Assembly: GCA_942491345.1 (NCBI GenBank)
Contig: CALOAN010000021.1
Coordinates: 261,355 to 325,354 of the forward strand
DNA from: an uncultured actinomycete
Lineage (GTDB): Bacteria > Actinomycetota > Acidimicrobiia > Spongiisociales > UBA5794
Length of the DNA: 64,000 bases
Direction of reading: 5' to 3'
Below are positions 1-64,000 of the stretch, piece by piece (the stretch's first letter is position 1; the number at the start of each line of letters is the position of its first letter). The translations under genes and the position numbers were made by a program. The notes under the pieces are model-generated. The model had not been told where the DNA came from, searched no databases, and saw nothing but the letters and a program-made list of their open reading frames with translations.

Positions 1-214
1 GCTGAGGCCAACGGTGTATGTCTCGACACGTGAGAGCGGCGTGTTGCTCACGGCTCGCCTTCTGGTGGAGGCGCGGTCGCGTCGCGGCGTTGAGGACGAG
101 TTCTGGCGAGCCGTCCTTGACGCATTCGCAGCGGAGCCGTCAGTCGAGCTGGCCTACCCGACGGTGCGGACCTACCTTCACGACCCCCTGATCGTTCGAA
201 AAGACTCAAGCTGA
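1..214 (+). CDS. 3' end of a possible MscS-like mechanosensitive channel gene (truncated by window edge)
   Basis: Frame is open from the window edge to the stop at 212-214. The tail ...SVELAYPTVRTYLHDPLIV resembles the C-terminal domain of MscS-family channels. Partial and weak. Confidence 0.3.
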   Translation, partial: LRPTVYVSTRESGVLLTARLLVEARSRRGVEDEFWRAVLDAFAAEPSVELAYPTVRTYLHDPLIVRKDSS

Positions 215-384
215 GTAGGCGGCACGAATCGGCCGATAGTGGATTCTGCGCCTGTGAAGGTATCCAACGTCGTGGGCACCGAAGACGAAGGAACGGGAGC
301 GGATAACTGATCCGCTGACGATTCAACGGCAATGGCGGGCGGCCAATCGGCCGTCATCCTCGCTCAGAGCTCCCCCGTGTGCGG

Positions 385-432
385 GCAGCCGCTCGGCCGC
401 GCCTCCCCCACATCGTGGTGGAGGCAGAGACT
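385..432. repeat. Copy of GC-rich palindromic element (hairpin module H1)
   Basis: gctcggccgcgCCTCCCCCAC-atc-GTGGTGGAGGcagagac, stem 402-411/415-424, just downstream of the anti-sigma stop. The same module occurs at 13244-13270, 28180-28202, 28215-28244, 39974-39998 and 63809-63838. Confidence 0.6.
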
Positions 433-665
433 CAACTCTCTTTCAGCCCGAGGGCTTCTCTGATTCGCTCTCTCGCGTCGTTGGGTAGTTTCAGGCGGCC
501 GTGGGTGCGGTAGAGGGAACCAACACCTTCCAACTCGGAGACGACGGTGCGGCAGTCGGTGCACGTCGCTAGGTGGTCGGCGGCCGCCGCTTCCTGCTCT
601 GCGGTGAGGGTACCGTCGAAGAACTCGGGGAGCAGGGTGTCGAGTTGGTCGCAGGTCATGATCAT
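432..665 (-). CDS. Anti-sigma factor, zinc-binding ZAS type (77 aa, soluble)
   Basis: HLATCTDC matches the H-x3-C-x2-C ZAS motif. Its start overlaps the sigma gene stop by 4 nt (ATGA at 662-665). Confidence 0.8.
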   Translation of the reverse strand: MIMTCDQLDTLLPEFFDGTLTAEQEAAAADHLATCTDCRTVVSELEGVGSLYRTHGRLKLPNDARERIREALGLKES

Positions 666-1258
666 GCCAGGTACTCCTTGAGGTCCACCCGCAAGGCCTG
701 CCGGGCTCGGGCGAGACGCATCTTGACGGCGGATTCGGAGACATCGAGGGTTTGAGCGACTTCGGCGGTTGAGAGCTGTTCGATGTCCCTCAGCACGAAT
801 GCCGACCGCAGCGGTTCGGCGAGGCGGGCGATGGCGGCGTCGAGGCGTCGCGTCAGTTCGGAGGCGAGCACCGCATCTTCGACACTCGTGACCGGGCGAT
901 CGCCGGTTTCCAGCATCTCGTCGGGGGCGAGCGGCGTCTCCCGTCGCCTGCGAGTGGCGGTGATGGCCTCCCGATAGCCGATGCGGTAGAGCCAGGCGGC
1001 GATCGGTCCGTCACCCCGGTAGGTGTCCAGCGATCGCATCACCTTGATGAAGGTCTCCTGGACGACATCTTCTGCCAGGTGTCGATCACCGAGGATGCGG
1101 TAGCCAAGGGTGTACACGCCGTCGGCGAACCGGTCGAACAGCAACGCGACCGAAACCGTTGGCGTCTTCGTGACCGGGAAGTTGTCCATTGCGTCAGACG
1201 GTACCGCCCTCGGAGAGGTTCGCAGCCACGCATCCGCCCGAAGGATGGCGATGGTCAT
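662..1258 (-). CDS. ECF (sigma-70 family) RNA polymerase sigma factor
   Basis: Region 2 (DVVQETFIKVMRSLDTYRG...WLYRIGYREAI) and region 4 (LSTAEVAQTLDVSESAVKMRLARAR) are recognisable. The start at 1258 is supported by an ATGA overlap with the upstream stop. Confidence 0.9.
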   Translation of the reverse strand: MTIAILRADAWLRTSPRAVPSDAMDNFPVTKTPTVSVALLFDRFADGVYTLGYRILGDRHLAEDVVQETFIKVMRSLDTYRGDGPIAAWLYRIGYREAITATRRRRETPLAPDEMLETGDRPVTSVEDAVLASELTRRLDAAIARLAEPLRSAFVLRDIEQLSTAEVAQTLDVSESAVKMRLARARQALRVDLKEYLA

Positions 1259-1701
1259 GTCTTCCGAAACGGCATGCGGTCCCAGAACGCGAAAGCGACG
1301 AGGGTGAACACCGCAAGGTACAAGAGCGGCTGGCCGGCGACGTACGCGATCCCTCCGACGGTCGCTGCTGCGCCCAGGCGCATCAACCGCTCAATGGCCG
1401 ATAGCGGGATGGAACGCACCTGACCGTCGACAGCCCCGGCGAACACCTCGCCGATCCCGGTTCTGCTCTGGGCTCCGACCGCACGGCCGGCAACGACGCC
1501 ATCATGGATGGCGACGAACGTCGGGACAGCGCGCACCGAATGACGCTCGGCGAGATCTCGGTTCGTGCCAACATCGACCTCGACCAGTTCGACTTCGGAC
1601 CTGTACTCGCCGGCCGCCGCGCGGACCACCGGGGTCATCGCCTTACAAGTCGTGCAATGAGCCCCGGTGAAGTAGAGAACCTGGTTCGTTGTGTCAGTCA
1701 C
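1255..1701 (-). CDS. Thioredoxin-fold protein (CTTC active site) with C-terminal membrane anchor
   Basis: YFTGAHCTTCKAMTPV...VPTFVAIHDG is a thioredoxin-like CxxC fold. The C-terminal third is hydrophobic (GGIAYVAGQPLLYLAVFTLVAFAFW). Confidence 0.7.
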   Translation of the reverse strand: MTDTTNQVLYFTGAHCTTCKAMTPVVRAAAGEYRSEVELVEVDVGTNRDLAERHSVRAVPTFVAIHDGVVAGRAVGAQSRTGIGEVFAGAVDGQVRSIPLSAIERLMRLGAAATVGGIAYVAGQPLLYLAVFTLVAFAFWDRMPFRKT

Positions 1702-1729
1702 GGGTGGGTTGTTCCCTCGAATGGAACCT

Positions 1730-1948
1730 TCAGGCGGCGACGCTGCTGTTGTCGTCGGCCTTCGTCCCCTTGCCGATCAATGAGTAGATCGGGCACCAGC
1801 CGACGAGTCCGGTCACGAGCGGAATCAACCCAATCGCGGCCACGACCCAGCCCCAGCCACCGCCAACCGCCAGGAAACCGACGCCGATCAGTCCGACACC
1901 GAGCACCACGCGGGCGATCCGATCCCAGCTTGCTTCGTTTGCCTTCAT
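1730..1948 (-). CDS. DUF2892 (YgaP-like) small membrane protein
   Basis: MKANEASWDRIARVVLGVGLIGVG...LVGWCPIYSLIG is typical of DUF2892. I chose the internal Met at 1948 rather than the ORF maximum at 2014. Confidence 0.65.
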   Translation of the reverse strand: MKANEASWDRIARVVLGVGLIGVGFLAVGGGWGWVVAAIGLIPLVTGLVGWCPIYSLIGKGTKADDNSSVAA

Positions 1949-2125
1949 CACGAGACCTCCATGAGTCAACGATCTTCCTACCCGGTACGACGCGGCGAGG
2001 TAGCGATCGGTCACATCATTTCCTGGAGTCCAGACCGCGCCAGATCAGGACAGCTGCGTCTGCTCCTGCGAGCACAAGGACCAAGGCAAGACCATGATGA
2101 GGGGCCGTTCGGAGAGGAGTACTCG

Positions 2126-3388
2126 ATGTTGACGATGGAGGGAACGCCGCCGGCATTCCATCTTCTGGCGAAGCCGACGGGTCCGATCTGCAATCTGGAC
2201 TGCGAGTACTGCTTCTTTCTGTCCAAGGAGATGCTGTATCCGGGGGACCGGTTTCGGATGGCCGACAACATGTTGGAGGAGTACCTCCGGCAACTCCTCG
2301 AATCTCACCGTACGCCGGAAGTGACGGTGGCATGGCAGGGCGGGGAGCCGACGATGATGGGCCTCGACTTCTTCAAACGCTCCATCGAACTCGTCGAGCA
2401 GTACCGCCGCCCGACGCAGCGTGTCGAGTACACCATCCAAACCAACGGCGTGCTGATCGATGACCGATGGGCGGCGTTCTTCAAGGAGAACAGCTTCCTC
2501 GTCGGGTTGTCGGTTGACGGCCCCCGAGACCTGCACGACGCCTATCGGGTTGACAAGCGGGGCGGCGGTTCGTTCGACCGAGTGATGGCCGGGTATGCGC
2601 ACCTCCAGGCCGCCGAGGTCGAGGTGAATGTGCTGTGCACCGTGCACGCCGCCAATCAGGACCGTGGCGCCGACGTGTACCGATTCTTCCGCGACGACAT
2701 GGGTGTCCAGTTCATTCAGTTCATCCCGATCATCGAACGCACAACCGAGACGCTGCTGCCGATCGCAAACCTGGGCTGGAGTACCGAGCGCACCGAGAAG
2801 CGGCCGCTCTACGTGCAGCAGGGAACGTGGGTGACCGACCGCAGCGTCGGCGCCGACGCGTACGGGCGATTCCTCATCGATGTGTTCGATGAATGGGTGA
2901 AGAGCGATGTCGGCGAGGTGTATGTCCAGATGTTCGACACGGCGCTCGCGAATTGGCACGGCGAGCCGGGTGCGCTCTGTGTCTTCTCAGAGACGTGTGG
3001 GCTCGCCCTTGCTGTGGAGCACAACGGCGACCTCTACTCGTGCGATCACTTTGTTGAACCCGACTATCTGCTCGGCAACATCACGGAGACGCCGATGATC
3101 GAGTTGGTGTCATCGGACCAGCAGCGGAAGTTCGGGATGGACAAGCGGGACACGCTGCCGCAGTTTTGCCTGGATTGCGATGTGCGATTCGCGTGCCACG
3201 GTGGCTGCCCCCGCAATAGGTTCACGACCACCCCCGACGGTGAGGAAGGCCTCAACTACCTCTGCCCGAGCTACAAGGCCTTCTTCACGCATGTCGACCC
3301 GGCGATGAAGCTCATGTCCCGCCTCCTCAAGCAGAACCGCGCCCCATCCGAGATCGTGAAGCTCGGCGTCCCGAAGGCCGAAGACTAG
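2126..3388 (+). CDS. Radical SAM/SPASM maturase, anaerobic sulfatase-maturating enzyme family
   Basis: CNLDCEYC (CxxxCxxC) cluster, GGEPTMMG, and a C-terminal Cys-rich SPASM region (CDHF...CLDCDVRFACHGGCP). GGAGAGGAG RBS lies 6 nt before the ATG at 2126. Confidence 0.85.
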   Translation: MLTMEGTPPAFHLLAKPTGPICNLDCEYCFFLSKEMLYPGDRFRMADNMLEEYLRQLLESHRTPEVTVAWQGGEPTMMGLDFFKRSIELVEQYRRPTQRVEYTIQTNGVLIDDRWAAFFKENSFLVGLSVDGPRDLHDAYRVDKRGGGSFDRVMAGYAHLQAAEVEVNVLCTVHAANQDRGADVYRFFRDDMGVQFIQFIPIIERTTETLLPIANLGWSTERTEKRPLYVQQGTWVTDRSVGADAYGRFLIDVFDEWVKSDVGEVYVQMFDTALANWHGEPGALCVFSETCGLALAVEHNGDLYSCDHFVEPDYLLGNITETPMIELVSSDQQRKFGMDKRDTLPQFCLDCDVRFACHGGCPRNRFTTTPDGEEGLNYLCPSYKAFFTHVDPAMKLMSRLLKQNRAPSEIVKLGVPKAED

Positions 3389-3397
3389 GGAAGAACC

Positions 3398-3414
3398 GTT
3401 TTCGCCTCTCCCAC
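3398..3414. repeat. Fragment of the GC-rich mosaic element
   Basis: The 17-nt gttttcgcctctcccac is identical to the segment at 40367-40383, and sits just after the anSME stop. Confidence 0.4.
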
Positions 3415-3565
3415 TGAGGTCTACCGGACAGGCGGCGGAACGGCGGGGCCGGACCCCCGACGGGCCCGCCGTGGTCGGGTACGATGCCTGCAGCGATGCG
3501 AAGGTCGAGGTCCGGGCGGGCCGAATCCGAGCAGTCGGTGATGATCGAGTAGGAGGCGATCGGCG

Positions 3566-3904
3566 ATGGCGGATACCCCTCAGACTGAGGGAAAGAAACG
3601 AACCGCAAGTGAGGAATGGAACAAGCACGCCTTCCGGTACATTTCCGGGTTGGCGCTTCTTGTCCTCGCCATGGGCACGGTGGTATACCATTTCATCGAG
3701 GACTGGAGTTGGGTGGATTCGTTCTACTTCAGTTCGGTGGCCCTCACGACCGTCGGATTCGGCGACCTCACACCCAGCACCGATGCCTCGAAGCTGTTCA
3801 CCGTTTTCTACATCTTCTCCGGCATCGCGCTCATCGGTGCCGTGCTCAACGCGTTCCTGAAACTCCACGCGAAGAAGGTCTCGGATCGCCGCTCAGGGGA
3901 CTGA
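3566..3904 (+). CDS. Minimal two-TM potassium channel (112 aa)
   Basis: Selectivity filter TTVGFGD lies between two hydrophobic helices. There is no cytoplasmic regulatory domain. Confidence 0.8.
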   Translation: MADTPQTEGKKRTASEEWNKHAFRYISGLALLVLAMGTVVYHFIEDWSWVDSFYFSSVALTTVGFGDLTPSTDASKLFTVFYIFSGIALIGAVLNAFLKLHAKKVSDRRSGD

Positions 3905-3945
3905 GCCGCAGGGCAATCCACCGCCGGTACTCCGATCACGATCTT

Positions 3946-4698
3946 TCAGATGCCTGCCCCGTGGACGAGTGCGGGCTCGAGGACGATCGAGTCGGTAGGA
4001 CTGTCGCCATTCACGCGCTCTTCGAGCTGTTGCACCCGTTCGAAGAGGATCTCGATGACCCGAACGGCATGGTCGTCGCCACTCTCTTCTAGCGCCAAGC
4101 TCAACGCCGGTGCACCCGGAACGTGCTCGTCGATCACACGACCGGCCAATCCCACGACGGTCGAACCGGCCGGCACATCTTTCACGACCACGGCCCCGGC
4201 CCCTACTCGCGCGCCCGATCCGACAGCGACGGCGCCCAGGATCTTCGCCCCGGCTCCAACGACAACTCTGTCGCCGAGGGTTGGGTGCCGTTTCTGTTTC
4301 TTGAGGCTGGTGCCACCCAGCGTCACACCTTGGTAGAGCATGACGTCGTCACCGATCTCGGCGGTTTCGCCGATCACGACGCCCATGCCGTGGTCGATGA
4401 CGAACCGGCGTCCGATCGTTGCCCCGGGGTGGATTTCGATGCCGGTCACGGCGCGGCTCGCCTGGCTTGCCAGCCGCGCAATGAATGGATGACCCCCGGT
4501 CCACAGTCGATGAGCAAACCGATGAATCGTCACTGCGTGGAGTCCGGGATAGAGAAGGAGCACTTCGGCGACACTTCGGGCCGCGGGGTCGCGGTCGAAG
4601 ACGGCTTGAATATCCTCGCCGAGCCTCCCCCAGAGACGGAGCCACCATCGCCTGGGCCCTTGACGCCCGCTCGCGGGCACGGAAGTCGGACGAGTCAC
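3946..4698 (-). CDS. cysE: Serine O-acetyltransferase
   Basis: [20 protein letters not shown]...[44 protein letters not shown] (hexapeptide repeats). GTG start overlaps the cysK stop (GTGA at 4695-4698). Confidence 0.9.
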
Positions 4699-5645
4699 GG
4701 CGCGACGCTCGTTTCGTCATTCTGGGCCAGCCCCGCCGAGAGATAACGCTCGCCGGTGTCGGGCAGGATGACGACGATGAGCTTCCCTGTGTTCTCCGGC
4801 CGGTTCGCGACGACGAGAGCAGCGTTGAGAGCTGCTCCGCTTGAGATCCCCGCAAGGATTCCTTCCTCGCGTGCGAGACGGCGGGTGGTGTCGAAAGCTT
4901 CGTCGTTGGTGACGGTTATGATTTCGTCGATGATTTCCGGCCTGAGGACGTTTGGCACGAAGCCGGCTCCGATTCCCTGGATCTTGTGCGGACCCGGTTG
5001 ACCACCCGACAGGACGGGGGAGTCTGCCGGTTCGACCGCCACCACGTGCAGCGAGGGTTTCCGATCCTTGAGTACCTCGCTGACACCGGTGATCGTTCCG
5101 CCGGTACCGACTCCCGCCACGAAGATGTCGATGTCGCCGTCCGTATCAGACCAGATCTCTTCAGCGGTCGTTCGGCGGTGGATGTCCGGGTTGGCGGGAT
5201 TCGAGAACTGTCGGAGCATGACCGCATCGGGAATCTCTGCCGCGAGCTGTTCGGCTCTCGAGATGGCTCCGTTCATGCCGGTCGTTCCATCGGTGAGCAC
5301 AACCTCTGCGCCGAGCAGGCTCAGGAGCTGACGGCGTTCGATGCTCATCGTGTCCGGCATGGTCAGTACGAGTCGGTAGCCCTTGGCCGCTGCGGCGGAT
5401 GCCAATCCAATTCCGGTGTTGCCGCTTGTGGGTTCGACGAGCGTCGTTTCGCCAGGGCGCGCAGCACCCGCCCGCTCGGCAGCGTCGATCATGTTCAGGC
5501 CAATGCGGTCCTTCACGCTCGAGAGCGGATTGAACGACTCGACCTTCGCGACGATGCGAGCACCGCCGGTCGGAGAGAGGTGTCCAAGTTCGACGAGCGG
5601 TGTGCCGCCGATCGTCTCGGTGATATCGGAGAGTATCTGTCCCAT
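4695..5645 (-). CDS. cysK: Cysteine synthase A (O-acetylserine sulfhydrylase)
   Basis: IGGTPLVEL...[16 protein letters not shown]...[10 protein letters not shown] is PLP-enzyme typical. The start at 5645 has a GGAGGA RBS. The longer ORF to 5753 is rejected. Confidence 0.9.
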
Positions 5646-5659
5646 TGTGGAAGTCCTCC

Positions 5660-5690
5660 AAGAGAAAAGCCCGGGCGATGTGCCGCGGGC
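5660..5690 (-). terminator. Intrinsic terminator/attenuator hairpin between the Cys leader ORF and cysK
   Basis: Minus strand reads GCCCG(c)GG-cacaucg-CCCGGGC followed by UUUUCUCUU. It ends at the cysK RBS. Confidence 0.6.
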
Positions 5691-5715
5691 CGTGTGCGTC
5701 AGGATTGTGGGGGAA

Positions 5716-5793
5716 TCAGGGACAGCAACATCGTTCCGCGGTTGAGCGCGCACAAGCGCAGGCGGAGCAGCGGAAGTTGATGAACGTTCTCAT
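5716..5793 (-). CDS. Candidate Cys-rich leader peptide (25 aa: [25 protein letters not shown])
   Basis: ATG...TGA ORF read directly from the sequence. It has 6 Cys codons including UGU UGC UGU followed by CCC-stop, and lies between SulP and cysK. No obvious SD. Confidence 0.6.
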
Positions 5794-5916
5794 ATTCGGG
5801 TCGGGATGGTACCGGTGGGGGAGCGGCAATCGCACCGAGATTCGACAGCCCACCACCAGGGCGGTTGAAGAGGATCGCGAGCCGGGTTCACGTCGCCCGA
5901 TCCGCGATCGCCACTG

Positions 5917-7659
5917 CTACTGCTCTGTGGCTTCGTCCGATGGGAACTTGCTCAGGTGAATCTTGACGGCGGCAGCGATGTCGCTGTGAAAGTTCTCCCG
6001 TGGCATCACGTCGAGAAGACCGTCGCGTTCGAGCACCTCGGCCACCTGAGGTTTCACACGAGCCAGGTGCAGGTCGATGTTGCGTTGCTTGCCCGCCTCG
6101 GCGATTGCCTTGATCGTGTCCGCTCCCTCGGTATCGATGAAGTCGACACCTTCCATGCTCAGAATCACGCCGTTCAAGCCGGGCTCTTCGCGGATTCGAA
6201 TCTCCCGGAGATGATCGGCAAGCGCACCTGAGTTGACGAAGAACAGACCGCCGTCGAACCGCACGATGGCGAGGCCTGGGAAGGTCTCACCCTCCGGGTG
6301 GTTCTTGAGATCGAAGAACGCGTGAGTGCCCTTCTTCCGGCCGAGCTCGGGCATGTACGGAAGTGAGGCGACGGCCACCAGCCAAAGGAGCGAGAGTCCG
6401 ACGCCGATGAAGACACCCTGCAAGATGCCGAACGTCATAACGCCGAGCAACGCTGCCGTGGCGACCCAGAACTCGAATTGTTTGACGTCGTAGAGCCGTT
6501 TCATCTCGGGAACGTCCATCATCCCCATTACGACGGCCTGGATGATGATCGCCCCGAGGACGGCATCGGGCAGTTCCGAGAACATCGGGGCAAGGAATAG
6601 CAGTGTCAGGATGATGAGGACGGCCTGGAACAGGTTCGACACCTGTGACTTAGCGCCTGCCTGGTCGTTCACCGGGCTCTTTGACAGGCTCCCGTTGACG
6701 AACACACCCTGGAAGAGACCGGACGACACGTTGGAAACACCCTGTGCGAGAAGTTCCTGGTTGATGTCGATGCGGTAGTTGTGTTTCGAGGCGTAGTCCC
6801 GGACAGCTGCCGTCGTGACAGAGAACCCGATCAACAGTAAGCCGACGGCGCCGGCGATGATTGTGGCGAAGTTGTCGACGATGTACCCGATGTCGGGGAG
6901 GACCACGGCCGGGAGGCCACTCGGCACCTCGGCGATGAGTTCGACGCCACGGTCACCAAGGTCGAGAATCAGCGTCGCGACGATGCCCAGGATCACCGCG
7001 AGGAGTGCGCCCGGGACCTTTGGGGCGTAGATGGCGACGCCGAAGACCAGGATCAGCGCCGCCACACCGACGACGACCGTGGTGCCGTTGGCGTCGGAAA
7101 GGCTCGTGACCCATGTCCACAGCTTCCCCCACGTGTTGGAACCGCCGGATTCGGTTCCGGTGATCTTGAACAGCTCGCCGGCGGCAACGTTGATCGCCAC
7201 TCCGAACGTGAACCCGGTGAGAACGCTGGCCGCGAGGAAGTCTGAGATCCAGCCCATCTTCAGCACGTACATGATGACGAAGAGCGCACCGGCCACGAGG
7301 ACGATCGAAGCCGCGAGCTGAATTGCTTCTTCGGATCCGGAAGAAGCGACGGCCAGGACTGCGGCGCCGAGGACCGCGGCGGTCGACGAACTCGGGCCCT
7401 GGGTGACCTGTTTCGACGTGGTGAAGAGAGCGAAGCCGATGAGTCCGGCCGCTGCCGCGTAGAGGCCGTACTGCACGGGTACGCCGCTGATCGTTGCGTA
7501 CCCGAGCGACGTCGGGACCATGAGTGCCCAGACGGAGAGACCCGCGATCAGGTCGCCCTTCAGCCAGTCCTTGTTGTAGTTGGGGAGCCAATGGAAGATC
7601 GGCATGATCCGGGCGAGTCCGGTCGGCGCCTCACTCTTGGTCTTCGTGTCGGCTGCCAC
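5917..7659 (-). CDS. SulP-family sulfate/anion permease with C-terminal STAS domain
   Basis: 580 aa polytopic protein. N-terminus has LKGDLIAGLSVWALMVPTSLGYA. C-terminal STAS-like part has VILSMEGVDFIDTEGADTI. Confidence 0.9.
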   Translation of the reverse strand: MAADTKTKSEAPTGLARIMPIFHWLPNYNKDWLKGDLIAGLSVWALMVPTSLGYATISGVPVQYGLYAAAAGLIGFALFTTSKQVTQGPSSSTAAVLGAAVLAVASSGSEEAIQLAASIVLVAGALFVIMYVLKMGWISDFLAASVLTGFTFGVAINVAAGELFKITGTESGGSNTWGKLWTWVTSLSDANGTTVVVGVAALILVFGVAIYAPKVPGALLAVILGIVATLILDLGDRGVELIAEVPSGLPAVVLPDIGYIVDNFATIIAGAVGLLLIGFSVTTAAVRDYASKHNYRIDINQELLAQGVSNVSSGLFQGVFVNGSLSKSPVNDQAGAKSQVSNLFQAVLIILTLLFLAPMFSELPDAVLGAIIIQAVVMGMMDVPEMKRLYDVKQFEFWVATAALLGVMTFGILQGVFIGVGLSLLWLVAVASLPYMPELGRKKGTHAFFDLKNHPEGETFPGLAIVRFDGGLFFVNSGALADHLREIRIREEPGLNGVILSMEGVDFIDTEGADTIKAIAEAGKQRNIDLHLARVKPQVAEVLERDGLLDVMPRENFHSDIAAAVKIHLSKFPSDEATEQ

Positions 7660-7733
7660 GTGAGTCCTCCAGTATGCCCGGAATTGGGGACTCTACTGCT
7701 CCACGCGTGGGGTCTGTTTGTGGCGGGCTCCTT

Positions 7734-7853
7734 CCATTCCGCGGGCTGACGGCGCCGCATACGGGGTGGAGAACCCTGGGTTCGCTGCGCCGACCATTCC
7801 GCGGGCTGACGGCGCCGTATGCGGGGTGGAGAACCCTGGGTACGCAGGTAGGG
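7734..7853 (+). repeat. 60-nt tandem repeat, 2 units (family shared with 55116-55346)
   Basis: Units start at 7734 and 7794 (ccattccgcgggctgacggcgccg[c/t]at[a/g]cggggtggagaaccctgggt...). The array ends 5 nt before the ATG at 7858. Confidence 0.8.
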
Positions 7854-7857
7854 CAGA

Positions 7858-10335
7858 ATGGTGGCGATGGCGACCCAACCGACCACCGGACGGGGCACCC
7901 TCGGCACTTTCGCCGGGGTGTTCACGCCGTCGATCCTCACCATCCTCGGGATCATCCTGTTCCTGCGGATGGGGTTCGTGGTCGGCAACGCCGGACTCAC
8001 CCAGACGCTGCTGATCATCGGCCTGGCGACCGGCGTCGCGGTACTGACGAGCATCTCGCTTGCGGCTATCGCCACCAACATTCAAGTGAGGGGAGGCGGC
8101 GACTACTACCTCATCTCGAGGACACTCGGCGTGGAGTTCGGCGGTGCCATCGGGGTTGTCCTCTTCCTGGCACAGTCGGTCTCGGTCGGGTTCTATGCGA
8201 TCGGCTTCGGTGAGATCACCGCCGACCTCCTCGGATTCGACTCGAAGATCTCGGTGCAGATCATTGCTCTGCTCGCCGTCCTCCTGCTGTCCGGATTCGT
8301 GTGGGCCGGCGCCGACGTCGCCAGCCGGTTCCAGTTCGTCGTGATGGCCTTCCTCGTTGCCGCTCTCCTTTCCTTCTATGCCGGTGCCTTCGGCTCTGCA
8401 GATTCGGTGACCCTCAGTGAGGGCTGGAGTTCGCCGCCGGAGGCACTCGGCTTTTGGGCCGTGTTCGCCATCTTCTTCCCCGCCGTCACCGGCTTCACTC
8501 AGGGCGTCAGCATGTCCGGGGATCTCAAGGATCCAGCCAAGAGCCTGCCGCGCGGAACGTTCGCCGCGGTTGGCCTGTCGACGATCGTGTACGTGACCGT
8601 GGCGATCATCCTCGCGGCGTCGGTGCCGCAGATTCTCCTGGTGGACGATGCAGGAGAGGCGATGCGCACGATCGCCCTGATCGGACCGCTCATCGTCATC
8701 GGAGTCATCGCCGCGACGCTTTCGTCGGCGATGGCCTCGTTCCTCGGTGCTCCGCGCATCCTTCAGTCGCTGGCCTCGGATCGCGTGTTCCCGGTGCTCA
8801 ACGTCTTCGCCAGGGGTCACGGACCGCAGTCGAATCCGCGCCTGGCGGCGCTGCTCTCGCTCGCGATCGCGATCCTCACCCTCGGCCTCGGCAGCCTCGA
8901 TGCCATTGCGGCGGTGGTGTCGATGTTCTTCCTCATCTCCTACGGACTGCTCAACTACGCGACGTACTGGGAAGCACGCGCCAAGAGCCCGTCATTCCGC
9001 CCCCGGTTCCGATTCTTCGATCAACGCCTCAGCCTCCTCGGAGCCGTCGCCTGCCTTGGTGCGATGCTGGCGATCAATGTGATCGCCGGCGCTGCGGCGC
9101 TGCTCGTCATGTTCGGCGTATACCAGTACCTCTCCCGACGACGGTCGCCGGAACGCTGGGCCGACTCTGCGCCATCTCATTACTTCCAGCGAGCGACCGA
9201 GAGCATCCGTTCCCTATCCAAAGAAGAGCAACACGCCCGCAATTGGCGCCCGCAGGTGCTCGCATTCTCAGCGGACCCGCGGCGTCGCGAACGGCTGATC
9301 CGCTTCGCATCGTGGCTCGAGGGAGGAAGCGGCTTTACCGCCGCGATCCGCGTGCTGGAAGGTGAAGGCGCTCTCATGCGCCGCGAGCGAGACCGGGCAG
9401 AGGCTGAGCTTCGCGAGCAGATCGAACAGCTGGACCTCGATGTCTACTCGCGTGTTGTCCTAGCAGCGGACTCGATGGAGGGATTGCCGGTGGTGGTGCA
9501 GTCGTTCGGAATCGGCGCGCTGGAGGCGAACACGGCCTTGTTTGGCTGGCCGGAGGATCCGAACGAGGAGCGTCGTGTCCCGTACATCCGATCCCTCCTC
9601 GACATCTCCCGGCTCGGGGTGAACGTCGTCGCGATGTGGAGCGATGAACAACGCTGGGGGGCCATGACGGCGCGGTCCAGGCGAAACCGCCGAATCGATG
9701 TCTGGTGGAACGACGGCGACTCGAGCCGCCTGGCGCTGCTGGTCGCGTACCTCTTCACACGGAACTCGGAGTGGTCACGCGCCTCGATTCGTGTTCTGGC
9801 CGGGGCCAGCGCGGAAGGCCTCGTCCAGCGGCGTGCCGAGCTAGCCGCGATGCTCGAGGAGGCTCGAATCCAGGCCGACGTCGTTTGCCTTATCGAACCT
9901 GACCAGGCGACCATCGTCAACGCGTGTGCCGATGCAGCCTTGGTCCTCGTCACCATGCGGATCCGAGGCGACGACACGTTGGATGCCCTCGGCGGTGATC
10001 TTGACCTGCTCCTGCGCCGCCTGCCTATGGCGGCCGCAGTACTGGCGGGAGAGTCGTTCGATCTCCTTGCCGGACCCGAATCTGGTCATCATGAATCGCT
10101 GACGGAGGCGGAGGAGGCGCTCGCGGAGGCCAAAGCACGGCTTGCGACGCTCGAGAAGAAGCTGGTTGAGGCCTCGGCAGCTCTTGAGGTCGCGGTCGCG
10201 ACCGACGGGTCTGGTCCGGGCGACGACTTCGAGGACCTCGACCGTCAGCGCGAGATCGTGCTGCGGCGGACCATCAAGGCTCGCGTTCGCGTCGAATCAG
10301 CGCAGGCCGACGTCGATGCGTTGCTGGTCCCTTAG
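7858..10335 (+). CDS. Cation-chloride cotransporter-like (SLC12/CCC, APC superfamily) transporter with large cytoplasmic C-terminal domain
   Basis: GTLGTFAGVFTPSILTILGIILFLRMGFVVGNAGL is the typical CCC N-terminal TM1 motif. About 12 TM segments are followed by a roughly 350-aa soluble domain. Confidence 0.8.
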   Translation: MVAMATQPTTGRGTLGTFAGVFTPSILTILGIILFLRMGFVVGNAGLTQTLLIIGLATGVAVLTSISLAAIATNIQVRGGGDYYLISRTLGVEFGGAIGVVLFLAQSVSVGFYAIGFGEITADLLGFDSKISVQIIALLAVLLLSGFVWAGADVASRFQFVVMAFLVAALLSFYAGAFGSADSVTLSEGWSSPPEALGFWAVFAIFFPAVTGFTQGVSMSGDLKDPAKSLPRGTFAAVGLSTIVYVTVAIILAASVPQILLVDDAGEAMRTIALIGPLIVIGVIAATLSSAMASFLGAPRILQSLASDRVFPVLNVFARGHGPQSNPRLAALLSLAIAILTLGLGSLDAIAAVVSMFFLISYGLLNYATYWEARAKSPSFRPRFRFFDQRLSLLGAVACLGAMLAINVIAGAAALLVMFGVYQYLSRRRSPERWADSAPSHYFQRATESIRSLSKEEQHARNWRPQVLAFSADPRRRERLIRFASWLEGGSGFTAAIRVLEGEGALMRRERDRAEAELREQIEQLDLDVYSRVVLAADSMEGLPVVVQSFGIGALEANTALFGWPEDPNEERRVPYIRSLLDISRLGVNVVAMWSDEQRWGAMTARSRRNRRIDVWWNDGDSSRLALLVAYLFTRNSEWSRASIRVLAGASAEGLVQRRAELAAMLEEARIQADVVCLIEPDQATIVNACADAALVLVTMRIRGDDTLDALGGDLDLLLRRLPMAAAVLAGESFDLLAGPESGHHESLTEAEEALAEAKARLATLEKKLVEASAALEVAVATDGSGPGDDFEDLDRQREIVLRRTIKARVRVESAQADVDALLVP

Positions 10336-10418
10336 CTCTCACACGAACGGAAGAAGCTCGGTGAGTGGAGTTCCGCCTGGTACCGTCATCTGCAGGTGAG
10401 CATGAGAAGGAGGAGACG

Positions 10419-10604
10419 ATGGGTGATTTCCTGAAGGCCCTATTGGCGGCGTTCATTGCATTTGCACTGTTCACGTTCCCGGCGACCTGGCTGTTGATGC
10501 TGTTCTTCGGGAATATCGGCTGGGAACTGTCCTATGTGGGAACCCTCCCTCTCGGGATCCTGGTCTCGGTCCTGCTCGGTGGCGTACTCAGCCGTCCCTG
10601 GTAG
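10419..10604 (+). CDS. Small hydrophobic protein (61 aa), unknown function
   Basis: AAGGAGGAG RBS lies 5 nt upstream of the ATG at 10419. Two predicted TM helices. Followed by a strong terminator. Confidence 0.5.
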   Translation: MGDFLKALLAAFIAFALFTFPATWLLMLFFGNIGWELSYVGTLPLGILVSVLLGGVLSRPW

Positions 10605-10628
10605 AACGTCGTCAGAAGACAATCGCAG

Positions 10629-10666
10629 AGAGGCGACCTCGCACTCGAGGTCGCCTCTTCTTCGTT
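10629..10666. terminator. Bidirectional intrinsic terminator between convergent genes
   Basis: AGAGGCGACCTCG-cact-CGAGGTCGCCTCT (13-bp stem) followed by tcttcgtt. Confidence 0.7.
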
Positions 10667-10699
10667 CCGTCGTGCGCTGCCGACGTGGAGTTCGTGTTG

Positions 10700-11440
10700 T
10701 CACCTACTCGCATGGTCGGGCCGCGTAAGGCCGATTGTCACGCTTGCGATGAGCACCCAGACTGGGAACCCGACTCCGATCGGTTCGAACACGAGAGGGA
10801 ACAGGAACAGGAGCGCTCCTCCTGCATACCCGAGGAACGCGAGCCAATTGGGGAGTACCGGTGCGCGCAGGATCAGAGTCGAGGTCGTGAACATGAAGAC
10901 AGCCTGCATACGGGGTCCAATGACGAGGAGCAGTCCGGTGGCGGTGCCGATCGCGTACGTCGCAGATGCCTGGTCGACCGATGCATTGTCGACCACCGAG
11001 AATGCAAGCGCTGGCGCCGCGAGTGCGACCGCGCCTGTGATGTAGGTTGCGACGTAGAGAACCGCCGATCCGAGGAATACCGTCGAGAAGAACCGATCCT
11101 CATGATCGCCGATCCTTCGTCGAATGACGGCGACAAACCAGAGAAACGCCACCGATGCGATCGACACAAGGCTCAAGCCGACGGTGAGCGTGGCCCGATT
11201 CCCGGCATCTTCGAACCAACTGATTGCCGTTCCGTTCGCGAGGCTCAGATCAGCGGGGAGGCGCAGCAGGAACAGCGCCACGATCGTGAGCACGGCGTAG
11301 GCGACGCCCGCGATCGCAGCGGACTCGATTGACCGCAACCGCTCGCGTCTCGGAACGCCGCTCACCCGGCGAGTATGGCACGACCCCAGCCGCCGGTCGT
11401 TGTGCGAGTCGGAGGAGACACAATCATCTCCTCGGAGCAC
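10700..11440 (-). CDS. Integral membrane protein, unknown function (start uncertain)
   Basis: Six or more hydrophobic segments. Possible GTG starts at 11440 or 11365. I recognised no family. Confidence 0.5.
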   Translation of the reverse strand: MLRGDDCVSSDSHNDRRLGSCHTRRVSGVPRRERLRSIESAAIAGVAYAVLTIVALFLLRLPADLSLANGTAISWFEDAGNRATLTVGLSLVSIASVAFLWFVAVIRRRIGDHEDRFFSTVFLGSAVLYVATYITGAVALAAPALAFSVVDNASVDQASATYAIGTATGLLLVIGPRMQAVFMFTTSTLILRAPVLPNWLAFLGYAGGALLFLFPLVFEPIGVGFPVWVLIASVTIGLTRPDHASR

Positions 11441-11544
11441 CGCGCGGTTCCACCATTCTGGCGATTCTCAGCGTTGCTGGCCGGAGCCGCCCCCACTTCT
11501 GTACCCAAGTCGGACTCCCGTTGGGGAGGCCGATGCTTCGCTCT

Positions 11545-11937
11545 CTAGCCGGCCGCGGTGGTGGTGGGTGCCGGTGCCTCCGTCGTCGTCGCTGCCGGAG
11601 CCGTCGTGTCCGTCGAGTCATCGCCGGATGCGTTCATGAGGACGGCGATCAGTACGACGATCGCGATGATCGCGAGGACCACCCCGATGATCGTCCCGAA
11701 CGCGGATCCGCGTTTCTGGGTGACTTGAACGGTCGTTGCTGGCTGGGGCTGCGGCGGAACCGGTGCCTCCGTGCCGGGGGCCGGTGGAGCACTTGCGACA
11801 TCCGCACCCATGGGATCGGGATCCGTCCCGGTGTTGCCTCCCGAGCTCACCTGGTTGGTCCATTGTGCGCCGTTCCAATACCGATATGAGTACTTGGTGG
11901 TCGGGTCGGTGTACCAACCGGCTGGTCGCTGAGACAT
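11545..11937 (-). CDS. DUF2510 domain protein with C-terminal TM anchor
   Basis: The N-terminal PAGWYTDPTTKYSYRYWNGAQWT motif is typical of DUF2510. A Pro/Thr-rich linker and one TM helix follow. Confidence 0.7.
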   Translation of the reverse strand: MSQRPAGWYTDPTTKYSYRYWNGAQWTNQVSSGGNTGTDPDPMGADVASAPPAPGTEAPVPPQPQPATTVQVTQKRGSAFGTIIGVVLAIIAIVVLIAVLMNASGDDSTDTTAPAATTTEAPAPTTTAAG

Positions 11938-12060
11938 GTGTTCTCCTTCGTCGTGCTGTGTTCACCCTACGACGTTGGTCCTGCTGAATGGACCACCCTA
12001 ATTGGGTACCTATGCGGAATTGGGTTGATTTCTTGGCTGGGGACGGTCGTTCGCGGCAGG

Positions 12061-13104
12061 TCAGCTTATGTGGGCAATGGCTCGACCTGTTGATCCGAAG
12101 AGATGGAACCGGCGTGTCCAGATCTCGACCTCATCGCCGATGCTCGGGTCGTCCTCATTGAATCGCATCACGATCTTGTCGGACCCAAGGTCGACATCCG
12201 CAAAACTGTGGGCACCGTGACGCTCGAGTGCCCCGACAACGCCGCGCATTCCCGCTGTCGGCACGACGTCCCAGTCGTGAGGTCGAATTCCAACGACGAC
12301 CGGACCCGCCGGAGTCTGCGGAGGCACCGGGAGTGATCCTGCACCCAGGTGAACCTCCCTGCCCGAGACCGTGCCGCGCAGGAACGACATTGACGGCGAG
12401 CCGACGAATCCAGCGACAAACGTGTCGACCGGCTGGTGGTAGACCTCGTCTGGTGTACCGAGTTGGCGGATACGACCACCGTCGATGACGGCGATGCGGT
12501 CGGCGACCGCCATCGCCTCCTCCTGATCGTTCGTTGCATAGAGCGTGGTGACGCCGTAGCCCGCCTGGAGCAGCCGAATCTCGGAACGCATCATCTGGCG
12601 ATTTGCTGTGTCCATCCGCGAGAGGGGCTCGTCGAGAAGGAAGAGTGACGGACGCCGCACCAGGGCGCGCGCCGCCTGAACGAGCTGTTGGTGCCCGGCG
12701 GCGAGCTGGCTCGGCATGCGGTCGAGGAAACGGTCGATGGCCATCGTTCGCGTCTCAGCGAGGACGCGACGGTCGATCTCTTCCCGATCGACGTGTCGAA
12801 CTTGGAGAGGGAATGAGACGTTTTGCCTGACCGTCTTTCCCGGGATGAGGGCATTGTCCTGGAAGACCATCGCCACGTCGCGACGGGCGGGGGCAACACC
12901 GTCCATGCTCCGGCCATCAAACAGGACGTCACCGCTTGTCGCCTTCTCGAGGCCGGCGACCACGCGCAGCAATGTCGTCTTCCCACTCCCGGACGGCCCG
13001 ATGAGCACGAGGAGTTCCTGATCTTCCACGGAAAGCGTCAAGTGGTCGATCAGGACAACACCCGAACGCTCCACCAGAACCGAGTCGAGCAAGACGGAAG
13101 CCAT
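12061..13104 (-). CDS. MalK/MsiK-like ABC ATPase with degenerate signature and H-loop motifs
   Basis: Walker A GPSGSGKTT and Walker B LFLLDEP are intact. The signature is LAAGH (not LSGGQ) and the H-loop is ATNDQ (His replaced by Asn). A C-terminal MalK-type regulatory domain is present. No permease or binding-protein gene is adjacent. Confidence 0.85.
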   Translation of the reverse strand: MASVLLDSVLVERSGVVLIDHLTLSVEDQELLVLIGPSGSGKTTLLRVVAGLEKATSGDVLFDGRSMDGVAPARRDVAMVFQDNALIPGKTVRQNVSFPLQVRHVDREEIDRRVLAETRTMAIDRFLDRMPSQLAAGHQQLVQAARALVRRPSLFLLDEPLSRMDTANRQMMRSEIRLLQAGYGVTTLYATNDQEEAMAVADRIAVIDGGRIRQLGTPDEVYHQPVDTFVAGFVGSPSMSFLRGTVSGREVHLGAGSLPVPPQTPAGPVVVGIRPHDWDVVPTAGMRGVVGALERHGAHSFADVDLGSDKIVMRFNEDDPSIGDEVEIWTRRFHLFGSTGRAIAHIS

Positions 13105-13147
13105 GGGTCGAGGGTACTGGGTCGTGCCGGTTCGGGGCCCGGGAGAT

Positions 13148-13275
13148 GAGACTCGAGATCCGAGACTCGAGATCCGCGGCGGGCCTCATCTGCGCGATCC
13201 GAACTCCCAAAGCCCCCTCTGCGCCCGAGCATCGGCTCGGCCGCGTCTCCCCCACTTCGTGGGGGAGACGGAGAT
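13148..13275. repeat. GC-rich mosaic element copy (14-bp doublet + X module + H1 hairpin)
   Basis: gagactcgagatcc x2 (13148-13175), then gggcctcatctgcgcgatcc...agccccctctgcg, then CGTCTCCCCCAC-ttc-GTGGGGGAGACG (13244-13270). Collinear with 39875-39998. Confidence 0.75.
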
Positions 13276-13290
13276 TGGTGGCTGTCTATT

Positions 13291-14292
13291 TCACGCCAAT
13301 GTGGCGACCATTACTGCTTTGATGGTGTGGAGGCGGTTCTCGGCTTGGTCGAAGACGATGCTGGCGGGGGATTCGAAGACCTCTTCAGTCACCTCGAGGC
13401 CGTCCGGCATGTTCGTGGCTTCCATCATCTGCTTGCCGACCGTCGTATTCGCATCGTGGAACGCCGGCAGGCAGTGCATGAACTTGACCGCAGGATTGCC
13501 CGACGCGGCCATCAACGCCGCGTTCACCTGATAGGCCTTCAGCAGGTTGACCCGATCGATCCAGACGTCCTTCGATTCGCCCATCGAGACCCAGACATCG
13601 GTGTGGATGAAGTCGACGCCCTTCACTGCAGCCTGCGGGTCTTCGGTCACGGTGATCGTGGCGCCGGTGTGCTGCGCGATCTCGTTCGCGATCTCGAGAA
13701 CGTCGGCCGGGGGAGCGAGTTCTGCCGGTCCAGACAGGCGGATGTCGCTCCCCATGATTGCAGCCATCACGATGTGGGACCTCGCCATGTTGAAGCGGAG
13801 ATCGCCCATGAATGCGTACGAAAGCTCGCTGTAGGGTTTGCCGCTGGCCTCGTGCATGGTGAGGAAGTCGGCGAGCATCTGCGTGGGATGCCATTCCGCG
13901 GTCAGGCCGTTGTAGACCGGCACACCGGCGTGTTCGACGAGTGCCTCGGCATCGACCTGGGATGCGCCTCGGTACTCGATGGCATCGTACATACGGCCCA
14001 AGACCCGGGCCGTATCGGCCGTGGACTCCTTGTGGCCCATCTGTGATCCGGACGGGTCGAGGTAGGTGACGTGCGCCCCCTGATCGAAGGCGGCGACCTC
14101 GAAAGCGGCGCGTGTCCTTGTTGACGTCTTCTCGAAGAGGAGAGCTATGTTCTTGCCGGTGAGCTGCGGCTGTTCGGTCCCCGCGTACTTGGCGGTCTTG
14201 AGGGCCGAAGAGAGGTCGAGGAGGAACAGCATCTCTTTCGGGTCGAAGTCGATCTCCTTGACGAAGCTCCGGTTCTTCAGGTTGTAGGCCAT
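13291..14292 (-). CDS. Ornithine carbamoyltransferase (N-terminus resembles catabolic ArcB type)
   Basis: [10 protein letters not shown]...FEKTSTRTR...HPTQ...HCLPAF are OTCase motifs. The start at 14292 was chosen by analogy with the ArcB N-terminus; the ORF maximum is 14319. Confidence 0.9.
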
Positions 14293-14366
14293 GGGAGGTC
14301 CCTTCTGTTTGAATGACATGCAGCCATCGCCGACCCGAGTTGCGCCGGCGACGGGGTCGTTGTCGG

Positions 14367-15707
14367 CTAGGCCAGGTCGTGTTCCGCTATGAACGCCGAG
14401 AGGATGCCCTCGAGGTTCGGCAAGCCGATCTCCTGAAGGTCGTAGTAGACCCGTGTGTTCGGCTTCTTGATGTCGATGATACGGGCCAAGTCGATTGGTG
14501 TGCCGATGACGACCGCATCACAGTCCGTGGCGTTGATCGTCGCTTCGAGATCACGAAGCTGCTCTTCGCCGTATCCCATGGCGGGAAGGATCGTCCCGAT
14601 CTCCGGGTAGATTTCAAACGTCTCTTTGAGCTTCCCGACGAGGAACGGCCTCGGGTCGACGAACTCCGAGGCGCCGTACTTGGTGGCTGCCACCACGCCG
14701 GCGCCGATCTTCATGCCGCCATGGGTGAGGGTTGGGCCGTCCTCGACGACGAGCACCCGTTTGCGTGCGACCACAGAGGGATCATCCATTGCGATCGTCG
14801 ACGCCGCTTCGACGATCGTCGCATCCGGATTCACTGCCGCGATGTTCGCGCGCACCGTCTCGATCCCCGCCAGGTCGGCCGAGTCGATCTTGTTGATCAC
14901 GGCCACGTCCGCAAGGCGCACATTGACCTCGCCCGGGTAGTAGCTCAGCTCGTGGCCGGGGCGGTGCGGATCCGCCACCGTGAGGTAGAGATCGCTCTCG
15001 TAGAACGAGAAGTCATTGTTGCCGCCGTCCCACACGATCACGTCACACCCGTCCGGGTCTTCCTCGGCGGCCCTGACGATGGCTTCGTAGTCGACTCCTG
15101 CGTAGATCACGTTGCCGCGCACGATGTGTGGCTCGTACTCCTCCATCTCTTCGATGGTGCAGTCGTGCTTCTCCAGGTCGGAGAGCTCCGCGAAGCGCTG
15201 AACCTTCTGAGCGACCAGGTCGCCGTACGGCATCGGATGTCGGATGGCGACCGGCTTCAGCCCCGACTCCATCAGAATCTCGATCACGCGGCGCGTCGTT
15301 TGGCTCTTGCCTGAACCGGTGCGTACGGCACAGACCGAGATCACCGGCTTCGTGCTCTTGACCATCGTGTCGTTCGGGCCGAGGAGAATGAAGGAAGCGC
15401 CCGCTGCGGCCACGATGGCGTCAATCCGCATCACATGGGTGTACGAGATGTCGCTGTATGAGAACGCGCACTCGTCGGCATCGAGTTCCTTGATCAGCTC
15501 GGCGAGGCGCTCCTCGGGATAGATCGGAATGCCGTCCGGATAGAGCGGCCCCGCGAGCTCCGCGGGGTACCTGCGGTCGTCGATCCCCGGGATCTGCTCT
15601 GCCGTGAACGCCAAGACCTTCACACTCTCGTCGTCCCGGTAGCGGGTGTTGAAGTTGTGGAAGTCGCGTCCTGCGGCCCCGATGATGATCACTCGACGCT
15701 GTCTCAT
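14367..15707 (-). CDS. P-loop protein of the cyclic 2,3-diphosphoglycerate synthetase-like family (COG2403-type predicted GTPase)
   Basis: N-terminal Rossmann-like [14 protein letters not shown], central Walker [14 protein letters not shown], 446 aa. Family recognition is from memory only. Confidence 0.6.
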
Positions 15708-15765
15708 GTGACGGCTCCGTTCGTAGCGGCTGCTCTGTAATGCACGATAGGGACGCAGAATAGCA

Positions 15766-15781
15766 CCTATCGGACGATAGG
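15766..15781. promoter_or_regulatory. Candidate TetR operator in a divergent promoter region
   Basis: CCTATCG-ga-CGATAGG inverted repeat, plus an extra CGATAGG half-site at 15745-15751, between the CPGS-like gene start (15707) and the TetR gene. Confidence 0.45.
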
Positions 15782-15873
15782 GTGAGTGGTTGGGCCTCGG
15801 TCAGAACATGGAACAGCGCCTTCTCCCGGACGCCCACGAGGTGGTAGCCTATCAATCGCTAGAGAGGGATCTG

Positions 15874-16524
15874 ATGGTTGACGAACCTGCAGGATTCGAG
15901 GAGCCGACCACCCGGCAGCGAATCTTGACGGCAGCATCCACGCTCTTCGCGCAGAAGGGCTACCACGGCACTTCGACCCGAGAGATTGCCACAGCGGTTG
16001 GAATCCAACAGCCCTCGCTCTTCCATCACTTCGGGTCGAAGGAAGCGATCATGGGCGAACTCATCGACTTCGATCTCGACGAACCGCTCGCCGTCGCCGA
16101 ACGGGAAGCCGTCGCCGAAGGGTCGCCTGCGGTGCGCCTCTATCGATACCTGGCCTGGGACGTTGAATACCTCTGCCGGTCCCCGTACAACCTGTCGCCG
16201 GTGCACCTCATGGTGTCCGACCCCGTCTTCATTGGAGCGATCGAGCGATATGGGAGGCTGGTCGAAGCTCGGGAATCACTGATCCGGGAGGCGATTGACG
16301 CAGGGGAATTCATCGATGTGGACCCCTCGTTCGCCCAGAAAGCCATTCTCTGGATGATCGGCGGCACGACCGCCGACGCAGAAGCGCAGACGCCTGAGCA
16401 GGCGCGTGCGACGGCCAACCGCCTTGCTTCCTTCGCCGTTCGTGCGCTGCTGCGAGATCCGGAGGAACTTGAACAGATCAGAGAAGGAGCCGGGTATGCC
16501 GGGGAAGGCACCCCGGTCGGATGA
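15874..16524 (+). CDS. TetR-family transcriptional regulator
   Basis: TRQRILTAASTLFAQKGYHGTSTREIATAVGIQQPSLFHHFGSKEAI is a TetR HTH. Start is uncertain (15874 with a GAGGGA RBS; alternatives 15808 and 15790). Confidence 0.8.
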   Translation: MVDEPAGFEEPTTRQRILTAASTLFAQKGYHGTSTREIATAVGIQQPSLFHHFGSKEAIMGELIDFDLDEPLAVAEREAVAEGSPAVRLYRYLAWDVEYLCRSPYNLSPVHLMVSDPVFIGAIERYGRLVEARESLIREAIDAGEFIDVDPSFAQKAILWMIGGTTADAEAQTPEQARATANRLASFAVRALLRDPEELEQIREGAGYAGEGTPVG

Positions 16525-16597
16525 AACGGCTCGAGCCAGAGAGAGACGATGGGACACCCATTGAGCGATAGACCAACCGAAGTGAGAGGTGGTTGAC

Positions 16598-17812
16598 ATG
16601 TCCGGTTCATTCCTGCACCCGTTCACGCCACCTCGCAAGAAAGAGTTCGTGAAGATCGTGCGCGGCGACGGGGCCGTCGTCTGGGACGATGCCGAGAATC
16701 CGTACATCGACGGAATGGCGTCGCTCTGGTATGTCAACATCGGCCACGGTCGAGAAGAGATGGCCGAAGCGCTTGCTGCTCAGGCACGAACTCTTGCGGC
16801 CTATCACGCCTTCGACCCGTTCACGAACGGACCGGCCGACGAAGCCGCCGACAAGATCGCAGAGTTGTCCCCCTACTCCGACAGCCGCGTCTTCTTCGGG
16901 ACCTCGGGATCCGAGGCGGTCGATACCGCGATGAAGATCGCCCGAATTGCCCAACGTGAGGCCGGGCATCCGGAGAAGACGATCGTCGTCAGCCGCGAAC
17001 GCGGCTACCACGGCACCAACTACGGAGGAACGTCGCTTCAGGGGATCGCGCCCAACCGGGAAGGGTGGGGACCACTCGTCCCCGGTGTCGTCAACGTGAC
17101 TGCGGACGACGAGGAGGCGATGAAACAGATCTTCGCCGACCACGGCGATGAGATCGCCGCTGTCATCACCGAACCCGTCCAGGGCGCTGGCGGCGTGTGG
17201 CCGGCGCAGCCCGGTTACCTGCAGCATCTGCGAGACCTGTGTGACACGTACGGGGCGTACTTGATCCATGACGAGGTCATCACCGGCTTTGGCCGCCTCG
17301 GCGAGTGGTTCGGGAGCCAGTACTACGGAGTGACTCCCGACATGATCACGTTTGCGAAGGCGGTCACCTCGGGATACGTGCCGTTCTCCGGCGTCATCGT
17401 CGGCCCGGCCGTGAAGGCTGCGCTCGAAGCCAACGAGGGGTTCCTTCTTCGCACGGGCTATACGTATTCGGGCCATCCCGTCGCGGCCACCGCTGCCTTG
17501 AAGGCCATCGAGATTCAGGAGAGGGAAGGTTTGCTCGCACGAGCGACCGAGATCGGCGCACGATTGGAGAACGGCTTGTCCGGCCTCTTCGACGACGGGC
17601 TGCTGGTCAATGTGCGCGGTGCGGGTGCGGTGTGGGGTGTGACGGTGCCCGACGGCGTCGACGCGGTTGTCACCCGGGATCGCTTGCTCGATGAAGGGGT
17701 CATAGTGCGACCCTTGCCCCCCTACCTGCTGATGTGCCCGCCGCTCGTGATTTCGTACGAACAGATCGATGAGATGGTTTCGGGGATGCGAAAGGTCCTC
17801 GAAACAAGCTGA
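16598..17812 (+). CDS. Class III (omega) aminotransferase
   Basis: YIDGMASLWYVNIGHGR...GSEAVDTAMKIAR...HDEVITGFGRLG...TFAKAVTSGYVP (PLP lysine context). Confidence 0.85.
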   Translation: MSGSFLHPFTPPRKKEFVKIVRGDGAVVWDDAENPYIDGMASLWYVNIGHGREEMAEALAAQARTLAAYHAFDPFTNGPADEAADKIAELSPYSDSRVFFGTSGSEAVDTAMKIARIAQREAGHPEKTIVVSRERGYHGTNYGGTSLQGIAPNREGWGPLVPGVVNVTADDEEAMKQIFADHGDEIAAVITEPVQGAGGVWPAQPGYLQHLRDLCDTYGAYLIHDEVITGFGRLGEWFGSQYYGVTPDMITFAKAVTSGYVPFSGVIVGPAVKAALEANEGFLLRTGYTYSGHPVAATAALKAIEIQEREGLLARATEIGARLENGLSGLFDDGLLVNVRGAGAVWGVTVPDGVDAVVTRDRLLDEGVIVRPLPPYLLMCPPLVISYEQIDEMVSGMRKVLETS

Positions 17813-17867
17813 ACAGGAACCGGCCTCGACACCCTCGGGTGGCCTGAGGCCAACGTGGAGGTGAGTG

Positions 17868-19004
17868 ATGATCGTCGGAGCCCCGATGGAGATCAAGAGT
17901 GCGGAGCGCAGGGTCGGCCTGACCCCCGCATCCGTGCGAGAACTCGTCGCCCACGGTCACGAAGTGATCGTCGAGACGGGCGCGGGGGTTGGGATCGCAG
18001 CATCTGACGATGACTACGTTGACGCCGGCGCTTCGATCGCATCTACCGCCGATGAGGTGTGGGCGACTGCCACGATGATCGTCAAGGTGAAAGAACCCCA
18101 GGCCGTTGAACGCGCCAGGCTCCGACCCGACCATGTCTTGTTCACCTACCTTCACCTTGCTCCTGATCCGGAACAGACAGAGGACCTGGTAGCCAGCGGT
18201 GCGACCTGTATCGCGTATGAGACGGTCACCGACGACGCAGGCGGCCTGCCGCTCCTCGCTCCCATGTCTCAGGTTGCGGGCCGCATGTCTGTGCAGGCCG
18301 GCGCGCACTGCCTCGAGGCGCCGCACGGTGGCGCCGGACTCCTCCTCGGCGGTGTTCCCGGCGTGATGCCTGCGAGAGTGGTCGTGATCGGTGGCGGCGT
18401 TGTGGGAGAGAACGCGATCCAGATGGCCGCCGGTCTCGGTGGTGATGTCGTCGTACTCGACAAGAGTGTTCCGGTGCTGAATCGCCTCGCTCGGCACTTC
18501 GGGAACTCGCTCGAGACGGTGTACTCGACACGTGCCGCGGTCGAGGAGCTCGTTCTCCAAGCCGACCTTGTCATTGGCGCAGTGCTCGTCAAGGGCGACC
18601 GGGCCCCGACGTTGGTGACCGCCGACACGGTGAAGCGAATGAAGCCGGGGTCGGTTCTGGTCGACGTCGCGATTGATCAAGGCGGCTGCTTCGAGACATC
18701 GCGCCCGACAACGCACGAGGACCCAACCTACATCGTTGACAACGTCGTTCACTACTGCGTCGCCAACATGCCGGGGGCCGTGCCTCAGACATCGACACGC
18801 GCACTGAACAATGCGACCCTCCACTTCGCGTTGGCGCTCGCCGATAAGGGCGCAAAGCAGGCGATGCTGGACGACCCTCACCTGCTCGGCGGGTTGAATG
18901 TGTGTGGCGGTGTTGTGACCGAGGAGCACGTCGCCACGGCGCTGGGCTACGACTACGTCGACCCGGGAACGGCGCTCGAGGAGAACTACAGCGCCGGCGG
19001 CTAG
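17868..19004 (+). CDS. ald: Alanine dehydrogenase
   Basis: [20 protein letters not shown]...[12 protein letters not shown]...[19 protein letters not shown] upstream. Confidence 0.9.
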
Positions 19005-19028
19005 TTGTGCTGTCTTTGCGTCTGTGAG

Positions 19029-19430
19029 CTACGAGGCCGACACCGCGAGAACGGGGCACGTGGCGCCCAACATGACCGCCAGCGGCGTGCTCCCGAGCAG
19101 GAGCTTGCCGGTGGTGCTGCGTTTCTGATAGCCGACGACGATGAGGTCGGCACTCTGTTCCGCCGCGACCTCCAGAAGATCCTCCGACGGCGCCCGACCG
19201 CGTACGAAGGTCTCCACCTCGAACTCGATGTTCTCGGACCTCAATCGGGTTTCAACTCGTTCCATCGCTTTGCGGGAGGCGTTGATCTCATCCGGTGTGG
19301 TTTGTTGGCCGCCGCGCAGCGAATGGACAACGATCAATCCCGTGTTCCGGCGCCGAGCTTCCTCGATTGCGAGTTCGAGCGCACGGTTCCCGGGTGGGTT
19401 GTCGACGAATCCGACGACGATGGTCGCCAT
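19029..19430 (-). CDS. Universal stress protein (UspA family)
   Basis: MATIVVGFVDNPPGNRALELAI...LIVVGYQKRSTTGKLLLGSTPLAVMLGATCPVLAV. GGAGG RBS before the ATG at 19430. Confidence 0.8.
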   Translation of the reverse strand: MATIVVGFVDNPPGNRALELAIEEARRRNTGLIVVHSLRGGQQTTPDEINASRKAMERVETRLRSENIEFEVETFVRGRAPSEDLLEVAAEQSADLIVVGYQKRSTTGKLLLGSTPLAVMLGATCPVLAVSAS

Positions 19431-19594
19431 CGTGACCTCCGTTGGTTGGTTCTGCCTTCGATCATAGGCCCTGCAGCCGGACCCGCTCCAGAGTCGGTAT
19501 CCCTGGGTACGCGGTCCGTGCGTACAGGCGAACGACACCGGAGGTGAGCCCGTCGGGGGGCTGGTACGGGTCCGCTGGTAGCGTTGCGCGGGAG

Positions 19595-21832
19595 ATGATC
19601 GATCACGAACGACTTGTGGCCGACGTGTTCGGAATCACCGGCAAATGCTCGCTTCTGCCGGGTGAGATCGACGAGAACGCGAGGGTCACCGGATCGGACG
19701 AACAGGACTACCTGTTGAGAATCTCGCCACCGGAGACGAATGTCGCGGCGCTGCGCTTTCGGCAATCGGTCCTCGATGCTGTGGCCCGTGCCGGTGCCGG
19801 CGTCGCCACGCCGGCGGTTGTCCCGACCGTCACCGGAGGCACATGGGCTGCTCTCGACGACGGGCTCACGGCCCACCTGTACTCATGGGTCGATGGCGTC
19901 GCCTATAGCGAGGCCGGCCGGCCACCGGAGCTTGCACACGAGATCGGTGTTGTCGCAGGCACGATTGTGAACGCGCTCGCCGGCCTTCCGGCGGGACCTC
20001 AGCCGTCCGGATTCCTCTGGGATCTTTCGGATGCGGGAACGATCATCACGAAGCGCTTGGGGGCAATCGACGATTCACGCCGACGGCGGCTGATCGAGCG
20101 TGTGCTTGACCGGTACGAAGCGATCGATCTTGGAGCGCTTCCCCGACAGGTGGTCCACAACGATCTGAACGACGAGAACATCGTGCTTCGCGACGGTGTG
20201 ATCTCCGGGGTGATCGACTTCGGTGACGCGATCGAGACCGTCAGGGTCGCAGAACTCGCCATCGCGTGCACCTACGCCATGTTCGATCAGGACGATCCCG
20301 TCGGGGTCGCCTCCGACGTGATCTCGGGGTACCGGCCGCTGGCGCCCCTCACCGATGCCGAGGCTGGTGCCCTCCTCGACCTGATCCTGGCTCGACTCGC
20401 CACGTCGGTGACGGTTTCTGCGTCTCGCGGCGATGCCAACCAACATCACACCATCAGCGAGGATCTGGCATGGGACCTGCTCGAGCGCCTCGTGGCAGGC
20501 GACCTCGACAGGATTGCCGAGGAACTCTCCGCCGCTGGTAGGGAGGTGCGACCTTCCAGGCCGCGCCGAACCGAGCTTCTCGGTCGTCGCTCGACGCTCG
20601 GACCCTCACTCAGCCTCAGCTACGACGAACCCCTGACCATCGTGCGTGGAAGCGGCCAATACCTCTACGACGAACGTGGCCGGCGATACCTCGACTGCGT
20701 CAACAACGTGTGCCATGTTGGGCACGGCAATCCGGCGGTCGCTGCAGCAGGTGCCGCCCAATCGTTTGTCCTCAACACCAACACTCGCTACCTGCATCCC
20801 GAAGTTCTCCGCTACGCCGAGAGGATCCTCGCGACCCTCCCTGATCACCTTGATCAGGTGTTTCTCGTCAACTCGGGCAGCGAGGCCAACGAACTAGCGA
20901 TTCGGCTCGTCCGAGCGGCCACCCAGCGGACGGACATCGTGTGCCTCGATCACGGCTACCACGGCAACACGTCGACGCTGATCGATGTGAGTCCATACAA
21001 GTTCAACGCACCCGCCGGAGCAGGCAAGCGCGACTGGGTTCACGTGCTCCCGTCTCCCGATCCGTATCGCGTTCCGGAGTTCAGCGGCTTCGAGGGCCCT
21101 GCGACGTACCGCGCGATAGCGGACGACGTACTCGCCGGCACGGCACCCGCCGGGCTCATCATCGAAGCCCTCCCCGGCTGCGGCGGTCAGGTCGTTCCGT
21201 CTCCGGGTGTGCCGAATGCCGCGCACGATGCCGTTCGGGCCAGGGGAGGGTTGGTCGTCGCCGATGAGGTTCAGACCGGGTTCGGACGGACCGGTGCGTT
21301 CTGGGCGTTCGAGAGATACGACCTCGAGCCCGATGTGGTGACGATGGGCAAGCCGGCGGGGAACGGACACCCGCTCGCGGTTGTCGCTACGACGCGAGCG
21401 ATCGCAGAGGCCTTCAACAACGGAATGGAGTACTTCAATACCTTCGGCGGCAACCCCGTCTCGGCTGCCATCGGGAATGCCGTGCTCGATGAGATCGAGC
21501 GACTCGACGTTGTTGACCACGGGACGAACGTCGGCGACCGCCTGCTCCACTCCCTGGTCAGAGTTGCCGACCGCCACCACGCGGTCGGCGATGTTCGTGG
21601 CGCGGGCCTCTACCTCGGTGTCGAACTGGTCGAGGAACGGCGTTCGAAGCACCCAGCGACGACCCTGGCCCGAGCGGTTGTCGAATACGCCAAGGCACAG
21701 GGCGTGCTCCTGAGCACCGACGGTCCGTTCGGCAACGTCATCAAGATCAAACCGCCGATGGTGTTCGACTCCGCAAACGCAGACCAATTGGTCTCCGTGA
21801 TCGACGAGGCCCTCGCGGCCTCCACTTCCTAG
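19595..21832 (+). CDS. Fusion protein: APH/choline-kinase-like kinase domain + class III aminotransferase-fold domain of the AGXT2L/ETNPPL phospho-lyase type
   Basis: N-terminal half has VVHNDLNDENIVL and IDFGD kinase motifs. C-terminal half has CVNNVCHVGHGNP, NSGSEANELA, ADEVQTGFGRTG, TMGKPAGNGHPLA, YFNTFGGNPVS. Start is uncertain (ORF maximum 19442). Confidence 0.8.
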   Translation: MIDHERLVADVFGITGKCSLLPGEIDENARVTGSDEQDYLLRISPPETNVAALRFRQSVLDAVARAGAGVATPAVVPTVTGGTWAALDDGLTAHLYSWVDGVAYSEAGRPPELAHEIGVVAGTIVNALAGLPAGPQPSGFLWDLSDAGTIITKRLGAIDDSRRRRLIERVLDRYEAIDLGALPRQVVHNDLNDENIVLRDGVISGVIDFGDAIETVRVAELAIACTYAMFDQDDPVGVASDVISGYRPLAPLTDAEAGALLDLILARLATSVTVSASRGDANQHHTISEDLAWDLLERLVAGDLDRIAEELSAAGREVRPSRPRRTELLGRRSTLGPSLSLSYDEPLTIVRGSGQYLYDERGRRYLDCVNNVCHVGHGNPAVAAAGAAQSFVLNTNTRYLHPEVLRYAERILATLPDHLDQVFLVNSGSEANELAIRLVRAATQRTDIVCLDHGYHGNTSTLIDVSPYKFNAPAGAGKRDWVHVLPSPDPYRVPEFSGFEGPATYRAIADDVLAGTAPAGLIIEALPGCGGQVVPSPGVPNAAHDAVRARGGLVVADEVQTGFGRTGAFWAFERYDLEPDVVTMGKPAGNGHPLAVVATTRAIAEAFNNGMEYFNTFGGNPVSAAIGNAVLDEIERLDVVDHGTNVGDRLLHSLVRVADRHHAVGDVRGAGLYLGVELVEERRSKHPATTLARAVVEYAKAQGVLLSTDGPFGNVIKIKPPMVFDSANADQLVSVIDEALAASTS

Positions 21833-21839
21833 GCGCCGG

Positions 21840-22820
21840 TCAACCCCGAGGCGAAGGTGGTCCGTCCTTCTCCCAACGCCACGCCGACTCGACGATTTCA
21901 GCGAGATCGGTGGTGTGCGGCGTCCACTGCAGAACGCTCCTCGCTTCGTCGGCGGCGGCAACGAGAACCGCAGGATCACCGGGCCGTCGCGACGTCTCGA
22001 CGGCGTTGATCGACCTGCCGGTCACCTCTTCGGACGTGGTGAGCACCTCGCGCACGCTGGCGCCGTGTCCCACGCCGAGATTCAGCGCGACGGTCGCACC
22101 ACCGCTGCGCAGGTAGTCGATGGCACGGACGTGGGCGGAAGCGAGGTCGGTGACGTGGATGTAGTCGCGGATAGCGGTTCCGTCCGGCGTGGGATAGTCG
22201 GTTCCGAAGACGTTCATTGGAGTTCCGTCCCGCGCGGCTCGAAGGGCAAGCGGGATGAGGTGCGTCTCGGGTATGTGCCGTTCCCGGCGGCGCTCAGATG
22301 CGCCGGCCGCGTTGAAGTACCTGAGCGAGACCGCTTGGAGTTGTCCAGACGCCGACAGATCCTCGAGTACCTGCTCGACCACCAGCTTCGTGTTGCCGTA
22401 CGGGCTGGTCGGCTGTTTCGGGTGCGCTTCCGGGATGGGGACCTCGATTGGATCCCCATACACGGCCGCCGACGACGAGAACACCACATTGTCGACGCCG
22501 AGGCTAGAAAGGGTGTCAAACAGGGTGATGCTCTCTGCCACGTTGCGGCGCCAATACAGGCCGGGCTCCGCAACGGATTCGCCTACGGCGATGAGTCCCG
22601 CGAAGTGGATGCAGGCGTCCACCTCGTGGTCGGCCACGATGCGGGTGATGGCATCACGGTCACCGACAGTGGCTCGGTAGAACGGCACATCGTCGTCCAC
22701 GACATCGCGGTGTCCGCGGCTCAGGTCGTCGATGACCACCACCGGTTTGCCGCCCGCCCGCAACTGGTCGGTCACGACTCCGCCGATGAATCCGGCCCCT
22801 CCGGTCACGAGCACAGTCAT
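21840..22820 (-). CDS. galE: UDP-glucose 4-epimerase
   Basis: MTVLVTGGAGFIGG...YGNTKLVVE...; ATGA overlap with the galK stop at 22817-22820. Confidence 0.9.
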   Translation of the reverse strand: MTVLVTGGAGFIGGVVTDQLRAGGKPVVVIDDLSRGHRDVVDDDVPFYRATVGDRDAITRIVADHEVDACIHFAGLIAVGESVAEPGLYWRRNVAESITLFDTLSSLGVDNVVFSSSAAVYGDPIEVPIPEAHPKQPTSPYGNTKLVVEQVLEDLSASGQLQAVSLRYFNAAGASERRRERHIPETHLIPLALRAARDGTPMNVFGTDYPTPDGTAIRDYIHVTDLASAHVRAIDYLRSGGATVALNLGVGHGASVREVLTTSEEVTGRSINAVETSRRPGDPAVLVAAADEARSVLQWTPHTTDLAEIVESAWRWEKDGPPSPRG

Positions 22821-23992
22821 GTCACATTCTCCTCTGTCTGGACGCTTGTGCCGTCGGATGCCTTGCAGACATAGAGAGACGGTTCGAGCCCCGTCCGATT
22901 CCGATACACGCGTGTCGTCTCGCATATGAAGCCTTCGAGTGCGGAACTCTCGACAAGCGCCACCGCACAACCGGCGAACCCACCGCCGGTCATCCGTGCG
23001 CCAAGGCATCCGGGAGCGGCGACGGCGGCTTCCACCATGGCGTCGAGCTCCGGACCCGATACTTCGTAGTCCTCGCGCAAGCTCGCGTGTGAGGAGACCA
23101 TGAGGCTGCCAACCAGGGCTGCATCATCTCCCGCCAGTGCGTCGGCGGCGTCGATGGTGCGCTGGTTTTCAGAGACAACGTGGTGTGCTCTTCGATAGAG
23201 CTTCCAATCTGCGAGCGGATTGCTAGTGAGCGTATTGAGCGTGAGATCGCGAAGAAACTCCTTCCCGTACGCCGCAGTAGCCGCCTCGCATTCGAGCCTT
23301 CGCTCGTTGTAGCGGCTTTCGGTGAGCTTCCTTCTCGTCCCGGTGTCGAGGACAACAACGTCGGTGCCGGTCGGGATAGCGACGGGTCGTGTGGTGAGGT
23401 TGCGGCAATCGATCAGCAGGGCATGGTTCTCGTGACCCGAGCCGCAGATCAGTTGGTCCATGATGCCGCTGCTCAGACCGAGCCATTCGTTCTCAACACG
23501 CCAGCCCATGATCGCGGCCCGACGCGGATCCCAAGCGAAGCCACTCGATACGGAGAAGGCCTTGGCAGCCGCCAACTCGAGCGCGGCCGACGACGAGAGT
23601 CCGGCGCCTGCTGGAAGGTCGGAGGTGAGCGCTCCGTCGAATCCGACAAGCTCAACGCCTTCAACGATGAGTTCATGAGCAATTCCTTCGACGTATGCCG
23701 CCCATCCAGGGTGCTTTTTCAATCGATCAAGATCGATCTCGGCCCACTCATCGCCAAGTTCGGCCCAGATCCTGACCATCCGGTCGGCCCGAGGCCGCAT
23801 GGCGAGCCACAACCCGCGGTCGATGGCGATCGGCAGCACAAATCCCTCCGAGTAGTCGGTGTGGTCGCCGATCAGGTTCACCCGCCCCGGGGACCGGACC
23901 ATGAACGATGGAGGCTCGCCGAAATGCTCGCCGAAGGCGGTCCGGGCCCGATCTTGCGCCGATGAACCGACCCGCCGGGTGGACTCACTCAA
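22817..23992 (-). CDS. galK: Galactokinase
   Basis: PGRVNLIGDHTDYSEGFVLP and GAGLSSSAALE (GHMP kinase). TTG start at 23992 is preceded by GGAGGAGG; the ORF maximum 24136 is rejected. Confidence 0.9.
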   Translation of the reverse strand: MSESTRRVGSSAQDRARTAFGEHFGEPPSFMVRSPGRVNLIGDHTDYSEGFVLPIAIDRGLWLAMRPRADRMVRIWAELGDEWAEIDLDRLKKHPGWAAYVEGIAHELIVEGVELVGFDGALTSDLPAGAGLSSSAALELAAAKAFSVSSGFAWDPRRAAIMGWRVENEWLGLSSGIMDQLICGSGHENHALLIDCRNLTTRPVAIPTGTDVVVLDTGTRRKLTESRYNERRLECEAATAAYGKEFLRDLTLNTLTSNPLADWKLYRRAHHVVSENQRTIDAADALAGDDAALVGSLMVSSHASLREDYEVSGPELDAMVEAAVAAPGCLGARMTGGGFAGCAVALVESSALEGFICETTRVYRNRTGLEPSLYVCKASDGTSVQTEENVT

Positions 23993-24152
23993 GGGGGCCT
24001 CCTCCGATCGTCCGAGCGATGCTAGCGGTAGGCGGACACCGCGCGGCGCCGACAGCTCAGCCGATCGGCCGTCGCGGGTGGGAATCGGTGGACCGAACCA
24101 CACCCGGTCGCGGGCGGGTAGCGTGGCGCCTGCCAACGAGAGGAGGCCCGAA

Positions 24153-25676
24153 GTGGACGATCATTTCTCACTCTATGGGAACAGCCTGAAGCCGTCATAC
24201 ACCAAGCGAGCCCGCCGATGGCAGCAGATGTTCATCGACAAGTTCTCGTACGACCCGGACGAGCAGTACGAACTCACGCTCTTCGACAACGAGTACCTTG
24301 GTTCGGTCTTCGGTCTTCAGGACATCCGCCGGAGCGGCGAGGGGGAGCCGATCGACCCGTCGAACGGCGTCATCTGTGCCACCGTGAGGATGGGCTTCGG
24401 GCACTACCGCATCGCGATGGCGGGCGCGTCGTGTGCGAAGGCGATGGGCTACACCCCCTACTGGCTTGACCTGCTGGCGATTCCGGGCATCACGTCGGAC
24501 GTAATCAACTGGTGGAACACCGGCTACAGCCGCTTCTCACGGGTCTCGCAGCGGAGCAAGCTCTTCAACCAGTACGTATGGGAACCGGTCACGACCGGCG
24601 ACCGCACGCTGCCCGGCCTGTGGTGGGCGCTCAATGCATTCGCCGTGGGCTGGCCCTGGCGATTCATCAAGGCCAACGCCAGGGACTATCGGATGAGCGA
24701 GCTGTTCGCGAATCTCCACCGCGGCCTGCCGTCCGAGACTCCTCTCCTTGGGTCGCACATGTGGAATTCGATGGGCGCCGTGGCCGGTGGGATGACCAAC
24801 GTCGTCGACATGATGTTCGACAACTGGCCGATGGCCTTCCAGCTGATCGAGGGGGCGAGCCATGCCGTGCAGTCACCTTCCGGCTACTACGGCTTCCGGA
24901 CGATGCGCGGCTTCGACGAGAAGAACAGCATCTTGAAGCCGGTACCGAGCGATGCGCTCACCTACGTCGGCCACCACGTTGACCATGAGCTGGTCGAGAA
25001 CATCGAGGTTGACTGCGCTCGTCGGATCGAACGGATGGAGAGCGGTGAGCCGCGTCGGTTTCTCTTGACGATGGGTGGGGCGGGAGCGCAGCGGGATCTC
25101 TTCCAGGCGATCATCGAGCACGTGCGCCCGATGGTCGATGCGGGCGAGGCGACCCTATTTGTGAACCTCGGCGATCATGCTGAGAACTGGGAATGGCTCC
25201 AGGAGGAGATGGGCAGCGACTCCAAGGACGTCCACACCCACTTCACGTGGAGGGACACGCAGGCCTTTGCCGATGAGATTCGCATTGGACCCGCGGAAGG
25301 CATCCACGTGTTCCTGTTCGACAACACCTTCCATGCCGTGTACTCCACGAACTACCTGATGCGGGTGGTCGACGTTCTCATCACGAAACCGAGCGAATTG
25401 GCGTTCTACCCGGTCCCCAAGATCTTCAACGAGCGGGTCGGCGGGCATGAGGCCTGGGGCGCTATCCGTTCCGCAGAACTCGGCGACGGCACGGTGGAGA
25501 TGCGGTCGATCCCTGAGACACTCAACGCGATCGATCTGATTGCCGGTGAGGAGGATCTGCTGCGCATGTACTGCGACTCGATCATCAAGAACAAACACAT
25601 CGGGATCTACGACGGCGCCTATCACAGCGTGGCGCTCGCCACGGGAACAACCTGGGAGCGTCCGGCGCCGGATTAG
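24153..25676 (+). CDS. GT-B-fold glycosyltransferase-like protein (MGDG-synthase/UgtP-like), function unknown
   Basis: VRMGFGHYRIAMAGA, LLTMGGAGAQRD and VLITKPSELAFYPVPKI resemble the N- and C-terminal motifs of the diacylglycerol glycosyltransferase family. GTG start at 24153 with an AGGAGG RBS. Family assignment is tentative. Confidence 0.45.
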   Translation: MDDHFSLYGNSLKPSYTKRARRWQQMFIDKFSYDPDEQYELTLFDNEYLGSVFGLQDIRRSGEGEPIDPSNGVICATVRMGFGHYRIAMAGASCAKAMGYTPYWLDLLAIPGITSDVINWWNTGYSRFSRVSQRSKLFNQYVWEPVTTGDRTLPGLWWALNAFAVGWPWRFIKANARDYRMSELFANLHRGLPSETPLLGSHMWNSMGAVAGGMTNVVDMMFDNWPMAFQLIEGASHAVQSPSGYYGFRTMRGFDEKNSILKPVPSDALTYVGHHVDHELVENIEVDCARRIERMESGEPRRFLLTMGGAGAQRDLFQAIIEHVRPMVDAGEATLFVNLGDHAENWEWLQEEMGSDSKDVHTHFTWRDTQAFADEIRIGPAEGIHVFLFDNTFHAVYSTNYLMRVVDVLITKPSELAFYPVPKIFNERVGGHEAWGAIRSAELGDGTVEMRSIPETLNAIDLIAGEEDLLRMYCDSIIKNKHIGIYDGAYHSVALATGTTWERPAPD

Positions 25677-25724
25677 GTGCAATCGCCCGCCACAGAGGGG
25701 CGGCGTGGTGCAACGCTGTTGTCG

Positions 25725-26213
25725 CTACCAGCCCGTAGTCCCGGGCGCTCCCTTGAACGGACCAACGATTTCGTCCGTGATCCAACCGCCGTAGAAGCTG
25801 CCTTCCTGAGCGCGAACCAACTCGCCGCCCAGATAACAGGCGTCGACTCTTCCCGGGTACACAGAGAGGTATTCCGCGATTACTTCGAAGCCGGGGCTTG
25901 GCTCGGGATAGCTCCACGCCGCGGCGACCCGCGTGAGTTCTCCGCCACTGAGATCCCAGTACTCGGCCAGGCCCTTCCATTCACACACTGTGCGTTGTGG
26001 GTTCGGGCTGAGGGCTCCTGCCGCGAACGCTTCCGGCGGAACGTAGATGCCGGGCGGATGGCTGGTTTCAAGCACCCGCAGCGCACGATCCGTGGTGGCG
26101 ATCGTTTCACCTCCGAGGACGATCCGGACAATCCGAGGCTCGGGTGCAACTCGCGGTGGCCGCGGATAGTCCCACACCGATTCTTGACCGGGGCCTGGGC
26201 GTTCGCGCTTCAT
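25725..26213 (-). CDS. DUF427 domain protein
   Basis: SVWDYPRPP...TVCEWKGLAEYWD...YPGRVDACY is a typical DUF427 pattern. Confidence 0.75.
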   Translation of the reverse strand: MKRERPGPGQESVWDYPRPPRVAPEPRIVRIVLGGETIATTDRALRVLETSHPPGIYVPPEAFAAGALSPNPQRTVCEWKGLAEYWDLSGGELTRVAAAWSYPEPSPGFEVIAEYLSVYPGRVDACYLGGELVRAQEGSFYGGWITDEIVGPFKGAPGTTGW

Positions 26214-26349
26214 GGAAGAACCCTAGGTATCGTCGCCGGACACGGCGACGACCAGCGGAGGGTCTGCCGGGTCGGTCTATCCTCGATACCGAAGACGCTC
26301 GACCCGATGGCGTCGGGCGCTGTGAGCCGGACACGACAGGAGACGCAGC

Positions 26350-28047
26350 ATGATCCTCCTTCATCCGCATCGCCGTGATCGGGCCTACGCCGACGATCGC
26401 TCCGACGAGGTGATGCGCAAGACGATTGCGTTCTTCGAGGCGAAAGGGAAGCAGCGGCTCAAGGAGGATGACCACGGCGCGGTTTGGTACCGGGACTTCC
26501 TTGACTTCGTCGCGAGCGAGGACATCTTCGCCACAATGTGCACGCCCATCGGATACGGCGCCGACGACTCTCGCTGGGACGTGTGGCGTATCTGCGAGTT
26601 CGCGGAGATCCTCGGGTTCTACGGCCTGCCCTATTGGTACACCTGGCAGGTCACCGTCCTCGGGCTCGGACCGATCTGGATGAGCGGCAACGAGGCCGTG
26701 AAGGCCAAGACCGCCGCGTTGCTTCAAGAGGGTGCCGTGTTTGCCTTCGGATTGTCCGAGAAGGAGCACGGCGCCGACCTCTACTCCACGGAGATGGAGT
26801 TGACCCCGGTCGGCGACGGCACCTACCGGGCCAACGGCAGCAAGTACTACATCGGGAACGGCAACGAGGCCGCACTCGTGTCAACCTTCGGCAAAATGGC
26901 CGACACCGGCGAGTACTGCTTCTTCGTCGTCGATTCGCAGCACCCTGCCTACCGGGTGGTGAAGAACGTGGTGCACAGCCAGAACTTCGTGGCGGAATAC
27001 GCCCTCGACGACTATCCGATCACCGATGCCGACATCCTGTCCCGCGGTGATGACGCATGGGATGCCGCGCTCAACACCGTCAACATCGGCAAGTTCAACC
27101 TCGGGTGGGGCTCGATCGGCATCTGTACCCACGCGTTCTACGAGGCCGTTCACCACGCCGCCCACCGGCACCTCTACGGCATGGCCGTGACCGACTTCCC
27201 CCACGTGCGGCGGCTGTTCACCGATGCCTACGCACGGCTCGTCGCGATGAAGCTGGTGGCGTCACGCGCTGGGGACTACATGCGCGTGGCCTCACCCGAC
27301 GATCGTCGCTACTTGCTGTACAACCCCGTCGTCAAGATGAAGGTCACGACACAGGGTGAGGATGTGGTCAATCATCTCTGGGACGTGATCGCAGCGAAGG
27401 GATTCGAGGCCGACACCTACTTCGACATGGCTGCCCGCGACATTCGCGCATTGCCGAAGCTCGAGGGAACGGTGCACGTCAACATCGCCCTGATCGTCAA
27501 GTTCATGGAGAACTACTTCTTCCGCCCTACCGATCTCCCAGCCGTTGGCCGGCGCGACGAAGCGGTGAACGACGACTTCCTCTTCGATCAGGGACCAACG
27601 CGTGGACTCGGCAAGATCCGATTCCACGACTACGCGCCCGTCTTCAAGCGCTTCGACGTACCGAATGTGACCGTGTTCGCCGAGCAGACAGAAGTGTTCA
27701 AGAGAATGCTGGTCGAGGCGACACCAACCGAGGATCAGCAGCGAGACACGGACTGGCTGCTGGCCGTCGGCGAGATCTTCACGCTCGTCGTCTACTGCCA
27801 GCTGGTGCTGGAGAACGCCGAGATCTACGAGATCGAAGACGACCTCGTCGACCAGATGTTCGACGTAGCCGTCCGCGACTTCTCCCGCTTCGCCGTCGAC
27901 CTCAATGGCCGTGCCGGGACAACGGCAGACCAGAGTCGGTTCTGCCTCGAGATGATCCGGAGGCCAGTACGCGACGACGCTCGCGCTCAGCGGATCTGGA
28001 TCGACCACGTCTACGCCCAACGCGACGCCTACGAGATGGCCGAATAG
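26350..28047 (+). CDS. Acyl-CoA dehydrogenase family protein (long form)
   Basis: FGLSEKEHGADLYSTEMELTP...YRANGSKYYIGNGNEA and a C-terminal helical domain. AGGAG RBS. Confidence 0.75.
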   Translation: MILLHPHRRDRAYADDRSDEVMRKTIAFFEAKGKQRLKEDDHGAVWYRDFLDFVASEDIFATMCTPIGYGADDSRWDVWRICEFAEILGFYGLPYWYTWQVTVLGLGPIWMSGNEAVKAKTAALLQEGAVFAFGLSEKEHGADLYSTEMELTPVGDGTYRANGSKYYIGNGNEAALVSTFGKMADTGEYCFFVVDSQHPAYRVVKNVVHSQNFVAEYALDDYPITDADILSRGDDAWDAALNTVNIGKFNLGWGSIGICTHAFYEAVHHAAHRHLYGMAVTDFPHVRRLFTDAYARLVAMKLVASRAGDYMRVASPDDRRYLLYNPVVKMKVTTQGEDVVNHLWDVIAAKGFEADTYFDMAARDIRALPKLEGTVHVNIALIVKFMENYFFRPTDLPAVGRRDEAVNDDFLFDQGPTRGLGKIRFHDYAPVFKRFDVPNVTVFAEQTEVFKRMLVEATPTEDQQRDTDWLLAVGEIFTLVVYCQLVLENAEIYEIEDDLVDQMFDVAVRDFSRFAVDLNGRAGTTADQSRFCLEMIRRPVRDDARAQRIWIDHVYAQRDAYEMAE

Positions 28048-28104
28048 GGCCAGCCCCAGTCCTCGGCAATTCCTACCCCTCAGGGGCTAGGCGGGAGCAT
28101 TGGA

Positions 28105-28370
28105 CGAGCTCATCTGCGCGTGCCAGCTCCCAGGCGGCCCCCTCCGCTCCGCTCCGGCCTCACCGGCCGGATGCTCGCGCCTCCCCCACTCCGTGGGAGA
28201 GGCAAAGACGTCTTCGTCTCTCCCACCGCTAGGTGGGGGAGACGCGGCCGGACGGAAGTCCGGTCGCAGAGGGGGCGGCCTGGGAGCTCACGCCGGAAAG
28301 ATGAGGACTGTCGACGAGCCCGGAAGGCCGCCGGTGACGGTGACACTCACCGCCCGATTCTCTGCACTCC
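28105..28370. repeat. GC-rich mosaic element, inverted-pair copy with long terminal inverted repeats
   Basis: The left arm gagctcatctgcgcg...gagctcccaggcggccccctccgc is mirrored by gcagagggggcggcctgggagctc...agatgaggac. Two H1 hairpins (28180-28202, 28215-28244) flank the palindrome AAGACGTCTT. The right boundary is approximate. Confidence 0.75.
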
Positions 28371-28394
28371 GATCCGATTGTTTACGATGGCGCA

Positions 28395-29063
28395 ATGTCC
28401 GACGACACCAAGCCCCAACTCACTCCGGCCGAGCAACGCGCTGCGAACCCTGATCGGCTGGTCTTTCTGACCGATGGCGTCATTGCCATCATCATCACCA
28501 TCCTGGTTCTCGACATTCGAGTCCCCGAGCTCGGATCGGGTCAATCCCTCGCTGACTCGCTGACTGAAGTCCGTCCGACGTTCGTTTCCTTCGTGATCAG
28601 TTTCCTGCTCGTTGGGATGTTCTGGACGCTCCACAAACAGACGTTCAACCAGGTTCGGTACGTCGATCACAATGCAACGTGGCTGAATCTGCTCTTCCTG
28701 CTTGTGTTGGCGCTCGTTCCGTACGCCTCGTCAGCTCTCGGTGAGTACCCGACAGAACCGACGGCGCTCCACCTCTACGGAGTTGTCATGATTGCGGCGT
28801 CCCTGCTTCGCCTTGCGCTCAACGCGTACTTGCAGACTCACCCCGGCCTGCTGTGGCAGCCACCCTCGAAGAAGGCGCGGCGGTTGTATGCATTCACCTC
28901 GTCGGTGCCGATAGTGGTCTACATCATCGCAATGGTGGTTGCCGGCTGGTCCACAACGCTCAGCCTGGTGCTCTATTCCTCGATTCCCGTGGTGTACTTT
29001 GCCTTGGTCGCCTTCGTCAACGCCGACCCGCGCACCAAAGCCACCGCCGAGGGCCTTTCCTGA
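28395..29063 (+). CDS. TMEM175/DUF1211-family potassium channel homologue
   Basis: RLVFLTDGVIAIIITILVLD resembles the RxxxFSDGVxAIxxTLLVL signature of TMEM175/DUF1211. Six TM segments. Confidence 0.75.
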   Translation: MSDDTKPQLTPAEQRAANPDRLVFLTDGVIAIIITILVLDIRVPELGSGQSLADSLTEVRPTFVSFVISFLLVGMFWTLHKQTFNQVRYVDHNATWLNLLFLLVLALVPYASSALGEYPTEPTALHLYGVVMIAASLLRLALNAYLQTHPGLLWQPPSKKARRLYAFTSSVPIVVYIIAMVVAGWSTTLSLVLYSSIPVVYFALVAFVNADPRTKATAEGLS

Positions 29064-29066
29064 CGA

Positions 29067-29103
29067 GAGACCGCTCCCGCCGGCGGTCGACGAGAGCGGT
29101 CTC
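29067..29103. terminator. Hairpin between convergent genes (terminator-like, no clear U-tract)
   Basis: GAGACCGCTC-17 nt-GAGCGGTCTC. The loop contains the CCGCCGGCGG palindrome. Confidence 0.45.
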
Positions 29104-29143
29104 CCAATCCCGAGGCGATCGTCGGCCGCGGGACGCTGCGTCG

Positions 29144-29644
29144 CTAGTAGTTGAGGGTGCCGGTCAAGTTCGCATTCCACGGGCTGTTGGTCAGGCACAT
29201 GAGTGGGTCGCTGTCGGGATCACAGTCCTCTCGGAAGGTCAGTTCAACGCCGTACACAACCGTTGCGGTGCCGGTGGCTTCCGCAAAGCGGCCGGTACCA
29301 CCGTCGAATGTGATCGGTGAGCCATTGTCAATTTCCGGGTAGTCGTAGGTCCCGTAGAGCTCGTCCCCGTCTTCGTCGATGATCGTGACGCGCCCGTCCT
29401 CAACTATGTCGTCTTCAGGGCAGTGCGCCCAGGTTGTGGTGACCGACCCAAGGTCGGGGTCCTCGCCGGTGGCTTCGGTCATCGTCGTGACCACCTGACA
29501 CTGATCGGTGATTCCCCAGTGGACTTCGCCGGTGAACGATGTATCCAGCGCGTGGTCAGTCGCTCCACTGCATGACGAAGCTCCGAGCATTGCCAGAATC
29601 ACGAGAACGATCAAAACCGGCCCGACCGACCATCGTCTCAGCAT
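29144..29644 (-). CDS. Putative lipoprotein, unknown function
   Basis: Signal peptide with a lipobox-like LGASSC. The mature part is acidic and has several Cys residues. Confidence 0.6.
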   Translation of the reverse strand: MLRRWSVGPVLIVLVILAMLGASSCSGATDHALDTSFTGEVHWGITDQCQVVTTMTEATGEDPDLGSVTTTWAHCPEDDIVEDGRVTIIDEDGDELYGTYDYPEIDNGSPITFDGGTGRFAEATGTATVVYGVELTFREDCDPDSDPLMCLTNSPWNANLTGTLNY

Positions 29645-29769
29645 GATGGCCTCCTTTCTGTTCTTGCCAGTTCAGGACATCATCCCCGACGCCGATCCAG
29701 AAACGATCCAAGCGAGGCAATCGCGCGCTCCGTTCGATTCGGTAGGATGCACTCGAAGGCGATCGTCAT

Positions 29770-32658
29770 ATGCGGTTCGAGATACTTGGCCCGCTGCGGG
29801 CCTTTGACGGCGATGCCGAGATCGACCTCGGTGGACCCCGGCAGCAACGCGTCCTTGCCGTGCTCTTGGCCGCAGCGCCAGAGACCGTGAGCGTCGATCG
29901 GCTCGTTGACGAAGTGTGGGGTGACGCTCCGCCGGGTACCGCATCACACGTCGTCCGGACATACGTGTCGAACCTCCGCAAGGCGCTCGGCGAGCGAGTC
30001 GTCTCCGATGGACAGCGCTATCGGATCAGCCTGAATGGAGACTCGATCGATGCCGCGGAGTTCAGGCGCTCACTCGACGCTGCGCGCGCACTGTTCCCGT
30101 CCGATCCGGTTCGAGTTGCGAAGCTGCTCCGCGAAATTGCGCTTCTCTGGCGCGGTCGTCCGTTTGAGGAGCTCTCGGATGACGCCCCGCTGCTCGCCCG
30201 GAGAGCATTCGAGCTGGACGAGGAGAGAATTCAGTCAACCGAACTCCTCATGGAGGCTGAGCTTGCCCTCGGGCACCACGAGCAAGTGATCCCAAGACTC
30301 GAGGCGTTGACGAGCGAGTTTCCCCTGCGGGAGCGTCTCCACCGGGCCTTGATGGTGGCGTTGTACCGGAGCGACCGGCACGCCGAAGCTCTGCGTGTGG
30401 GTTGGCGCCTCCGGAACACACTTGTCGAGGAGCTCGGAATCGAACCTTCGGCCGAGACGCGAACGCTCGAAGACCGAATCCTTGTTCAGGATCCGATGCT
30501 CGACGTTAGCCCGCCGACGAACCTGCCGGCGTTCGTGTCGTCCTTCGTGGGGCGACGTCGTGAGATGGCTGAAGTGAGCAAGCTCCTCGACGTCGATCGG
30601 CTCGTCACGCTCGTTGGGGTTGGGGGTGTTGGCAAGACCCGCCTCGCACGCCAGGTTGCCCATGAGCTGCTGGACCGCTACCCCGACGGCGCGTGGTGGG
30701 TTGATCTTGCCGCGCTGACGCCGGGCGGGGACGCTGCAGCGAGGACGACCGAGGTGCTGGGGCTCGCCGGCCAGCCGGGTGTTGATTCCGTTGCTCTGCT
30801 CAGCCGCTACCTGGCCCGACGCCGGATCCTCCTCGTGCTCGACAACTGCGAGCACGTTGTCGAGGATGTCGCGCGGCTTGCAACCGACGTACTCCAAGCG
30901 GCCGACGACCTGACCGTGCTTGTCACCAGTCGTCGGCCGCTCCACGCCGCCGGGGAAGTGCGGTATGTCGTGCCTTCGATGAGTCTCCCGATGGGTGTGC
31001 TGGGCGTGTCCGACGCCGAGCGACTGTTCGTCGAGCGCGCGACCCAGGTCGATCGAGAGTTCACCGTGACCGAAGACTTCGAACGCGATATCGCCCAGAT
31101 CTGCCGGGCCATGGAAGGCCTGCCCCTTGCGATCGAAATGGCGGCAGTGCACGTGAACGCGGTGAGCCCCGCCGACATCGCTCGTCGATCTGCCGCGAGC
31201 CTCGACCTTCCGAATCGAGACACAACTGCTCCAGACCGCCACCGGAGTCTTGCTGCGACAGTCGCGTGGAGTTACGACCTGCTCACACCCGAGCAACAGG
31301 TTCTCTTCGATCGCCTCTCGGTCTTCGTTGGATCCTTTGACATCCCGGCCGTCAGCGCGGTAGCAGGATGGGACCCGCTCCATTCCGCCGATGTGACGTT
31401 CGATCTCGAGACTCTGGTCGATGCATCGATGGTGACGGTCGAGCGAACGCAAGGCGGCCAGACCCGATATCGCTTGCTCGATACCCTTCGGGCGGTCGGC
31501 CGGGAACGATTGGTGCAGCTCGGCGAGAGCAACGCGGTGGCGCTGCGCCACAGCCGTTACTTCTTGGAGATGGCACGGACGTCCGCCGACGTTTGGCTCA
31601 CACCCGGCCATCCCGCGGCCGTTGCGCCGATGGCGGCTGCCCACGACGATCTCGTCTCGGCCCTCGAATGGTCGTTGGACCATGAGTCACGAACGGCGAC
31701 ACTCGCTGCGGCCCCGGGATTGTGCGCCTACTGGTTCTGGCGGGGTGATCCGGCAAACGCGCATCGGTTTGGAGTCCGCATGCTCGAGGGCGCGGGAGAC
31801 GCACCCTTGTCGATGCAGGCAGCGGCACACCTCAGCGTCGCGTTCGGAGCGCAGCTGATCGGGAATCTTGCCGCTTCTGCGTCAGCTTCGGCAACCGCAG
31901 TCGAGATGCTCGAACAGACCGACGCCTGGAAGCTGCTGCTGTGGGCTTGCAACGGTCAGGGACAGAGCGGCGTGTTCGTCGGAATGCCGGAACTCACCGA
32001 AGGAATGGGTCGCCAAATCCTCGAGCTGTGCGATGCCCATAGCGCACGGTTGCCGCGTGGGTACGGGCTCGCGCTCCTTGGCGAGGCCCAGTTCTTCGGC
32101 GACGGTGACTTTGACGCAGCCCGAACGTGGATCAACGAAGCCATTCCACTGCTTCGTGAACTTGGCGACGACGCCGCGCTCAATATGTTTGCCCTCGGAA
32201 TTCTGGCGTCGGTGGCGGCGCTGCAGCTCGATTTCGAGACTGCCGAACAAGCGGCGGTGGAGGCGAGCACGCTCGGCGGTCCCGGGTGGTCGGCGACCGC
32301 GCTCATCGTCCTCGGAACCTTCGTCCTCTCCCCTCGCGGCGATGTGGACCGAGCGGAGATGGTTGTGAAGGAGGGCCTGACGCGAGTGTACGAGCGGTCC
32401 ATGGAGCCCTGGGTTCGGACCGGGCTGTTCGGCCTCGGCCGCATCGCCGCCGGCCGGGGTCAATGGGAGGCGGCGGCGCGGCTGTTTGGGGGCTGCCGGC
32501 CCCACCTCCCGCCGTGGGCACAGCACCCCCGGTGGTGGAACGTCGAGCCCGTTGTCCGCGCGGCACTTGGGGAGGACCGCTACGAGGAGATTGCAGCCCG
32601 GGCCGAGAACGAGCCGCTCGATGATCTGGTCGCGTGGGCGCTCGAGCCCGTTCACTAG
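29770..32658 (+). CDS. SARP/AfsR-family regulator (winged-helix + BTAD + NB-ARC ATPase + TPR-like C-terminus)
   Basis: MRFEILGPLRAFDG...GGPRQQRVLAVLL...VDEVWGD (OmpR-type/BTAD), then the P-loop GVGGVGKTRLA and LVLDNCEH. Confidence 0.85.
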   Translation: MRFEILGPLRAFDGDAEIDLGGPRQQRVLAVLLAAAPETVSVDRLVDEVWGDAPPGTASHVVRTYVSNLRKALGERVVSDGQRYRISLNGDSIDAAEFRRSLDAARALFPSDPVRVAKLLREIALLWRGRPFEELSDDAPLLARRAFELDEERIQSTELLMEAELALGHHEQVIPRLEALTSEFPLRERLHRALMVALYRSDRHAEALRVGWRLRNTLVEELGIEPSAETRTLEDRILVQDPMLDVSPPTNLPAFVSSFVGRRREMAEVSKLLDVDRLVTLVGVGGVGKTRLARQVAHELLDRYPDGAWWVDLAALTPGGDAAARTTEVLGLAGQPGVDSVALLSRYLARRRILLVLDNCEHVVEDVARLATDVLQAADDLTVLVTSRRPLHAAGEVRYVVPSMSLPMGVLGVSDAERLFVERATQVDREFTVTEDFERDIAQICRAMEGLPLAIEMAAVHVNAVSPADIARRSAASLDLPNRDTTAPDRHRSLAATVAWSYDLLTPEQQVLFDRLSVFVGSFDIPAVSAVAGWDPLHSADVTFDLETLVDASMVTVERTQGGQTRYRLLDTLRAVGRERLVQLGESNAVALRHSRYFLEMARTSADVWLTPGHPAAVAPMAAAHDDLVSALEWSLDHESRTATLAAAPGLCAYWFWRGDPANAHRFGVRMLEGAGDAPLSMQAAAHLSVAFGAQLIGNLAASASASATAVEMLEQTDAWKLLLWACNGQGQSGVFVGMPELTEGMGRQILELCDAHSARLPRGYGLALLGEAQFFGDGDFDAARTWINEAIPLLRELGDDAALNMFALGILASVAALQLDFETAEQAAVEASTLGGPGWSATALIVLGTFVLSPRGDVDRAEMVVKEGLTRVYERSMEPWVRTGLFGLGRIAAGRGQWEAAARLFGGCRPHLPPWAQHPRWWNVEPVVRAALGEDRYEEIAARAENEPLDDLVAWALEPVH

Positions 32659-32667
32659 GTCGGCTTG

Positions 32668-34671
32668 CTAGCTGAAGGCGCTTGGCTCTTCGGGCAAATC
32701 CTCGAAAGCGTCGGGACCGCTGAATTGGGACTCGTAGAGAGCGGCGTACGCACCGGCGAGGTCCAGGAGTTCCTGGTGGTTGCCTTGCTCGACGATCTGG
32801 CCGTCCTCCATGACGAGGATCAGGTCTGCGTCGCGGATCGTTGAGAGTCGGTGCGCGATGACGAAGCTGGTCCGATCGGCTCGCAATGCCGACATCGCTC
32901 GCTGGACAAGCACCTCGGTCCGGGTGTCGACCGAACTCGTCGCCTCGTCGAGGATCAGCAGGGCAGGATCGGCGAGGAAGGCCCGAGCGATCGTGATGAG
33001 CTGCTTCTCACCTGCGCTGACCGTGCCACCCTCGTCGTCGATGATGGTGTCGTAGCCGTCCGGGAGGTTCGCCACGAAGCGATCAACGTAGGTGGCGCGC
33101 GCCGCCTCCAGGATTGCTGCTTCGCTTGCGTCGGGGCGGCCGTACGCGATGTTGTCGCGAATCGTGCCTTCGAAGAGCCACGTGTCCTGCAGCACCATTC
33201 CGGTCTGTGATCGGAGGGCATCGCGTCGCAACGTTGAGATGTCGACACCGTCGAGCGTGATGTCGCCCGAGTCGATGTTGTAGAACCGCATGATGAGGTT
33301 GACGAGCGTCGTCTTGCCGGCGCCGGTCGGTCCGACGATTGCGACGGTTTGGCCCGGGTCGACGTGGAAACTCACGTGCTCGATCAGCGGCTGGTCCTCG
33401 ACGTATCGGAATGAGACGTCGTCGAACGCCACCCGACCGTGCGCATCCGTTGGAATCTCCGCAAGGCCCTGGTCGGGGGTCTCCTCCTCGGCGTCGAGCA
33501 ACTCAAAGACCCGTTCGGCGGACGCGACGCCCGACTGCAGGAGGTTGGCCATCGAAGCGATCTGCGTGACCGGCCGGGTGAACAGACGCGAGTACTGGAT
33601 GAAGGCTTGCACGTCGCCGAGGCTCATCGCACCGCTGGCGACCCGAAGCCCGCCGAGCACCGCGATGATGACGTAGTTGAGGTTCCCGATGAGCATCGCG
33701 ATCGGCATGATCAGCCCGGAGAGGAATTGGGCACCGAAGCTCGCCTGATACAGCTCCTCGTTTTCGACCTCGAACGTGTCCTGGACATCACTTTGGCGAC
33801 CGAACACCTTCACCAGGGCGTGGCCGGTGAACGCCTCCTCGATCTGGGCGTTGAGCTGGCCGGTGCGGCGCCACTGGGTGATGAACTTCGTCTGGGATCG
33901 CTTCATCACGGTCCCAGCGATGATGACGGTGAGGGGGATTGTCACGACCGCGATCAGCGCGAGGACCCACGAGATCGACAGCATCATGGCGAAAACGAAC
34001 ACCACGGTGAGCACGGAGGTCAGCAGCTGGCTCATCGTCTGCTGGAGGCTCTGCGAGACGTTGTCGATGTCGTTGGTGACGCGGCTGAGCAGTTCGCCGC
34101 GCGGCACCCGGTCGAAGTAACTCAGCGGCATGTGATTGATCTTGTCCTCGACCTCGGACCGCATCCGCAACACCGTGTGCTGAACCACGTCGTTGAGGAA
34201 GTAGGCCTGGAGGAATCCGAGGAGTGCGGAGAGCCCGTAGATGATCAGAGCGAGGATGAGGGTGTTGCGCAGCGCAGTGAAGTCGATGCCGACACCAGGA
34301 ATCAGGTCGACACCGCTCAACATGTCGGCGAGCTGGTCCTGGCCCTGCGCTCTGACCGAGTCGATCGCCTGCGCCTTTGTCATGCCTTCTGGGAGGAATC
34401 CCCCGACTACACCGGAGAAGATGATGTCGGTTGCCCGTCCGAGGATTCTCGGCCCGAGCGAGGTGAGCGCCACGCTGACGATTGCAGCCGTAACCACGGC
34501 GATCACCTTGGCCCGTTCGGGGCGAAGTCGCCTTCCGAGTCGCTTGATGGATGGGCCGAAGGCGAGCGGCTTCTGGCCGACCATTCCGCCGCCGAATGGG
34601 CCGCCGTGGCCCGGACCGCCCTGGCCCTTGATCCGCTCGGTCTCCTTCATGGTGGTGTGCTGCGACGTCAT
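32668..34671 (-). CDS. ABC exporter, fused permease/ATPase subunit
   Basis: Six-TM N-terminal domain. GPTGAGKTT, LSAGEKQLITIARA, LILDEATSSVD. ATGA overlap with the upstream partner. Confidence 0.9.
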   Translation of the reverse strand: MTSQHTTMKETERIKGQGGPGHGGPFGGGMVGQKPLAFGPSIKRLGRRLRPERAKVIAVVTAAIVSVALTSLGPRILGRATDIIFSGVVGGFLPEGMTKAQAIDSVRAQGQDQLADMLSGVDLIPGVGIDFTALRNTLILALIIYGLSALLGFLQAYFLNDVVQHTVLRMRSEVEDKINHMPLSYFDRVPRGELLSRVTNDIDNVSQSLQQTMSQLLTSVLTVVFVFAMMLSISWVLALIAVVTIPLTVIIAGTVMKRSQTKFITQWRRTGQLNAQIEEAFTGHALVKVFGRQSDVQDTFEVENEELYQASFGAQFLSGLIMPIAMLIGNLNYVIIAVLGGLRVASGAMSLGDVQAFIQYSRLFTRPVTQIASMANLLQSGVASAERVFELLDAEEETPDQGLAEIPTDAHGRVAFDDVSFRYVEDQPLIEHVSFHVDPGQTVAIVGPTGAGKTTLVNLIMRFYNIDSGDITLDGVDISTLRRDALRSQTGMVLQDTWLFEGTIRDNIAYGRPDASEAAILEAARATYVDRFVANLPDGYDTIIDDEGGTVSAGEKQLITIARAFLADPALLILDEATSSVDTRTEVLVQRAMSALRADRTSFVIAHRLSTIRDADLILVMEDGQIVEQGNHQELLDLAGAYAALYESQFSGPDAFEDLPEEPSAFS

Positions 34672-36398
34672 GATGCTTCCACCGCCATCTGGGAATCGAC
34701 GATTTCCGCGTACGCGCCACAGGTCTCCAGAAGCTCATCATGCGTGCCGAGGCCGACGATGCCGCCGTCCTCGAGCACCACGATCTGGTCGGCATCGATG
34801 ATCGTCGCCACTCGTTGTGCCACGATGATCACCGTTGCGTCCGCGGTCACGCCGGCGAGGGCGTGACGGAGGCGAGCATCGGTGGCCACATCGAGGGCTG
34901 AGAACGAGTCATCGAACAGGTAGATCTCCGGCCGGCGAATGAGTGCCCGAGCGATAGCGAGGCGCTGGCGTTGGCCACCGGAAACGTTGGTGCCGCCTTG
35001 GGAGATCGGCGAATTGAGGCCCTCGGGCATCGCCTCGACGAACTCTCGAGCCTGTGCGATCTCGAGGGCCTCCCACATCTCCTCGTCGGTGGCGTCCGGC
35101 TTGCCGTATCGAAGGTTCGAGGCAACGGTGCCCGAGAACAGATAGACCCTTTGCGGGACCAGGCCGATCCTGTTCCACAGTGTGTCGGGATCGATCTGCC
35201 GCACATCGACGCCGTCGACGAGAACACGGCCGTCCGTGGCGTCGAAGAGCCGAGGGATCAGGTTGACGAGGGTTGTCTTGCCCGCACCGGTCGACCCGAT
35301 GACGGCCGTCGTCTGCCCTGGATGCGCCGTGAACGTGATGCCGCTCAGCACGGGATGGCTGGCGCCCGGATAGCGGAATCCGACATCTTCGAACTCGAGG
35401 GTGCTGTGGCTGACGAGTTCGGTGATCCCGTCGGTGGGCGGAACGACGGATGGATCGGTCTCGAGTACCTCACCGATTCGGTCAGCAGAGACCGATGCGC
35501 GGGGGAGGAGCATGAGCATGAAGGTCGACATCATCACGGCCATGAGAATCTGGATGAGATAGGACAGGAACGCGGTGAGCGATCCAATCTGCATGGCGCC
35601 GGCGTCCACGCGGAGACCACCGAACCACAACACGGCGACGCTCGAGAAGTTCATCACCACCATCACCGCCGGGAAGATCGCAGCCATCCAGCGTCCGACG
35701 GTGATCGACACGTTGGTGAGGTCGGTGTTGGCCGCCCCAAATCGCTCGGTCTCGATCGGCTCACGAACGAACGCACGGACAACGCGGATACCGGTGATCT
35801 GCTCGCGCAGCACCTTGTTCACGGTGTCGAGGCGCCGTTGCATGAGGCGGAATCCGGGGACCATGTGCGACAAGAGGAACGCGATGATCACGACGAGCAC
35901 CACGACGGTGACGGCGATGAGCCACGCAAGCCCGATGTCCTCTCGCAGCGCCATGAAGATGCCGCCGACCATCATGATTGGTGCCGCGATCAGCATCGTG
36001 AAGGTGGTGAGCACCAGCATCTGAACTTGTTGCACGTCGTTGGTGTTCCGGGTGAGGAGTGACGGCGCCCCGAATCGGGCCATCTCACGACTCGAGAACT
36101 CGATCACCCGATGGAAGATCGCCGACCGCACGTCTCTGCCGAACGCCATTGCCGTCCGGGCTCCGAAGTAGACGGCGGTGATGGTGCTGACAGCCTGGAT
36201 CAGGGAAACGAAGAGCATCCATGATCCGACGCGAAGGATGTAGTCGGTGTCCCCGCGCACGACGCCGTTGTCGATGAGGTCTGCGTTGAGGCTTGGCAGG
36301 TAGAGCGCGGCGATCGTGCCGATCGTCTGGAGCACGACCACGATCACGATCTCACGTGTGTACGGCTTGAGGTATCGGCGGAGGATCTGGACCAGCAT
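34668..36398 (-). CDS. ABC exporter, fused permease/ATPase subunit (heterodimer partner)
   Basis: GSTGAGKTT, VSGGQRQRLAIARA, YLFDDSFSALD. Confidence 0.9.
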   Translation of the reverse strand: MLVQILRRYLKPYTREIVIVVVLQTIGTIAALYLPSLNADLIDNGVVRGDTDYILRVGSWMLFVSLIQAVSTITAVYFGARTAMAFGRDVRSAIFHRVIEFSSREMARFGAPSLLTRNTNDVQQVQMLVLTTFTMLIAAPIMMVGGIFMALREDIGLAWLIAVTVVVLVVIIAFLLSHMVPGFRLMQRRLDTVNKVLREQITGIRVVRAFVREPIETERFGAANTDLTNVSITVGRWMAAIFPAVMVVMNFSSVAVLWFGGLRVDAGAMQIGSLTAFLSYLIQILMAVMMSTFMLMLLPRASVSADRIGEVLETDPSVVPPTDGITELVSHSTLEFEDVGFRYPGASHPVLSGITFTAHPGQTTAVIGSTGAGKTTLVNLIPRLFDATDGRVLVDGVDVRQIDPDTLWNRIGLVPQRVYLFSGTVASNLRYGKPDATDEEMWEALEIAQAREFVEAMPEGLNSPISQGGTNVSGGQRQRLAIARALIRRPEIYLFDDSFSALDVATDARLRHALAGVTADATVIIVAQRVATIIDADQIVVLEDGGIVGLGTHDELLETCGAYAEIVDSQMAVEAS

Positions 36399-37012
36399 CA
36401 GTCGGTGCTGTTCTTCGTCGGCGTAGCGATTCCGTTCATCAGCACCTCGACGCTTTCCTGAATCGACGGCTTTTCGTCGGATGAGATCAGAGGATGTGCC
36501 GTGGCGAAGACGAATCCCCGGAACGCAATCGCCGCCTGATGTGGACTGACGCGGATCTCGTTGCGGTTCCGTTCGAACAGTGTGGTCAGCGCGCGGAGGA
36601 TTGCGGTGTTCGCGTCCATGACGTATTGGCGGGCGCCCGACGGGGGGCCGCCGGCGTGCGAACCCGATGCCCGAAGCACTCCGATGAGGGCGGCGACCCG
36701 TTCCGAGCGTTCCACGAGGATGCGTGCTGCGGTTTCGAGTTGGTTGGCGAGAGGTGTCGTCGGGGGAATCGCCGCGATGGCCTGCTGGATCTGATCCGGG
36801 TCCATGCCGGCTTTGACGGCTTCGTGAATCACCGATGACTTGTCGGGAAAGACACGAAAGATGGTCCCTTCGGCGATACCGGCCGCTTCGGCCATCTCGC
36901 GCGTGGTGACGGCAGGTCCCTTCTCCAAGAAGAGGGGGATCACTGCCTCGACGATCGCCCGACGACGGTCGTCGGCCGGGAGCGGTTCTGCACGTTCATG
37001 TCGTGTGGGCAC
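36398..37012 (-). CDS. TetR-family regulator, first gene of the ABC exporter operon
   Basis: RRAIVEAVIPLFLEKGPAVTTREMAEAAGIAEGTIFRVFPDKSSV. I chose the GTG start at 37012, just downstream of the palindrome; the ORF maximum is 37210. Confidence 0.75.
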   Translation of the reverse strand: MPTRHERAEPLPADDRRRAIVEAVIPLFLEKGPAVTTREMAEAAGIAEGTIFRVFPDKSSVIHEAVKAGMDPDQIQQAIAAIPPTTPLANQLETAARILVERSERVAALIGVLRASGSHAGGPPSGARQYVMDANTAILRALTTLFERNRNEIRVSPHQAAIAFRGFVFATAHPLISSDEKPSIQESVEVLMNGIATPTKNSTD

Positions 37013-37023
37013 GACGACAGCAT

Positions 37024-37047
37024 AGCTGAGTGAGCGCTCACTCAGCT
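37024..37047. promoter_or_regulatory. Perfect 24-bp palindrome, candidate TetR operator
   Basis: AGCTGAGTGAGC|GCTCACTCAGCT, located between the aceE stop (37095) and the TetR start. Confidence 0.6.
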
Positions 37048-37094
37048 CGGTCGAGGTGACCGGGGGGATGCCCCAGATTCCCGAGGAGCCTCGC

Positions 37095-39800
37095 TCAACG
37101 CTTCCAGGGATCTCCAACGTCCGGGTCGATGCCGAAACGTTCGATCGCCTCGCGCACGACCCCGGGATCGATCCGCTGGTCGCGTGCGAGCGCGGACAGC
37201 GTTGCGACAACTACGTGGCCGGCGTCGGTCTCGAAGAATTCGCGGAGGGCCTCCCGAGTGTCGCTGCGCCCGTATCCGTCGGTTCCGAGCGACGTGTACG
37301 AACGGGGAACCCAGCGCGAGATCTGGTCCGGGACCGTGCGCATGTAGTCGGTGACGGCGATGACCGGCCCGAGCGTGCCTTCGAGCTGCCGTGTCACGAA
37401 GGGAACCTTCGGACCCTCGCCGGGATGCAGGCTGTTCCAACGGTCCACCGACATGGCCTCTTCTCGCAGCTTCTTGTAGGACGTGGCGCTCCAGAGTTCG
37501 GCCCCAACGCCGTATTCCTCGGCGAGGATGGTCTGAGCTTCCCGTGCCGCCGAATGAGATGGACCCGAGAACAGGATGGTCGCGCGGTACTTCGTGCCGG
37601 TCGGTGCCGGCGCCCATCTGTACAGGCCGTCGATGATTCCCTGATCGGACCCTTCCGGCTTCGGCGGTTGGGCGTAGGCCTCGTTGTAGAGCGTGAGGTA
37701 GTAGTAGACGTCTTCGTTGTCGACGTACATGCGCTTCAGGCCGTGTTCGATGATCCCGGCGATCTCGTAGGCGAACGCCGGGTCATATGCCTCGCATGCC
37801 GGGATGACCGAGGCGAGAACGTGGCTGTGCCCATCCTGATGCTGGAGGCCCTCGCCCAACAGCGTCGTTCGTCCCGATGTTGCGCCGAGGAGGAACCCGC
37901 GTGCGCGCGAGTCTGACGCGGCCCACAATAGGTCACCGACGCGTTGGAACCCGAACATCGAGTAGTACGTGTAGAACGGCACCATCGGCACGCCGCGGGT
38001 GGCGTATGAGGTTCCGGCGGCGATCCAGCTCGCCGTCGATCCGGCTTCGGTTATGCCCTGCTCGAGGATTTGACCGGACTGCGATTCCTTGTACGAGAGG
38101 ATCAGGCTGTGATCGACCGGTTCGTAGAGCTGGCCCTGCGAGGCGTAGATCTGTAGCTCCTTGAACAGCGCATCCATCCCGAAGGTGCGTCCTTCGTCCG
38201 GGATGATCGGCACAACACGGCGCCCGAACTGCTCGTCACGAGCGAGGCTTCGCAGCAGACGGGTGAAGACGCCGGTCGTGGACGCCTCGGCGTCGCCCGA
38301 TCCGGCATCGAACTCGGCGAAAGCCTTGTGGTCAGGCATCTCGATCGGTGTGCGGATCTCGAGCGTCCGACTCGGCACCGGACCGTTGAGCGCGTCCCTG
38401 CGCTCGGTCAAGTAGCGGTACTCGGGCGAGTCAACCGGGGGCCGGTAGTACGGCGGGCGGTCGAGTTCGAGTGCCTCATCGGGTATCTCATCGTTGAGGG
38501 ATAGCAGGTCACGAAGGCCGACCAGCTGGTCGCCCGTGAGGTTCTTGACGGAATGGGTTGCGTTCCTGCCCTGAACCTGGGGTCCGAGCGTCCAACCCTT
38601 GATGGTCTTCGCGAGGATTACCGTCGGTCGGCCCTTCATCTCCGTCGCCGCCTTGTAGGCGGCGTAGATCTTGCGATAGTCCAGACCGCCGCGGCGGAGA
38701 GCCCACAGGTCATCGTCGGTCATGTCTCGGACGAGTTGGCCGAGGCGGGGATCCGGGCCGAAGAAGTGCTTGCGCACGTACGCGCCGGACTCTGCCTTGT
38801 AGCGCTGGAATTCGCCGTCGACGGTGGAGTTCATCTTGTCGATGAGCACCCCTTCGGTGTCTCGGGCGAGCAGTGGGTCCCAACCCGAACCCCAAATCAC
38901 CTTGATGACGTTCCAGCCGTTGCCGCGAAAGATCGCTTCAAGTTCCTGGATGATCTTCCCGTTGCCGCGCACGGGGCCGTCGAGGCGCTGGAGGTTGCAG
39001 TTGACGACCCACGTCAGATTGTCGAGCTTCTCGCGGCCTGCGAGGGAGATCGAGCCGAGGGTCTCGGGCTCGTCGGTCTCGCCGTCGCCGAGGAACGACC
39101 ACACGCGGGAGCCGGACGTGTCGTCGAGATCGCGATTCTCGAGGTACTTGAGGAACTGGGCGTGATAGATCGAGTTGATCGGTCCGAGGCCCATCGAGAC
39201 CGTCGGGTACTCCCAGAATTTCGACATGAGCCGCGGGTGCGGGTAGCTCGACAGGCCGGGTTCGCCGATCTCGCGGCGAAAGCGGTCGAGGTCCGCCTCG
39301 TCGAGGCGCCCTTCGAGGTAGGCACGGGCATATACGCCGGGCGCGGCGTGGCCCTGGAAGTAGATATGGTCGCCCGGCTGACCGTCGGCGGTCCCCCGGA
39401 AGAAGTGGTTGTAGCCAACCTCATAGAGGGTTGCCGAGGAGGCGAAGGTCGAGAGGTGGCCGCCGATGCCGGGGGCAGCACGATTGGCGCGGATGACCAT
39501 AACCGCGGCGTTCCAGCGAATGAACCTGCGGATTCGTTTCTCGAGCTGCGCGTCGCCGGGGAACGGCGGCTCATCTTCGGGTGGGATCGTGTTGACGTAG
39601 GGTGTTGATACCGCGCCTGGAACCGCGATGTGGTTGCGCGCAGCCTCTCGGATGAGGCGCGCGACCAGGTATTGAGCCCGGCCCTGGCCGTCGGTCGCGA
39701 CAACTGAGTCGAACGCGTCGAGCCATTCTGCGGTCTCCGTCGGATCCGTGTCGATGTGTGGTCCGGTGTATCCGTCAATGAAGGTGGGTGGTTCGCTCAT
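37095..39800 (-). CDS. aceE: Pyruvate dehydrogenase E1 component (homodimeric type)
   Basis: About 900 aa. DTDPTETAEWLDAFDSVV N-terminus, and a GDGETDEPE thiamine-PP binding region. Confidence 0.9.
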   Translation of the reverse strand: MSEPPTFIDGYTGPHIDTDPTETAEWLDAFDSVVATDGQGRAQYLVARLIREAARNHIAVPGAVSTPYVNTIPPEDEPPFPGDAQLEKRIRRFIRWNAAVMVIRANRAAPGIGGHLSTFASSATLYEVGYNHFFRGTADGQPGDHIYFQGHAAPGVYARAYLEGRLDEADLDRFRREIGEPGLSSYPHPRLMSKFWEYPTVSMGLGPINSIYHAQFLKYLENRDLDDTSGSRVWSFLGDGETDEPETLGSISLAGREKLDNLTWVVNCNLQRLDGPVRGNGKIIQELEAIFRGNGWNVIKVIWGSGWDPLLARDTEGVLIDKMNSTVDGEFQRYKAESGAYVRKHFFGPDPRLGQLVRDMTDDDLWALRRGGLDYRKIYAAYKAATEMKGRPTVILAKTIKGWTLGPQVQGRNATHSVKNLTGDQLVGLRDLLSLNDEIPDEALELDRPPYYRPPVDSPEYRYLTERRDALNGPVPSRTLEIRTPIEMPDHKAFAEFDAGSGDAEASTTGVFTRLLRSLARDEQFGRRVVPIIPDEGRTFGMDALFKELQIYASQGQLYEPVDHSLILSYKESQSGQILEQGITEAGSTASWIAAGTSYATRGVPMVPFYTYYSMFGFQRVGDLLWAASDSRARGFLLGATSGRTTLLGEGLQHQDGHSHVLASVIPACEAYDPAFAYEIAGIIEHGLKRMYVDNEDVYYYLTLYNEAYAQPPKPEGSDQGIIDGLYRWAPAPTGTKYRATILFSGPSHSAAREAQTILAEEYGVGAELWSATSYKKLREEAMSVDRWNSLHPGEGPKVPFVTRQLEGTLGPVIAVTDYMRTVPDQISRWVPRSYTSLGTDGYGRSDTREALREFFETDAGHVVVATLSALARDQRIDPGVVREAIERFGIDPDVGDPWKR

Positions 39801-39874
39801 ACCTATGAATCTCTTTGTTGGAGGTGTCTGAGCGTACTGAGATGCGAGTCTTTGGGCGACAGAAAGTGGGACGC

Positions 39875-40433
39875 GAGACTTGAGACACGAGACTTGAGAC
39901 ACGCGTCGGACCTCATGTTCGTGATCCGAGCTCCCAGGCCGCCCCCTCTGCGACCGGACTTGCGTCCGGCCGCGTCTCCCCCACTACGTGGTGGAGACAA
40001 AGGCCCGGGCCGCCCCCTCCCGCCCTCGCTGCGCTCGGGCACCCTGGCAGCGGGCCTCATCTGCGCGATTCTGGCTCCCAGGCCGCCCCCTCCCGCCCTC
40101 GCTGCGCTCGGGCATCCTGGCAGCGGGCCTCATCTGCGCGATTCTGGCCCAGGCGCCCCCCCCGCCCTCGCTGCGCTCGGGCATCCTGGCAGCGGGCCTC
40201 ATCTGCGCGATTCTGGCTCCCAGGCCGCCCCCTCCCGCCCTCGCTGCGCTCGGGCACCCTGGCAGCGGGCCTCATCTGCGCGATTCTGGCTCCCAGGCCG
40301 CCCCCTCCCGCCCTCGCTGCGCTCGGGCACCCTCCCCCACCTTCGGTGGTGGAGGGGAGAAGCGGAGGGTTTTCGCCTCTCCCACGGAGTGGGGGAGGTG
40401 CGTCCGGCCAATTGCCCGGACGCGGAGGGGGCT
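39875..40433. repeat. Largest copy of the GC-rich mosaic element (14-bp doublet, X module, H1 hairpins, 73-bp array, H2 palindrome)
   Basis: gagacttgagacac x2 (39875-39902); H1 at 39974-39998; 73-bp array; cUUCGg-looped hairpin at about 40333-40356; CGTCCGGCCAATTGCCCGGACG; ends with cgcggagggggct (40421-40433). Confidence 0.8.
40008..40333. repeat. 73-bp tandem repeat, about 4.5 units
   Basis: Units start at 40008, 40081, 40152, 40223 and 40296. Units 2 and 3 are 71 nt (two 2-nt deletions). Unit = ggccgccccctcccgccctcgctgcgctcgggcaccctggcagcgggcctcatctgcgcgattctggctccca. Confidence 0.85.
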
Positions 40434-40451
40434 CTGTCGAAAGAGCGGCTT

Positions 40452-42916
<2,465 letters not shown>

Positions 42917-42933
42917 TCAGTTGATGGTCGGTG

Positions 42934-42981
42934 CTACGCGACAGCTCCACACGGCTTCATATGTGCCATGGGCATCATCAT
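42934..42981 (-). CDS. Candidate Met-rich leader peptide (MMMPMAHMKPCGAVA; possibly 22 aa from an in-frame ATG at 43002)
   Basis: ATG ATG ATG CCC ATG GCA CAT ATG AAG CCG TGT GGA GCT GTC GCG TAG read directly from the sequence. 5 of the first 8 codons are AUG. No obvious SD. Confidence 0.6.
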   Translation of the reverse strand: MMMPMAHMKPCGAVA

Positions 42982-43011
42982 GGTGGTGCGTGCAGCGGTC
43001 ATTGCGGAGGG

Positions 43012-43041
43012 AAGGTAGTGCCGGCATCGACCGCGTGTCAA
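43012..43041 (-). promoter_or_regulatory. Possible sigma-70-type promoter of the metY leader
   Basis: TTGACA (43041-43036), 18 nt spacer, TACCTT (43017-43012), about 10 nt before the in-frame ATG at 43002. Confidence 0.35.
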
Positions 43042-43062
43042 GGGTTGTGGGTCTTGTGCGGC

Positions 43063-43812
43063 TCAGCGCCTGGCGGCGAGCTCGTTCACGACCGCCGCCG
43101 TTGCGTCGATGACTGCCCGCTGCTGTTCGTCGCGCGTAATCGTTGCCGGGTTGTCGCCGCGCTGATCGCCATACCAGCCGAAGTATGCGTGGTTTCCACC
43201 TTCGATCCCGACGAACGCAGTGCTCGAAGGGAGCCGGACCCGGGAATCGTCGATGTCGGCGACCGTGGTGAGTCCGTCGAGTGTGCCGAAGATGGATGTG
43301 GTCACACCACCCCACGAAGACAGGTCAACGCCGTTCTCCGGATAGGAGCCCCAGAGCGCAAGGCCACCAATGGCTTCGGGGTTGTTTGAGGTGTACCGAG
43401 CAGCCATGACACCCCCGAGCGAGTGTCCGGCAATGACCCAATTGGTGATTTCCGGATGGTCCTCGATGACGCCGTCGGCCCGGTTGCCGCCGAGGATCGC
43501 GAAGCTGAGCGGCATCGGGACGATGGCGACGAACACCCCGCTGCTGGCCAGGGCATGGGCGGCCGGTGCGTACGAACGTGGCTCCACCAGAGCTCCGGGG
43601 TAGATGATGAGGCCGCTCGTTGTTCCCTCGACTGGAGTGAAGGTGATCGGCCGGCCGTCAACCACGGTGACGGTCTCGGTTGACTCCATCGCTGCGAGCG
43701 CCTCCGGCATCGGCCCCTTGGTCAGGATCGGCGGGACGATCAGGATCGCCGCCACGATGAGCGCCACCACCACGCCGAGGACGATGCCGGTGATCTTCAG
43801 CGATCGTCGCAT
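43063..43812 (-). CDS. Membrane-anchored alpha/beta hydrolase
   Basis: N-terminal TM helix, GHSLGG nucleophile elbow, GGAGGAGG RBS before the ATG at 43812. Confidence 0.7.
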   Translation of the reverse strand: MRRSLKITGIVLGVVVALIVAAILIVPPILTKGPMPEALAAMESTETVTVVDGRPITFTPVEGTTSGLIIYPGALVEPRSYAPAAHALASSGVFVAIVPMPLSFAILGGNRADGVIEDHPEITNWVIAGHSLGGVMAARYTSNNPEAIGGLALWGSYPENGVDLSSWGGVTTSIFGTLDGLTTVADIDDSRVRLPSSTAFVGIEGGNHAYFGWYGDQRGDNPATITRDEQQRAVIDATAAVVNELAARR

Positions 43813-43894
43813 GGTGAATCCTCCTCCGCGTCGGCCAGTCGATGAGACGGCTCCCATTCTGGCGCATCTCGCACACCGGTCGATCGGGTCATCG

Positions 43895-45233
43895 TCAAGT
43901 CTTGGCGGCCTCGAACCTTCGGAGGGTGATCTCTCGCGCCTCGGCATGGTCGATCATCGGGTAGGGGTAGTCCTCGCCGAGGGTGATACCTGCTGCGGCG
44001 GTCTCGAGCGGACGTTCCCACGGGGCATGGATCCCAGGTCCGTCGAGTGACGCCAATTCCGGGACGTACCTCCGGATGTATGCACCATCCGGATCAAACC
44101 GGCGGCTCTGGGCGACCGGATTCATGATGCGAAAGTAGGGGGCCGCGTCGGCGCCGGTGCCCGCCACCCATTGCCAGTTCCCGACGTTCTGCGACGTGTC
44201 GGCGTCGATCAGGAGGCGCCGGAAGTGGCGTTCGCCGATCCTCCAGTCGATGCCGAGATCCTTGACCAGGAACGAGGCCGTGACCATGCGCACACGCCCG
44301 TGCATCCATCCTTCGGCCACGGAGCTGCCGCATGCCGGCGTCGACCATCGGATAGCCGGTCCTCCCGTCCTTCCACGCACGGACCGCTTCGCCGTCGTCT
44401 TCCCACACGATCGAAGCGAGATCGTCACGGAAGGAGTGGTCGACCGAGTGTGGAGCGTGGAAGAGGACCTGAGCGTAGAAGTCGCGCCAAGCGAGCTGGC
44501 GCACAAACGCCTGCCGACCGTCGGTCGCCGTACCCACGTGTTCGGCGACGGTGCGAGCCGCGACCGTCCCGAACTTCAAATCGGCCGAGAGGTGAGAGGT
44601 CCGGTCGAGGTCCGGCCGATTGCGGTCCGCCTCGTAGCCGTCGACGACCTCGAGGAATCGCTCCAGCCGCTCGCGTGCGCCGACCTCGCCCGGGGCCGCG
44701 ACCGGTGATTCCACGGGAGGGAGTTCGATACCACCGTGTGCGATGATCGTGGCCTGGCCTGCCTGTGGCCACGGTTCGACCGGTGTCTTGCTCCAGGAGC
44801 GGTAGTACGGGGTGAACACCCGGTACGGCGTGCCGCCGCCCGTCATCACCGTTTCCGGTGCTCGTACAACGTTGCCGTCGTACGTTTCGATTGGCGGTCC
44901 AGTTCCTGCGGCGACATCGGCGTCACGCCGTTGGGAGAACGGCGTGTAGTCGCGATTCCAGTACACCGCGTCATGCCGGCGGGCGACGGCGGGGACCACC
45001 AGTTCCGGGTCGCCGGTCTCCACCGTGAGGCTGCCGCCCAGGCGCCGGAGTTCCGCGTCGAGCGCGTGGAGATGGGCGAACAGCAGATCTCGCCGAAGAT
45101 CGCCTGCGGTGGCGAGCAGGCGCCGGTCGAGGACGAACAGTGCCGCCACTTCATCGTGGTCGAGAGTTGCGGCAGCCCACGCCGGATTGTCCGCAAGGCG
45201 GAGATCCCGCCGGAACCAGACCAGCGAACTCAC
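43895..45233 (-). pseudogene. phr: Deoxyribodipyrimidine photolyase, reading frame broken by a +1-nt shift near 44312-44322
   Basis: The N-terminal frame reads VWFRRDLRLADNPAW...GYPMVDAGMRQL. The conserved continuation GWMHGRVRMVTASFLVKDL...NWQWVAGTGADAAPYFRIMNP is in another frame (ORF 43895-44506). Total length is 1 mod 3. GTG start overlaps the upstream stop (GTGA at 45230-45233). Confidence 0.8.
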
Positions 45234-46714
45234 TCGAGGCCGTCTTCGACCACCGGAGCCGCAGAAGATATGCGGTCCCTGAGTTCGGCCGTCGCAGCAA
45301 TCCGGCGGGCCATGTTCCCAAAGATGAACGCATGGAAGGGGAGGAGTGCATACCAGTAGAGGCGACCGCTGAGTCCCCGCGGCCGGAAATAGGCGTTCTG
45401 GTGAAGCACGGTGACGTCGCCGCTGCGCTCTGTGCTCCATTCCAGCCACGCATCGCCCGGAAGCCGCATCTCAGCAGAGAGTTGGAGCCAGCGGCCTGGT
45501 TCGACGGCGGTGACGCGCCAGAAGTCGACGGTGTCCTCGAGGCGGACGTCTTCCGGATGGCGGCGTCCACGCCGGAGCCCGACGCCGCCCATGACGATAT
45601 CGAGGATCCCCCGCAGCCTCCACGCCCAATCGAAGCCGTGGTAGCCGACGTCTCCGCCAATCCGTGCGAACGACCAGAACACATCCGCGGGGTCTGCTGT
45701 TGTTGTTGCGGTCTGGTGATCCACGAACAAGCTTCCACCGCTCCAGGATGGGTCTCCTTCGAATCGTTGGGCTGGGCCCGTTGTTGCATCCGACCACCGG
45801 GTGTCGACGCTGAGATCTGTGCTGTGCTCGAGGGCCCGTTCAATGGCCGTGTCGAGCGGAGTCGGCCCGATGCCGAATTGGACGTGTGCCGCGTCGCGCG
45901 AACGACGACCTCGTTCTTGAGCGAGTCGACCAGGGGCCGGGCAACTCCAACGGGGAGCGGGGTCACGAGTCCGATCCAGAGTGACGAAAGGCGCGGGGTG
46001 AGCACGGGAACCGGAACGACGAATCGGACGCGGAAGCCCCGCCACCCGCGCATACGCTTGCATCATGTCGAGGTAAGAGAGCACCTCGGGCCCGCCGATC
46101 TCGTACACCGTGTGACCTGGGGTTGTCTCGTTGAGACATGCAATCAGGTAGAGGAGTACGTCGCGAATGGCGATCGGCTGGCATCTGGTCTGGACCCACG
46201 ACGGGGTGACCATGGCCGGCAGCACCTCGGTGAGGTAGCGGAGCATCTCGAACGAAACGGATCCGGATCCGATGATCACCGCCGCACGTAGTTCAGTGAC
46301 GGGAACCGGTCCTGAAGCGAGGGCTCGGCCAACTTCGTGCCGGCTGCCGAGATGTGTGGAAAGGCGGTCGTCCTCGTCACCAAGCCCTCCGAGGTAGACG
46401 ATGCGTTCCACACCGGATTCCGCTGCCGCTTCGGCGAAGTTGGTTGCGGCGATCCGGTCTGTGTCCCGGAAGCTGTCGGCGCTGCCCATCGAATGGATGA
46501 GGTAGTAGGCGACATCGCATCCGGCGAGAGCATCGACCAGAGTGTCGGGCTGGAGGACGTCTGCCGTCACCGCTTCAACATCGTCGCTCCACGAGCGACC
46601 GGCGAGCTTCGCCGGGTTGCGAACTGGACAGACAACTTCGTGTCCCTCGGCAAGCAGCCGCGGGACAAGCCTGCCTCCGATGTATCCGGTTGCGCCCGTG
46701 ACGGCGATTCTCAT
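45230..46714 (-). CDS. NAD(P)-binding SDR/NmrA-like domain fused to DUF2867; contains an internal compensated double frameshift
   Basis: MRIAVTGATGYIGGRLVPRLL.... The ORF stays open, but the family-typical RFVVPVPVLTPRLSSLWIGLVTPLPVGVARPLVDSLKNEVVV (45901-46026) is encoded in a different frame. Confidence 0.7.
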   Translation of the reverse strand: MRIAVTGATGYIGGRLVPRLLAEGHEVVCPVRNPAKLAGRSWSDDVEAVTADVLQPDTLVDALAGCDVAYYLIHSMGSADSFRDTDRIAATNFAEAAAESGVERIVYLGGLGDEDDRLSTHLGSRHEVGRALASGPVPVTELRAAVIIGSGSVSFEMLRYLTEVLPAMVTPSWVQTRCQPIAIRDVLLYLIACLNETTPGHTVYEIGGPEVLSYLDMMQAYARVAGLPRPIRRSGSRAHPAPFVTLDRTRDPAPRWSCPAPGRLAQERGRRSRDAAHVQFGIGPTPLDTAIERALEHSTDLSVDTRWSDATTGPAQRFEGDPSWSGGSLFVDHQTATTTADPADVFWSFARIGGDVGYHGFDWAWRLRGILDIVMGGVGLRRGRRHPEDVRLEDTVDFWRVTAVEPGRWLQLSAEMRLPGDAWLEWSTERSGDVTVLHQNAYFRPRGLSGRLYWYALLPFHAFIFGNMARRIAATAELRDRISSAAPVVEDGLE

Positions 46715-46868
46715 GGTGGCCTCTCTTCCGACGGTACTACGAAGCTACGGCACCCGTTGGATCGGCGTGGCACGTCGACGCGTCGTGAGGAAAGTTAACA
46801 CTAAATCTCATCCAGTCGACGTGGCGGTTCCGTACATAGGACAGTCAACCCCAAAAAGGAGGGGCAGA

Positions 46869-47660
46869 ATGAAGAAGCTCATTGCGGTATTCGCCGCAAC
46901 CCTTATGACTCTGGCGATTGCAGCACCCGCAATGGCTCAGAGTGAAACACGTATCCACCTGATTCACGGAATCCCGGATACTCCCGTTGATGTGATCGTA
47001 GATGGAGAAGCGGTGTTCACCGACTTCAACTTCGGCGATACACAAGATCTGTCGTCACTCGCTGGCGCAACGTTGGTCGGCCTCCAGGTCGTCGTCGCCG
47101 GCACCGACACTGTTGCGATTGACGCTGGTGATGTCGATCTTCCTGCTTCGGGCAACTACTCGATCATCGCGAACCTTGACGCTTCGGGCACCCCGACGCT
47201 GACGGTGTTCGAGAATGACACTTCTGCGATCGACGCCGGTAACGGCCGCCTGCAGGTTCGTCACACCGCTGCCGCTCCGGCCGTGGACGTGAAGGCCGAC
47301 GGCGCGGTTGCGTTCAGCAACCTCAGCAACCCGAACGAGGCGAAGGCTGACCTTCCCGCCGCTACCTATAGCGTCGAGGTGGTCCCCACCGGAGCCGATG
47401 AGCCGGTTGTGATTGGCCCAGCCGACATCGCCCTTCCTGACGGCACGTCGCTGATCGTCTACGCAGTTGGTTCGCTCGATGACGAGACGCTGACCGTGTT
47501 GACCGAGTCGATCACCGGTCTTGGCGCCGCTCCTGCGGCCGTCGAAACCGGGAACAGCCCTGTTGAAAGCGGCATCTCGATGACCGCTGTCGCCGGCATG
47601 CTGGTGATCGCAACCGTTGCAGTTGGCGGAGGTCTCACCCTCGCCCGCCGCTCGAGCTGA
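46869..47660 (+). CDS. Secreted DUF4397 protein with C-terminal sortase-type sorting signal (AVETG + TM + RRSS)
   Basis: AAGGAGGGG RBS. Signal peptide ...APAMAQS. Repeated DUF4397-type beta modules. The C-terminus is PAAVETGNSPVESG-ISMTAVAGMLVIATVAVGGGLTLA-RRSS. Confidence 0.75.
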   Translation: MKKLIAVFAATLMTLAIAAPAMAQSETRIHLIHGIPDTPVDVIVDGEAVFTDFNFGDTQDLSSLAGATLVGLQVVVAGTDTVAIDAGDVDLPASGNYSIIANLDASGTPTLTVFENDTSAIDAGNGRLQVRHTAAAPAVDVKADGAVAFSNLSNPNEAKADLPAATYSVEVVPTGADEPVVIGPADIALPDGTSLIVYAVGSLDDETLTVLTESITGLGAAPAAVETGNSPVESGISMTAVAGMLVIATVAVGGGLTLARRSS

Positions 47661-47684
47661 CGACAAAACGACGAACGAAGGAGA

Positions 47685-47715
47685 ATGGGGGCGGGACACA
47701 GCGTCCCGCCCCCAT
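47685..47715 (+). promoter_or_regulatory. Strong hairpin between the substrate and sortase genes (possible partial terminator/processing site)
   Basis: ATGGGGGCGGGAC-acagc-GTCCCGCCCCCAT (13-bp stem), weak U tail (tcgaatg). Confidence 0.5.
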
Positions 47716-47729
47716 TCGAATGTGAAACC

Positions 47730-48428
47730 ATGAAACTCCCAGCCGCCATCGTTCTCCTGCTCCTTGCCCTGGTTGGCGCCGCCTGTAGTTCGGCTTCCGC
47801 CGACCCAGTCGGCGAGGCCCCCGCAACCACAACCACTATCGCCTCACCCGTCACTACAACGACGGTGGCGCCTGAAGAGGAACAATCGCCCGCCACCTCG
47901 ACCCGCTCGACGTCCACACTCGCCGATGCGGTGGTGCCGCTGGAGTCGGCCCTCTACGACCCGGCGGAACATGCGGACGACCGTCCGATCCCGACCTCCA
48001 TTTCGATCGAAGGCATCGGTGTTGCCGGAGCGCCCGTGATCGATGTGGGTGTCGAAGAGAACGGCGACATGGAGATCCCCGGCGCCGACAGCGTCGGCTG
48101 GTACCGCTTCAACCCAACACCCGGCGAGCCCGGGTCCTCCGTCCTTGCGGCACACATCTCGTACAACGGCGAACCCGGCGTCTTTCGATACCTCGACGAC
48201 GTCGAAATCGGCGAACGTGTTGTGGTGACGTTCGACGACGGCACATCGACTGAGTTTGAGATCATCGAGCTTGCGCAATATGACAAGCAGGAGCTTCCGG
48301 ACGATCGAGTCTTTGCGAAAGACGGTGACCCGGTCCTCACGTTGATCACGTGTGGAGGCGACTTCAATCGTTCGCTGCGCAGTTACGAAGACAACGTCGT
48401 GGCCTACGCTGTACCCGTCGCCGGCTAG
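47730..48428 (+). CDS. Sortase (class E/F-like), lipobox-type signal
   Basis: LVGAAC signal. Catalytic AAHISYNG...F..L and TLITCGG motifs plus a downstream Arg (RSLRSY). Confidence 0.85.
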   Translation: MKLPAAIVLLLLALVGAACSSASADPVGEAPATTTTIASPVTTTTVAPEEEQSPATSTRSTSTLADAVVPLESALYDPAEHADDRPIPTSISIEGIGVAGAPVIDVGVEENGDMEIPGADSVGWYRFNPTPGEPGSSVLAAHISYNGEPGVFRYLDDVEIGERVVVTFDDGTSTEFEIIELAQYDKQELPDDRVFAKDGDPVLTLITCGGDFNRSLRSYEDNVVAYAVPVAG

Positions 48429-48576
48429 GTCGGCTCTGGTGCATTCAGCCGACTGCATTGCGCGCCAGCAGGCCCGTAGTCCTTCGCCGGGATTATCGGC
48501 TCCGCATGAATGACCGTTGGCTTCTCGCGAGGTCAACAGCGTGCGCTGAAATCGACGCGACCAGCGAGAGGAAGAC

Positions 48577-49683
48577 ATGTACATCGCCTTGAGAGAATTG
48601 TGGCGTTCCAAGCTCAGATTCGGGCTTCTCTCCGCGGCGGTTGCGCTCCTTGCATTCCTCCTTCTGTTCCTCGGCACGCTATCCGGCACCCTTCTTTCCT
48701 CCTATATCGGTGCGATCGAGAACGCAGAGGCCGACGCCGTCGTCTTCTCTTCGGACGCTCGCCGCAATGTGCAGGCCAGCCGCTTCGACGTCGCTGCGGT
48801 GGAAGCGGTACAACAGGTTCCAGGGGTGATGGCCGCAGCCGGGATGAACGAGGTCACCCTGACGGTGCTGATCGACGGAGAGACCTCCGACCTCAGTATG
48901 TGGGCCGTGGAGCCCGGAGCTCCCGGCGACGTTCCGATCATCGAGGGACGAAAGGCGGGTGCTGGAGAGCTGGTTGTCGACGTCTCGGCGAAAGCCGCTG
49001 GGTTCGAGATCGGATCAACCGTCACCCTCGTCGAGACCGATCGTGACCTTGCGATAGTCGGATTCACCGACCGGCGGCAGTACGCGGTCCTGCCGACCGG
49101 ATACACGCCATTGTCTGAGTGGAACCGGATCTTCCTCGAGACCTATCCAGGAGCGACCGACATCCCCATAAACATCATCGCGGTCGACGTCGACGAGGGC
49201 GCCGATCTCGATGTCGTCATTTCCGCGATCAACAATTCGGTTGCGACTGCCGATGCTGTCACACCCACCGATGCCGCCGCTGCGACGCCCGGGGTTTCGT
49301 CGATTACGACGTCGTTCAACCTGATTGTCGGTATCACGTTCGGGATTGTGGTCGTCGTGATCGGGTTCTTCTTCATGATTCTCGCCGTCCAGAAGCAGAA
49401 GTCCTTTGCTCTCCTTCGGGCTGTCGGAGCCAGTCGGCGGTATCTCGGATTGAGCATCGTCTTCCAGATCGCCGTCACGGTCAGCGTCGGGATTCTCGTG
49501 GGGGTCCTGTTCCTCTGGGGAGCGAGCCTCATGAGCAGTGAGTCCTTCCCGCTCACCATCGAGACCGTTTCGGTGGCGCTCACATCGTTGATTGTCTTGA
49601 TCTCGGCGATCGTCGCGGGTGGCTTCTCCGTGCGACGGGCCTTGAAGGTCGACCCGACGCGAGCGGCACAGGGGATCGCCTGA
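48577..49683 (+). CDS. ABC transporter permease, FtsX/MacB-like
   Basis: N-terminal TM helix, large extracytoplasmic domain, C-terminal FtsX-type 3-TM bundle (LRAVGASRRYL...). Confidence 0.8.
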   Translation: MYIALRELWRSKLRFGLLSAAVALLAFLLLFLGTLSGTLLSSYIGAIENAEADAVVFSSDARRNVQASRFDVAAVEAVQQVPGVMAAAGMNEVTLTVLIDGETSDLSMWAVEPGAPGDVPIIEGRKAGAGELVVDVSAKAAGFEIGSTVTLVETDRDLAIVGFTDRRQYAVLPTGYTPLSEWNRIFLETYPGATDIPINIIAVDVDEGADLDVVISAINNSVATADAVTPTDAAAATPGVSSITTSFNLIVGITFGIVVVVIGFFFMILAVQKQKSFALLRAVGASRRYLGLSIVFQIAVTVSVGILVGVLFLWGASLMSSESFPLTIETVSVALTSLIVLISAIVAGGFSVRRALKVDPTRAAQGIA

Positions 49684-50798
49684 TGCGTCTCGCGATCGCC
49701 GAACTCCGTCGCAACAAGGGCAGGTACTTCTCGATCACAGCTGCTGTCGGCTTGATCGTGTTCCTTGTCTTGATTCTCGCGGGCCTCGCAGACGGCCTCT
49801 ACTTCGGAGCAACCGGGGCGTACCGCAACGGCAACGCCGATCTGTACTCCTACAGCCAGGATTCCCAGCGAAGCTTCTCGAGGAGCGAGATTCCGTTCGC
49901 CTCGATTGCCGAAGTTCGCCTGGTGCCCGGTGTGGTCGACGCGGGCGGACTGGGAATCCAATTGGGCTCAACAACCGTTGACGGCGCGCTCATTGACGTG
50001 GCGCTGATTGGTCACGAGCCTGGAAGGCCGGGCAGCCCGGACTATGCCACCGACTTCTCGTCTGCTTCCGGTCCCATTGCGGTGGCCGATGTCTCACTCG
50101 AGGCCCAGGGTGTTGAGGTTGGCGACCAGATCCTGTTGACGGGTTCCACCACGCCTGTCACGGTCGTTGAGATCGTGAACGACAGCGCATTCCTGCTCGC
50201 CGGGACGCTCTGGACCGATCTCGATACATGGTCCCACGTCCGACAGGAGATCGTCCCTGAGCTTGCGTTTCGCGATCCAGCGGTTCAGGCGGTCGCCTCA
50301 ACCGTGAATACACCCGACGATGTTTCGTCGGTAGCCGCGTCGATCGACGAGGCGACCGGCTTCACCGACACCGCTACGACGAATGAAGCGATTTCGAGCC
50401 TCCCCGGTGTTGATCAGCAGGAGGCGACGTTTCAGGCCATCATCTGGGCGAGTTTCGCCGTTGTTGGTGTGGTCACGGCACTGTTCTTCGCTCTCGTCAC
50501 ACTCGAGAAACGCAACCTGCTCGCGATTCTGAAAGCAATCGGAGCCACCAACCGGTCGCTGCTTGCCGGCATTCTTGGCCAGGGTCTCGTCACAGCAGTC
50601 GGTGGATTCATCGTGGGATTCATGTTGTCCCGTCTTGTCGGACTCATACTCCCGGCGGAAGTACCCATCGCGTTCCTTTCGAGCACCGCCCAATGGCTCC
50701 TCTTCGCGACCGTTGCCATGGGGCTTTTCGGCGCAGCTCTCTCATTCCGAAAGATCTCGAAGATCGATCCGGCTACAGCAATCGGAGGTGCAGGATGA
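49683..50798 (+). CDS. ABC transporter permease, FtsX/MacB-like (second copy)
   Basis: Same architecture (LKAIGATNRSLL...). Its start overlaps the previous stop. Confidence 0.8.
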   Translation: MRLAIAELRRNKGRYFSITAAVGLIVFLVLILAGLADGLYFGATGAYRNGNADLYSYSQDSQRSFSRSEIPFASIAEVRLVPGVVDAGGLGIQLGSTTVDGALIDVALIGHEPGRPGSPDYATDFSSASGPIAVADVSLEAQGVEVGDQILLTGSTTPVTVVEIVNDSAFLLAGTLWTDLDTWSHVRQEIVPELAFRDPAVQAVASTVNTPDDVSSVAASIDEATGFTDTATTNEAISSLPGVDQQEATFQAIIWASFAVVGVVTALFFALVTLEKRNLLAILKAIGATNRSLLAGILGQGLVTAVGGFIVGFMLSRLVGLILPAEVPIAFLSSTAQWLLFATVAMGLFGAALSFRKISKIDPATAIGGAG

Positions 50799-51493
50799 CC
50801 AAGGCACTTGAAGTCGCCAATCTCACCAAGGTGTACGGCGAAGGGCGGACGGCCGTAACTGCCGTCAAGAGTGCTGAATTCAGGCTCGCAGAGAACGAAT
50901 TCGTTGCACTTGTTGGCCCGTCCGGATCGGGCAAGACCACCCTCTTGTCGATGATCGGCGGCCTGCTGACTCCCACCGAGGGTGAGGTCAGCATCGGTGA
51001 TACCGTTGTGACGAGTCTGAGCAGTCGGCAGCGAACCCGCTTTCGGGCTCGTTCCGTCGGTTTCGTGTTCCAGGCGTTCAATCTTGTTCCATTCCTCACC
51101 GCACGGGAGAACCTCACCATGATGGCGACGATCGCAGGGATGGACAGGGGCCAGATCGAAGAGCGCGCCACCGAACTGCTGCGAGACCTCGGACTCGCCG
51201 AGCGGAGCGGCAATCTTCCGGAAGAGCTGTCCGGAGGCGAACGCCAGCGTGTTGCCATCGGTCGGTCACTGGTGACTGATCCCGAGATCATCCTCGTCGA
51301 CGAGCCGACAGCAAGCCTCGACTCCGAGCGCGGAGCTCAGGTGGTCCAGATGCTCGCGAACGAAGTGAAGAGTCGCGGCAAGGCAGGCATCATGGTGACA
51401 CACGACTTGAGGATGGTTGAATACGCAGACCGCTCGCTCACCATCTCGGATGGTGTGGTGGAACAGAGCCCACGCGAGCTTGTCGAGGCATAG
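50795..51493 (+). CDS. ABC transporter ATP-binding protein (MacB/LolD-like)
   Basis: GPSGSGKTTLL, LSGGERQRVAIGRSL, ILVDEPTASLD. ATGA overlap at 50795-50798. Confidence 0.9.
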   Translation: MTKALEVANLTKVYGEGRTAVTAVKSAEFRLAENEFVALVGPSGSGKTTLLSMIGGLLTPTEGEVSIGDTVVTSLSSRQRTRFRARSVGFVFQAFNLVPFLTARENLTMMATIAGMDRGQIEERATELLRDLGLAERSGNLPEELSGGERQRVAIGRSLVTDPEIILVDEPTASLDSERGAQVVQMLANEVKSRGKAGIMVTHDLRMVEYADRSLTISDGVVEQSPRELVEA

Positions 51494-51512
51494 CCGACAG
51501 CGGAGGACAGAA

Positions 51513-52409
51513 ATGAAGATTGCCGTCACCGGAGCATCGGGACTCATCGGAACACCCCTCGTGTCGTCTCTTCGAGACGGTGGCTACGACGTCGTACGGC
51601 TCGTACGGCGTGATCCGCAGACTGTCGACGAGATCCAGTGGAATCCGGCAGCCGGCACGATCGATACTGCGGGCCTCGTTGGGACAGACATCGTGTTTCA
51701 TCTCGCGGGCGCCGGGATCGGTGATCGGCGATGGACCGAGTCGTACAAGCAGGAGATCCTCGATAGCCGTGTCCTCGGCACGAGACTGCTTGCTGGAGCA
51801 CTTGCCGAACTGGATCCAACACCTTCCGTCATGGTGTCCGCCTCGGCAATCGGCTGGTACGGGGACCGCGGAGATGAGGTTCTCGACGAGACCTCGCCCC
51901 TGGGCACAGGTTTTCTCGCCGACGTAGTCGCGGCGTGGGAGGCTGCGGCACAACCTGCGGCGGACGCGGGAATACGGGTTGTCCATCCTCGAACCGGGAT
52001 TGTGCTCTCGAAGGAGGGCGGGGCGCTCCAGCGGCTGCTGCTGCCCTTCAGGCTCGGCGCAGGCGGCAGGACCGGTCCTGGAAGCCAATGGTGGAGCTGG
52101 ATCACCCTCGACGACGGGGTGAGGGCGCTGAACCACCTTGCGTTCTCATCTTCGCTCGCCGGTCCTGTGAATCTGACCGCACCGAACCCCGTGACGAACC
52201 AAGAGTTCGTCGATGCCCTGGGGCGTGTTCTGCGGCGTCCAACCGTGCTGCCGACACCATCGCTGGCGCTCAAGGCCGTCCTCGGATCTGAACTGGCAGA
52301 GGCGCTCCTCTTCCAGTCACAGCGTGTTGTGCCGGCCCGGTTGCTCGAGGATGGCTTCACGTTCGATTCTCCGAACCTCGACGAAGCGCTGCAGTCGGCG
52401 ATCGATTGA
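51513..52409 (+). CDS. YfcH/TIGR01777-type epimerase-family protein (SDR fold + DUF1731)
   Basis: MKIAVTGASGLIGTPL...; C-terminal LLEDGFTFDSPNLDEAL is typical of DUF1731. Confidence 0.8.
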   Translation: MKIAVTGASGLIGTPLVSSLRDGGYDVVRLVRRDPQTVDEIQWNPAAGTIDTAGLVGTDIVFHLAGAGIGDRRWTESYKQEILDSRVLGTRLLAGALAELDPTPSVMVSASAIGWYGDRGDEVLDETSPLGTGFLADVVAAWEAAAQPAADAGIRVVHPRTGIVLSKEGGALQRLLLPFRLGAGGRTGPGSQWWSWITLDDGVRALNHLAFSSSLAGPVNLTAPNPVTNQEFVDALGRVLRRPTVLPTPSLALKAVLGSELAEALLFQSQRVVPARLLEDGFTFDSPNLDEALQSAID

Positions 52410-52457
52410 GTCCGTGCCCGCGGCTTACGCCCAGCGGCGGCTGCTACGGTCGACGGC

Positions 52458-53168
52458 ATGGTCATCGAACTCGTCGGCCACGTCCGTGCTGTGTGTGTAG
52501 GCGAGGTTGGTGCATTGACGCTCGGGCGGCGCAGCATTGAATCGGCATTCGTCAAGACGCGCGTCGAAGGACCGCTCCGGTTGGGTGAGCTTGGATTCCC
52601 CGGAGACGAGCATGTCTACGAAGACCATGGCGGTCCGGAGATGGCGGCCTTGGTGTATGCGTTTGAGCACTACTCGTATTGGCGCGAATTCGGTCTCGAT
52701 CTGCCCGAGGCCGGTGCGTTCGGAGAGAACCTGACGGTCACCGGGCTTGTCGAATCCGACGTTCACCTCGGTGACGTTTTTGAAGTCGGAACGAGTGTCG
52801 TCCAAGTCACTCAGCCTCGCGCACCGTGCTACAAGATTGGTGCGCGCTACGGAGACCGGAGCCTTTCGGTTACGGCGCAGAACGCCGGGTTGATCGGCTA
52901 TCTCCTGCGGGTTCTCGACGAGGGAGACGTGAGTGCAGGCGACTCGATGCGGCTCGTCGATCGAGGCTCCCACGGTGTGACGGTTGCCGAAGCCGGTCGG
53001 GCTGCAAACGTCGATCGAAACGACCTGGAGACCGCTGCACGCGTGCTTGCGGTCGATGCCCTTGGGTCCTCGACGCGGCGCAGGCTCACGGCACGGACGG
53101 CGAGCCGAGTCGAAGTTGGCCTCGACGTTGGTCGCCTCATTCTCCCGGAGGATGGCCTCCCGTCATGA
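52458..53168 (+). CDS. MOSC domain protein (YiiM-like)
   Basis: GENLTVTGL...DVFEVGTSVVQVTQPRAPCYKIG is a MOSC beta-barrel with the conserved Cys. Confidence 0.8.
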   Translation: MVIELVGHVRAVCVGEVGALTLGRRSIESAFVKTRVEGPLRLGELGFPGDEHVYEDHGGPEMAALVYAFEHYSYWREFGLDLPEAGAFGENLTVTGLVESDVHLGDVFEVGTSVVQVTQPRAPCYKIGARYGDRSLSVTAQNAGLIGYLLRVLDEGDVSAGDSMRLVDRGSHGVTVAEAGRAANVDRNDLETAARVLAVDALGSSTRRRLTARTASRVEVGLDVGRLILPEDGLPS

Positions 53169-53642
53169 GGGCTCGCGTGCAAGTCCTTCAACGATCTCTG
53201 CCCCGAGGGCAGTCAGAATTGCGGGTGGGGCGAGCACCTTCCGATCGCGGCTGCCGCCGCCCAGGATGATGCGGTCCCGGGTCATCACCTGACCGTCGAC
53301 CCACAGGGGCAGGTCGTCGGGGAGCCCGAACGGCGTCACACCACCGATGGCCATGCCGGTGAGCTGTTCGGTGTCGGCGCCGCCTGCGAACGACGCCTTG
53401 CGCACACCCATACGTTCCTTGACGACGCGATTCACGTCGAGCCTTGTGGTGGCCAACACAACACACGCTGCATACACGGGCGGCGTCGCCTTGCCGGCAA
53501 CCAGGATCGTGTTTGCCGAATCGTCCAGCGCATACCCGTAGGCAGCGCAAAACTGGGCGGTGTCCGCGAGCTCCGGATCGCACGGGATGATCTCGTACGC
53601 GATGCCGAGTGAATCGAGCTGCTCGACAAGTGTGTCACTCAC
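53163..53642 (-). CDS. YbaK/EbsC-family aminoacyl-tRNA deacylase domain protein
   Basis: KASFAGGADTEQLTGMAIGGVTPFGLP...ILGGGSRDRKV. Confidence 0.8.
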   Translation of the reverse strand: MSDTLVEQLDSLGIAYEIIPCDPELADTAQFCAAYGYALDDSANTILVAGKATPPVYAACVVLATTRLDVNRVVKERMGVRKASFAGGADTEQLTGMAIGGVTPFGLPDDLPLWVDGQVMTRDRIILGGGSRDRKVLAPPAILTALGAEIVEGLAREPS

Positions 53643-53813
53643 TCGTGGATCTCCCTCCTCGAAGCCTGGTCGGTTGATCCTAGGCGTTGCTCCATCCGGT
53701 CCGGATTCGGCACCCGCAGCGCTGGTTGGTCACCGCTCGCCAGGATTGGTCGCTTCCCCACAGCACCCGCTACGGTTGGAGGTGTCGTAACCGCTGACGA
53801 AAGTTGAGGAAGT

Positions 53814-54152
53814 ATGACCGCTCTGGAGAAGATCAGCGCCGCTGAGGACAAGGTTGCGGGGCTCCAAGACGCCCTGACCGCTGTTGAGAGTGTTCTCGAG
53901 ACGACGGAGCAAATCGTTGTCGAGGGAAAGAAGGCGGGGCGCTGCTTCCGGCGCCTGCTGAAGCTGCTGCTCCTCGTCTCGATCGTCGCCGTTCTTGCGA
54001 TGGTTGTGAAGAAGCTTGTGGGCCGGAAGTCGCTGGAAGACGAGATCGAGATCCACGATGCCAGTGTCGAGGAGGCCGAGGAAGCCGTCGTCGAGGAAGC
54101 CGTCGTCGAGGAGGCCGAGGGGGAGGGCGAGGGGGAGGGCGAGGCGTCCTAG
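53814..54152 (+). CDS. Hypothetical single-TM protein with acidic repetitive tail
   Basis: GAGGAAG RBS. Central TM helix LLKLLLLVSIVAVLAMVV. The tail is VEEAEEAVVEEAVVEEAEGEGEGEGE. Confidence 0.45.
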   Translation: MTALEKISAAEDKVAGLQDALTAVESVLETTEQIVVEGKKAGRCFRRLLKLLLLVSIVAVLAMVVKKLVGRKSLEDEIEIHDASVEEAEEAVVEEAVVEEAEGEGEGEGEAS

Positions 54153-54304
54153 TTCAAAGCGCGTCGATGACATGATGCGGAGCGACCTTCACCGTTGCGG
54201 TGAGGCCGCGATGTGCGACCAGCGATCGTCGGAATTCGCACGGATTGGCTCTAGCCGCCGTCGGGATTGTCGACCATGCTTGGTTGGTCAACCGAGGAGC
54301 TGAT

Positions 54305-54559
54305 GTGACCACTGCAGAAGAACGAGGGCAGCGACGGCCACCTATCCAGATGGCAATTGGCTGGGTATTTGCGGCGGTTGTGATCTTCCTCGCTCAACGA
54401 GATCTCAGCCGCAGACCCCCCGAAGCCGTGCGTGGGCCGGTCGCCCTCTGGCGTGTTGTCGCCGGGATCCCGCCGGGAGCCTTGGCCTATCTCGTTTTCG
54501 GACGCCGCCGGACGTCGTCGGTTGCTCCCGACGAAGCCGCGGCCGAGGCAGCCGGCTGA
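54305..54559 (+). CDS. Small membrane protein, PLD-N-terminal-like (PLDc_N) motif
   Basis: GTG start with a GAGGAG RBS. Two TM helices. ...IPPGALAYLVFGRRR resembles the PLDc_N family ending. Confidence 0.4.
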   Translation: MTTAEERGQRRPPIQMAIGWVFAAVVIFLAQRDLSRRPPEAVRGPVALWRVVAGIPPGALAYLVFGRRRTSSVAPDEAAAEAAG

Positions 54560-54584
54560 GCGGGAGATCCGGTAGCAATACGGA

Positions 54585-55055
54585 GTGATGATGTCGGCAG
54601 TGCTTGTCCCGGACGATTTCGACGTGCCCCTTGCGTTCGAAGGTCCGGGCTTTCGGCTCGAGCCACTGGGACCGGAGCACAACGAACGCGACCACGACGC
54701 CTGGATGTCGAGCATCGATCACATCCGAGCCACGCCGGGGTTCGGGCCAACGCGGCGCTGGCCGCAGCCCATGGATCTTGATGAGAACCGAAGCGACTTG
54801 GTCGGTCACGCGACCGACTTCGAGAACCGCGAGGGTTTCACGTACTCGATCCTCGATGGCGACGAGGTGATCGGGTGTGTCTACATCTATCCGTCCAAGG
54901 AGCCCGCGCACAAGGAGCCCGCGCACGATGCGGCGGTGTCGTCGTGGGTCCGCGCGAGCCGTTCTGAGATGGATATGGTCGTCCACCGGTCGCTCAGCGC
55001 ATGGCTCGCCGAAGCCTGGCCGTTCGACAATCCCGACTACGCGGAGCGGGAGTGA
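54585..55055 (+). CDS. GNAT-like acetyltransferase family protein (tentative)
   Basis: FRLEPLGPEHNERDHDAWMSS...FTYSILDGDEVIGCVYIYP pattern. Contains an in-frame 15-bp tandem duplication (KEPAH x2). Confidence 0.5.
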   Translation: MMMSAVLVPDDFDVPLAFEGPGFRLEPLGPEHNERDHDAWMSSIDHIRATPGFGPTRRWPQPMDLDENRSDLVGHATDFENREGFTYSILDGDEVIGCVYIYPSKEPAHKEPAHDAAVSSWVRASRSEMDMVVHRSLSAWLAEAWPFDNPDYAERE

Positions 55056-55115
55056 CCGCGTACCCAGGGTTGTAGACGTCCTATTTGGCGTCTCCAGCCC
55101 GCGGAACGCGAGCCG

Positions 55116-55346
55116 CCATTCCGCGGGCCCACAGCGCCGTATGCGGGGTGGAGAACCCTGGGTACGCAGCGCCACCCATTCCGCGGGCCCACGGCGCCGT
55201 ATGCGGGGTGGAGAACCCTGGGTTCGTGATCAGCCATTCCGCGGGCTGACGGCGCCGTATGCGGGGTGGAGAACCCTGGGTTCGCAGCGCCACCCATTCC
55301 GCGGGCCCACGGCGCCGTATGCGGGGTGGAGAACCCTGGGTTCGTG
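55116..55346 (+). repeat. 60-nt tandem repeat, 4 units (family shared with 7734-7853)
   Basis: Units start at 55116, 55176, 55234 and 55294. The array lies about 100 nt upstream of the heliorhodopsin ATG. Confidence 0.85.
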
Positions 55347-55448
55347 GACTACCTCGCGCGCGATCGCGGTAAGGTGCAGCCTCACCGGAGTTGGCGCGTC
55401 GACTGGAGTGCCTCTCCGTTGCTGTCACATCGATCTCGGGAGGGCCCA

Positions 55449-56213
55449 ATGGTCTCAAAAGTTGAAGTAACCGACGCTGACTTCAGTCGACTCAGAACGT
55501 ACAACTGGGTGATGGGCGGCCTGCATCTTCTCCAGGCAGTCTTGGTCCTGGTGCTGGCAACCGACTTCACGCTGCCGGTGACCGGAACGTTCCCTGAGGG
55601 ACCCCCCGGCAGCCCCTCGGAGACGGTCACGCTGTTCGAGCTCTCGATCGCCTGGGGCGTCGCCGCCTTCTTGTTCCTCTCGGCGCTGTTCCATTTCATC
55701 GTGGCGAGTGTTGGGGCGGGCCGCTACCGCGACCAGTTGTCCCGTGGACAGAACCAGTTCCGATGGATCGAATACTCGCTGTCGTCATCGATCATGATTG
55801 TTCTCATCGCGATGCTGACGGGGATCTCCGGTATCGCCGCCATCCTTGCTCTGTTCGGGGTCAACGCCGGCATGATCTTCTTCGGATCCGTCCAGGAACG
55901 GTATGAGGCCCCCGGTGGCTCCTTGTGGCCATTCTGGCTCGGTGTGGTCCTCGGCGTGGTGCCGTGGATCGCCATCGGTATCTATCTGGTGTCCCCCGGA
56001 AGTGATGCACAGCCTCCTGGGTTCGTCTACGGAATCTTCTTCTCGTTGTTCGTGTTCTTCAACACCTTCGCTATCAACCAGTGGCTGCAGTACAAGGAGG
56101 TGGGGCGCTGGCGCAACTATCTGACCGGCGAACGCACCTACATCCTCTTGAGCCTCCTGGCGAAGAGTCTCCTTGCCTGGCAGGTCTTTGCGGGAACCCT
56201 CGCAGGGACGTAG
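55449..56213 (+). CDS. Heliorhodopsin
   Basis: Collinear with heliorhodopsin 48C12 as I remember it: GGLHLLQ, LSALFHFIV, NQFRWIEYSLSSSIMIVLIA (counterion Glu), FVYGIFFSLFVFFN, SLLAKSLLAWQVFAGTL (Schiff-base Lys). Confidence 0.9.
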   Translation: MVSKVEVTDADFSRLRTYNWVMGGLHLLQAVLVLVLATDFTLPVTGTFPEGPPGSPSETVTLFELSIAWGVAAFLFLSALFHFIVASVGAGRYRDQLSRGQNQFRWIEYSLSSSIMIVLIAMLTGISGIAAILALFGVNAGMIFFGSVQERYEAPGGSLWPFWLGVVLGVVPWIAIGIYLVSPGSDAQPPGFVYGIFFSLFVFFNTFAINQWLQYKEVGRWRNYLTGERTYILLSLLAKSLLAWQVFAGTLAGT

Positions 56214-56266
56214 GAGCACAGACCCGAGCAGGACGGGGACGACAACGCAGGGGCCGAGAGGACGCG

Positions 56267-56302
56267 GAGAAGGGGCCGGCTGACTGGCACCGGCCCCTTC
56301 TC
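56267..56302. terminator. Bidirectional terminator hairpin between the heliorhodopsin and fasciclin genes
   Basis: GAGAAGGGGCCGG-10 nt-CCGGCCCCTTCTC followed by tcctatct. Confidence 0.65.
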
Positions 56303-56345
56303 TCCTATCTCCGGTGCGGGTGAATGGGCCCCGCAACGGTGACTG

Positions 56346-57416
56346 TTAGCTCGCCGGAACGAGCACTGCGTCGATGACGTGGATGACGCCGTTGCTGGCC
56401 AGCACGTCGGCCGTGACGACGGTTGCCACGTCGTTGATCACGACACTTCCGTCGACCACTGCGATCGCCACGGTGTTCTCCTCGTAGAGCGTGGGGACGT
56501 CCGCAGGAGCGATCTCGATGACGTCGGCGGCCAGGAACTCGCCGCTCACCACGTGGTACAACAGGATGTTGGCCAGGTCGGGATTGGCAAGGAGCTCTTC
56601 GGCGGTCACACCGAGTTCTTCGAGCAGTGCTGCGAAGGCTTCGTCAGTGGGAGCGAAGACCGTGAACGGACCTTCGCCGTTGAGCGCGTCAACCAAACCG
56701 GCGGTCTCGAGTGCTGCGAGGAGCACAGTGAACTGTGCCGGGTCGCCGGCGGCCGCTTCGACGACGGTCTCGGAGATCGTCAGCTCCATGGCCTCGGTGG
56801 TCGTGGTCATTGCTTCGGTTGTGGTGGTGGTCTCTTCTTCCATAGGTTCTTCGGCCATGGCTACGCCGAGGGCTTCGGCGATGTCCGGCGGAAGCAGGAC
56901 GCCGTCGATGACGTGCACGATGCCGTTGTCGGCGATGAGGTCGGCAGAGACGACCGTCGCTTCGTTGATCATGATCTGACCGTCGACGACGCTGATGGCG
57001 ACTTCCTGGGGGTTAAGGGTGGCAACAGAGCTGCCATCGAGGGTCGCGACCAACTGCGAGTCGGCCTCCTGGCCCAGTACGTGATAGAGGAGGATCGCCG
57101 TGAGCGTCTCCGTGTCGGCGAGCAGTTCTTCGGCTGTGATGCCGAGCGCCTCGAACGCGGCTTCGAAAGCGGCGTCGGTGGGTGCAAGAACTGTGAACGG
57201 GCCCTCACCCTGCAGGGTCTCGCTGAGACCGGCTGCATCGATGGCCGCAATGAGCGTCGAGAACTGACCGGCTTCAATCGCGAGATCAAGTACCGAAGTG
57301 TCCGCTACGGGTTCCGCCGCGGTCGTTGTGGTTGTATCGTCGCTGTCGCTGCTGCACGCTGCCACGATCATGGCGAAGGCAAGCAGGAGAGCGAAGAACG
57401 AAAGTCGTTTCCTCAT
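56346..57416 (-). CDS. Lipoprotein with two fasciclin (FAS1) domains
   Basis: Lipobox VAAC. The pattern GPFTV(L/F)APTD(A/E)AF...H(V)V/IDGVLLP/IDAVLVP occurs twice. Confidence 0.85.
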   Translation of the reverse strand: MRKRLSFFALLLAFAMIVAACSSDSDDTTTTTAAEPVADTSVLDLAIEAGQFSTLIAAIDAAGLSETLQGEGPFTVLAPTDAAFEAAFEALGITAEELLADTETLTAILLYHVLGQEADSQLVATLDGSSVATLNPQEVAISVVDGQIMINEATVVSADLIADNGIVHVIDGVLLPPDIAEALGVAMAEEPMEEETTTTTEAMTTTTEAMELTISETVVEAAAGDPAQFTVLLAALETAGLVDALNGEGPFTVFAPTDEAFAALLEELGVTAEELLANPDLANILLYHVVSGEFLAADVIEIAPADVPTLYEENTVAIAVVDGSVVINDVATVVTADVLASNGVIHVIDAVLVPAS

Positions 57417-57437
57417 GAAATTGATGTCCTTTCAGAC

Positions 57438-57449
57438 TTACTAATAAAT
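57438..57449. promoter_or_regulatory. AT-rich box 1 (TTACTAATAAAT) in a divergent promoter region
   Basis: Near-identical copy at 57566-57577. A TCTGCActcTGCAGA inverted repeat is adjacent (57450-57464). Confidence 0.3.
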
Positions 57450-57565
57450 CTGCACTCTGCAGACATCGGATATACGAAGCAGGTGTCGCGGTTGGATGAC
57501 GGGAGACTCGATTCTTGACCGTTCTCGCCAGAAGGTGTTTCTCGTGACGGGCCCAACCTGCTATC

Positions 57566-57577
57566 TTACTACTAAAT
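57566..57577. promoter_or_regulatory. AT-rich box 2 (TTACTACTAAAT) abutting the regulator start
   Basis: 11/12 identity with box 1. Such AT-rich 12-mers are rare in this GC-rich sequence. Confidence 0.3.
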
Positions 57578-57579
57578 GG

Positions 57580-58407
57580 ATGACACGAAACCCGAAGAAG
57601 CTGAGCCTGCACGAGGTCGCCGAGATCCTCGACGTGCACTACATGACCGCGTACCGGTATGTCCGGTTGGGAATCCTCCCTGCGCGACGCGAAGGTCGGA
57701 GCTGGCGAATTCATCGCGACGACCTCGATGAGTATCTCTCGAAGGATGAGCCCCGCACGCAACGGGGTGAGGCCGACTGGGGCGACCGCTTCTTCAATCG
57801 AGTCCTCGCCGCCGACGAGGCAGGGGCGTGGGGGGTTGTCGAAGCGGCGCTCAGCTCCGGGATGACGATTCCCGAGGCGTATCCCACCCTGCTCGCTCCG
57901 ACGATGCGTCGTATCGGCGAGCTGTGGGCGACCGGCGAGGTCGATATCGCGAACGAGCACGCCGCCTCAGAGGTGGTATCGAGGATCGTCGCGAGACTCG
58001 GACCGCGTCTGGCACGTCGCGGGGTTCGGCGGGGTACCGTGGTGCTCGGTTCGACGGCGACCGAACTCCATTCGCTTCCGCTTGCCATGGCGACAGATCT
58101 CTTCCGAGCCGCGCAGTTCGAGGTCGTGGACCTCGGCGCCTATCTTCCGCCCAAGTCTTTCGCTGCATTTGTTGCCGACATAGATGACCTTGTTGCCGTC
58201 GGAGTCGGCGTGACCATGCCCGGTCAGGCGGACGAAATCCGCAAAACGCTCGTCGCCATCCGTAACGTCACCGACGTCCCGATTGTCATCGGCGGTGGCG
58301 GGGTTGATGAGGCAGCCGCACTCGAGCTCGGTGCCGACGGGTGGGCTCAAACCGGAGACGAGGCAGTTGAGCTGGTGGAGGCGTTGCTCGAGCCCTTCAA
58401 AGCCTGA
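57580..58407 (+). CDS. CarH/LitR-like B12-binding photoreceptor-regulator with excisionase-type HTH
   Basis: N-terminus LSLHEVAEILDVHYMTAYRYVRLGILPARREGRSWRI (HTH_17-like). Helical bundle with W-x9-EH (WATGEVDIANEH). Rossmann B12 domain LGSTATELHSLPL...VGVGVTM...IVIGGGG. Confidence 0.8.
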   Translation: MTRNPKKLSLHEVAEILDVHYMTAYRYVRLGILPARREGRSWRIHRDDLDEYLSKDEPRTQRGEADWGDRFFNRVLAADEAGAWGVVEAALSSGMTIPEAYPTLLAPTMRRIGELWATGEVDIANEHAASEVVSRIVARLGPRLARRGVRRGTVVLGSTATELHSLPLAMATDLFRAAQFEVVDLGAYLPPKSFAAFVADIDDLVAVGVGVTMPGQADEIRKTLVAIRNVTDVPIVIGGGGVDEAAALELGADGWAQTGDEAVELVEALLEPFKA

Positions 58408-58428
58408 GTTGGTGCGACCGACAACCGC

Positions 58429-59653
58429 TCAGAGTGCGATGGCCGGCGGCGGTTCAGCGATTCCGGGCTTCCGGTAGACCGCCTGAACTCCGTCGATCCG
58501 CCCGCTCCGGAACCCGGCGATGCAGTACGCCAAGTAGTAGCGCCACATCCGATAGAAGCGCTCGTCGAACCGATCCGACTGCGGCGATTTCCGGCCACGC
58601 GGCAACGAAGCGCTCGTCCCACGCTTGGAGCGTTCGTGCGTAGCTGGTCCCGTGGGTCGACAGGCCGATCCATTCGAGGCCGGCGTTGTCGCCGAGCCGG
58701 CGAAGGATCTTGGTCGAGGGGAGTGCACCACCCGGGAAGATGTAGGAGCGGATGAACTCCTCGCGGCCGATCATCTGGAGGTGGAGATCATGGTCGATGG
58801 TGATGACCTGGAGGGCAGCGGAACCTCCTGGAACGAGTGAGCGGCTGATGACGTCGTACAGATCGACCCAGGCTTCTTCGTTGATCGACTCGATCATCTC
58901 GATCGAGATCACCCGGTCGAACTCGCCTTCGATGTCCCGGAAGTCGGTCAACAGAACCTCGACACGATCCTCGAGGCCCGCCTCCTTCATTCGCCGGACC
59001 ACGTAGTCGTGCTGCTCGTGCGAGATCGTGACCGCGGTGACGGTGCATCCCAGCTCGCCTGCGGCAAACTCCGCCATCGCTCCCCACCCACACCCGATCT
59101 CGAGGACGCGGTCGCCGGGTTGGATCCCGGCACGAGCGGCGATGCGTTCGTACTTGGTACGCATCGCCGACTCGAGGTCGTCGCCGTTGCTGAAGATGCC
59201 GGATGAGTAGCTCATCGACGGGTCGAGCCAGGCCGCGTAGAACTCATTGCCGAGGTCGTAGTGCTCGACCATCGTGCGGACTGCGGTTGTCCCGGTGGAG
59301 CCTCGCAGGCGATCCCATGCGGTCCGAGAAGTCCGCATCGCTGTTTCCCACACGGCGGTATGGCGTCGGCGGTCGTGGTTGTCGGCTGCGAACTCGAGAA
59401 GCCTCGCGAGGTCGGTCGTGTCCCACAGTCCGTCGATGTAGGCCTCGGCGAAGCCGACACCACCGGTGCGCAGCACGCGGCGCGCCACGGCGTCGGCGTC
59501 GTGGATGCTGATCGACGCTTCGAGTCCGGGCTTCGAACCCACGATGTCAACCGTCGAGCCTTCGACGTCGGCATGCAGGGTGCCGGCGCGCACAAGACGG
59601 CGCAGCACCGTTGGCATGCTGCGTACGAGTCGGGATGGTGCTTCGTCGGTCAT
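58429..59653 (-). pseudogene. Cyclopropane-fatty-acyl-phospholipid-synthase-family SAM methyltransferase, C-terminus frameshifted near 58570-58590
   Basis: VLEIGCGWGAMAEFAA (SAM motif). The main frame ends in non-family sequence, and the conserved tail FDERFYRMWRYYLAYCIAGFRSGRIDGVQAVYRKP is in ORF 58429-58731. Length is 1 mod 3. Confidence 0.8.
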
Positions 59654-60429
59654 GCGGCCATTTTGGTCGCGACCGAGACCTCGTCAACCGGCGCGGCGGG
59701 ACGCTTCCGATATCGGGCGCCCTTGACCCAGAGTTTGGCGGCCTCCCAATGGATGGCGGCCATGATCTTGAACGTGATCAGCGGATACCGCACGGTGGCA
59801 CCGAGCAGGCTCTTCGACGTCAGCGGCACGCGTCGACCGGCGAGTGTTGCTGTGAATACGGTCTCGTCTTCGACTTCGTAGGTGATCACCACGGAGATTC
59901 GGTCGGCGGGTTGTGAGATGCGCACGCGGTATCCGCCTTCGACGTCGAAGAACGGAGAGACGAAGAACTCCTTGCGGAATCCGTGTTTGTGGTGGTCGCT
60001 CTCGTCGACTTCGACGAGGTGGGAGTGGGCTTCGCCGAACGTGTTGTGGATCTCGTAGAGGATCCAGCGTGGAGCACCTCTCGCGTCATCGATGAACCAC
60101 ACCGTGAGGGGGTTGAACTCGTATCCGGCGATCCTGGGCAGGCACAGCAGGCGAATCCGGCCGGGAGTTCCGTCGAATCCTGACGTGTTCAGCTTCGCTG
60201 TGATCCACTCCCGCAGGTTGCCACCGTCGCGTGCCCCGTGGTCCTGGTCGAAGAAGCTGATGAGGTTGGTCCTGTTGTGTGAGAAGAACGGCATATGCGC
60301 CAGCTCATCGAGTTCGTCGAGATCAACGAGCAGCGAGAAGAGACCGTATTGGAGGCGGTGCTCGAACGGCTTGCGGCGGACGTGCGTCGTGGTGCCTTCG
60401 TAGATCGCGGAGTTGGTTGCGGCTTTCAT
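59650..60429 (-). CDS. DUF1365 family protein
   Basis: IYEGTTTHVRRKPFEHRLQYGLFSLLVDLDEL...GYEFNPLTVWF. ATGA overlaps on both sides. Confidence 0.8.
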   Translation of the reverse strand: MKAATNSAIYEGTTTHVRRKPFEHRLQYGLFSLLVDLDELDELAHMPFFSHNRTNLISFFDQDHGARDGGNLREWITAKLNTSGFDGTPGRIRLLCLPRIAGYEFNPLTVWFIDDARGAPRWILYEIHNTFGEAHSHLVEVDESDHHKHGFRKEFFVSPFFDVEGGYRVRISQPADRISVVITYEVEDETVFTATLAGRRVPLTSKSLLGATVRYPLITFKIMAAIHWEAAKLWVKGARYRKRPAAPVDEVSVATKMAA

Positions 60430-61742
60430 ACCTGAACCAGCGTATCCGCCGGCGCGCTGTGAATCGCGGCCGGAGTGGCGGGGGTGATGTCGTCGTGCCA
60501 CGGGGCAGGTGAGCCGAGGGCTGCCGCCACCGTGAGGCCCGACTGCAATCCGTCCTCATGGAACCCATACCCGGTCCATGCGCCGCAGTACCAGATTCCG
60601 TCCCGACCCTGGATCTCCGGCAGGCGCTGCTGCGCCCGGTCGGTGTCCGGATTGAACTGCGGATGTGCGTACCAGATGTCGTCGATGATGTTCTCCGGAT
60701 CCTGTGCAGGATTGAGCGAGATGAACACGTCGTGGTTTGGGTCGAGGTTCTGAAGGCGGTTCATCCAGTACGTCACCGAAATCGGCTGCGCCGAACCTGC
60801 CGGGGTGCCGACGGCGTTCCATGCCGACCACGCGGCCCTGCGACGCGGCATCACGGATGGATCGCGATGTACCACCGCACGATTGGGGGCATATCGGAAC
60901 GTGCCGAGGATGGAGCGTTCGTCGTCGCGTACATCGTCGCCGCGGAGACGGAGTGTCTGCGGGGCGTGGGTGGCCATCACCACCTCGTCGTACCGTTCGG
61001 AACCCTCCGGTGTGGTGACCTCGACTCCACCGTCGACGCGCCGGACGGCGGTGACTTCGACGCCGGTGCGTACCACAGGAATCTCTTTGGCGATGCGCTC
61101 GACATACTCGCGACTGCCTCCGGTGACGGTCCGCCAACGCGGCCGCTCGAGTTCGAAGAGGCCGTGATTGGCGAGGAAGTGCAGGAACGTGCCGACCGGC
61201 ATGGATGCTGCATCGGTACCCGCGCCGGACCAGACCGCTGCGGCGAGAGGGAGGAGGTAGTCCGTGATGAACGGCTCGGGATAGTCGCCATCCCGCAGGA
61301 ACTCGATGAGTGTGGCATTGGGATTCGGGATGCTGTCGTAGGCGCCCACCTGCTTGCGGAACCGGTTGATGCCGCGAAGGATCGCCCACGTGCGACGCGA
61401 TGCGAGGTGCTGGGGACTAGAAAGCAGCGCACCAGGCGTTGGTGCGAATTCGAAGCGGCCGCTCTTCACCGAGAACGACATGTCGGTTGCCTCGGTCGCT
61501 ACGCCGAGCGTTTCGAAGAGATGCGTGAGGTTCGGGTAGTTGCGGTGGTTGAAGACGATGAAACCCGTGTCGACCGGTGCCAGCTGTTCGCCCATGGTCA
61601 CGTCGATGGTTCGGGCGTGTCCGCCCAGGCGAGCTTCGCGCTCGAGCAGCGTGACATGGTGGTTTTGGCCCAGCGCCCAGGCGGCGCCGAGGCCGGTGAC
61701 GCCCGATCCGATGACGGCGATCTTCTTCGATGTGGTTCTCAT
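60426..61742 (-). CDS. NAD/FAD-binding oxidoreductase (amine-oxidase/COG2907 type)
   Basis: KIAVIGSGVTGLGAAWAL...LLEREARLGGHA dinucleotide fold. The start is either 61742 (ATG) or 61763 (GTG). Confidence 0.8.
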   Translation of the reverse strand: MRTTSKKIAVIGSGVTGLGAAWALGQNHHVTLLEREARLGGHARTIDVTMGEQLAPVDTGFIVFNHRNYPNLTHLFETLGVATEATDMSFSVKSGRFEFAPTPGALLSSPQHLASRRTWAILRGINRFRKQVGAYDSIPNPNATLIEFLRDGDYPEPFITDYLLPLAAAVWSGAGTDAASMPVGTFLHFLANHGLFELERPRWRTVTGGSREYVERIAKEIPVVRTGVEVTAVRRVDGGVEVTTPEGSERYDEVVMATHAPQTLRLRGDDVRDDERSILGTFRYAPNRAVVHRDPSVMPRRRAAWSAWNAVGTPAGSAQPISVTYWMNRLQNLDPNHDVFISLNPAQDPENIIDDIWYAHPQFNPDTDRAQQRLPEIQGRDGIWYCGAWTGYGFHEDGLQSGLTVAAALGSPAPWHDDITPATPAAIHSAPADTLVQV

Positions 61743-61847
61743 GACGCTAGGAGTACGGACCACATCGGGAATGCGGATGACCGGTCATCCGGATGCCGGG
61801 CGAGATCCGAAGATGGGGTATCACCAACCGAGATCTGAAAGGCCACC

Positions 61848-62309
61848 ATGCCCGTCATCACCGAATCCGTAGAAACCGATCTTCACATCGAAGCCACCTT
61901 CGACTATGTGGCTGACTTTGAGAACATCGTTGAGTGGGACCCAGGGGTGACCGCCGTTCGAAAGATGTCCGACGGCCCTGCCGCCGTGGGAACCGCATAC
62001 GAACTCAACCTGAACTACGGAGGGTCACCTCTGTCCATGGTGTACCGCATCACGGAGTGGGATCCTCCCCGGAGAGTGGTGCTCGAAGGCGACGGTTCCC
62101 GGAGTTTTGCGATCGATCGGATCTCGTTCTTGCCAACGGCGACGGGGACCGTAGTCGAGTATCAGGCCGACATTCGCCTGAAGGGCGTCTACCGCGCCGC
62201 TGAACCGTTCCTCGGAAAACTCTTCCGCAGAGTTGGCGATGGCGCCCGCGAGGGCATGGAAAACCGCCTTCGGGAACTTGCAGCAGAAGCAGCAGAAGAG
62301 GGCAACTGA
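61848..62309 (+). CDS. SRPBCC (START/polyketide-cyclase-like) protein
   Basis: The size and the pattern FDYVADFENIVEWDPGV...YRITEWDPPRRVVLEG are typical of SRPBCC ligand-binding proteins. Confidence 0.7.
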   Translation: MPVITESVETDLHIEATFDYVADFENIVEWDPGVTAVRKMSDGPAAVGTAYELNLNYGGSPLSMVYRITEWDPPRRVVLEGDGSRSFAIDRISFLPTATGTVVEYQADIRLKGVYRAAEPFLGKLFRRVGDGAREGMENRLRELAAEAAEEGN

Positions 62310-63287
62310 TGGCTCTGACCACCGATGGGGTGCTCGAGGGATCGATCGTCGGGAGTTTCACGAATTTCGGCTACCGGATTCGGAGCCGGGACTGGGAGGA
62401 TTCACTCGCAGAGATGCCCGGCGCGACTGCCGTCATCACAGGGGCTACCTCCGGGATCGGGCTCGCGGCGGCGAAACGAATGGCCGGCCTCGGTGCTCGT
62501 GTCGTTCTGATTGGTCGCAATACCCAGAAGCTCGAGGCGGCGGTGAAGGAAGTGTCTGCCGATGCGGAGAACGAAGCCGTCGGCTATCAGGCGGACCTGT
62601 CCTCGCTCGATGAGGTCCGTCGGCTTGCCGATGAACTCCTGGCGGGGGAGGAGCGGATCGACGTACTCGTCAACAACGTGTCCGTCCTGGCTCCCGAACG
62701 GACGATGAGCGTCGACGGATTCGAACTGACGCTCGCCACCAACCTCCTGGGCGCCTTTCTCCTCACGAACCTGCTGATTCCCCGAATGGTGAAGAGCGCA
62801 CCCGCACGGATCATCACGGTGTCGTCCGGCGGCATGTACACCGAGGGCCTCGATATCTCCGGCTTGGAGATGAACGCCGAGGAATATGCGGGTGCCGCCG
62901 CGTATGCCCGCACGAAACGGGCGCAGGTGATCCTCACGGAACTCTGGGCCGATCTGCTGGCAGGGACTGGTGTGGTTGCTCACTCGATGCATCCCGGCTG
63001 GGTGAACACACCCGGTGTCGCCGCCTCACTCCCGACGTTTCCGCCGAGTTATGGGCCCGCTGCTGCGTAATGCGGATCAAGGAGCCGACACGATCGTCTG
63101 GCTGTCGGCCGATTCGGATGCACTGGAGTCTTCGGGGGATTTCTGGATGGACCGACTGCCGCGTTCGAAACATCGGTTGAAGCGGACTGAAGCTGGAGAC
63201 GCCGAGACCGATCTCCTTTGGGAGTTCCTCAGCGATGCTACCGGCTGGGTTCCGCCCGACGGGTGGCCGAATTCAGAGAGTTCCTGA
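62309..63287 (+). pseudogene. Short-chain dehydrogenase (retinol-dehydrogenase-like SDR), frameshifted near 63041
   Basis: TGATSGIGLAAA, NNVSV, YARTK (YxxxK). After ...ASLPTF the family-typical tail RRVMGPLLRNADQGADTIVWLSA... continues in ORF 63015-63287. Length is 1 mod 3. Confidence 0.75.
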
Positions 63288-63718
63288 TGGCGATGGTCGT
63301 GGTCGAGATCGATCTGCCGTTTCCGGTCTCAGAGGTGTGGGACGAGCTTTCGAAACTCGAGCGCCACGCCGACTGGATGATGGACGCGGAGCGGATCGAC
63401 TTTGCAAGCGGACAGACGCGCGGGGTCGGGACCGAGATGAAGGTACGCACTCGTGTAGGCCCGTTCGTGACCGAAGATGTCATCGAGGTCCGCGAGTGGA
63501 CCGAGGGGAAGAGTATCGGCGTCTCGCACCGCGGACTCGTCACCGGCGTTGGTGTGTTCATCCTCACCCCAATCGAAGGCGGGACCCGCTTCGTCTGGTG
63601 GGAAGACCTGGAGTTCCCGTGGTACCTCGGTGGCCCCATCACCGCCTGGTTCGCCGCCCCCGTCCTGAAGTGGATCTGGAAAGGCAACCTGAACCGGTTC
63701 GCAAAGACGCTGAGGTAG
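63287..63718 (+). CDS. SRPBCC family protein
   Basis: MAMVVVEIDLPFPVSEVWDELSKLERHADWM.... The start overlaps the SDR stop by 1 nt. Confidence 0.7.
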   Translation: MAMVVVEIDLPFPVSEVWDELSKLERHADWMMDAERIDFASGQTRGVGTEMKVRTRVGPFVTEDVIEVREWTEGKSIGVSHRGLVTGVGVFILTPIEGGTRFVWWEDLEFPWYLGGPITAWFAAPVLKWIWKGNLNRFAKTLR

Positions 63719-63745
63719 AGCCGGTCGCTCGTCGGTTCCGGCGGC

Positions 63746-63945
63746 GGACCTCATTGTCGTGATTCTGGGTCCCAGAGCCCCCTCTGCGACCAAGCATCAG
63801 CTTGGCCGCGTCTCCCCCACCTGACGGTGGGAGAGACGAAGACAGTCTTTGCCCCACCACGCAGTGGGGGGGAGGCGCGTCCCGGGCAATTGCCCGGACG
63901 CGGAGGGGGCTGTTCTTGCCGCAAGGCCGGAGTGCAGAGGAGGGG
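63746..63945. repeat. GC-rich mosaic element copy with terminal inverted repeats
   Basis: gacctcattgtcgtgattc...AGCCCCCTCTGCG ... H1 hairpin 63809-63838 ... AAGACaGTCTT ... CGTCCcGGGCAATTGCCCGGACG ... CGCGGAGGGGGCT (ends 63911). The right boundary is approximate and may run to the window edge. Confidence 0.75.
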
Positions 63946-64000
63946 GGTAGGTTGCGTTGCCCCTGCTGCCACTGCGTTTCGGGGTATTTCGCGCACGGGA

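Follow-up and report, generated by a model that had tools for sequence, protein, structure and literature searches.

A heliorhodopsin gene (55449-56213, plus strand; Pfam PF18761, E=2e-99) in the DNA of an uncultured actinomycete is preceded by an array of short tandem repeats, and the question raised by this locus is whether the array is a control element belonging to that gene or is of some other nature and merely lies there. The preliminary description of the 64-kb stretch of DNA that was analysed (the window) had counted four head-to-tail units of about 60 nt at 55116-55346 and two more, in the same orientation, at 7734-7853. The units were taken there to form a strand-specific RNA element common to the heliorhodopsin gene and a CCC-transporter gene, and a REP-like element whose shared orientation at the two loci was fortuitous was named as the alternative.

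The two arrays of the window

The four head-to-tail units were recovered in two ways. Tandem Repeats Finder reported 55116-55344 as a repeat of period 60 (3.8 copies, 89% matches) with a second period of 118 nt at 96%, from which it follows that units 3 and 4 are a recent duplicate of units 1 and 2. A 48-nt core was located at 55116, 55176, 55234, 55294, 7734 and 7794, in every case on the plus strand with 0-2 mismatches, which also confirmed the pair at the second locus; matches were found in 0 of 100 shuffles. Taken as 52-nt cores on the plus strand, unit 1 occupies 55116-55167 and is followed by the 8-nt linker AGCGCCAC (55168-55175); unit 2 occupies 55176-55227 and is followed by the 6-nt linker GATCAG (55228-55233); unit 3 occupies 55234-55285 and is again followed by AGCGCCAC (55286-55293); and unit 4, the last of the array, occupies 55294-55345. 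The 118-nt duplicate consists of units 3 and 4 (55234-55345).

All six plus-strand units of the preliminary description are thus borne out, but a fifth unit at the heliorhodopsin locus had been missed. This is a diverged unit on the minus strand (55058-55109), with the centre AGACG...CGTCT, which matches the family pattern exactly, is also detected by nhmmer (55058-55106, minus strand) and forms a head-to-head pair with unit 1. The upstream gene (54585-55055, plus strand), which encodes a protein of 156 aa belonging to no Pfam family, has its stop codon (55053-55055) 2 nt before the tail of this unit. The reverse unit and unit 1 together make up a head-to-head dimer (55056-55169) that is predicted to fold, on either strand, into a four-way junction or long hairpin, with minimum free energies of -70.8 (plus) and -73.0 kcal/mol (minus) and z-scores of -7.3 and -7.4; no shuffled sequence was as stable. 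Folding of the whole array gave z = -2.3 on the plus strand and -0.6 on the minus strand.

The distance from the end of the array to the heliorhodopsin ATG, put at about 100 nt in the preliminary description, is 103 nt. This non-repeat leader (55346-55448, plus strand) carries the ribosome-binding site GGGAGGG and is conserved in all four orthologous loci regardless of the number of units, with a mean column identity of 89% in the alignment. A scan between the array and the ATG revealed no canonical promoter: TTGAC is conserved, with no -10 element at the right spacing. A terminator scan of 54900-55500 gave 0 sites, a Pfam search of 17 ORFs of the window gave no transposase, and an exact-protein look-up of the heliorhodopsin returned no record. 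The heliorhodopsin gene is the neighbour of the array and stands outside the repeat family.

At the second locus the first unit (7734-7785, plus strand) has the loop CATA in place of TATG and is followed by the linker TGCGCCGA, and the second unit occupies 7794-7845, also on the plus strand. The pair is housed in a divergent spacer, with a SulP/STAS gene on the minus strand to one side and an AA_permease/SLC12 ORF on the plus strand to the other, as assigned by Pfam. Only 12 nt separate its end from the first ATG of the SLC12-type ORF, so that it must be in or beside the 5' UTR of that transporter gene, and it is probably transcribed with the gene or overlaps its promoter.

A dispersed family of repeats

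An invariant 19-mer of the units, GGGGTGGAGAACCCTGGGT, was found exactly at 13 loci in the uncultured Actinomycetota MAG MFD03804.bin.2.68 and at 1 locus in a second MAG. A two-box pattern (TTCCGCGGGC, a gap of 20-30 nt, then AACCCTGGGT) matched at least 120 loci in metagenomes, mostly from sediment samples, and had no match in viral contigs. When an nhmmer profile built from the six window units was run on 1.03 Mb of loci taken from the listed matches, about 190 copies were obtained in 119 clusters, which reduce, among the matches listed, to about 72 independent loci once both flanks are required to match. The window contributes 2 loci. The genes that adjoin the units at the 72 loci, which come from related MAGs and sediment metagenomes, are mutually unrelated, and only 3 of the 72 loci lie inside a called ORF.

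The 119 clusters comprise 59 single units, 35 head-to-tail arrays, 22 head-to-head pairs and 1 tail-to-tail pair. The head-to-tail arrays contain 2-5 units, and both window loci are among them. The preliminary description had recognised no family in the units, and a search of the 64-kb window against Rfam 15 gave no match at the gathering threshold, and over the array nothing but noise at E<=10. A literature search with the box sequences returned only unrelated primer matches.

Anatomy of the unit

In each unit, box 1 (TTCCGCGGGC) and box 2 (GAACCCTGGGTWCGC) enclose a central palindrome that varies, and box 2 is followed by an extension of 8 nt (RGCGYYAS), with the reservation that the invariance of the boxes is partly imposed by the search patterns. 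Box 2 is itself a palindrome, able to form a hairpin of 5-7 bp. Between tandem units this extension has the sequence AGCGCCAN, and where an array ends it is RGCG-TYA-G; the linkers, of 6-12 nt, are themselves conserved (AGCGCCAN). Unit length is 52-60 nt and tandem period 58-61 nt.

In the diverged subfamilies both boxes are kept while the central stems are different in sequence yet perfect: GATCGGACG-TATA-CGTCCGATC, CAGACTTCGC-CCA-GCGAAGTCTG and AGACG...CGTCT. These stems have folding energies of -14 to -16 kcal/mol, with z-scores of -5 to -8, on both strands. The persistence of perfect stems of differing sequence identifies the central hairpin as the conserved feature of the family. The centre of the window subfamily is decayed (z about -1). 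The main subfamily alone has the tetranucleotide GTGG at a distance of 1 nt on the 5' side of the box 2 hairpin; in its place the other subfamilies have GCCG, TCAC, ACGC, GTCT and others.

Head-to-head pairs are dimers of about 120 bp whose ends are perfect inverted repeats of 15-17 nt that face outwards (GCGAACCCAGGGTTC...GAACCCTGGGTTCGC). They form hairpins of about 55 bp on both strands, with energies of -80 to -100 kcal/mol and z-scores of -11 to -13. The two arms are consistently of unlike subtypes, with a likeness of 39.4 of 52 positions against 40.0 for randomly paired arms, and no co-variation was detected between the arms of the dimers.

Tests of the proposed RNA structure

The structure originally proposed for each unit was a 9-bp stem pairing CCAUUCCGC with GCGGGGUGG, including two U-G wobbles, with the small hairpin CCG-uaug-CGG inside it and a second hairpin, GAACC-cug-GGUUC, behind it. 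The 9-bp pairing does exist in the window units, and for two of these it is part of the minimum-energy fold. The small hairpin cannot form inside this stem, because both use the same CGG (positions 29-31) and the two are mutually exclusive. A perfect second hairpin is confined to units that have T at position 49. Single window units fold no better than shuffled sequence (z from -0.5 to -0.7).

Pairing was assessed over 166 distinct in-register units, with column shuffling as control. For the 9-bp stem, 67.7% of cells were paired, against 66.7% after shuffling, so that the covariation expected of a conserved stem was not found in these units, and there were no compensatory substitutions in it; the stem was complete in only 11 of the 166. 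The corresponding values were 66.7% against 60.9% for the small hairpin CCG-uaug-CGG, 63.1% against 61.2% for the extended central hairpin, and 89.0% against 88.4% for the box 2 hairpin GAACC/GGTTC. Mutual information with APC correction over the same units gave top pairs that were not Watson-Crick and that reflect linkage within subfamilies. In favour of the strand specificity claimed for the structure, the window-type centre is better folded on the unit strand (-8.4 kcal/mol) than on the opposite strand (-2.5 kcal/mol). Across the family the wobble pairs show no strand bias: G-T and A-C cells numbered 341 and 248 in the outer stem, and 136 and 146 in the centre. With these cells in balance, the family as a whole favours neither strand.

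Position relative to genes

Genes were called with a home-made GC3-based ORF caller whose 3' ends are exact and whose 5' ends are over-extended and unreliable. Among the loci listed, a stop codon lies within 12 nt of 49 tails but of only 13 heads. In 22 of about 50 cases, representing about 14 of about 32 independent loci, the stop codon is exactly 4 nt from unit position 52. The same signal is obtained with no gene calling at all: of the 132 distinct tail flanks, 31 have a reverse-complement stop triplet that begins at offset 4; the counts at other offsets are mostly 0-6, with 11 at offset 3. Taken together, these counts place the typical unit directly past the 3' end of a gene and in antisense orientation to it, and the reverse unit at 55058 conforms to this. 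In 20 of the 22 offset-4 cases the stop codon is preceded by C. Within arrays, the internal linker triplet CCA reads TGG in the sense of the gene, one transition away from TGA or TAG.

At gene starts the picture is different. Where a gene start lies within 150 nt, it is faced by 31 tails and 28 heads (31 units sense, 28 antisense), so that orientation upstream of genes is random, which argues against a 5'-UTR element. The spacers at 47 classifiable loci comprise 16 convergent, 24 co-directional and 7 divergent examples, compared with 117, 384 and 100, respectively, among 601 background spacers; convergent spacers are therefore enriched at units. The pair at 7734-7853 is one of the seven divergent cases, and is an exception to the gene-end setting in that it occupies a divergent promoter region. 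Of the terminal tails, 19% have a TTT in the 12 nt that follow, compared with 3% in the background, and most tails are without a T-run.

Turnover

The heliorhodopsin locus has three orthologues among the loci listed, with heliorhodopsin genes of 81-94% identity. The number of forward units is 1 in L039, 2 in L118, 2 in L091 and 4 in the window, which shows that the array varies in copy number. The reverse unit is present at the matching place in L118, L091 and L039, so that at all four loci it lies directly behind the upstream stop codon. More widely, the number of units is unequal in 16 of 28 ortholog groups, defined by the requirement that both flanks match. Orthologous sites are occupied although their flanks have diverged to about 75% identity. 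No empty orthologous site or excision event was seen among these loci, all of which were chosen for carrying the element, so that any mobility of the units is putative.

One and the same orthologous site can be occupied by unlike subfamilies in different genomes, as in the groups L005/L095/L097 and L011/L018/L029/L075/L129; replacement or conversion is needed to account for this, and simple descent is not enough. Unit likeness is 0.81 across loci within the MAG but 0.71 at the same locus across genomes, when calculated from columns outside both search patterns and read with ascertainment bias as a caveat.

In L011 the box 2 palindrome is interrupted at its centre by an IS30-like element (rve + HTH_38), of which L053 has a lone inverted repeat at the same unit position. 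Some insertion sequences target REP palindromes in like manner. The L011 transposase was considered as the parent of the units and rejected, since the element interrupts a unit and its inverted repeats differ. A 306-aa ORF flanked by units in L086 appears to encode a protein of DUF559 type and no transposase. A tblastn search of the 1.03 Mb of loci and the window for RAYT, a weak test made with an E. coli RAYT sequence as probe, gave nothing below E=1. No consistent target-site duplication was found around single units or dimers. The tetranucleotide CTAG flanks the element on both sides in L114 and L124, and this is not general.

The nature of the units

The best explanation of these results, to which a probability of about 0.62 may be given, is that the units constitute an undescribed, dispersed family of extragenic, partly palindromic repeats of uncultured Actinomycetota, resembling REP/BIME/REPIN elements in behaviour. 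A unit usually stands at the 3' end of a gene, with its tail abutting the stop codon; a second, inverted unit is often found next to it, and the two can form a hairpin of about 55 bp. A pair of this head-to-head kind adjoins the stop codon of the gene upstream of heliorhodopsin, and its distal arm would have been duplicated head to tail, the last time by a 118-nt step of two units, to give the present four. Slipped-strand or unequal recombination is the most likely route for this duplication. On this view the array is a variable-number tandem repeat whose place in front of the heliorhodopsin gene is incidental. In transcripts that come from the upstream gene, the hairpin may be a 3'-end structure, whether stabiliser, pause or terminator, that separates transcription units; because no terminator was recognised at 54900-55500 and most tails have no T-run, this function is only something that we infer. 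The homogeneity of units within a genome might be kept up by a hairpin-specific enzyme or by gene conversion.

The preliminary description is therefore supported in part. Its alternative, a REP-like element in the same orientation at both loci by chance, is supported by the evidence; its main inference is not. Of the outcomes named there as refuting that inference, two were observed, namely random orientation towards downstream genes and a lack of compensatory substitutions. A strand-specific structured 5'-UTR RNA that co-regulates the heliorhodopsin and transporter genes, acting as regulatory repeat, protein-binding array or processing signal, is largely refuted by the genome-wide distribution and must be judged very improbable, even though both window arrays point to a downstream plus-strand membrane-protein gene, the pair at 7734-7853 is close enough to its ATG to be probably transcribed with the gene, and both the window-type centre and the whole array fold better on the unit strand. 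With some 72 independent loci beside unrelated genes, a dominant setting that is antisense and just 3' of a stop codon, and random orientation at gene starts, the units do not behave as leaders of particular genes. The 9-bp stem is paired no more than in the shuffled control, the two proposed hairpins compete for one CGG, single units fold no better than chance, and no Rfam family is matched. At the heliorhodopsin locus itself, unit number ranges from 1 to 4 in close relatives while the 103-nt leader is conserved.

The units could also be sites at which duplex DNA is bound by a dimeric protein, its targets being the palindromic boxes CCGCGG and GAACCCTGGGTTC, in which case the hairpins of RNA or single strands would be irrelevant. 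A factor associated with the nucleoid or with DNA topology might fill this role, in the way of gyrase, IHF and Pol I at the BIMEs of E. coli, and arrays would be multi-site platforms. That the two boxes are the best conserved parts of the unit while the centre is free to vary would suit such a site, as would the lack of any family-wide strand preference in the wobble pairs and the equal ability of elements in both orientations within head-to-head pairs; REP/BIME elements of E. coli are known to be bound by proteins (works listed among the references of PMC6006769). This reading is nevertheless improbable. The invariance of the boxes is in part a product of the search patterns, and no candidate protein was identified. 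The diverged subfamilies keep the central hairpin through compensatory changes, which points to selection on a folded single strand and not on duplex sequence alone, and a fixed 4-nt distance to the stop codon is unexpected for the site of a nucleoid protein. Rather less improbable, though still doubtful, are host-owned terminators or 3'-UTR stabilisers that are immobile and vertically inherited, maintained by selection and gene conversion, with arrays as by-products of slippage. Much of the positional evidence would agree with this: tails abut stop codons and are enriched between convergent genes, T-runs stand behind 19% of them, the hairpins of head-to-head pairs are very stable on both strands, occupancy is conserved at orthologous loci with flanks at about 75% identity, and neither a transposase (by a weak tblastn probe) nor a target-site duplication was found. 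Against it, most tails have no U-tract and the scan gave no canonical terminator at the window locus, unlike subfamilies occupy one orthologous site in different genomes, seven loci (7734-7853 included) are in divergent promoter regions, and head-to-tail arrays of up to 5 units would add nothing to a terminator.

Within the preferred reading, a dispersed REP-like family, the 4-nt offset from the stop codon is the one feature left without explanation. It may reflect the choice of target; the stop codon may have been created at the junction after insertion into the end of a gene; or the units may have a function coupled to translation termination. It is tempting to go further and to see in the family a previously undescribed REPIN-like system of Actinomycetota from sediment that are uncultured, anchored 4 nt from stop codons and more uniform within a genome than between orthologous sites, but this is put forward as a tentative and rather unlikely proposal. 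If true, it would imply a dedicated enzyme, whether a non-canonical Y1 transposase or another, that inserts or converts units at gene ends, and a possible role coupled to translation termination, because the foot of a 55-bp hairpin would lie 4 nt from the halted ribosome, which would be obliged to open it.

Some consequences follow more directly. A false lead is removed, in that the array is not a heliorhodopsin-specific riboregulator and so says nothing about the control of this poorly understood photoreceptor. A well-populated REP/BIME-like family with clear subfamilies, common in coastal-sediment metagenomes, is added for the Actinomycetota, where such elements are poorly documented. Its copy-number variation is usable as a source of strain markers, and the 4-nt offset could help to explain how repeats choose gene ends or are retained there. 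Since the units create spurious ORFs and can extend real ones, they should be masked in gene calling and in RNA-motif screens of these MAGs.

Comparison with known systems

Two classes of repeat were considered and rejected: a CRISPR array, because the linkers are short (6-12 nt) and conserved and are not unique spacers; and a coding repeat, because the periods break the reading frame. The MIRUs of mycobacteria resemble the units in several respects, namely an actinobacterial host, direct tandem repeats of about 50-60 bp, intergenic location, tens of loci, copy number that differs among close relatives and a non-random position relative to the ends of flanking genes. MIRUs are reported (Supply et al. 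1997/2000) to be VNTR minisatellites that lie inside operons in the sense orientation and contain small ORFs overlapping the flanking genes. The family described here differs in that its proximal unit runs antisense to the gene before it, inverted doublets are frequent, and no reading frame is kept through periods of 58, 59 and 61 nt; the two systems are compared by description.

The head-to-head dimers, with their inverted termini, lack of coding potential and many copies, recall MITEs, but they have no consistent target-site duplication, no parent insertion sequence with matching ends was found, and the single units and head-to-tail arrays are unlike MITEs. Intrinsic terminators share with the units a GC-rich hairpin directly past the stop codon, enrichment between convergent genes and, in a subset, an A-run or T-run on the flanks; most copies, including that at the window locus, differ in having no U-tract, the sequence is conserved over about 72 loci, and copies also occur in divergent promoter regions.

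The closest likeness is to the REP, BIME and REPIN elements of Proteobacteria and other phyla. These are repetitive extragenic palindromes and their inverted doublets, which RAYT (TnpA-REP), a Y1 HUH transposase with a single-copy gene flanked by units, mobilises. For such elements subtypes, head-to-head heterodimers, clusters, sites downstream of ORFs and persistence at orthologous sites have all been described (PMC6006769, PMC3337134, PMC3733652). Canonical REPs carry a conserved GT[AG]G (or CGTC) 0-2 nt from the foot of the hairpin (PMC6006769, PMC3733652), whereas no such tag is family-wide here; head-to-tail dimers are absent or rare in REP families (PMC3733652), whereas here head-to-tail arrays are as common as head-to-head pairs. 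The units are also longer (52-60 nt), with two conserved boxes around a variable hairpin; they show a sharp 4-nt offset from the stop codon; their hosts are Actinomycetota, which go unmentioned in PMC3733652; and the weak tblastn test found no RAYT gene. Because most traits of REPs are present but the tag is not family-wide, head-to-tail arrays are common and the weak search gave no RAYT, the family is classed as REP-like and not as a proven REPIN/RAYT system. What it has in common with REP, BIME and REPIN elements is nonetheless extensive: short, partly palindromic, hairpin-forming units in several subtypes at many extragenic sites, mainly downstream of ORFs, where the adjoining genes are co-directional or convergent; clusters that reach about 5 units; persistence at orthologous sites; an insertion sequence inside the palindrome; and head-to-head doublets whose unlike arms, like those of the Y and Z REPs of BIMEs (PMC6006769, PMC3733652), join to form long hairpins.

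Repeat units and neighbouring reading frames

In 31 of the 132 tail flanks the neighbouring gene has its stop codon at a distance of exactly 4 nt from the end of the REP-like unit, a frequency far above that of any other offset. Examples among the loci fetched from related genomes and sediment metagenomes are L028 (871-878), L083 (9715-9722) and L124 (283-290), and 55053-55057 in the window is likewise among the flanks adjoining a stop. A C directly precedes the stop codon in 20 of 22 cases. At the junctions between tandem units the position of the stop triplet is taken by CCA, which reads TGG in the sense of the gene. Some open reading frames enter the unit by 18-88 nt before terminating (L030, L053, L061, L077, L085, L102 and L127), so that the C-termini of some proteins may be partly encoded by the repeat, unless gene callers are being misled by it. 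Long spurious frames also arise from the units in the window, for example 54877-55470 and 55081-55458.

Variation and insertion within the unit hairpins

The hairpin loops of the units are found in both reverse-complement versions, for example CATA or TATG in the central loop (window 7758-7761 against 55140-55143), and CTG or CAG in the loop of box 2. The units of the fetched locus L040 are a further case. Inversion of the loop or a template switch within a hairpin would be expected to produce such variants, as would two coincident transitions.

At L011 an IS30-like insertion sequence (4151-5366), which encodes a 384-aa transposase with rve and HTH_38 domains and is bounded by 20-bp inverted repeats, TCTCAAGTGGTGGTCGCGAC, occupies the exact centre of the GAACCCTGGGTTC palindrome of a unit. 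A solo copy of the inverted repeat is found at the same unit position in a different locus (L053, approximately 5478-5515), and the two occurrences together suggest that the element targets this palindrome.

The heliorhodopsin locus and a second tandem repeat

Between the array and the heliorhodopsin gene, the non-repeat leader (window 55346-55448) is 89% conserved in an alignment of the four orthologous loci. TTGAC and repeated CGGAG...CTCCG segments are present in this leader, but canonical -35/-10 spacing is absent, and Rfam gives no match to it. A second tandem repeat in the window (40004-40333; 73 nt, 4.6 copies, 95% matches) is unrelated to the 60-nt units, occupies most of the spacer between the minus-strand genes 37095-39902 and 40452-41510, and has no copies in the 134 fetched loci.

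A plus-strand frame (57496-58407) with matches to HTH_17, B12-binding_2 and B12-binding domains lies 1.3 kb downstream of the heliorhodopsin gene; between the two is a fasciclin-domain gene encoded on the other strand. The product of frame 57496-58407 is a B12-dependent transcription regulator resembling CarH and LitR, and is presumably light-sensing. For light-dependent control at this locus, the CarH/LitR-like gene is a more plausible lead than the repeat units.

Follow-up and report, generated by a model that had tools for sequence, protein, structure and literature searches.

The window, by which the whole analysed stretch of 64,000 nucleotides is meant, harbors a gene for a putative light-responsive, cobalamin-dependent regulator (REG), a divergently oriented fasciclin lipoprotein gene and a heliorhodopsin gene, and REG encompasses three domains, as listed below.

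57580–58407, plus strand: REG gene, 275 amino acids as assembled, HTH_17 + B12-binding_2 + B12-binding (open reading frame, translation, Pfam)
57601–57744, plus strand: HTH_17/excisionase-type winged-helix head, residues 8–55 (PF12728, E 1.6e-14; TIGR01764)
57784–57999, plus strand: B12-binding_2 four-helix bundle, residues 69–140 (PF02607, 3e-14)
57925–57927 and 57955–57960, plus strand: W116 of G113xxW116 and E126-H127, the W-x9-EH cap predicted over the upper cobalamin ligand
58036–58371, plus strand: B12-binding Rossmann domain, residues 153–264 (PF02310, 4.5e-12), holding G186xxxP190
58069–58071, plus strand: H164, putative lower axial ligand, in T-E-L-H-S-L-P
56346–57416, minus strand: lipoprotein with two fasciclin (FAS1) domains, likely regulon member (Pfam Fasciclin 3e-64, two stretches)
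55449–56213, plus strand: heliorhodopsin gene, syntenic neighbour in the light island (PF18761, 2e-99)

Domains and light-sensing signature of the regulator

The reading frame of REG extends from 57496 to 58407, where the in-frame ATG at 57580 yields the 275 amino acids, and the orthologues start at the ATG at 57576, upstream of the assembled one. The gene as assembled also has a putative 5' indel, an extra base in GAAGAAG (57598–57604), and the orthologue-like N-terminus of REG reads MDDTKPEELSLHEV. The head exceeds the curated cut-offs of both PF12728 (54.3 bits against 27) and the NCBIfam model 'excise' TIGR01764 (44 against 28.8), no MerR model of Pfam matched REG at E ≤ 0.01, and the head was reported as HTH_17 only, as the original prediction had read it from the N-terminus; the Pfam assignment which it proposed returned HTH_17, B12-binding_2 and B12-binding together. 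The core of the helix-turn-helix (V19-H-Y-M-T23, Y25, R26, R29 and G31) is unchanged across 22 relatives, and structure comparison identifies the head fold as a winged helix related to MerR. The same three domains occur in more than 1397 homologous protein clusters, and the REG family is found in at least 593 species genomes, with some members automatically annotated by JGI as 'light-induced transcriptional regulator'.

Residue conservation was assessed among 22 diverse relatives with 40–90% identity, all of which (22/22) retain G113, W116, E126, H127, H164, G186 and P190. The W-x9-EH motif noticed earlier is exact (W116-ATGEVDIAN-E126-H127). The published signature of light-responsive cobalamin-binding domains is GxxW/EH/GxxH/GxxxP (SignatureFinder, PMC11796333), of which REG contains GxxW (G113-E-L-W116), EH (E126-H127) and GxxxP (G186-A-Y-L-P190), with T161-E-L-H164 in the place of GxxH. 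This threonine is held throughout the clade of the window, and distant members of the family do carry the glycine (PPGERH, ATGEQH); since the contact at the GxxH glycine of CtMerR is made by a main-chain carbonyl (PMC11796333), threonine may be tolerated there. The ELHSLPL stretch was likewise confirmed at the place of the His ligand (E162-L-H164-S-L-P167, where ExHxxG is expected), whereas ExHxxG as a defining element of light-sensing domains disagrees with the published signature (PMC11796333). REG has E162-x-H164 with the histidine invariant, and the glycine position of E/DxHxxG is P167 here and P/A/G/S family-wide. The residue after the tryptophan is A117, at the position of His132 of TtCarH, which is needed there for the bis-His light state. 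Photocobilins and CtMerR, which are light-responsive by experiment, are also without a His132 equivalent (PMC11796333).

The AlphaFold model of REG (pLDDT 91.1) was compared with known structures, as the original prediction had suggested for CarH, and the best Foldseek matches were 8J2W, 8JBS and 5C8x, all of them photoreceptors of the photocobilin, CtMerR and CarH types, with the cobalamin domain of CtMerR among the best structural matches. The photocobilin SasPcob (8J2W) superposes on the model with an rmsd of 1.7–1.9 Å over 204 columns (TMq 0.68), full-length TtCarH aligns over 284–294 columns, and the methyltransferase corrinoid protein MttC reaches a TMq of only 0.40. By sequence score alone, the cobalamin domain of REG is about equally close to methyltransferase corrinoid proteins and to photoreceptors. 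Together, these data support the assignment to REG of the architecture and signature residues of a light-responsive cobalamin-binding domain, with an HTH_17 head replacing MerR.

A different reading of the same domain is that REG senses cobalamin supply or redox rather than light, like a B12-dependent nutritional regulator or the hydroxocobalamin-binding AerR, and regulates genes via the box described below according to cofactor availability. This is quite unlikely in our judgement, though the sequence-score similarity to methyltransferase corrinoid proteins, which is about as high as that to CarH, the missing His132 equivalent and the missing glycine of GxxH speak for it, as does the search of this genome, whose assembly is 86% complete, for the adenosyltransferase families PF01923 and PF02572, which gave no match. 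The genome carries a cobalamin riboswitch, and same-genus genomes with REG encode an adenosyltransferase of the PduO type, which 4 of 12 REG-bearing relatives are without. The invariant W-x9-EH and GxxxP and the structural matches, by contrast, favor a photoreceptor, the lack of a His132 equivalent is shared with the light-responsive photocobilins and CtMerR (PMC11796333), genes for B12 uptake or B12-dependent enzymes were seen neither in the conserved REG neighbourhood nor beside the boxes, and the candidate targets, a sigma factor and a photolyase/CFA-synthase/fasciclin set, are typical of photo-oxidative stress.

The intergenic region and the palindromic box

The 163-nt region shared by REG and the fasciclin gene exhibits a GC content of 47.9%, compared with 63.5% for the window; it falls among the lowest 0.06% of stretches of 163 nt, which agrees with the unusual AT-richness noted before. 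Its features are given below.

57437–57449, plus strand: box 1, CTTACTAATAAAT, putative operator in the fasciclin 5' leader, downstream of the ECF-type promoter
57449–57463, no strand: inverted repeat TCTGCA-ctc-TGCAGA, adjoining box 1
57471–57500, minus strand: fasciclin ECF-type promoter, -35 GTCATCC (57500–57494), 17-nt spacer, -10 CGTATA (57476–57471)
57565–57577, plus strand: box 2, CTTACTACTAAAT, a putative operator for autoregulation that starts in the last bases of the -10 element and reaches into the orthologues' ATG at 57576

The two 12-mers of the original prediction, TTACTAATAAAT at 57438–57449 and TTACTACTAAAT at 57566–57577, 2 nt short of the ATG at 57580, were recovered exactly, as was the inverted repeat. 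A direct repeat of 11/12 arises in 16 of 1000 shuffles of the intergenic region (1.6%) and is only modestly significant by chance statistics alone; the 12-mers are convincing because they are conserved in the orthologues, not from the shuffles. A genome-wide search for the literal TTACTANTAAAT, which had been recommended, revealed no exact match in the 4.1-Mb genome other than the two known sites, and with one mismatch 7 matches against 11 in the reversed control, most of them in an AT-rich island on contig C48, whereas the consensus box described below led to the sigma promoter instead.

Both boxes form sharply bounded conserved blocks in five same-genus orthologues, with the remaining spacer varying in sequence and length. 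Box 2 begins within TATCTT (57562–57567), which fits a TANNNT -10 element of a leaderless mRNA with a predicted start at about 57574–57576, and the same-genus orthologues keep TATCTT[AC][CT]T[AG]CTAAATG; CTAAAT within box 2 was dismissed as a candidate -10 element, since it overlaps the start codon of the orthologues. A scan of 57300–57700 for sigma-70 promoters found nothing. Box 1 is kept as GACTTAYTRMTAAATC in the same-genus orthologues, where the -35 and -10 elements of the fasciclin promoter are also conserved and the sequence from this promoter to box 2 varies; the fasciclin gene thus owns an ECF-type promoter within the shared region, and one simple divergent promoter, as was supposed, does not describe it. 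The two arms of the inverted repeat change in a compensatory way, being TCTGCA/TGCAGA in both the window and G012 and TCCGCA/TGCGGA in both G017 and G003. Read on the minus strand, the repeat scans as a weak hairpin of terminator-like form with a T-rich tract behind it. It may fold into a hairpin where the fasciclin mRNA is predicted to begin, at about 57464–57466, or serve as a second site for a protein.

Across the family, the box is the 12–13-bp palindrome TTTAGYRCTAAA(T), or TTTAGT.ACTAAA(T). Nearly all of the 19 orthologues taken from related genomes have it upstream, and it is still found there in orthologues with as little as 40% identity. An exact copy of the palindrome was detected in 15 of 61 related genomes, against 0 in the reversed control, and 14 of these 15 are among the 20 REG-bearing genomes; in 80 further species genomes, the core TTAGYRMTAA has 37 loci against 2 in the reversed control, with 23 of the 37 at most 450 nt upstream of REG. 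The box occurs singly or paired, and the tandem pairs, 15–34 bp apart, hint at a REG dimer of dimers. It also stands 5' of ECF sigma genes in G053, G059, G017, G012, G027 and G031. Other matches of the position weight matrix (PWM), on contigs C33 and C11, fall within coding sequence or within low-GC DNA of foreign appearance and were set aside. The half-sites of CIRCE are TTAGCACT/AGTGCTAA with a 9-nt spacer. A CIRCE/HrcA identity of the box was rejected, the half-sites being alike but the 9-nt spacer missing and the location being at light-related genes. The literature searched held nothing relevant on the box sequence, nor on CarH/LitR in Acidimicrobiia.

Measured against this family consensus, boxes 1 and 2 appear to be weakened copies of the palindrome, with the right half kept, including the family right half-site (A/G)(A/C)TAAAT with its trailing T, and the left half degenerate. 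In a PWM built from all sites they score 22.6 bits (box 1) and 23.3 bits (box 2), while in a PWM built without the genus of the window, against circularity, box 1 has only 12.2 bits (genome-wide rank 39) and box 2 has 16.0 bits (reverse-strand read, rank 16) and 13.4 bits (rank 25), so that by the latter matrix both are weak and within the noise range of AT-rich islands. The earlier view of the 12-mers as operators therefore holds in their conservation among same-genus orthologues and their match to the family box, whereas 'half-sites' in CarH-like direct repeats they are not, each being a degenerate copy of the 12–13-bp palindrome. Because the 12-mers match the box that stands beside REG family-wide, autoregulation of REG and control of the fasciclin gene are plausible.

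The low scores also allow that REG is a photoreceptor-repressor whose operators are the consensus boxes of the sigma promoter only, and that the two 12-mers are ordinary promoter and leader sequence, box 2 being the stretch from the -10 element to the start codon in a gene without a leader, box 1 the U-rich tract behind a hairpin of the 5' leader, and their likeness an AT-rich coincidence. The shuffle frequency of the repeat, the terminator-like hairpin with its T-rich tract and the inclusion of the orthologues' start codon in box 2, where coding and promoter constraints alone would conserve the sequence, are in line with this explanation. The sharp bounds of both boxes amid a varying spacer, the retention of the right half-site in both, and the clear consensus box directly 5' of the start codon in distant orthologues, at the place equivalent to box 2 (L038, GTTTGGTGCTAAATG; L043/L044, TTTAGTGATAAATG), argue the other way, and we hold ordinary sequence to be rather unlikely.

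From co-occurrence and adjacency, REG is the putative binder of the box. Another factor, e.g., a WhiB-like protein or the ECF system itself, might bind it instead, with REG being just a member of the regulon that has another DNA target; boxes do precede WhiB-like genes (G058:C48 and G047:C3), and G048 has a box without a detected REG. The latter genome has a completeness of 84% and carries its box 97 nt short of the end of a contig, REG is encoded in all the other box-bearing genomes, the invariant core of the helix-turn-helix goes in step with the invariant box across the family, and the palindrome, being AT-rich, does not resemble the ECF-type promoters here and sits downstream of sigma-70-type -10 elements, all of which makes a different binder highly improbable.

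The sigma operon and its candidate regulon

The best box in the genome is a tandem pair located 64 nt past the end of the window, at the promoter of an ECF sigma/anti-sigma operon whose sigma factor is SigK-like. This site and further promoters are listed below.

Contig C21:325380–325440: sigma promoter fragment, CATCACTAAGtcATTTAGCACTAAA, box-bearing
61752–61813, no strand: back-to-back ECF-type promoters (pattern scan; genes by Pfam)
61781–61752, minus strand: amine-oxidase/DUF1365/CFA-synthase operon promoter, GTCATCC(61781–61775)-N17-CGTACT(61757–61752)
61784–61813, plus strand: SRPBCC-SDR promoter, GTCATCC(61784–61790)-N17-CGAAGA(61808–61813)
46736–46836, no strand: candidate second regulated node, box-like site between two ECF-type promoters
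46794–46806: box-like site GTTAACACTAAAT, genome-wide rank 13, 16.5 bits by the out-of-genus PWM, not significant alone
Within the same node, minus strand: NmrA/DUF2867-photolyase operon promoter, CCGATCC-N17-CGTAGT
46807–46836, plus strand: DUF4397-sortase promoter, CTCATCC(46807–46813)-N17-CGTACA(46831–46836)

The sigma-operon promoter is TTGACT-16-TATATT, the two boxes follow directly after its -10 element, and the site ranks first by the out-of-genus PWM, scoring 26.1 bits where the best unrelated match scores 18.5. In G027 and G031 the sigma gene is oriented divergently from REG; in the genome of the window, 6.5 kb separate the two. The best PDB sequence matches of the sigma factor are SigK of M. 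tuberculosis (4NQW, 2e-19) and then RpoE of R. sphaeroides (1.5e-15), and its top NCBIfam model is SigK, at 137 bits and thus below the cut-off of 226; for the anti-sigma factor, a match to RskA or any other protein was not detectable in the PDB search. Promoters of the GTCATCC-N17-CGTA type precede four units, namely the fasciclin, amine-oxidase/DUF1365/CFA-synthase, photolyase and DUF4397-sortase units, and the pattern scan gave 3 strict ECF-type matches within about 15 kb compared with 64 genome-wide. We infer from this arrangement that such promoters would be used by the sigma factor.

The RpoE regulon of R. sphaeroides includes cfaS, photolyase, SDR and a fasciclin gene (PMC7074977), and the gene set of the four units corresponds to a classical photo-oxidative-stress regulon. 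Among the PDB relatives of the fasciclin lipoprotein are the R. sphaeroides fasciclin 1W7D, MPT70 (1NYO) and the astaxanthin-binding AstaP (8C18). DUF1365 was observed in 17 of 61 relatives, 16 of them with REG, including genomes where the genes are unlinked. The synteny of the heliorhodopsin gene is retained in the genus and in G031, its upstream region has neither a box nor an ECF-type promoter, with the repeats there being REP-like, and no carotenoid genes were seen near REG.

Proposed circuit and comparison with known systems

On the whole, it is fairly probable that REG is a dark-state repressor above a photo-oxidative-stress sigma regulon, acting also on itself and on the fasciclin gene. 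In the dark, adenosylcobalamin-loaded REG would oligomerise, probably as a dimer of dimers, and would bind palindromes overlapping or closely following the -10/+1 of sigma-70-type promoters, and near-UV to green light would break the Co-C bond, loosen the oligomer and open the promoters. Its strongest target would be the tandem boxes of the sigma operon, of which boxes 1 and 2 would be weaker copies; box 2, which spans the -10 element to the start codon of REG, would confer autorepression of a probably leaderless mRNA, and box 1 lies in the fasciclin leader. The sigma factor, in turn, would most likely drive the fasciclin, amine-oxidase/DUF1365/CFA-synthase, NmrA/DUF2867-photolyase and DUF4397-sortase units. 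The domains, invariant residues, structural similarity, box conservation, box–regulator co-occurrence and promoter positions were observed directly, and the chromophore, light sensitivity, oligomeric state, DNA binding and direction of regulation of REG are inferred.

CarH and class I LitR (Myxococcus xanthus, Thermus thermophilus, Bacillus megaterium, Streptomyces) are MerR-type AdoCbl photoreceptor-repressors, with which REG shares the winged-helix head, the W-x9-EH four-helix bundle, the Rossmann B12 domain with its lower-ligand histidine and, by analogy, the logic of a repressor at a promoter. The CarH operator consists of three tandem 11-bp direct repeats, compared with the 12-bp palindrome, often in tandem, of the REG family. 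REG differs further from CarH in its HTH_17/excisionase head, which no MerR model matches, in alanine for His132 and P167 for the glycine of ExHxxG, and in its score of 44.3 bits with NCBIfam NF052513 TransRegCarH, far below the cut-off of 400 and in an alignment limited to the cobalamin-binding part. The photoreceptor-regulator variant first proposed thus stands in its architecture, invariant signature residues and excisionase-type head and falls short in the CarH-type operator. The ECF sigma gene as a probable target is a likeness to Streptomyces LitR–LitS (PMC11519972).

The best matches of the cobalamin domain of REG in both sequence and structure are the photocobilins SasPcob and AbDPcob (8J2W, 8J2Y) and CtMerR (8JBS), whose cobalamin-binding domains are light-responsive by experiment (PMC10979010, PMC11796333). 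GxxW, EH, the lower histidine and GxxxP are common to REG and these proteins, and none of them has the bis-His residue found in TtCarH. The source of AbDPcob is an Acidimicrobiaceae bacterium. The photocobilins, unlike REG, contain a globin that binds biliverdin, to which a GGDEF output may be attached, and are without a DNA-binding head, and CtMerR has a MerR head versus HTH_17 in REG, with the glycine of GxxH in these proteins versus threonine in REG. The HTH_17–B12 architecture is already noted in silico: the 'HTH-CBD' clusters of SignatureFinder are fusions of non-MerR HTH and cobalamin-binding domains described as putative green-light photoreceptors (PMC11796333), and HTH_17 is among the output domains fused to B12-binding and photoglobin modules (PMC8717448), from which REG differs in having no photoglobin domain. 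No description of the operator, regulon or biochemistry of the REG family was found in the literature searched.

The sigma factor is closest to SigK of the SigK–RskA system of Mycobacterium, and then to RpoE of the RpoE–ChrR system of Rhodobacter. The putative regulon (CFA-synthase-like, DUF1365, amine oxidase, SDR, photolyase and fasciclin) mirrors that of RpoE (PMC7074977), and its fasciclin also mirrors MPT70/83, the fasciclin antigens controlled by SigK (PMC7509140), whose homologues in M. kansasii are induced by light (PMC9861118). In both of those systems the known input acts on the anti-sigma factor, with singlet oxygen as the signal for ChrR and an 'obscure' one for RskA, whereas in the genome of the window it is transcription of the sigma operon itself that seems to be controlled, by a repressor of photoreceptor type.

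A wider reading is conceivable, if doubtful, in which the REG family is a widespread second class of B12 photoreceptor transcription factors, with a palindromic operator orthogonal to that of CarH, that gives the SigK/RskA-type ECF regulon of Actinomycetota, the natural stimulus of which is described as obscure in mycobacteria, a direct light input; the MPT70/83-type fasciclins and the amine-oxidase/DUF1365/CFA-synthase operon would then belong in origin to light and photo-oxidative defence, and the fasciclin lipoprotein might bind a carotenoid like AstaP.

To our knowledge, the B12-based light-controlled repressors studied so far are MerR-headed CarH/LitR proteins only. If the proposal is true, the cobalamin light module has been joined to DNA-binding heads more than once, and REG with its box would offer photobiology and optogenetics a compact pair of repressor and operator for green light that is orthogonal to CarH. 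The proposed circuit, in which a photoreceptor acts through a SigK-like ECF sigma factor on photolyase, fasciclin and enzymes of lipid modification, would link three subjects studied apart so far: the singlet-oxygen regulon of Rhodobacter, the mycobacterial SigK regulon with its MPT70/83 antigens, and the light response of heliorhodopsin-bearing Acidimicrobiia, which are abundant in aquatic habitats and uncultured.

Domain architecture and invariant residues of REG

Direct reading of the region gave the regulator gene (REG) as an in-frame ATG at 57580 within the frame of 57496-58407, encoding 275 aa, and Pfam assigned three domains to its product:

Residues 8-55, HTH_17
Residues 69-140, B12-binding_2
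Residues 153-264, B12-binding

The excisionase/HTH_17-type head that the original prediction read in place of a MerR head was borne out, as Pfam gave HTH_17 with no match to a MerR model and the NCBIfam excisionase-family DNA-binding model was passed. The LSLHEVAEILDVHYMTAYRYVRLG stretch at the N-terminus, W116-x9-E126-H127 and E162-L-H164-S-L-P167 are likewise present. The same architecture was observed in more than 1397 protein clusters of a metagenome-scale database, nearly always from uncultured Acidimicrobiia, some labelled by JGI as 'excisionase family DNA binding protein' and a few as 'light-induced transcriptional regulator', and relatives of REG are encoded in at least 593 GTDB species genomes. 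Fusions of a cobalamin domain with a non-MerR HTH have already been listed in silico (PMC11796333; PMC8717448), and no description of the operator, regulon or biochemistry of the REG family was found in the literature searched.

Across an alignment of 22 family members (40-90% identity), G113, W116, E126, H127, H164, G186 and P190 are invariant, as are V19-H-Y-M-T23, Y25, R26, R29 and G31 of the HTH core. The invariant cobalamin-domain residues correspond, with a single deviation, to the signature GxxW, EH, GxxH and GxxxP published for light-responsive cobalamin-binding domains (PMC11796333). The deviation concerns the glycine of GxxH, which is T161 in the REG clade and is kept as G in distant members. 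His132 of TtCarH forms the bis-His light state, and REG differs in having Ala after W116. CtMerR and the photocobilins are light-responsive yet have no equivalent of His132 (PMC11796333). The AlphaFold model of REG is confident (pLDDT 91.1, pTM 0.74) and all of its best matches in Foldseek are photoreceptors, namely photocobilin 8J2W (rmsd 1.7-1.9 A over 204 columns), the CtMerR domain and full-length TtCarH, which aligns over 284-294 columns, so that the head aligns too; the methyltransferase corrinoid protein MttC reached a TMq of only 0.40. Sequence score alone does not separate photoreceptors from methyltransferase corrinoid proteins for this domain. That REG senses light, binds cobalamin and binds DNA is entirely an inference. 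As to cofactor supply, the genome holds one cobalamin riboswitch, a search of this 86%-complete assembly for PduO- and CobA-type adenosyltransferases found neither, and a PduO-type enzyme is present in 8 of 12 REG-carrying genomes tested and in all three tested from the same genus.

Conservation of the box and its association with REG

The 163-nt region between REG and the divergent fasciclin gene is AT-rich as predicted (47.9% GC vs 63.5% for the window, within the lowest 0.06% of 163-nt windows), and it contains TTACTAATAAAT at 57438-57449, TTACTACTAAAT at 57566-57577, 2 nt ahead of the ATG, and TCTGCA-ctc-TGCAGA at 57449-57463. The 12-mer repeat by itself is only mildly unlikely, an 11/12 repeat arising in 16 of 1000 shuffles of this region, and the genome-wide search proposed for the literal 12-mer returned no further copy in the 4.1-Mb genome. 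CarH operators are direct repeats, and the 12-mers had been proposed as half-sites of that type; their association with the regulator held, whereas sequence comparison identifies them as degenerate copies of a family-wide palindromic box, since orthologues from other genera (to 40% identity) carry TTTAGT(A/G)CTAAAT, near-perfect as a palindrome and often doubled, at the equivalent upstream position. The 12-mers retain its right half, with CTTACT on the left where the box has TTTAGT.

REG was found in 20 of 61 related genomes, and within the genus synteny extends over the whole cluster (GNAT, heliorhodopsin, then fasciclin, which is divergent from REG, followed by CFA-synthase, DUF1365 and amine oxidase, the last divergent from SRPBCC and SDR). 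The same-genus intergenic alignment exhibits sharply bounded conserved blocks within otherwise variable DNA:

Box 1 (57437-57449) with the inverted repeat
TACGAAGCAG...GGATGAC
Box 2 (57565-57577), conserved as TATCTT(A/C)(C/T)T(A/G)CTAAATG

Support for linking the box to REG came from three independent comparative tests. Exact copies of the palindrome TTTAGYRCTAAA were present in 15 of the 61 related genomes (1-3 sites each), 14 of which carry REG, the one without detected REG being an 84%-complete assembly with its site 97 nt short of a contig end; with the reversed control, none of the 61 had a match. Among 80 further species genomes, the core motif was observed in 37 REG loci vs 2 for the reversed control, and in 23 loci it lies no more than 450 nt upstream of REG. 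A PWM built from other genera only and scanned over this genome gave a top site of 26.1 bits, far above the rest, the next unrelated match reaching 18.5 bits. Most spurious PWM matches lie in an AT-rich stretch of another contig (C48:70000-93000), which may be a horizontally acquired island, e.g. of surface polysaccharide genes.

Putative operators at the sigma operon, REG and the fasciclin gene

The best box in the genome lies at 325418-325430 of the same contig (C21), 64 nt past the window end, with a second, weaker box 15 nt upstream, and both directly follow a good sigma-70-type promoter, TTGACT-16-TATATT (10/12 matches). Both precede the sigma and putative anti-sigma genes of the following region:

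C21:325380-326500 (locus L049, 2379-3782; +26 to about +1150 from the window end), promoter with both boxes, SigK-like ECF sigma gene and putative anti-sigma gene

The best NCBIfam model for the sigma factor is SigK, with a score under its cut-off, and among PDB sequences the factor matches M. tuberculosis SigK best, then R. sphaeroides RpoE. Sites overlapping or following a -10 element occupy the classical repressor position, and REG would repress the sigma operon from boxes behind its -10 element. The same logic is seen in Streptomyces LitR-LitS (PMC11519972). Related genomes G053, G059, G017, G012, G027 and G031 likewise have boxes ahead of ECF sigma genes, the boxed gene being divergent from REG in the last two. 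Other positions in relatives are ahead of WhiB-like genes or of a small Zn-ribbon ORF preceding REG. WhiB-like genes with a box in the promoter region were observed at G058:C48:18737 and G047:C3:43583, and WhiB-like genes divergent from REG in L042, L047 and L048, suggesting that some lineages have an additional regulon member. Between box and REG, L039 (G043), L045/L057 (G026) and L046 (G055) carry a conserved ORF of about 65 aa with the Zn-ribbon-like pattern C-x2-C ... C-x-x-H, ..RYN..D.C..H.PV(R/K)(F/Y)PR(L/M)RG.FTEE; in these more distant relatives this ORF and REG appear to make up an operon.

Box 2 overlaps the 3' end of a TANNNT -10 element (TATCTT, 57562-57567) and extends into the start ATG of the orthologues (..CTAAATG, 57576), which would indicate a leaderless REG mRNA and autorepression. 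Orthologous REG starts at this ATG and reads M(D/E)xxEP(D/E)ELSLHE, whereas here one extra base in GAAGAAG (57598-57604), probably an assembly indel, breaks that frame and ATG 57580 rescues it, giving MTRNPKKLSLHE. Box 1 falls in the leader of the fasciclin gene, 22-34 nt past the -10 of its ECF promoter, and adjoins the 6-bp inverted repeat (57449-57463), which shows one compensatory change between orthologues (TCTGCA/TGCAGA vs TCCGCA/TGCGGA), has one pair changed to G-T in G006 and G007, a wobble only in plus-strand RNA, scans as a weak hairpin with a T-tract, and may be a hairpin or a protein site. Both boxes are weak against the out-of-genus PWM (12-16 bits); that these conserved blocks are merely promoter or leader sequence is considered improbable, and they are taken as probable low-affinity operators.

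ECF-type promoters and the putative regulon

An ECF-type promoter, GTCATCC-N17-CGTA, is common to five units:

57500-57471, minus strand, promoter of the fasciclin gene
Amine-oxidase/DUF1365/CFA-synthase operon
SRPBCC-SDR, -10 CGAA, back to back with the amine-oxidase promoter
46869-48428, plus strand, DUF4397-sortase operon with its own promoter
44094-46714, minus strand, NmrA/DUF2867-photolyase operon, divergent from DUF4397-sortase, with its own promoter of the form CCGATCC-N17-CGTAGT

Strict matches number three within about 15 kb vs 64 in 8.2 Mb of two-strand sequence, and 16 of 17 DUF1365 genomes carry REG, some with the two genes unlinked. For the amine-oxidase gene, the probable start is ATG 61742 (MRTTSKKIAVIGSG), located 9 nt past the -10 CGTACT, and not GTG 61763, and the divergent -35 elements form the palindrome GGATGACcgGTCATCC (61775-61790). 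A box-like GTTAACACTAAAT (46794-46806) lies between the divergent photolyase and DUF4397-sortase operons, and in G053 and G057 DUF4397 genes adjoin either REG or the sigma gene with the box. Upstream of the heliorhodopsin gene (55100-55340) there are four units of about 60 nt in tandem, and no REG box or ECF-type promoter was found there.

The PDB relatives of the two-FAS1 fasciclin lipoprotein (56346-57416, minus strand) include the astaxanthin-binding fasciclin proteins AstaP (8C18, E 2e-17), MPT70 and R. sphaeroides fasciclin, and the lipoprotein may bind carotenoids and serve in photoprotection. Mycobacterial SigK controls the fasciclin antigens MPT70/83, with a stimulus described as obscure (PMC7509140), and the M. 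kansasii homologues are light-induced (PMC9861118). In R. sphaeroides the singlet-oxygen (RpoE) regulon contains cfaS, phrA, an SDR and the fasciclin gene RSP_1409 (PMC7074977), and the gene set behind the ECF-type promoters mirrors it. Comparative evidence strongly supports the box and the proposed circuit, and we infer that REG would work in the manner of CarH/LitR, a family from which it differs in having no MerR head, in lacking the His132 residue, in falling short of the curated equivalog score (44 bits vs a cut-off of 400 for the NCBIfam CarH model) and in its palindromic box in place of a direct-repeat operator.
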